The notes under the pieces: generated by a model
What the model was told of the DNA's origin: nothing
What the model saw: the letters and a program-made list of their open reading frames with translations, nothing else
The model's database searches: none
Virus record (IMG/VR): IMGVR_UViG_2898748948_000001
Strand: one strand, 5' to 3'
DNA: 20,000 bases
Source of the DNA: an uncultured virus (IMG/VR IMGVR_UViG_2898748948_000001)
Lineage: Duplodnaviria; Heunggongvirae; Uroviricota; Caudoviricetes
Program-made: the position numbers and the translations under genes
Part shown: piece by piece, positions 1-20,000 of the stretch
Layout of the letters: every line of letters starts with the position of its first letter
Numbering within the stretch: the first letter of the stretch is position 1

Positions 1-214
1 CGTACTCGTCCATCACATAGATGCGGCGGGATCCCACCTCCATGGGGTTGCCGCAGCGGTTTTCCATGGTGACCCGGTGCATGTACCGGCCATCACTCAT
101 GCGATCCAGATGGGGATGCAGCAGCCGCGTGATGCGCGATGCGCTGGGGGGCTTGCGTTCGCCGCCCCCCGGCACGACCTTCCCAAAGAAGGCTGGGTTC
201 AAAGGCTGGATCAT
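1..214 (-). CDS. Hypothetical phage protein (partial; runs off the window)
   Basis: ATG at 214-212 overlaps the DUF1064 stop (ATGA coupling); frame MIQPLNPAFFGKVVPGGGERK... is open to base 1. Confidence 0.6.
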   Translation of the reverse strand, partial: MIQPLNPAFFGKVVPGGGERKPPSASRITRLLHPHLDRMSDGRYMHRVTMENRCGNPMEVGSRRIYVMDEY

Positions 215-774
215 TTGACCAACCTCACTTCCAGGCCCAGCAAAGCCTTCATCAGGTGGCGCTTGAGCTTGAATTCGGGGGTCAGCACGCCCTTCACGTC
301 TTCAATCACCTCCACGCCCTTTTCCACATAGACAAAATCGGCCACGTAGCAAATGGCCTTCTTGACGCGGCTCGCATCGGCAAACTTCACGGCGGGCACC
401 AGCTCATAGGCCACCTGGCGGCGCAGCTCGGTGATTTCCCCTGCGCGCAACTGCATGCACAGATGTCCCCAGCGGCGGGCCTCGGCGCGGCTATCGAACT
501 TCACCCCATCGGGGGTGACGGTCTTCTTGTTGCCGTACTTGGCTCCACCGGCTCCAGATCGCTTGGCCGTGGCTTGAACCCCAGGCGCTTGAGCTCGGCT
601 CGCACCGCCTCCCGCATTCCCGGCCACAGGCCGTGCCCATGTGTCACGGATTCCTCTTCCAACTCCGTAGCCCTGTGCCTTGAGTAGTGCCACCACCCCG
701 GCGTCATTGCCAGCCGCACCAGATGGTCTCTGGCGGCTAGGTAGTGCGGTGGTAAATCGTTTGGCATTCATCAC
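211..774 (-). CDS. DUF1064-family PD-(D/E)XK-type phage endonuclease
   Basis: Motifs KYGNKKT..DGVKFDSRAEARRW, YVADFVY, VIEDVKG..TPEFKLKRHLM; start uncertain because the N-terminus is low-complexity. Confidence 0.85.
   Translation of the reverse strand: MMNAKRFTTALPSRQRPSGAAGNDAGVVALLKAQGYGVGRGIRDTWARPVAGNAGGGASRAQAPGVQATAKRSGAGGAKYGNKKTVTPDGVKFDSRAEARRWGHLCMQLRAGEITELRRQVAYELVPAVKFADASRVKKAICYVADFVYVEKGVEVIEDVKGVLTPEFKLKRHLMKALLGLEVRLVK
501..767 (-). CDS. Possible overlapping small phage protein (alternative frame inside the DUF1064 N-terminal extension)
   Basis: Protein-like sequence MPNDLPPHYLAARDHLVRLAMTPGWWHYSRHRATELEE; shares the GGAGG RBS upstream of 771/767. Confidence 0.4.
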   Translation of the reverse strand: MPNDLPPHYLAARDHLVRLAMTPGWWHYSRHRATELEEESVTHGHGLWPGMREAVRAELKRLGFKPRPSDLEPVEPSTATRRPSPPMG

Positions 775-1556
775 CTGCCCTCCTGCTGGTAGGCCAGCAC
801 AGCGGCGGCGGTCTTGCGCTTGTCTTGGTTCAGGCGCATGCGGTCTGCCCGGGCCAGAACCTGGGCATGGGTTAAGCGCCCAGCCTTGCGGGCGAAGTGG
901 TCGCGCAGCTTGGCCAACTGCTGCAGCGCGGTGCGTTCTGCTCCTGATGGAGCAATCTCCGGCGCAGGCAGCGCCAGCGCAGCGCGTGGTGCAGGTAGCT
1001 GCAGTTGGTGGCGAACATCCTCGGTCAAGGCTTCCAGACCGCCCGGCAGGCGCCCTGCAGTCATGGCCTCCTGCAAGGCGCGGGTGCGCCCCTCGGGGTC
1101 ATGACCAAGGCTCACTTGCACCACAGGATGCTGGCGCAGCGCGCGGGCTTCGCCAGTAATGCGGCCGTATGCCTCAACGAAAGCCTGTCGGGCACCGAAC
1201 TTGTCGCCAGCACGCAGCAGCGGCGCAGCCACGGCCCAGGCATCGGCAATCTCGTTCGTCCACACGATGGTGGCGCGGTCGTCCGAGCTGGACAGCGCCA
1301 GCGCATAGGCTTCCGCCGGCAGCAGCCGGCCCATGGCATGGTCCACGTACTGCAGCACGGTGCCGGTGAGGATCTGGCCTTTGTGCTCGGCACGGATACG
1401 GGCGAGTGCCATGCGCAGCAGCGACTTGTCGATGTGCTCCAGGTCAGCAGCCAGCAACTTCAGCGATGCGGGGCGAATCTGCTGCCCGGAAAGCTCCATG
1501 GTCGCGCCCAGTTCTTCGATCAGCCAATCGGTGTCGTTCTCGTTAAGCATTGCCAC
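771..1556 (-). CDS. Phage protein in the lambda-P (helicase loader) position
   Basis: 261 aa helical protein overlapping the stop of the O-like gene, with an RBS; function inferred from synteny only. Confidence 0.65.
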   Translation of the reverse strand: MAMLNENDTDWLIEELGATMELSGQQIRPASLKLLAADLEHIDKSLLRMALARIRAEHKGQILTGTVLQYVDHAMGRLLPAEAYALALSSSDDRATIVWTNEIADAWAVAAPLLRAGDKFGARQAFVEAYGRITGEARALRQHPVVQVSLGHDPEGRTRALQEAMTAGRLPGGLEALTEDVRHQLQLPAPRAALALPAPEIAPSGAERTALQQLAKLRDHFARKAGRLTHAQVLARADRMRLNQDKRKTAAAVLAYQQEGR

Positions 1557-2472
1557 CCTCCTTGCTCCGTCGCATCAAGCGCTTGGCTTCCTCGATGGCA
1601 TCGAAGTTCGCGCTGCTCTTGTCGGCTGCCTGCGCAGCCGTCGCCGTCACGGCCAGGCCGCGCGCCCACTGGGTGCGATAGCCCTCGGCCTGGTTGACCA
1701 GCACGCCCATGCCGTGGGAGTTCTTCACAACAAAGGCCTCATTGACGTTCGACACGTACCACGCGGCCACCAGCGGCGCCTCCTCGTGGCCCAAGCGCTT
1801 GACCAGCGCTTTGACGTTGGCATTCACCGGGGCGTTGCGAACGGGCTTAACCCCGTATCGCTGCTCAAACGCGAAGCTGTAGGCCGCCCAAGTCTCCCGG
1901 CAAGCAGTCTGCAGTGCGGTTTCCTCGGTGTTCTCAGGTTGCCCTGCACCACCACGACCCGACTGCAAAGCAGGCGGGGATGGTTCATTGGCGGTTAAGT
2001 GACGGTTCAACTGATGATTTGGGGGCGGCATTTGCCCCTCCAGACCTGCGGCATCTGCCGGGGCTGGGGCGGCATTTGCCGGGGGTACTGCGGCATTTGC
2101 CGGTGGGGCGGCATCTGCACCCGGGGCGGCAGCCGCAGGGGGGGCGGCATTTGCCGCCACATCGGTTTTGCGCTTGGTGGTGCGCTTGCTCTCTGCCGGA
2201 GCCTTGGCAGGGTCAAAGCGCTTGGGGCAGACGGTGTAGCTGGTGCTTGTGTTGTGGCGGTACTCGCGGAACACAGCGCCAGCCGCTTGCAGCCAGGCCA
2301 AGGCATCGCGCACAGCGCGCTCGGACAGGCAGGTACGTGCGGCGATTGTCCCGACCGCAGGCCAGCACACGCCATCGTCGTTCGCTTGATCAGCCAGAGA
2401 AATAAGAACAGCCTTCTGGCTCGGGCTCATGCCCTGCAGGGGCCAGCAGGCCGCCATGATGATCGTGCTCAT
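1543..2472 (-). CDS. Phage replication initiator (O-like, N-terminal winged HTH)
   Basis: N-terminus MSTIIMAACWPLQGMSPSQKAVLISLADQANDDGVCWPAVGTIAARTCLSERAVR is typical of HTH_36 phage initiators; internal iterons; ATGA overlap with the antirepressor stop. Confidence 0.85.
   Translation of the reverse strand: MSTIIMAACWPLQGMSPSQKAVLISLADQANDDGVCWPAVGTIAARTCLSERAVRDALAWLQAAGAVFREYRHNTSTSYTVCPKRFDPAKAPAESKRTTKRKTDVAANAAPPAAAAPGADAAPPANAAVPPANAAPAPADAAGLEGQMPPPNHQLNRHLTANEPSPPALQSGRGGAGQPENTEETALQTACRETWAAYSFAFEQRYGVKPVRNAPVNANVKALVKRLGHEEAPLVAAWYVSNVNEAFVVKNSHGMGVLVNQAEGYRTQWARGLAVTATAAQAADKSSANFDAIEEAKRLMRRSKEGGNA
2025..2155. repeat. Iteron array, putative phage replication origin
   Basis: Seven copies of GCGGCATYTGCC-like 12-mers at 2025, 2048, 2069, 2090, 2108, 2126 and 2144, inside the initiator gene as in lambda ori. 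Confidence 0.8.
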
Positions 2473-3248
2473 GCTGTCACCCCGCCGCTCTGCTTCAGGC
2501 GCACCTGGTGCTGACCCCACAGGCCCGCGATCCACTCCACCCCCTTGGGGGTGAACTTGTAGTGAACGAAGGCGTGTGAAGTTTCGCCGTGCTCTGCTGT
2601 GCCTGTCTTAGCCTCAAAGCGGCCGTTATGCATGTGCTCTGCACGCGGCGTGAGCGGGCTCTTTGGAGTGGTGCGATACATCAGGCCGCGCTTCAGCAGG
2701 AAATCGGTGAACTCGTTCAGCTTGGCGCCAAGGACTTTGCATACCTCACGCACACCCATGCTGCCAGTGCCTGGCTGCACGTAACGGTCCACAAACTCCG
2801 CCTTTGGTGCGGCCAGCGCCAGCGCTTCTTCGGCCTTGATGCGTGCTTGCTCGGACTCAAGGGCCTGTTGCAGCACCTCAAGTTTGCTGAGCTCTCGGGC
2901 TTGGGACCTGGTGCGGAAGTAGATGTTGGTCAGCTGGCGCTGCACGCTCCAGGCCAAGTCATCAGTGAAAGACTTCACCAACATCAGGTAGCCAGGCTCG
3001 GCCAGCAGGATCACATCCTCGCTCGCAAACTTAGAGTGGTTTGGATCGAGGTGACGACGAAATTCGTCGGCGCCTACTTTGAAGTAGTCCTCGCCCTCAA
3101 TGAGGCGGTGCTTGTGCTCGCGAAAGTTTCGACCTGCAGTTCCTTCGGGACGACCGTGGACAGAATCGACTTGTGCCAGCGTGACAACACGCTTGCCCAT
3201 GTATTCGATCACCTGCAAGGAGGTGTTGTTGATGACGATGCTGGACAT
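2469..3248 (-). CDS. Phage antirepressor (ORF6N N-terminal domain + ANT/KilAC C-terminal domain)
   Basis: IEYMGKRVVTLAQVDSVHGRPEGTAGRNF...GYLMLVKSFTDDLAWSVQRQL (ORF6N); APKAEFVDRYV...KFTPKGVEWIA (ANT). Confidence 0.88.
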   Translation of the reverse strand: MSSIVINNTSLQVIEYMGKRVVTLAQVDSVHGRPEGTAGRNFREHKHRLIEGEDYFKVGADEFRRHLDPNHSKFASEDVILLAEPGYLMLVKSFTDDLAWSVQRQLTNIYFRTRSQARELSKLEVLQQALESEQARIKAEEALALAAPKAEFVDRYVQPGTGSMGVREVCKVLGAKLNEFTDFLLKRGLMYRTTPKSPLTPRAEHMHNGRFEAKTGTAEHGETSHAFVHYKFTPKGVEWIAGLWGQHQVRLKQSGGVTA

Positions 3249-3689
3249 TTAGACGCCCCCCATGGATTCGGGGGCCCTAAACGGACCTATGAGCTTGGCA
3301 AGCGCGTCGATACGCTTGTCGTCATGGTTGATCTTTTCCACCACCATTTGCCTGTAGCTCTTGCCGTGCACCAGGACGTAGATGCAGTCGCGCAGCACCC
3401 CTGCCGTGTCCTGGCCGCGCTGGGAGCAGTGCTGCAACCACAGATCATGGGTGAGCTCGTCTATCTTGGTCTTGGCGTCACAGGTCAGCTTGCCCAGAGG
3501 GCCAGCGATGCCGCGCGCAAACATGGGGGCAGGCTCGTCACCAGCCAGATGGGCAATGGCGTGATCCAAGACCTCCTGAGCGTCTTCGGGCTGCAGACCC
3601 TTGAGCGCATCTACTACAGCAGCAAGCGCAGTGTTCTGAGCCTTGGACAGGTGCGGGAGTTGCGTAATGCGTTTGGTGGTGTCAGTCAT
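3249..3689 (-). CDS. Phage regulatory protein in the cII position
   Basis: ATG at 3689 with AAGGAGG RBS, overlapping the cro stop; function from position only. Confidence 0.65.
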   Translation of the reverse strand: MTDTTKRITQLPHLSKAQNTALAAVVDALKGLQPEDAQEVLDHAIAHLAGDEPAPMFARGIAGPLGKLTCDAKTKIDELTHDLWLQHCSQRGQDTAGVLRDCIYVLVHGKSYRQMVVEKINHDDKRIDALAKLIGPFRAPESMGGV

Positions 3690-3903
3690 TGCCCACCTCC
3701 TTGGTCGAAGTGGATGGCTGCGCCAGCTCGTGGCTGGAACACTTTTCTTTCTGCATGCGCCACAAGGCGGCCTGAACGCGGTCAACGATGCGTGCCGGAA
3801 GCACATCAGGCCACTGATTGACAGCTTGGTAGCTCACGCCAATTGCTTTAGCGGCAGCTGGAATAGAGCCGCCCAGTTGTTGAATTGCTTCAGCTTTATT
3901 CAT
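3682..3903 (-). CDS. cro: Cro-like HTH repressor
   Basis: MNKAEAIQQLGGSIPAAAKAIGVSYQAVNQWPDVLP; divergent from cI. Confidence 0.88.
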   Translation of the reverse strand: MNKAEAIQQLGGSIPAAAKAIGVSYQAVNQWPDVLPARIVDRVQAALWRMQKEKCSSHELAQPSTSTKEVGND

Positions 3904-3911
3904 CCTTGGAT

Positions 3912-3980
3912 TGAATCATGATTCACCACAATACGCAATCACAATTCACTTCCGCTCAAGCATATTTCAACCATGATTGA
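3912..3980. promoter_or_regulatory. OR-like operator cluster (three 14-bp sites)
   Basis: TGAATCATGATTCA 3912-3925 (perfect palindrome), GCAATCACAATTCA 3935-3948, TCAACCATGATTGA 3967-3980. Confidence 0.8.
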
Positions 3981-4641
3981 ATACAGCGAGCGACTAAAGG
4001 CCGCCATGGATGAAAGGTCGGTGTCGGTGTCACAGCTTGCCGCCGGCATGGGGGTCAGCTATCAAGCAGTGAAAAGAGCCCTTGACGGCCTGTCAAAAGC
4101 CTTTTCCGCCGCAAACAACACCAAGGCCGCAGCATTTCTGCGCGTGAGCCCAGACTGGCTTGCAACCGGATCTGGCTCTATGGCCGCAAACTTCGATGAA
4201 AACGTCAAACCAACGCCACCAGGCATGCGCGCCTACCCTGTCATCTCAAAGATACAAGCAGGGCTAGTGAAAGAGATCGTGTGCCCATATGAGCCTGGCG
4301 ACGGCTTTGCCGTTGAGTTCGGCGAAGACGATGCCTCTGACTGGGCCTTCTTTTTTGAGATCGAAGGCGACTCAATGCTCCCTGAGTTCCGCCCAGGTGA
4401 CAGGGTTTTGATCGATCCCGAAGTGTCCCCTCGTCCCGGCGACTTTGTTGCCGCACGTAATACGAGACAAGAGGCAACCTTCAAAAAGTACCGAGTGCGT
4501 GGCATCGATGAGGCTGGTCAAGAGATTTTTGAGCTGGTGCCTCTGAATGACGACTACCCCGTGATGCGAAGCGATGAGCACCATCTTGTTGTCATCGGGA
4601 CCATGCTGGAACATCGGCGCAAATTCCGCAGACGGTCATGA
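3973..4641 (+). CDS. cI: CI-like repressor (HTH + S24 autopeptidase)
   Basis: N-terminal HTH, Ala-Gly cleavage site (IQAG), catalytic Ser in GDSM and Lys in TFKK. Confidence 0.93.
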   Translation: MIEYSERLKAAMDERSVSVSQLAAGMGVSYQAVKRALDGLSKAFSAANNTKAAAFLRVSPDWLATGSGSMAANFDENVKPTPPGMRAYPVISKIQAGLVKEIVCPYEPGDGFAVEFGEDDASDWAFFFEIEGDSMLPEFRPGDRVLIDPEVSPRPGDFVAARNTRQEATFKKYRVRGIDEAGQEIFELVPLNDDYPVMRSDEHHLVVIGTMLEHRRKFRRRS

Positions 4642-4712
4642 TGCGCTTCGGCCACCCTCACTAGATACCGCTCCAGCGAATCCCTACGCTCTTGAAGCGA
4701 AGCCTACATCTC

Positions 4713-4734
4713 GCCCGCATAAGCGGGCTTTTTT
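4713..4734 (+). terminator. Intrinsic terminator after cI
   Basis: GCCCGC-ATAA-GCGGGC followed by TTTTTT. Confidence 0.8.
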
Positions 4735-4777
4735 CGTCTGCTGGGTGCATAGCTATGGCCTCTCTCATCGTTCAGAT

Positions 4778-4840
4778 TGAATCTGTATTCACATTAAATT
4801 GAATCAAGATTGACACAAGCGACTGAATCATGATTCAATT
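4778..4840 (+). promoter_or_regulatory. OL-like operators and pL-like promoter
   Basis: TGAATCTGTATTCA 4778-4791, TGAATCAAGATTGA 4800-4813, TGAATCATGATTCA 4824-4837; TTGACA at 4810-4815; -10 hexamer not canonical. Confidence 0.78.
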
Positions 4841-4844
4841 ACTC

Positions 4845-5172
4845 ATCGCAGCAGAAAACCGAAGCGATGGGTGCCAAGTGATCGAGCCAGCACCGAAGCT
4901 CATGCAGCCGCACGGCTGGGTAAACACAAGGCACCGCGGGCGGCAGCGGGATACAAAAGGTCGTCGGTCGCTCTAGTCAGTACTGCTCTGCCCCCGGATG
5001 GGATCGGCAACAGGAACATCGAAAGGCCACGCGAAATCCATCCGCTGGGTTCCATACGGCGGTGAGGCATACAGGGAGGCCGAGAGCAAAAACGCCCAGC
5101 GCGCTAGCGCCGCCACCCGGAGCGCATCCGGGGTTCAAACCAAAGCCTTGCTTGCAGGGCTGCGGTTTGACC
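4845..5172 (+). ncRNA. Putative structured pL leader RNA
   Basis: No credible ORF; nested inverted repeats (GGTGCC/GGCACC, CAGCCG/CGGCTG, TGCTCT/AGAGCA, GGATGG/CCATCC, TCAAACC/GGTTTGA). Confidence 0.45.
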
Positions 5173-5233
5173 ACACAAACAATAGCGAAACTAATAATTT
5201 CCTCAAATTTGATCAAGGTTGAGTTACCATCAA

Positions 5234-5250
5234 CCTATCAAAATGATAGG
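5234..5250. promoter_or_regulatory. Palindromic operator of the TA pair (putative)
   Basis: CCTATCA-AAA-TGATAGG directly upstream of the DUF4258 start. Confidence 0.5.
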
Positions 5251-5259
5251 AACCATCTT

Positions 5260-5565
5260 TTGACAAGCCTGTCAAATCACCAGCTGGAACGCTTCATTCA
5301 AGAGTGTGCGCAAGAGAGCTTTAACGTCATGTTCACCAAGCATGCTCAGCAGCGAATGAGGCAAAGAGGTGTGACACAAATGATGGTCCTCGAGGCTTTG
5401 CGGCTGGGTTGTATGCGTCGCAAGCCTGAGCCCGACATCAAATTCACAGGCCTAAAGTGCCGAATGGAAAGGCTGGTTTCTGGAGTTTTGGTTGGGGTTG
5501 AGGTCTACATAGATCATCCTGCCCCAGATTTGACGGTAGTAACGGTAATTAATTTAGGAGAGTAG
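5260..5565 (+). CDS. DUF4258-family putative toxin (RelE/BrnT-like RNase)
   Basis: FTKHAQQRMRQRGVT...EALRLG...LTVVTVI signature; TTG start inferred. Confidence 0.78.
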   Translation: MTSLSNHQLERFIQECAQESFNVMFTKHAQQRMRQRGVTQMMVLEALRLGCMRRKPEPDIKFTGLKCRMERLVSGVLVGVEVYIDHPAPDLTVVTVINLGE

Positions 5566-5567
5566 TC

Positions 5568-6056
5568 ATGTACCACTATACGGACGGGGGCCTCCGCAAC
5601 GTGTGGTTGGCCAATGGTTACAAGGTTCGCAAAACACCCCATGGAGACGCTGTCGCGATCCACGACATTGAAGGACTGACGGAAACGCTCTGCAAGACAT
5701 TTGTCCAAAAGCCTCGCGCACTGTCTCGCACAGAGTTTCGCTACATTCGCACGTCAGGCCTACTTCTGTCCCAAGCAGCCCTGGGCTCTGCGCTTGGTGT
5801 TGACGCACAAACTGTAGCTCGATGGGAGAAAGACAAACACATCCCCAAGATGGCTGACAAGATGATCCGTCTGATCTACTTGGAGCATGCCAACGGCAAT
5901 GTGCGCCTCAAGAGTGCATTTGAGACTTTGCGCGCTGTGGAGAGGGCTATGAATGGCCCTCAGCCCACCCGAGTCGTCGTGGAATCCAAAGGGGAGCACT
6001 GGGAGTCGCGCCTTGAAGAAGGCGACGAGTTAAACGAAGAAATGGAACCAGCCTAA
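5568..6056 (+). CDS. XRE-HTH putative antitoxin (MqsA/HigA-like)
   Basis: MYHYTDGGLRNVWLANGY N-terminus and HTH LSQAALGSALGVDAQTVARWE; AGGAG RBS; 2 nt after the toxin stop. Confidence 0.82.
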   Translation: MYHYTDGGLRNVWLANGYKVRKTPHGDAVAIHDIEGLTETLCKTFVQKPRALSRTEFRYIRTSGLLLSQAALGSALGVDAQTVARWEKDKHIPKMADKMIRLIYLEHANGNVRLKSAFETLRAVERAMNGPQPTRVVVESKGEHWESRLEEGDELNEEMEPA

Positions 6057-6074
6057 ATGCTGGCCCACCAAAAC

Positions 6075-6127
6075 AACCCGCCCAGTGCGGGTTTTCTTTT
6101 ACCAGCCACCCAGGAGGTGGCATTTTT
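6075..6127 (+). terminator. Tandem intrinsic terminators after the TA pair
   Basis: AACCCGC-CCAGT-GCGGGTTTTCTTTT and GCCACC-CAGGA-GGTGGC-ATTTTT. Confidence 0.7.
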
Positions 6128-6191
6128 GTACCTGGAGATTCTGAATTCTGAAATGTGAGCTACCCGCCAGCATGCGGCCCGCATGCGCCTT

Positions 6192-6746
6192 CCCCGCAGG
6201 GCTTTAGCGGGGCCATCACGCAGGTGGACTGGACACGGTTCGACTCCGTGGGCTACACCGATGCGCCTTGCGCGCTAAGTCTAGGCGGCCCAGTCCACCG
6301 CCGTGATGGTGCCGGGGGTCGGCTCCCCGGTTATTACAAACCAGGCCTGCAAGGCCCGGCTGGAATACTGCAAGAGGGTAATCGCACCGGTCTTAGGTGC
6401 CCATCATGAACACCCCGGGAAAGTAGCGGGGGCTATCACAGATAGGGAATGCGCAGGCTGATGCGCGATCAGGAGCAAGCCGGAGATCAGCACCGGCCCC
6501 TATCTGTGATGGTGAATGCGCAGTTGCGATGCGCACTGGCGGGTTGTGGCCCACAAAACCATATAGGTCCCGATATGAGTCACGAGCCGGACAAGCAACC
6601 GGCCGCCATCACGACTTGCCGGCGTAAGCGGCAGCTATCTGGCGTGACTGCTCGAGCAGGTACGGCAGTTCAGGAATGGGCCTGAGCTACCGTCAATTAG
6701 GAACTCGGCGCTTTGCGCCGTGGCGACAGTGGTCACGCCAGATGGC
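6192..6746 (+). ncRNA. Array of structured RNA modules (putative ncRNAs)
   Basis: Long closing stems 6213-6309, 6433-6512, 6506-6612 and 6635-6746; T-loop-like arm at 6234-6250; two copies of a kissing-loop motif. Confidence 0.6.
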
Positions 6747-6910
6747 GCAGCAACTTTTATTAACCCAAGTGCGCATTTCTTCTGCCTGACCCTCATCGGG
6801 CAGTGGAACGCTGCGTCATCTACCTTTTTGCCGGGCCTGGGGCCTATCTCCTCCCTCCCTCTCTGAACCATTCCCTAGGCAGACCCGAAAGGTCACCGGC
6901 TCTTTATTCA

Positions 6911-6943
6911 AGCCCGCAGCAACCGCTCGCGGGCTTTTTCTTT
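6911..6943 (+). terminator. Intrinsic terminator
   Basis: AGCCCGC...GCGGGCT-TTTTCTTT. Confidence 0.7.
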
Positions 6944-6959
6944 GCCCTCAGGAGATTCC

Positions 6960-7097
6960 ATGCATTCGACTCCATCCCCTGCCCACACCACAAAGCTGCT
7001 GATTGCGGCGCAATGGGCGCTCACCGGCTTCGGCCTCTTCTGCCTGGTCGGCGCGGCCGTGGTGATCGCACTCACGCCAGAAGCCTGGCCCCTCTGA
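6960..7097 (+). CDS. Small single-pass membrane protein (45 aa; not in the ORF track)
   Basis: AGGAG RBS; MHSTPSPAHTTKLLIAAQWALTGFGLFCLVGAAVVIALTPEAWPL. Confidence 0.65.
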   Translation: MHSTPSPAHTTKLLIAAQWALTGFGLFCLVGAAVVIALTPEAWPL

Positions 7098-7144
7098 GCA
7101 TTCAGCTCGGATAGCTGAACAAGATTTTTGAAGAGGAGATCCTC

Positions 7145-7342
7145 ATGCTGAAGACGATTGTTGATTCCGTGCTGGTCATCGTTGGCGCCCTGCTTCTCGC
7201 AGCCTGGCTGTCCGCGCCCGATGCCCAAGCCGATGAACCCCAAACCATCATCAAAAGCCTGCGCGACGAGTTCGCTTGCCCTGGCATGCATGCCGAATGG
7301 CTGGACGACAAGACGGTGCAGTGCCTCAAAGAATTGCCGTGA
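7145..7342 (+). CDS. Small exported/membrane phage protein
   Basis: GAGGAG RBS; hydrophobic signal-like N-terminus ending AQA; Cys pair in CPG...C. Confidence 0.7.
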   Translation: MLKTIVDSVLVIVGALLLAAWLSAPDAQADEPQTIIKSLRDEFACPGMHAEWLDDKTVQCLKELP

Positions 7343-7420
7343 GTCACCTATGGGGCTTAACACTAACTAGCAAGTAACAATCTAAACTTATACTGAACCC
7401 AATAAGAGATGGAGGAAGCC

Positions 7421-7816
7421 GTGACAGAGTTCGGGAGTTTTCTTTATCACAGCGAAATTGCCCCAGACGCCGATATTGGTTGCGTTGCCGAGATCGCCAA
7501 ATTCTCCCGCGTTTTTAACCAGGCACACGAAATCACGGGCGTCCTGATATTTGACGGCCAACGCTTCGTTCAGTACATCGAAGGCCCGCAGGAACACGTG
7601 ATTGCGGTTGCGAACAAAATCGCTTTGGACACCAGGCACATCAACTTCACTCCACTTTATCAAGCCCAAGGCATCACACAGCGCCTCTTCCCGAAATGGA
7701 CAATGGCATATTTCGCGAATGATGATGCAGAGCCTCTCGCAAGTATATTGACCGATCAAGGCGAAGCAGCGTTAAGCAGCCTGCAGAAAATACTGCCTCA
7801 GTTGGACGCCGCATAG
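7421..7816 (+). CDS. Stand-alone BLUF blue-light sensor protein
   Basis: BLUF residues Y(H)S, SRVFN, ITGVLIFDGQRFVQYIEGP, DTRH, RLFPKWTM; GTG start after GGAGG (ATG 7409 is an alternative). Confidence 0.92.
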   Translation: MTEFGSFLYHSEIAPDADIGCVAEIAKFSRVFNQAHEITGVLIFDGQRFVQYIEGPQEHVIAVANKIALDTRHINFTPLYQAQGITQRLFPKWTMAYFANDDAEPLASILTDQGEAALSSLQKILPQLDAA

Positions 7817-7874
7817 CGGAACAACCTCCTAGCCATTTACTGTCTGAGAGCAGTAAAAATCTGAATCCCTCAAT

Positions 7875-7896
7875 AGCCCGCTCCCGCGGGCTTTTT
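7875..7896 (+). terminator. Intrinsic terminator after BLUF
   Basis: AGCCCGC-TCCC-GCGGGCT-TTTT. Confidence 0.75.
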
Positions 7897-7913
7897 CTAT
7901 TTCTGGAGCCCAG

Positions 7914-8849
7914 ATGTTCAAGAACATGATCATTTACCGCATTGCCGAAAGCTGGCAAAGCGATCTGCAGGCGCTGGAGGATGCCCTGCAAAAGACAGTG
8001 TTTGAGGAGTGCGGCGCGACCCAGGAGCGCTCCGTGGGCTGGGTGCCGCCGCGCGGAGAGCAGCACGGCCTGCTGGTCGAATCCGTGGCTGGTCAGTGGG
8101 TCATGCGCTTCATGACCGAGGCCAAGGTGCTGCCGGCCAGCGTGCTCAATCGCAAGGTCAACGAAAAGGCCGAGCACATCGAAAAAACCGAAGGCCGCAA
8201 GCCGGGCAAGAAGGAAAAGCGCGACCTCAAGGACGAGGCCAAGCTGGATCTGCTGCCCATGGCCTTCACCAAGCAAGGCAGCATGTGGGTCTGGATCGAT
8301 CCTCAGGCCCGCACCTTGGTTCTGGACACCAGCGCCCAGGGCCGCGCCGACGAGGTGGTGACCCTGCTAGTCGAAGGCCTGCCCGGCTTATCTCTGGCCC
8401 TGCTGGACACCCAGACCAGCCCACAGGCCGCCATGGCGCATTGGCTGATGACACAGGAGCCGCCCACCGGCTTCACCGCCGACCGCGAGACGGAGCTGAA
8501 AGCATGCGACGAGTCCAAGGCCATCGTGCGCTATGCCCGCCACCCGTTGGACATCGATGAGGTCCGCAAACACATCGAGCACGGCAAGCTGCCGACCAAG
8601 CTGGCGATGACCTGGGACGACCGTGTGAGCTTTGTGCTGACCGAAGGCCTGCAGATCAAGAGCATTACGCTGCTGGATGCGGTCATGGATGGCAACAGCC
8701 AGGACGATGGCGGCTTCGATACCGATGTGGCCATTGCCACCGGTGAGCTGTCGCGCCTGATTCCCGACCTGATCGAAGCCCTTGGCGGAGAAGGCCGCAC
8801 AGGCCTGGGCGACCTGCCCGCCACGCTGGCTGCCAGCGCAAGCTGGTAA
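7914..8849 (+). CDS. rdgC: Recombination-associated protein RdgC (phage copy)
   Basis: MFKNMIIYRI, GWVPPRG, EAKVLPASV, LLPMAF, GKLPTKLAMTWDDRVSFVLTE motifs. Confidence 0.93.
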   Translation: MFKNMIIYRIAESWQSDLQALEDALQKTVFEECGATQERSVGWVPPRGEQHGLLVESVAGQWVMRFMTEAKVLPASVLNRKVNEKAEHIEKTEGRKPGKKEKRDLKDEAKLDLLPMAFTKQGSMWVWIDPQARTLVLDTSAQGRADEVVTLLVEGLPGLSLALLDTQTSPQAAMAHWLMTQEPPTGFTADRETELKACDESKAIVRYARHPLDIDEVRKHIEHGKLPTKLAMTWDDRVSFVLTEGLQIKSITLLDAVMDGNSQDDGGFDTDVAIATGELSRLIPDLIEALGGEGRTGLGDLPATLAASASW

Positions 8850-8852
8850 CCA

Positions 8853-9095
8853 TCACCTCAGCGCAGATGTGAAAGCAACGGCTAACGCAGCCACTGCGGC
8901 ACTTCCGAAAGCAAGTCGGCCAGCAATAGAAGTCCAGGGAGTGACTCGGCGTGCCTTAAGCCATAAATAGCAATTTTTTTGCTTCTCACGGTCGAACTCA
9001 AACAAGCCCATATCAAGTCTCTTTTGGATGACTGACAGACCGTGCTTGACCTCCCACTCCTCAAGCAATCTGCGCGTTCGATCATCAAGTGCCAT
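8853..9095 (-). CDS. Counter-oriented small protein with C-terminal hydrophobic anchor (moron)
   Basis: MALDDRTRRLLEEWEVKHG...GRLAFGSAAVAALAVAFTSALR; AT-rich upstream region. Confidence 0.55.
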   Translation of the reverse strand: MALDDRTRRLLEEWEVKHGLSVIQKRLDMGLFEFDREKQKNCYLWLKARRVTPWTSIAGRLAFGSAAVAALAVAFTSALR

Positions 9096-9183
9096 ACGTG
9101 GTCCGTACTCAGGTGAACAAAGCAAAGCGCTGAATGTAACGAATTGTTTATTGGCTTGGGATTGATTTTTCTAATAACCATGT

Positions 9184-9210
9184 GCCCACCAATGGGTGGG
9201 CTTTTTCTTT
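9184..9210 (+). terminator. Intrinsic terminator
   Basis: GCCCACC-AATG-GGTGGGC-TTTTTCTTT. Confidence 0.75.
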
Positions 9211-9220
9211 GGAGGCTCCC

Positions 9221-9619
9221 ATGAGTCTGACTTTCGTGAATCACAACGGCGACCCCATCACCGACTCCCGCATGGCCGCCATGCGAGCTCAAGGAATGGA
9301 GCTCGAGCGCCAGCGTCGCCTGGCAGCCAAGGCGGATCCCGTGTCCGTGCACAAGGGCTGGCGTGTCTCAGGTATCGCGCCTGGCCTGCTGGATGAAGCA
9401 AAGCAGGCGCACGAGCGGCTTTGCCAGATGGCGCAGAAGGCAGGGGGCAAACCGCCGGAGCCATTTGATGAAACCGCATGGCTGCGCACAGCCAAGCGCA
9501 CTGCAGTGCGTAGCAAGCCCTACATCCTTCAGGAGGCAGCTCAACAATGCAAGGAGCTGGCCGTCAAGGTGGGATGGCTGGAAGTCCAGTTGATAGAGAT
9601 CAAAAAGGTAGTCGCCTGA
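9221..9619 (+). CDS. Hypothetical phage protein
   Basis: GGAGG RBS then MSLTFVNHNGDPITDSRM... Confidence 0.72.
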   Translation: MSLTFVNHNGDPITDSRMAAMRAQGMELERQRRLAAKADPVSVHKGWRVSGIAPGLLDEAKQAHERLCQMAQKAGGKPPEPFDETAWLRTAKRTAVRSKPYILQEAAQQCKELAVKVGWLEVQLIEIKKVVA

Positions 9620-9888
9620 GTTATCAAAAATCTGATCTGCACACAGTGTCACCCGCGAAGACAGGGCTACACATTTGGAACGATTTTTATTCGTGCAACT
9701 GAGGCCGTTTTTGATGACTTTTGGCAGCTTTTGTGCACGGAACAAGAGTTCGGCTGACAGCAATCTATCAGCCTGCGGCGGTGTAATAATTTGTGACAAA
9801 AGCGAAAATACGAGCATCGAGATTCCAGATCGCCGTTTAACGCTCAGGGTTGAAATGATTGCTCTTTGATCGGGGAGGCTCTGGTCAG

Positions 9889-11109
9889 ATGTCCGCGAAT
9901 TACAACTTGTTGGTACTGACACCACCTCTGGCGCTACTGGTTCTTGCTGCCGTCCTGATGGTTGCTTGGTTTAACCAACGATCCCAGCGCTTTCTGTTTT
10001 GGCAAGCCTGCGCCTATTCGCTCACGGCACTGCCCCTCGCTGCTCAAACCTTGATTCCCCTTGAGGTGCTCACGCGCTATGCGCTATTGATTGGCAGCAT
10101 CTATCTGCTGGGAGCCTGGTGTCTTGCGAAGTGCTGGGCGGACAGGTGGCGTGTATCAACGCATCCGCACATTGCACTGCAGATCTCCATCGTCACCTTA
10201 GCCGTTGTGTATCACTTCAGCTGGGTGAATCCGATTCCTTGGGTTCGCATCTGTTCCTTCAGTATAGGCTCGGGCTTGGTTCTAATGCTGCCTATCCTGC
10301 AGGTCCGCTCAAGGATGAGCTCTTTACACTGGCTCGATAAATTGCTGCTCTGGCTAAGCATCGCATTCACTACCTATACCTTCACTCGGCCCGGTTTGAT
10401 CTGGCTGCTGGGCTACTCGGATCTTCGGTCATTGCCAAAGTCGCCCTACTGGCTCCTAACGCTGGTGAGCATCTTGAACTTCGCGCTGCTCTTCAGCTTG
10501 GTGATGACTGCTATTGCCGCGAAGGAAACGGTAGACAAGCTACGACGTGAGCGAGACCTTGATGCGTTGACCCAGTTGCTGAATCGCCGCTCTTTTCAAG
10601 AATATGCCCAGCAGCGCCTCGCTGACATACGGCTCTATCCGATGGCCGTGCTGGCCTGCGATATAGATCACTTCAAGCGCATTAACGACTCCTGGGGCCA
10701 CAAGCGCGGCGATGAGGTTCTGCAACTGGTTTCAACGACTCTTAAAGACAGCGTGCGGGAGAACGACCTTGTCGCACGGTTCGGCGGGGAAGAGTTTGTG
10801 CTTTTGCTGACGGAAATTTCACTGAAAGATGCCGAGGCCATTGCCCTTCGCATCCAGCGCGACCTCCGCTTGAACAATGAAGTTCTCCCATCAGGCTACA
10901 CGTTGACCCTGAGCTTCGGGATTTCAGCGCTCGACAGCAACACGCCATTAGATCAAGCCCTGCGAGAGGCCGATCGGCTTCTTTACGAAGCCAAAAATGC
11001 TGGGCGAGATCGGGTGCACGTATCCGGGGGCAACTATCCGGATATATCCATCGAACTCGATCCCGTTGCAAACCCAAGCTACCACATGCCCTACAGCAAA
11101 AGCACATAG
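9889..11109 (+). CDS. Membrane-bound GGDEF diguanylate cyclase
   Basis: Multi-TM N-terminus; DALTQLLNRR, DIDHFKRINDSWGHKRGDEVL, RxxD I-site (REND), GGEEF active site, LYEAKNAGRDR. Confidence 0.93.
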   Translation: MSANYNLLVLTPPLALLVLAAVLMVAWFNQRSQRFLFWQACAYSLTALPLAAQTLIPLEVLTRYALLIGSIYLLGAWCLAKCWADRWRVSTHPHIALQISIVTLAVVYHFSWVNPIPWVRICSFSIGSGLVLMLPILQVRSRMSSLHWLDKLLLWLSIAFTTYTFTRPGLIWLLGYSDLRSLPKSPYWLLTLVSILNFALLFSLVMTAIAAKETVDKLRRERDLDALTQLLNRRSFQEYAQQRLADIRLYPMAVLACDIDHFKRINDSWGHKRGDEVLQLVSTTLKDSVRENDLVARFGGEEFVLLLTEISLKDAEAIALRIQRDLRLNNEVLPSGYTLTLSFGISALDSNTPLDQALREADRLLYEAKNAGRDRVHVSGGNYPDISIELDPVANPSYHMPYSKST

Positions 11110-11232
11110 CGCCCTCGCAACGAGCGTTTCACCCGTAATCACCACAGCCCACCACCCGCTTTTTTCATTCCATAGAAAGCGTTCCAGGAATGAAGAAGCG
11201 TAATCTATAGGCCGAGTCACCGAGGAGCAGAC

Positions 11233-11490
11233 ATGGCGAGCAATGCTTCACAACCCGTACAGGCATATCGCTACGAACTGTTGCCAGAAAATCTTCACGC
11301 TGATTGGAAGATCATCGTTGACAGGGTTCGCGCAGCCTATGACAAGAAGCCGGAATCGGCGATACAGCTGGAGAACGCTCGTCAGCACGGGTTCGGCTTT
11401 ATCCGCGCACTCGCAGCAGCAGGTCTTGTGACTGTAGCTGGCAAAGCAGACCTGATGGAGCTATTGCTATACCCCAGATCGTCTTGCTGA
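11233..11490 (+). CDS. Hypothetical protein
   Basis: GAGGAG RBS; 85 aa with helical composition. Confidence 0.65.
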   Translation: MASNASQPVQAYRYELLPENLHADWKIIVDRVRAAYDKKPESAIQLENARQHGFGFIRALAAAGLVTVAGKADLMELLLYPRSSC

Positions 11491-11587
11491 CTACAAGGAT
11501 CCCCAGTCTATAGACGGCTCGCTGCTTGCCATCGCTTCAGCCGACGTTGGTCAGGACGACCAGTCACTACCTATCCACCCATCACCT

Positions 11588-11610
11588 GCCCGCCATTGAG
11601 CGGGCTTTTT
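11588..11610 (+). terminator. Intrinsic terminator
   Basis: GCCCGC-CATTGA-GCGGGC-TTTTT. Confidence 0.75.
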
Positions 11611-11627
11611 GCTTTCTGGAGACACGA

Positions 11628-12320
11628 ATGCCCCGAGAAATTGCATGCACCGAGGATCGCTTCCTCAAGGATGCGCAAGCGCACCAGATGGAAGTCATGC
11701 GCGACGACGGTGTGAACCGTCATTTGCGGTTCAAAGATCCCTCCAGCCGCGCCTACTGGTTCGACATCATCACTTGGCCTGGCACGCTGTGCATTGATGG
11801 CGACATGGGAACTTTCGTATTCCGACGCTTGCAGGACATGTTCACGTTCTTTCGCACAGATCAAGAGCACTACAACAAAACAGGCCGCGCTGATCAACTG
11901 GCAATCAACCCTGGCTATTGGGACGAGAAGCTGCTCGCACCGGCACCAAGGGATGTCATGGAGTTCAGTGCCGATAGCTTTCGGGAGCATGTCAAAGAGG
12001 CATTTGATAGCTGGGTTGAGTGCAGTGAACCCGATGCTGAATACAGCACCCAGGCGGAGCACGACCAATTCAGCGACGACAAGGCAGCGCTTTGGAGCGC
12101 TCTGAACGATGAAGTTCTATCGACTGCCGATGATGGCGAAGTACGAGCCTACGACGCTGCCCGCGACTTTCGATGTGATGACGTGCCTGGCTTTCAGATG
12201 GATGACTGCTGGGAGTGGAACTGCAAGGAATTCAAATTCCATTTCCTATGGAACTGCTATGCCATCGCGTGGGGAATCAAGGCCTACGACAACGTGAAGC
12301 AACAGGCATCAGTCACCTAA
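11628..12320 (+). CDS. Conserved-looking phage hypothetical protein
   Basis: GGAG RBS; RDDGVNRHLRF...YWFDIITWPGTLCIDGDMGTFVFRR...FLWNCYAIAWGIKAYD. Confidence 0.78.
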   Translation: MPREIACTEDRFLKDAQAHQMEVMRDDGVNRHLRFKDPSSRAYWFDIITWPGTLCIDGDMGTFVFRRLQDMFTFFRTDQEHYNKTGRADQLAINPGYWDEKLLAPAPRDVMEFSADSFREHVKEAFDSWVECSEPDAEYSTQAEHDQFSDDKAALWSALNDEVLSTADDGEVRAYDAARDFRCDDVPGFQMDDCWEWNCKEFKFHFLWNCYAIAWGIKAYDNVKQQASVT

Positions 12321-12330
12321 CCAACACCCC

Positions 12331-12351
12331 AGCCCGCCGCTGCGGGCTTTT
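12331..12351 (+). terminator. Intrinsic terminator
   Basis: AGCCCGC-CGCT-GCGGGCT-TTT. Confidence 0.7.
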
Positions 12352-12366
12352 CTCATTCTGGGAGCC

Positions 12367-12906
12367 ATGGAAACCATGACCAACACCAACAACCTGCTGC
12401 CCTGCCCCTTCTGCGGTGGCGAGCCGAAATATGACGTCTGGAGCGACCGCAACTATCACAAAGCCGAGTGTGTGGATTGCGCTTTTGAATTCGACTACTG
12501 CCAAACCTATGAAGAACTTGAAGCATCGTGGAACAAGCGCGTTGCGCTCGCGCCCTGCCTGCACCAGATTCAGGAGCCTGCCCCTGTGCAGGCAGACGCG
12601 CGGGATGCGGAAATCACATGGCCCAAGGCGCGCGATATTGGGCGCATCGGAGACATGAGCCAAGTTGCCCACATTCGCGTGGGCTTTGATTCTGACAACG
12701 ATGTGTTTGTGTCCGTCTGGGACGAGAACGGCGGCGGCAGCATCGAATTCTGCAATCCGGGCGGAGGTGGCGGCGGTCAATCGAGCCGCACTCGCACGGC
12801 CCTGATCGCGCTCATGGTGGCGATGGAAGCCGACAACGCCGAGAAGCCTTCGCGCGACTGGTGGGCACAACGCGCCGCTATCGCGGCAGCAAAGGGAGGG
12901 GCATGA
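12367..12906 (+). CDS. Lar-family (restriction alleviation) zinc-finger protein with extra C-terminal domain
   Basis: LLPCPFCGG...CVDC...SWNKR Lar-type signature. Confidence 0.75.
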   Translation: METMTNTNNLLPCPFCGGEPKYDVWSDRNYHKAECVDCAFEFDYCQTYEELEASWNKRVALAPCLHQIQEPAPVQADARDAEITWPKARDIGRIGDMSQVAHIRVGFDSDNDVFVSVWDENGGGSIEFCNPGGGGGGQSSRTRTALIALMVAMEADNAEKPSRDWWAQRAAIAAAKGGA

Positions 12907-12980
12907 GCCGACGAGCCCGCGACCGCGGCGACAAGCGCGACAGATGGCGCGAACCCATCAACCACCCAGAGCCCCGCTGA
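12903..12980 (+). CDS. Putative 25-aa Arg-rich peptide
   Basis: ATGA overlap with the lar stop, GGGAGG RBS; MSRRARDRGDKRDRWREPINHPEPR. Confidence 0.4.
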   Translation: MSRRARDRGDKRDRWREPINHPEPR

Positions 12981-12998
12981 TGCGGGGCTTTGCTTTTT
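12970..12998 (+). terminator. Intrinsic terminator upstream of the xis region
   Basis: AGCCCCGC-TGAT-GCGGGGCT-TTGCTTTTT. Confidence 0.7.
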
Positions 12999-13008
12999 GG
13001 GAGACCTC

Positions 13009-13236
13009 ATGGCAATCAGCGCCAGCACCGTGGGCCTGCCAGAAGACAAGACCTACATCGCCCACCACTTCAACTGCCCAACCTGCTGCGCGGCCGGCCT
13101 CTCCGGTGGCAAGCAGGCGCGCTGTGCCGATGGTCAGCAGCTCTGGGAAACCTACCTCCAGGCCTTTGATGCCCAGCACGACCGCAGGCCTCGCGCTCAT
13201 ATCGAGCCGCTGTCCAGCCCCTCCACAACCCCCTGA
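13009..13236 (+). CDS. Small Cys/His-rich phage protein
   Basis: GGGAG RBS; HHFNCPTCC...RCADGQQLW. Confidence 0.65.
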   Translation: MAISASTVGLPEDKTYIAHHFNCPTCCAAGLSGGKQARCADGQQLWETYLQAFDAQHDRRPRAHIEPLSSPSTTP

Positions 13237-13251
13237 ACTGAGCCTTGATCT

Positions 13252-13506
13252 ATGAAACATTCAGATACACAAGCTGCAAACCATGCCGCCAATGATGAGT
13301 CCGTCAATGCACCCGAGTGGGTGCTGGCCTCCAAGTTTGAGGAACTCACCGGGGTGACACGAGAGACCGTCAAACAACGCAAGAAGGCTGGCACCTGGCG
13401 CGAGGGAGCCCAGGTCGCAGTCGTTCACCGCCGCCTCTACGTCAACATCAAAGCAGCCGATCAATGGATAAAAGACCACCTACCCAAGCAACACCGCCCG
13501 GCGTGA
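13252..13506 (+). CDS. xis: Excisionase (putative)
   Basis: Basic winged-helix-like EWVLASKFEELTGVTRETVKQRKKAGTW...LYVNIKAADQWI; overlaps the int start. Confidence 0.8.
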   Translation: MKHSDTQAANHAANDESVNAPEWVLASKFEELTGVTRETVKQRKKAGTWREGAQVAVVHRRLYVNIKAADQWIKDHLPKQHRPA

Positions 13507-14648
13507 AGATTCGCCATCTCGTCTCAGGCGACAGGCTGCAAATTGCCTTCACCTGGGAGGGCCAGGAGTGCCGCGAGCTGCTCCCAGCCTGTGCAATCAA
13601 CAAGAGCAGCATTCAGCGCGCGGCCTCATTGCGCGACGAGATCCGCCGCAAGATTGCCGAAGGCGGCTTCTCCTATGCCGATTACTTCCCGGACAGCCCA
13701 AGGGCTGCAGCCCCGTCACAAAGCAACCCGCTCATGGAAACGCTGCTGCAAAAGCAGCTGGACACCTATGCCCGCCAGGTCAAGAACGGGCAAATGTCCC
13801 CATCCACCTACAACGGTTACGCCAAGGCCATCACAGGCGAGCGCATGCGCCGTTGGCATGGGCTGAAGGTGGGCGAGGTATTGCCCAGTCTGCTGCGTGA
13901 CTGGGTTTCAGAAATGGACTGCACCAGCAAGGCCATACGGAACATGCTCACCCCGCTGCGCAGCTTGTTTGAGGATGCGCTCAATGATGAGCTGATCGAC
14001 TTCAATCCCTTCGAGCGCATCGCTCTATCCAAGCTCATTCGGCAAACGGCAAAGGCCAGCGACTATGTGGTGACGCCGTTCAGCGCGGCTGAGCGCGAGA
14101 CCATCCTCAAGGCCTGCCGCCCCGACGAAAGGCCCATGCTCCAGTTTTGGTTTGAGACGGGCCTGCGCCCAGGCGAGCTGCAAGCGTTGCAGTGGAGCCA
14201 CATCGATTGGGAGCGGTCCGTTGCCCGGATAGAGCTCAATCAGGTCGCAGGCGTGATCAAAGGGCCCAAGACAGCCGCCGGCATCCGAGATGTGGAGCTA
14301 TCCGCCGAGGCGCTCGCGGCGCTGCACGCCCAGCGCCCTATTTCCGAGCTCAAGGGCGAGCGCATCTGGCTCAACCCCCGCACGGGCGAGCCATGGAGCA
14401 CAGACGCCCAGATCCGCAAGACGCTCTGGCAGCCGGTCTGCAAACGCGCCGAGGTGGAGTATCGGAATCCCTATCAGGTCCGCCACACCTATGCCTCAGC
14501 CTTGCTGACGGCCGGCGCCAATCCATGGTACGTGGCAAGCCAGTTGGGGCATGAGGACGTGGAGATGGTTTTTCGCACCTATGGCAAATTCATCAGGGAC
14601 GACTACCAGAAGCCCAAGCCTGAATTTCGCATTGTGAAAGAAAAATGA
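13464..14648 (+). CDS. int: Prophage tyrosine integrase with arm-binding N-terminal domain
   Basis: TGLRPGE, GPKT, YQVRHT, LGH and TYG catalytic motifs. Confidence 0.95.
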   Translation: MDKRPPTQATPPGVKIRHLVSGDRLQIAFTWEGQECRELLPACAINKSSIQRAASLRDEIRRKIAEGGFSYADYFPDSPRAAAPSQSNPLMETLLQKQLDTYARQVKNGQMSPSTYNGYAKAITGERMRRWHGLKVGEVLPSLLRDWVSEMDCTSKAIRNMLTPLRSLFEDALNDELIDFNPFERIALSKLIRQTAKASDYVVTPFSAAERETILKACRPDERPMLQFWFETGLRPGELQALQWSHIDWERSVARIELNQVAGVIKGPKTAAGIRDVELSAEALAALHAQRPISELKGERIWLNPRTGEPWSTDAQIRKTLWQPVCKRAEVEYRNPYQVRHTYASALLTAGANPWYVASQLGHEDVEMVFRTYGKFIRDDYQKPKPEFRIVKEK

Positions 14649-14681
14649 TCGGTGCGATTTCGGTGCGAAATCGGTGCGATT
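14649..14681. repeat. Three tandem 11-bp repeats, putative integrase arm-type sites
   Basis: TCGGTGCGATT-TCGGTGCGAAA-TCGGTGCGATT directly after the int stop. Confidence 0.75.
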
Positions 14682-14710
14682 TGGTGGACACCACAGCACA
14701 CCAGAAGGCA

Positions 14711-14753
14711 AAGAAAAACCGCCACACACTAGGCTTTCCAGTGTGTGGCGGTG
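14711..14753 (-). terminator. Intrinsic terminator downstream of the tmRNA 3' end
   Basis: On the minus strand ACCGCCACACACT/AGTGTGTGGCGGT stem followed by TTTTCTT. Confidence 0.75.
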
Positions 14754-14760
14754 TCTTGAA

Positions 14761-14782
14761 TGGTGGGCTGGCGGGAATTGAA
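14761..14782 (-). other. tmRNA (ssrA) 3'-end fragment, att junction
   Basis: Minus strand reads TTCAATTCCCGCCAGCCCACCA, matching the tmRNA end TTCAAYTCCCGCCAGCTCCACCA with one base missing; no upstream gene body. Confidence 0.75.
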
Positions 14783-15201
14783 TCTTCCCTTGAAACCAGC
14801 ATAAACCAAAGACTTTTGAAAATTTTTATGTCTTGATGTTCCCCATGTTGTTCCCCCGTTGGAGCAAATTTAAGGCTGGATTGGGTTGGAACACTTAAGA
14901 CATAAATTTATTGGCAAATTATTGCACATGCTCAGCGCAAAAAAGGCAAAAAACGGTGCCGGATACGGATTTGAATGAGGACAGTGAATTTTTGGCTCAG
15001 CTGAAACTGCCCCCCATAAAGGTTTGAATTTTCCACAATTGTTCACCTCGTTCAAAGACCTCTTTGGACAACTATAGGCTGATGGACTAAACCGCTCGCG
15101 CGGTAGTCCGCCGCGAAGGCCCTGACGCGGAATACACATCGCACCCCTGTCTATGTTGGTGAATGAGGCAATCGGCCTCGTTCTTCGACAGGAGTGCGAT
15201 C

Positions 15202-16077
15202 ATGACCCCCTCGATTCAAACCATCTCCCCGTTGCGTCAGCGCATGCTCGACGACATGCGAATGCGCAAGCTGCAGCCTCGTACGCAGGAAGCCTATATC
15301 CGTGCTGTGCGCAATCTGGCCGCCTACCTAAAGCGCTCGCCTGACACCGCCACCGTCGAGGATTTGCGCAACTTCCAGCTGCATTTGGTGGATGCAGGAT
15401 CATCACCCACCACACTGAACGCCACGCTCACAGGTCTGAAGTTCTTCTTTGACGTGACGCTCGGTCACATTGAGCTGATGGCCAAGATGCAGCCTGTGAA
15501 GTTGCCTAGAACCTTGCCTGTGGTTCTCAGCAGCAAGGAAGTCTCACGCCTGCTGGCAGCGGCCTACAACATCAAGCACCAAGTGGCTCTGTCTGTGGCC
15601 TATGGCGCAGGTTTGCGTGCCAGCGAAGTGGTGCACTTGCGGGTCACGGATGTGGATAGCCAGCGCATGACCTTGCGCATCGAGCAAGGCAAGGGGGCCA
15701 AGGATCGCTATGCCATGCTCAGCCCCGTTGTTCTGCAGCGCCTGCGCACATGGTGGCATCTGGCACATGCCCAGGGCAAGATGTTGCCCGGTGGATGGCT
15801 GTTTCCGGGTATGACGGCCCTGGAGCCCCTGACGATTCGCCAGCTCAATCGTGCCGTTCATGCTGCCGCCGAAGCGGCAGGCATCGACAAACGCGTCACG
15901 ACGCACACCCTGCGCCATAGCTTTGCCACACATCTGCTGGAGCGCAAGGTCGATATCCGTGTGATTCAGGTTCTGCTGGGTCACCAGAAGCTGGAGACTA
16001 CTTCGATCTATGCCCATGTGGCGACCGATCTGCTGCGTGATGTGATCGGCCCACTGGAGCCAATGCAAACAAGCTGA
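15202..16077 (+). CDS. Tyrosine recombinase (XerD/IntI-like, SAM-like N-terminal domain)
   Basis: AGGAG RBS; GAGLRASE, GKGAKDR, HTLRHSFATH, LGH and IYAHV motifs. Confidence 0.93.
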   Translation: MTPSIQTISPLRQRMLDDMRMRKLQPRTQEAYIRAVRNLAAYLKRSPDTATVEDLRNFQLHLVDAGSSPTTLNATLTGLKFFFDVTLGHIELMAKMQPVKLPRTLPVVLSSKEVSRLLAAAYNIKHQVALSVAYGAGLRASEVVHLRVTDVDSQRMTLRIEQGKGAKDRYAMLSPVVLQRLRTWWHLAHAQGKMLPGGWLFPGMTALEPLTIRQLNRAVHAAAEAAGIDKRVTTHTLRHSFATHLLERKVDIRVIQVLLGHQKLETTSIYAHVATDLLRDVIGPLEPMQTS

Positions 16078-16086
16078 GAGGCACTC

Positions 16087-17283
16087 GTGCAGCGGCCCTC
16101 CTTGGAGGTTGCCGACATCTTTCTTCAACATGGCGCAGCCTGGCGTGAGAGCCAGCGTGGCCACCTGAGCCTGTCTCAGCTCAAGGTGATGTCGGCCATT
16201 GAACAGTGCCGTACAGCGGCACTGGGTGGTCATGTTTTGCGCTGCGAAGGCTGCGCAGCAGAGCAAGTTTCCTATAACTCCTGCCGTAACCGCCACTGCC
16301 CCAAGTGCCAGAGTGCAGCCGCCAAGCGCTGGCTGGATGCCCGTCAGACTGATCTGCTGCCCGTGGAGTATTACCACGTGGTCTTCACCTTGCCTGCACC
16401 GATTGCCGATCTGGCTTACCAGAACAAGGCTGAACTCTATGGGTTGCTGTTTGATGTCGCTGCCGAGGTATTGCAAACCATCGCTGCAGACCCCAAGCAC
16501 CTTGGAGCTCGTATTGGGGCTACCTTGGTACTGCACACCTGGGGTTCTGCCTTGACCCATCACCCCCATGTGCACGGGATCGTGCCTGGTGGTGGTTTGG
16601 CGGATGAGGGGCGACGCTGGAAGGCTTGCCGGCCTGGGTTCTTCCTGCCAGTGCGCGTGCTGTCCCGGCTGATGCGTAGGCGCTTTCTTGAAGAACTGCT
16701 GCGCCTTCATCAAACGGGCGGGCTCAGGTTCTTTGGAGCACTGGCTGGTCTGGCCGACGCAGGGCACTTCAGGCAATGGCTAGCCCCCATGCGTCAATGT
16801 GAATGGGTGGTTTACGCCAAGCGTCCATTTGCAGGGCCGCAGGCGGTACTGGCCTATCTCTCCCGCTACACGCACCGTGTCGCCATCTCCAACAGCCGGT
16901 TGATTGCCATGGATGCGCACGGGGTGAGCTTGCGCTGGAAGGACTACCGGGCCAAGGGCCGCACACGCCACAAGACTATGACCTTGGCTCCCGAAGAGTT
17001 CATGCGCCGATTCTTGTTGCATGTGCTGCCCTGCGGCTTCCACCGCATCAGGCACTATGGTTTGCTGGCCAACGGTGCTCGCAAGAGCTGTCTGTCTTTG
17101 GCGCGTGAGCTGCTGCAAGTCGCACCAGCACAGGCCGCGAGCGACACCGAGAAGTCTGTGCAAACGGTTATGTCAGAGAGGAAGACAACACCTGTATTTT
17201 TCTGCTGGCATTGCGGCAAAGCCCTGAGCGTCTTGCAAGGCTTTGTGCGTGGGCAAGCCATCCGTGCACCACCAGCATCATGA
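16087..17283 (+). CDS. IS91-family rolling-circle (Y2 HUH) transposase
   Basis: Zn-binding CEGC..SCRNRHCPKC, HVVFTLP, HUH motif HPHVH, YLSRY two-tyrosine motif, FHRIRHYG. Confidence 0.93.
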   Translation: MQRPSLEVADIFLQHGAAWRESQRGHLSLSQLKVMSAIEQCRTAALGGHVLRCEGCAAEQVSYNSCRNRHCPKCQSAAAKRWLDARQTDLLPVEYYHVVFTLPAPIADLAYQNKAELYGLLFDVAAEVLQTIAADPKHLGARIGATLVLHTWGSALTHHPHVHGIVPGGGLADEGRRWKACRPGFFLPVRVLSRLMRRRFLEELLRLHQTGGLRFFGALAGLADAGHFRQWLAPMRQCEWVVYAKRPFAGPQAVLAYLSRYTHRVAISNSRLIAMDAHGVSLRWKDYRAKGRTRHKTMTLAPEEFMRRFLLHVLPCGFHRIRHYGLLANGARKSCLSLARELLQVAPAQAASDTEKSVQTVMSERKTTPVFFCWHCGKALSVLQGFVRGQAIRAPPAS

Positions 17284-17841
17284 GCACCGCACCTTCAAAC
17301 CTCAAAGCGATGTCGATGTCCACCAGCAACTCGACGGAGGAAGCGCACGCCTGTTTGCGGCACGTGTGGAGTTACGGATGCCATGGAGGCTGCCTAGAGG
17401 TGCAACAGCCATATGGCGGGCTGCACTTGGCTTATTACCAGGCTGAATCTTTGCTCTTGAGCATGCTGAGCGTCTGGGTAGCTGCACTCCGGATCGCAGA
17501 AGTCAGACTCAAATCCCCATAGCGTTTGCGCCCGGAACACCAACATAGGCGTGTTCCGCGGTTTCCACCATCGAGGCTTGTGCGACACCTGCCCTCAGGC
17601 AGGGTTGATCGTCGCGTGGGGGTGTCGTTCCGGGCAGGTATCCCACAACCCTAAACTGATTGAGTCGTTCGCGCTTCAGGCCTTAGGCGACCGCTCCTGC
17701 CAAGAGCAGCCGTTGAGCCCCGCTGGCCTAACCGACAGCTAGTCGTTCCAGTCCAATGTCGTGGGCCGACGAGCAACAATAGTTAGGATCGACTTGCGTA
17801 CATGTAGAGTCGCGACCACTACATTCAAGGGAGGCACGAAG

Positions 17842-19113
17842 ATGGATAACCTATTTGCCAATCGGACGGTGCACAGGGACTTCCTGATCAACGAACTTAC
17901 TCGGCGAGATGTTCAGGGTTGTGACGTCTTCATTGCCGTAGCGTTCTTCACTGAAACCAATGTTGTCCAAAAACTTCTAGACCACGGCTGCAAGGTTTGG
18001 CTGGTGGTAAGGCTGGGCTTTCCGACCTGTCCTGCTGCTGTCGAGTGGGCGATGAGCCACCCGAATGTCCAACTTCGCGTCTATACGGCGCGTTCATTCC
18101 ATCCAAAACTCTATCTTTTCGGCGATAACAAGGCGTTGGTGGGGTCGGCCAACCTAACAAGAGCGGCCATCACAGCGAATCAAGAAATCGTAGTGGGACT
18201 TGACGATAGTGACGAACGTTTGCCTGAGCTCGCAGCGATATTCCAAGACTACTGGGAAAGCGCTGACGTTCCCACAGGCGAAATGTTGGCACAGTACAGG
18301 ATGTTGTACCGCAAGTACGAGCAGCACAGCAACGCTGCAGAATTGCTTGCTGACGAGGTTGCAGAGTTGCTCGGCAAGACCGCACCGAACAACATCGCCC
18401 GCGGACAGCCAAAGCCCAGGTCCGATTCTCTCTTTCGTTCAAGCTTTCGAAAGTCCTACCAAGAGTGCGTGTCGGCATTCAGCATTGTGCGAGATGCATA
18501 CGCAGCGAGCGGCTATAGGAAGGTCAGCGAGCAGGACGTTCCACTCCGTCTTGAGGTTGACTCCTTCATGAGTTTCATTCGGCAAAAACACGCCACCGGG
18601 GAGTCTTGGCAGCAGTCCCCCTACCGAACCGTCGAGGAGCAGCGAACCATCTTGCGACCACTCATTGACGAGTGGTCATCTATACCATGGCCTTACTTCG
18701 AGAACACCATCGTCGGCGAGACCTATCCACGCCTGCAGCGCGTATTCAAGTCAAAGGAGACAATTCTCGCGGCCTCGGACGATGACCTGTTTGACGCCCT
18801 ATCCACTCTGCACAGTTTCGGCGACCGCCTCCGCTTCTATCGCGGCGGGAAAGAAACTTGGAGAGATGAGTTCATCAATAGCAACGACCCCGAACGCGCC
18901 AGAGAGGCGCTTGCGCATTTGGTGTTCGGGCGTGGGGACGTAGTAGACAGGATGGCTGATGCTGTCAATGGCGACGGCAAGATTAAGGCTTTCGGTAAGG
19001 CCAACGTTCAGGAACTCATCGGCTGGTGCAACAAGGAAGAACTCCCCATCCTTAATAGCCGAACGACAAAAGTGCTGCGCTACTTGGGATCCAGAGTTCG
19101 ACAGATCCACTGA
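17842..19113 (+). CDS. PLD-superfamily (NgoFVII/BfiI-like) nuclease with C-terminal helical domain; putative defence protein
   Basis: GGGAGG RBS; IAVAFFT, HPKLYLF, VGSANLT..AITANQE PLD-nuclease motifs. Confidence 0.8.
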   Translation: MDNLFANRTVHRDFLINELTRRDVQGCDVFIAVAFFTETNVVQKLLDHGCKVWLVVRLGFPTCPAAVEWAMSHPNVQLRVYTARSFHPKLYLFGDNKALVGSANLTRAAITANQEIVVGLDDSDERLPELAAIFQDYWESADVPTGEMLAQYRMLYRKYEQHSNAAELLADEVAELLGKTAPNNIARGQPKPRSDSLFRSSFRKSYQECVSAFSIVRDAYAASGYRKVSEQDVPLRLEVDSFMSFIRQKHATGESWQQSPYRTVEEQRTILRPLIDEWSSIPWPYFENTIVGETYPRLQRVFKSKETILAASDDDLFDALSTLHSFGDRLRFYRGGKETWRDEFINSNDPERAREALAHLVFGRGDVVDRMADAVNGDGKIKAFGKANVQELIGWCNKEELPILNSRTTKVLRYLGSRVRQIH

Positions 19114-19350
19114 CCTGCCACTGCGTAGCGGTATCAGTTGTGCGACTGTCCTGATTGATTTCTAAAAGGCAAGAAGTTCGGTTCATCTTCGCTGTGCTTG
19201 TCGATCGGACCAAGTGTTTTCAAGCTGATCATGACGGCATCCGCATCCGCGAACGATGCGATTCGGGATACGGCCCGATAGCAGGGGGCAGTGTTGGCTT
19301 CTGTCGCGTTGATTACGACCGGCAGCGATCGCTGCAAAGCAGAAGTAGGC

Positions 19351-19882
19351 TGTTAATTTCCACCCAGAAGTGACCCACTAGCCCCCGGTGGGGAAGCGGA
19401 CAAAAACTTGGACTACCAGGAGGTAGTTCATGTACTCATACGCAGACAGGATTCGTGCAGTTGAGATTTACATCAAGCTTGGCTTGCGTGTCAGAGCCAC
19501 GATTCGCCAGTTGGGATATCCAACCAAGAACGCATTGAAAGGCTGGTATCAGCAGTACCTGAAGCATCAGGATTTGCCTGCAAACCAAACGCCAAGAGCA
19601 CCGAAATATTCGCTACAGCAAAGACAGGTGGCGGTTGCTCATTACCTCGCCCACGATCGCTGTATTGCCGCCACGATGAGGGTTTTGGGTTACCCGGGTC
19701 GAGGAACGTTGACTGCGTGGGTTCGGCAAGACTGCCCTGAGGTCAGTAAATCGATGGTCGGCAGGCCTTGGCCGACTACAAAGCCTGATGCTTTGATGTG
19801 TGAGGGCGTGGTGCAACTGTGTGCCCGCCAATCAAGTGCACAGGAGATTGCGGACAAGTTAGGGGTATGCCGGGGAACCTTG
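19351..19882 (+). mobile_element. IS3-family element, left part, interrupted
   Basis: Begins TGTTAATTTCCACCCAGAAGTGACCCA (IR-like) and is followed by a transposase N-terminus. Confidence 0.75.
19430..19882 (+). pseudogene. IS3-family transposase, disrupted by a nested IS
   Basis: MYSYADRIRAVEIYIKLG...LGYPTKNALKGW HTH repeats; breaks off in the third HTH at LGVCRGTL. Confidence 0.75.
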
Positions 19883-20000
19883 TGGAGCGGCCCCATTGAT
19901 CTGAGGACAGGTAAACCCTCTTAACCTAAGAGGTAGTCTTGTGACTGTATTTATGCCTAGTCCTAAAAATCTAACGAACGTAGAGGTGCTGGGGCCGCAG
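19883..20000 (+). mobile_element. IS2-like (IS3 family) element, left end and start of orfA (partial)
   Basis: TGGAGCGGCCCC end resembles IS2 TGGATTTGCCCC; ORF from 19941/19953 reads ...NVEVLGPQ, like IS2 OrfA. Confidence 0.65.

What the first reader, a model, noticed from the sequence alone, without database searches (positions are those of the whole stretch)
6192..6746. Modular ncRNA array: small hairpin plus long CYATC...GATGG stem, repeated with different cargo
Seen: three times a 5-6 bp hairpin ending TAGCGG/TAAGCGG (6192-6212, 6413-6431, 6617-6633) is followed directly by a long stem opening CCATC/CTATC and closing GATGG (6213-6309, 6433-6512, 6635-6746). Each stem encloses a different structured insert: a tRNA T-arm-like CACGG-TTCGACT-CCGTG, the kissing-loop motif, or two hairpins. 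The region lies between terminators and has no ORF with a convincing RBS. Inference: a polycistronic phage RNA cassette processed (e.g. by RNase III or RNase P) into separate small RNAs. Possible roles are anti-defence decoys, C4-like antisense RNAs or antitermination signals.
Basis: partly seen in the sequence, partly recalled or inferred. Interest (0 to 1): 0.75.

Follow-up and report, generated by a model that had tools for sequence, protein, structure and literature searches.

The report
Swappable RNA cassette array in prophage
A gene-free stretch of a virus hiding in a Comamonas bacterium is a chain of folded RNA modules that related viruses gain, lose and swap whole, most likely cut apart by a host enzyme into several small RNAs, some shaped like transfer RNA, whose jobs are not yet known.

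Summary
In detail: three hairpin + CYATC...GATGG stems at the stated coordinates (none elsewhere in the window; at most one in 4 of 5000 shuffles). The tract lies in the early-left (PL) operon of a Comamonas lambdoid prophage. Related prophages keep the boxes but replace, delete or insert whole cargoes at them. The same design, with RNase III cuts mapped in vivo, flanks DicF (Qin) and KilS (Rac) in E. coli K-12, and a kissing-loop member (sRNA-17) is a detected RNA. So processing by RNase III is likely but inferred by homology; no RNA ends were seen here. The kissing-loop scaffold is widespread in phages, covaries strongly, carries about 80 unrelated inserts, has no fixed partner gene and no Rfam match in the window (nearest relative STnc100). 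C4 antisense and nut/put readings are not supported; the decoy role is untested. This scan found the same architecture before on other DNA. Verdict: new variant of a known kind; interest 0.58.

The parts
3973..4641 (+). cI-like repressor (context); cro at 3682-3903 on the minus strand
   Evidence: Pfam Peptidase_S24 + HTH_3; P22_Cro
4778..4845 (+). PL-like promoter with operator palindromes (4778, 4800, 4824; the same 14-mer at 3912 near PR); start site about 4845
   Evidence: -35 and extended -10 read from the sequence; palindromes; a template-switch adapter sits directly before 4845 in one contig of run X1 (weak: one run, contigs)
5062..6121 (+). DUF4258 + HTH gene pair (toxin-antitoxin-like insert) and two terminator-like hairpins that separate the PL leader from the array in this prophage
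   Evidence: Pfam, terminator scan; in 4 of 64 element-A copies (duplicates included) the leader hairpin runs straight into element A
6131..6157 (+). Shine-Dalgarno + ATG-TGA start-stop; here the spacing is stretched by a 7-nt duplication
   Evidence: GGAG-(6-8 nt)-ATGTGA in 26 of 45 pattern hits, 37 of which are true element-A copies by eye
6166..6212 (+).
   Evidence: first stem possible in 21 of 21 distinct copies, one with a two-sided change; the search pattern fixed most of the second stem
6212..6310 (+). Module 1: long stem CCATCAC...GTGATGG enclosing a T-arm cargo; predicted RNase III cuts after 6221 and before 6303 (alternative 2 nt outward)
   Evidence: fold; cargo replaced by unrelated cargoes in kin; register by homology to Qin R1, inferred
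6303..6411 (+). Element B (not in the finding): tRNA-shaped cloverleaf, 7-bp closing stem GTGATGG/CCATCAT, 8-bp hairpin, middle hairpin, invariant ACTGCAAGAGG, 5-bp T-like stem with 7-nt loop; its 5' strand is the closing strand of module 1
   Evidence: fold; 21 sequences: 94.4% of cells paired, 8 of 30 pairs with two-sided change, 0 of 500 shuffles reach this (related sequences, so not a probability)
6413..6431 (+). Foot hairpin 2
   Evidence: CCCCG/CGGGG to CCTCG/CGAGG in L024, L030
6432..6513 (+). Module 2: 15-16 bp stem enclosing kissing-loop RNA KL1 (hairpins 6451-6466 and 6479-6497, loops GCTGAT/ATCAGC, 12-nt insert)
   Evidence: same stem with another foot hairpin and another insert in L561; fused to hairpin 1 in run X5
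6506..6612 (+). KL2 (not separated in the finding): second kissing-loop RNA, 9-bp closing stem GTGATGGTG/CGCCATCAC that overlaps the closing strand of module 2; loops TTGC/GCAA
   Evidence: fold; 9 metagenome loci of this type, 7 of them behind a GCCATC...GATG stem with unrelated cargo
6617..6633 (+). Foot hairpin 3
   Evidence: found before module 3 in 7 of 171 loci
6634..6746 (+). Module 3 (element X): 18-20 bp stem, three-way junction, inner hairpin with invariant GAAT..GCC
   Evidence: 60 of 171 Comamonadaceae loci, often 2-3 copies (loci overlap); 28 consensus pairs, 5 with two-sided change, many C-G/U-G exchanges
6740..6821 (+). Element D: 12-bp closing stem starting in the closing strand of module 3
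   Evidence: 11 of 12 pairs in D-type kin, only a short CCATC remnant or nothing in others
6830..6943 (+). Element Z: junction with a C/U-rich anti-Shine-Dalgarno-like loop, then an intrinsic terminator; candidate base-pairing sRNA at the position DicF/KilS-type sRNAs take
   Evidence: fold; 53 of 171 loci; only sub-threshold Rfam hits (RF02278 21.8 bits vs 50; ar14 16 vs 58.8)
7914..8849 (+). rdgC, anchor of the early-left operon that runs on to xis and int (13252-14648)
   Evidence: Pfam RdgC, Phage_integrase, PHROG excisionase; closest RdgC relatives 92-93% in Comamonas testosteroni/thiooxydans group genomes

Best explanation
A cut-and-refold RNA array in the repressor-controlled early-left transcript. 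(1) The tract is transcribed on the + strand from PL or from a promoter inside the insert upstream (start at 4845 weakly shown; read-through of the two terminators at 6075-6121 inferred). (2) Each foot hairpin stacks end-to-end on the long stem behind it and so lengthens the helix beside the CYATC/GATGG box; host RNase III cuts both strands 7-9 bp from the base (inferred from same-design stems with mapped cuts). (3) The cuts release the inner cargoes (T-arm RNA, KL1, X) and free the GTGATGG strand, which re-pairs downstream to close the next RNA (cloverleaf B, KL2, D); Z ends at the terminator. One transcript gives about seven small, end-protected RNAs. (4) B, KL1 and KL2 copy the top half and elbow of tRNA (7-9 bp stem stacked on a 5-bp arm, loop-loop contact) and carry a freely exchangeable middle arm; I think they act in trans on host RNA-binding machinery, with Z as a conventional base-pairing sRNA (inferred; no target shown). 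(5) The 7-13 nt boxes double as recombination points, so prophages shuffle modules like cassettes (shown by junctions in kin; the recombination route is inferred).
For: Modularity: L001 is 100% identical over 4600-6437 and resumes at 6627, lacking module 2 and KL2; run X9 has the same joint, run X5 joins hairpin 1 to module 2; 29 distinct sequences behind hairpin 1 fall into 14 clusters (at least 8 unrelated cargo types by eye), 10 of 14 representatives closing with GATGG. Mapped cuts in homologous design: Qin, 5-bp helix + A + CCATAAC...GTTGTGG cut at 1649182/1649251, and the kissing-loop-type stem 3' of DicF cut at 1649454/1649584; Rac, 6-bp helix abutting a stem cut 5 bp from its base at 1418556/1418485 (PMC6212723 supplement; sequences). 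The 190-nt DicF precursor needs RNase III (10.1101/2023.04.14.536235). sRNA-17, a 193-nt RNA found by RACE and Northern, is a KL member whose 5' end falls at the same GTTGTGG position behind a hairpin + stem (PMC7719688; the end is my inference from their alignment and length). Structure selection: KL closing pairs 1-7 are paired in 94-98 of 100 distinct elements against partner-shuffled means of 43-76 for pairs 2-7; kissing loops change on both sides together; B covaries. Overlap with an upstream stem: 29 of 178 KL elements at 17+ of 18 pairs against 4 of 534 controls; foot hairpin in 25 of 70 against a mean of 7.8, and in 12 of 22 contexts of X against 2.2. Invariant unpaired residues in B, X and KL exceed what a cut site needs. 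No fixed neighbour gene: 75 first downstream ORFs include 9 holins, 4 N-like, 4 RecT-like, 3 terminases, 21 without a PHROG hit.
Against: No RNA end from this locus was observed; all runs were contigs. The exact register is open by 2 nt (Qin R1 and R3 give different registers for the CATC box). 10 of 22 X contexts and 45 of 70 KL contexts lack a detected foot hairpin, and at the looser 15-pair cut-off the overlap is only 70 of 178 against 118 of 534. Re-pairing of D fails in about half of the kin. The predicted Rac cut at 1418391 was not detected in vivo. Comamonas RNase III specificity is unknown. No target or partner was found for any cargo. Deleting sRNA-17 raised the downstream yfdP about 95-fold, which points to a cis effect of its terminator.
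Confidence: 0.62

Rival explanations
1. Cis-only processing leader: the stems are cut, but the pieces are by-products; the array serves to partition, stabilise or shield the long untranslated early transcript and to tune downstream genes.
For: KL elements sit in leaders of many operon types (N-like, holin, RecT, terminase); in Qin and Rac the last cut lies just ahead of the dicB and kilR ribosome-binding sites; sRNA-17 deletion strongly raises the downstream gene; inserts are hypervariable (83 families among 106 elements).
Against: Loop sequences, the kissing contact, the invariant 11-mer of B and the inner loop of X are conserved although a cut site needs only a stem; DicF and sRNA-17 accumulate as discrete RNAs; in L570 a KL follows a sigma-70-like promoter directly (by eye).
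Confidence: 0.2
2. RNase P (or RNase P after RNase III) is the main cutter, reading B and the KL RNAs as pre-tRNAs.
For: B has a 7-bp stem on a 5-bp arm with a 7-nt loop; KL conservation drops after pair 7-8; KL elements lie among tRNA genes in P1 and 10 of 60 loci had a tRNA call within 1.2 kb; T-loop motifs lie on the same strand within 500 nt in 17 of 73 loci, on the other strand in 0.
Against: No CCA enrichment at the tRNA position (at most 11 of 106 at any offset); the mapped cuts in Qin and Rac are RNase III dependent; the 5' strands are buried in long stems until these are cut.
Confidence: 0.08
3. RNA antitermination signal (put- or nut-like) that lets polymerase pass downstream terminators in a phage with no evident N gene.
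For: No N-like hit among the ORFs between PL and rdgC; several terminators downstream; a U-rich run before the last terminator recalls boxA (recalled resemblance, not tested).
Against: The tract lies 1.3 kb from the start site behind two terminators; no second copy near the rightward promoters in the nearest record G001 (84% complete); modules are freely deleted or doubled in kin; cleavage would detach it from polymerase.
Confidence: 0.05
4. C4/CI-type antisense RNAs that pair with targets in the same operon.
For: tRNA-like shape and phage early-operon location are shared with C4 and CI RNAs (recalled).
Against: No RF01695 match at E <= 10; longest complements of the cargoes elsewhere in the window are 10-11 nt, the chance level; the antirepressor-like gene lies in the other operon.
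Confidence: 0.03
5. DNA-level mobile cassettes (MITE- or attC-like) whose inverted ends are recombination sites.
For: Precise gain and loss at the boxes; the minus strand folds as well as the plus strand (z -5.65).
Against: Frequent C-G/U-G and G-C/G-U exchanges keep pairing only on the + strand as RNA; one orientation in all operons; loop-loop covariation; no target duplication beyond the box itself.
Confidence: 0.02

Closest known systems
dicBF intercistronic region of prophage Qin, E. coli K-12 (DicF, RF00039; PMC6212723; 10.1101/2023.04.14.536235)
   Same: Long non-coding tract in a lambdoid early-left operon; helix abutting a CCATAAC...GTTGTGG stem with mapped RNase III cuts; the cut strand opens the next RNA; a kissing-loop-type scaffold cut out as a 130-nt piece.
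   Different: No DicF sequence here; three such stems instead of two; other cargoes; Betaproteobacterial host; module swapping is not described in the passages I read.
sieB-kilR region of prophage Rac, E. coli K-12 (sRNA KilS, b4833)
   Same: 6-bp helix directly on a stem cut 5 bp from its base, an sRNA, then a scaffold of the same type.
   Different: Different sRNA and inserts; only one of the two predicted cuts of the last stem was detected.
sRNA-17 of E. coli K1 RS218 (mEp460-like prophage; PMC7719688)
   Same: Contains the exact 19-mer and second hairpin of KL1; detected by RACE and Northern; homolog L221 lies behind hairpin + stem.
   Different: Authors describe a stand-alone promoter-driven sRNA, not a scaffold family or a processed product; it has its own terminator and another insert.
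Rfam STnc100 (RF02076)
   Same: Model consensus has the same skeleton: closing stem, AAU, hairpin, variable middle, 5-bp hairpin, closing strand.
   Different: Other loop sequences; matches Qin and P1 variants below its gathering score (34 vs 47 bits) and does not match the window even at E <= 10.
Phage P1 dmt-tciA tract and T4 rnaC/rnaD
   Same: P1 alternates stems with three KL-type elements beside its tRNA genes, unannotated; T4 keeps two stable non-tRNA species in its tRNA cluster.
   Different: P1 copies are unstudied in what I could search; T4 rnaC/rnaD lack the KL motifs by inspection.

Membership tests
RNase III-processed ncRNA tract of lambdoid early-left operons (dicBF type) | Lies in the repressor-controlled leftward operon of a lambdoid prophage | tested here: met
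   cI/cro, PL-like promoter with operators, rdgC, xis, int
RNase III-processed ncRNA tract of lambdoid early-left operons (dicBF type) | Long non-coding stretch with stems of the design that RNase III cuts in Qin/Rac | tested here: met
   same helix + box + overlap design
RNase III-processed ncRNA tract of lambdoid early-left operons (dicBF type) | RNase III-dependent ends in vivo | not testable with these tools
   only contigs available
DicF (RF00039) | Sequence/structure match to the family model | tested here: not met
   no hit in the window; the model finds the Qin copy at 76.7 bits
STnc100 (RF02076) | Score at or above the gathering threshold | tested here: not met
   no hit at E <= 10
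STnc100 (RF02076) | Skeleton: closing stem + AAU + hairpin ... 5-bp hairpin + closing strand | tested here: met
   model consensus compared by eye with KL1/KL2
C4 antisense RNA (RF01695) | Match to the family model | tested here: not met
C4 antisense RNA (RF01695) | Complementary target sites flanking the RNA in the same transcript (feature recalled) | tested here: not met
   longest complements 10-11 nt, chance level
C4 antisense RNA (RF01695) | Upstream of an antirepressor gene (feature recalled) | tested here: not met
   the ORF6N/KilAC gene is at 2469-3248 in the opposite operon
tRNA (RF00005) | Cloverleaf with anticodon arm, canonical D/T loops and CCA | tested here: not met
   ARAGORN 0 genes; no RF00005 hit; only the top-half geometry is shared
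nut/put antitermination sites | Promoter-proximal and present in both early operons (feature recalled) | tested here: not met
   1.3 kb from 4845; one locus only in G001, 84% complete
nut/put antitermination sites | Raises terminator read-through | not testable with these tools
   needs a reporter assay
Betaproteobacteria toxic sRNA (RF02278), for element Z | Score at or above the gathering threshold | tested here: not met
   21.8 bits vs 50, E 0.075

The most novel reading that the evidence does not exclude
Phages of the Proteobacteria run a general RNA cassette system: host RNase III cuts a leader into interchangeable tRNA-shaped RNAs whose middle arm is a rapidly replaced payload, a natural tRNA scaffold, and these RNAs act as decoys or inhibitors of host machines that read the tRNA elbow (for example tRNA-cleaving defence nucleases), making the array an RNA counterpart of anti-defence gene islands.
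Probability: 0.2. Interest if true: 0.87.

Novelty: new variant of a known kind. Interest (0 to 1): 0.58.

Why it matters
DicF has been treated as a one-off prophage sRNA. The comparison shows that its surroundings follow a reusable grammar (foot hairpin, boxed stem, overlapping start of the next RNA) that a distant Betaproteobacterial prophage fills with quite different RNAs. That gives exact, testable RNA ends and a list of uncatalogued RNAs. The kissing-loop scaffold alone occurs in phage P1, many lambdoid prophages and lytic phages (193 GenBank phage records matched one enterobacterial copy or its flanks) and two E. coli K-12 prophages carry variants, so its function can be tested at once in laboratory strains. 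If the RNAs prove to be decoys, this is a large unrecognised class of phage RNA effectors; if cis-acting, it is still a missing layer of early-operon control.

Tried and rejected
Rfam on the window at E <= 1 and on the tract at E <= 10: only sub-threshold hits. ARAGORN: nothing. The window's own assembly is not held; the nearest virus record G001 gave the same locus only. A generic scan for GCYATS...SATRRY stems was too loose (658 hits, both strands alike) and is not used. One search had a pattern bug, picked the second hairpin partly by the closing stem (circular; redone), one search counted both strands of a palindromic stem and one search had a loop-length bug (redone); the hairpin test still undercounts. 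The four KL1 matches among the 171 loci are a chance antisense match in one coding region. A 14-of-15-nt complement between the KL2 insert and the terminator at 6073-6087 looked like trans-antitermination but other KL2-type elements carry other inserts and 10-nt exact matches are the chance level: rejected. ORF coverage of KL elements was uninformative (36 of 73 under an open frame of 100+ codons). Depth steps in run X1 (about 830 over 4894-5493, 7.6 over 5889-6249, 83 from 6230 on) are per-contig means and cannot show ends or levels: not used as support. The promoter filter printed no site. A pattern scan for module 3 in viral contigs returned mostly chance matches. Anticodon-loop reading of the invariant 11-mer of B: no conserved flanking stem. 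T4 rnaC/rnaD: no KL motifs. The 3025 of 5426 E. coli genomes match an 801-nt query that includes part of yfdP, so the number is not a KL count (1172 cover 80% or more). Literature: ten searches found no description of the scaffold family, of STnc100 among the listed papers, or of cassette swapping; the exact 16-mer is in 0 main texts yet is in a supplement of PMC7719688, so supplements can hide more. Three of nine supplementary files of PMC10690425 (10,000 candidate phage RNAs) could not be searched and may hold these motifs; bioRxiv supplements and subscription papers such as Faubladier 1990 were not seen.

Full report
SETTING. The window is part of a lambdoid prophage: replication and antirepressor-like genes and cro on the minus strand, cI at 3973-4641, then a plus-strand operon running through a DUF4258/HTH pair, the flagged tract, two small ORFs, a BLUF gene, rdgC, lar, xis and int. 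RdgC relatives at 92-93% identity lie in Comamonas testosteroni/thiooxydans group genomes. A PL-like promoter with operator palindromes ends at about 4845; one contig of run X1 carries a template-switch adapter right before 4845, a weak sign that this start is used. The gene pair and two terminator-like hairpins stand between the promoter and the array; in 4 of 64 copies of the first array element the PL leader runs straight into it, so the pair is an insert.

THE OBSERVATION. The three hairpin + stem units are at the stated coordinates. A pattern written after the fact finds exactly these three in the whole window; 4 of 5000 shuffles give one, none two. Folding is better than chance for the tract (z -4.6) and 6601-6750 is the best of 133 tiles of 150 nt, though two tiles inside the tract are ordinary. 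The minus strand folds as well, so energy does not give the strand; the promoter, the operon direction and the many C-G/U-G exchanges in kin do. Rfam and ARAGORN find nothing above threshold.

MODULARITY IN KIN. Of 60 rdgC-anchored viral loci, L001 is 100% identical over 4600-6437 and continues at 6627: module 2, KL2 and hairpin 3 are missing, with the joint inside the shared hairpin-end + GCTATC box. Over 171 Comamonadaceae loci (overlapping sets, so duplicates are included) 67 carry array parts, in the order A - slot 1 - B - hairpin 2 - X - D - Z - terminator; X is in 60, Z in 53, B in 40, the window's module-1 cargo in 10, hairpin 3 in 7. Behind hairpin 1, 29 distinct sequences form 14 clusters, at least 8 unrelated cargo types by eye; 10 of the 14 representatives close with GATGG, and others hold X directly or a protein gene. 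Contigs of public runs show hairpin 1 fused to module 2 (X5) and the L001-type joint (X9). Genome G005 has module 2 with another foot hairpin and another insert. 43 of 77 genomes of the genus match some part of the tract.

The strand that closes each long stem is also the first strand of the next folded RNA. From 6303 the sequence folds as a cloverleaf, B, with a 7-bp closing stem and a 5-bp arm with a 7-nt loop; in 21 aligned copies 94.4% of cells pair, 8 of 30 pairs change on both sides and 0 of 500 shuffles reach this, with the caveat that the rows are related. From 6506 a second kissing-loop RNA, KL2, closes with 9 bp. From 6740 element D closes with 12 bp; this holds in D-type kin but has decayed in about half of the others. 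Hairpin 1 is probably half of a pseudoknot (21 of 21 distinct copies allow the first stem), and most kin have a Shine-Dalgarno + ATG-TGA start-stop ahead of it.

THE KISSING-LOOP SCAFFOLD IS A WIDESPREAD FAMILY. In 100 distinct elements located by sequence alone (122 hits, 12 without the 3' motif, the rest duplicates), closing pairs 1-7 are paired in 94-98, against partner-shuffled means of 43-76 for pairs 2-7; pairing falls to background by pair 9-10. The two loops change together in several variants. Inserts run from a few to over 150 nt and form 83 families among 106 elements (selection partly circular). 29 of 178 elements overlap an upstream stem at 17+ of 18 pairs (4 of 534 controls), and 25 of 70 such stems at the looser cut-off have an abutting hairpin (control mean 7.8); for X, 12 of 22 contexts (control 2.2; 0 of 21 on the 3' side). 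Seven of 9 metagenome loci of the KL2 type (6 distinct) repeat the window's GCCATC...GATG stem with unrelated cargo. The next gene downstream is not fixed, so a phage-encoded partner protein is unlikely (inference). Copies sit beside the tRNA genes of phage P1 and in many GenBank phages.

LINK TO MAPPED RNASE III SITES. The dicBF region of E. coli K-12 prophage Qin has the same design. In the supplement of PMC6212723 (seen: abstract, section 25 part 1, passages, supplement rows) RNase III cuts at 1649182/1649251, in a stem opening CCATAAC and closing GTTGTGG that stands directly behind a 5-bp helix, and at 1649454/1649584, cutting out a scaffold-type element. Prophage Rac repeats this, with a cut only 5 bp from the base of a stem that abuts a 6-bp helix, then the annotated sRNA KilS. 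The 190-nt DicF precursor needs RNase III (10.1101/2023.04.14.536235, passages). One proximal + distal box set is enough to specify a cut (PMC1540722, passages); cleavage of coaxially stacked helices is the title of Franch et al. 1999, seen only in a reference list. I infer that the foot hairpin supplies the outer part of the substrate. Transferring the Qin R1 register gives cuts after 6221, 6441, 6643 and before 6303, 6506, 6739; the R3 register, which fits the invariant CYATC followed by two free pairs, puts them 2 nt further out. sRNA-17 of E. coli K1 (PMC7719688; passages, primer rows and part 1 of supplement 7) is a KL member detected by RACE and Northern; its 193 nt fit a start at GTTGTGG in homolog L221, behind a hairpin + stem, which favours the R1 register, though the authors assign it a promoter. 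Rfam STnc100 has the same skeleton and scores the Qin and P1 variants below threshold. Lambda's early-left sRNA LPR1 (10.1101/2024.10.31.621285, passages) shows that such operons yield host-targeting sRNAs. For C4 I saw only its table row in PMC2864571; its defining features are recalled.

MECHANISM AND ODDS. Shown: the structure, its conservation, module exchange at the boxes, and the identity of design with cut sites mapped elsewhere. Inferred: transcription through the insert, cleavage at this locus, refolding, and action in trans. I put processing into discrete RNAs by RNase III at about 0.75 and the full reading, with at least some products acting in trans, at 0.62; cis-only 0.2; RNase P as main cutter 0.08; antitermination 0.05; C4-like 0.03; DNA cassette 0.02. 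The conserved unpaired residues argue that the cargoes are more than spacers, but no target was found. A tRNA-elbow decoy is the boldest reading that the data allow (0.2).

NOVELTY. The kind is known (dicBF). The grammar, the overlap-and-refold design, elements A, B, X, D and the scaffold as a family were not found in ten literature searches or in Rfam 15, with the gap that three supplement files of PMC10690425 could not be searched. Earlier notes of this scan describe the same architecture on other DNA; they are not counted as support. The labels X and Z and the term foot hairpin are taken from them; A, B, D and KL are mine. Score 0.58.

Noticed in passing
window:4845-5172: The PL leader is itself structured (z -2.2; tile 5101-5250 z -5.2) and parts are conserved in kin; probably the front end of the same array, split off by the gene-pair insert.
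   Followed up: partly
window:6131-6157: Conserved Shine-Dalgarno + ATG-TGA start-stop ahead of the pseudoknot; a 7-nt duplication here stretches the spacing to 15 nt; a few kin have a short ORF instead. Could be a ribosome-loading stabiliser.
   Followed up: partly
window:5062-6056: DUF4258 + HTH pair, toxin-antitoxin-like, inserted in a variable slot between the leader and the array; well covered in run X1 contigs.
   Followed up: no
window:3912-3925, 4778-4837: Palindromic 14-bp operator, perfect at 3912 and 4824, with 2-3 mismatches at 3967, 4778, 4800.
   Followed up: partly
window:7409-7816 and 9859-11109: A stand-alone BLUF (blue-light sensor) gene and a membrane GGDEF diguanylate cyclase gene sit as inserts in the early-left operon.
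   Followed up: no
window:6961-7342: Two small hydrophobic ORFs follow the array in most kin; no Pfam or PHROG hit. The first holds a 77% direct repeat of the 3' strand of module 3.
   Followed up: no
window:15163-17283 and 17761-19113: Beyond the prophage integrase: an integrase + IS91-type transposase pair, and a PLD-domain protein with a restriction-enzyme-like N terminus, a possible defence gene.
   Followed up: no
L332:600-2330 (phage P1, dmt to tciA): 1.7 kb unannotated tract with hairpins shared with the Qin dicF region, a weak permuted-tmRNA hit (26.3 bits), two tRNAs and three scaffold elements.
   Followed up: partly
L568 (Rac, NC_000913.3 1418230-1418680): The Rac sieB-kilR gap is a close structural twin of the Qin dicF-dicB gap, with KilS in the place of DicF.
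   Followed up: yes
L005, L007, L009, L011, L014, L016: X, Z and the terminator occur two or three times along the same operon, interleaved with small genes, so the repeats may drive gene shuffling in the early region.
   Followed up: partly
window:6893-6912: U-rich run between Z and its terminator resembles a boxA or an Hfq site (recalled resemblance); conserved in Comamonas kin.
   Followed up: no
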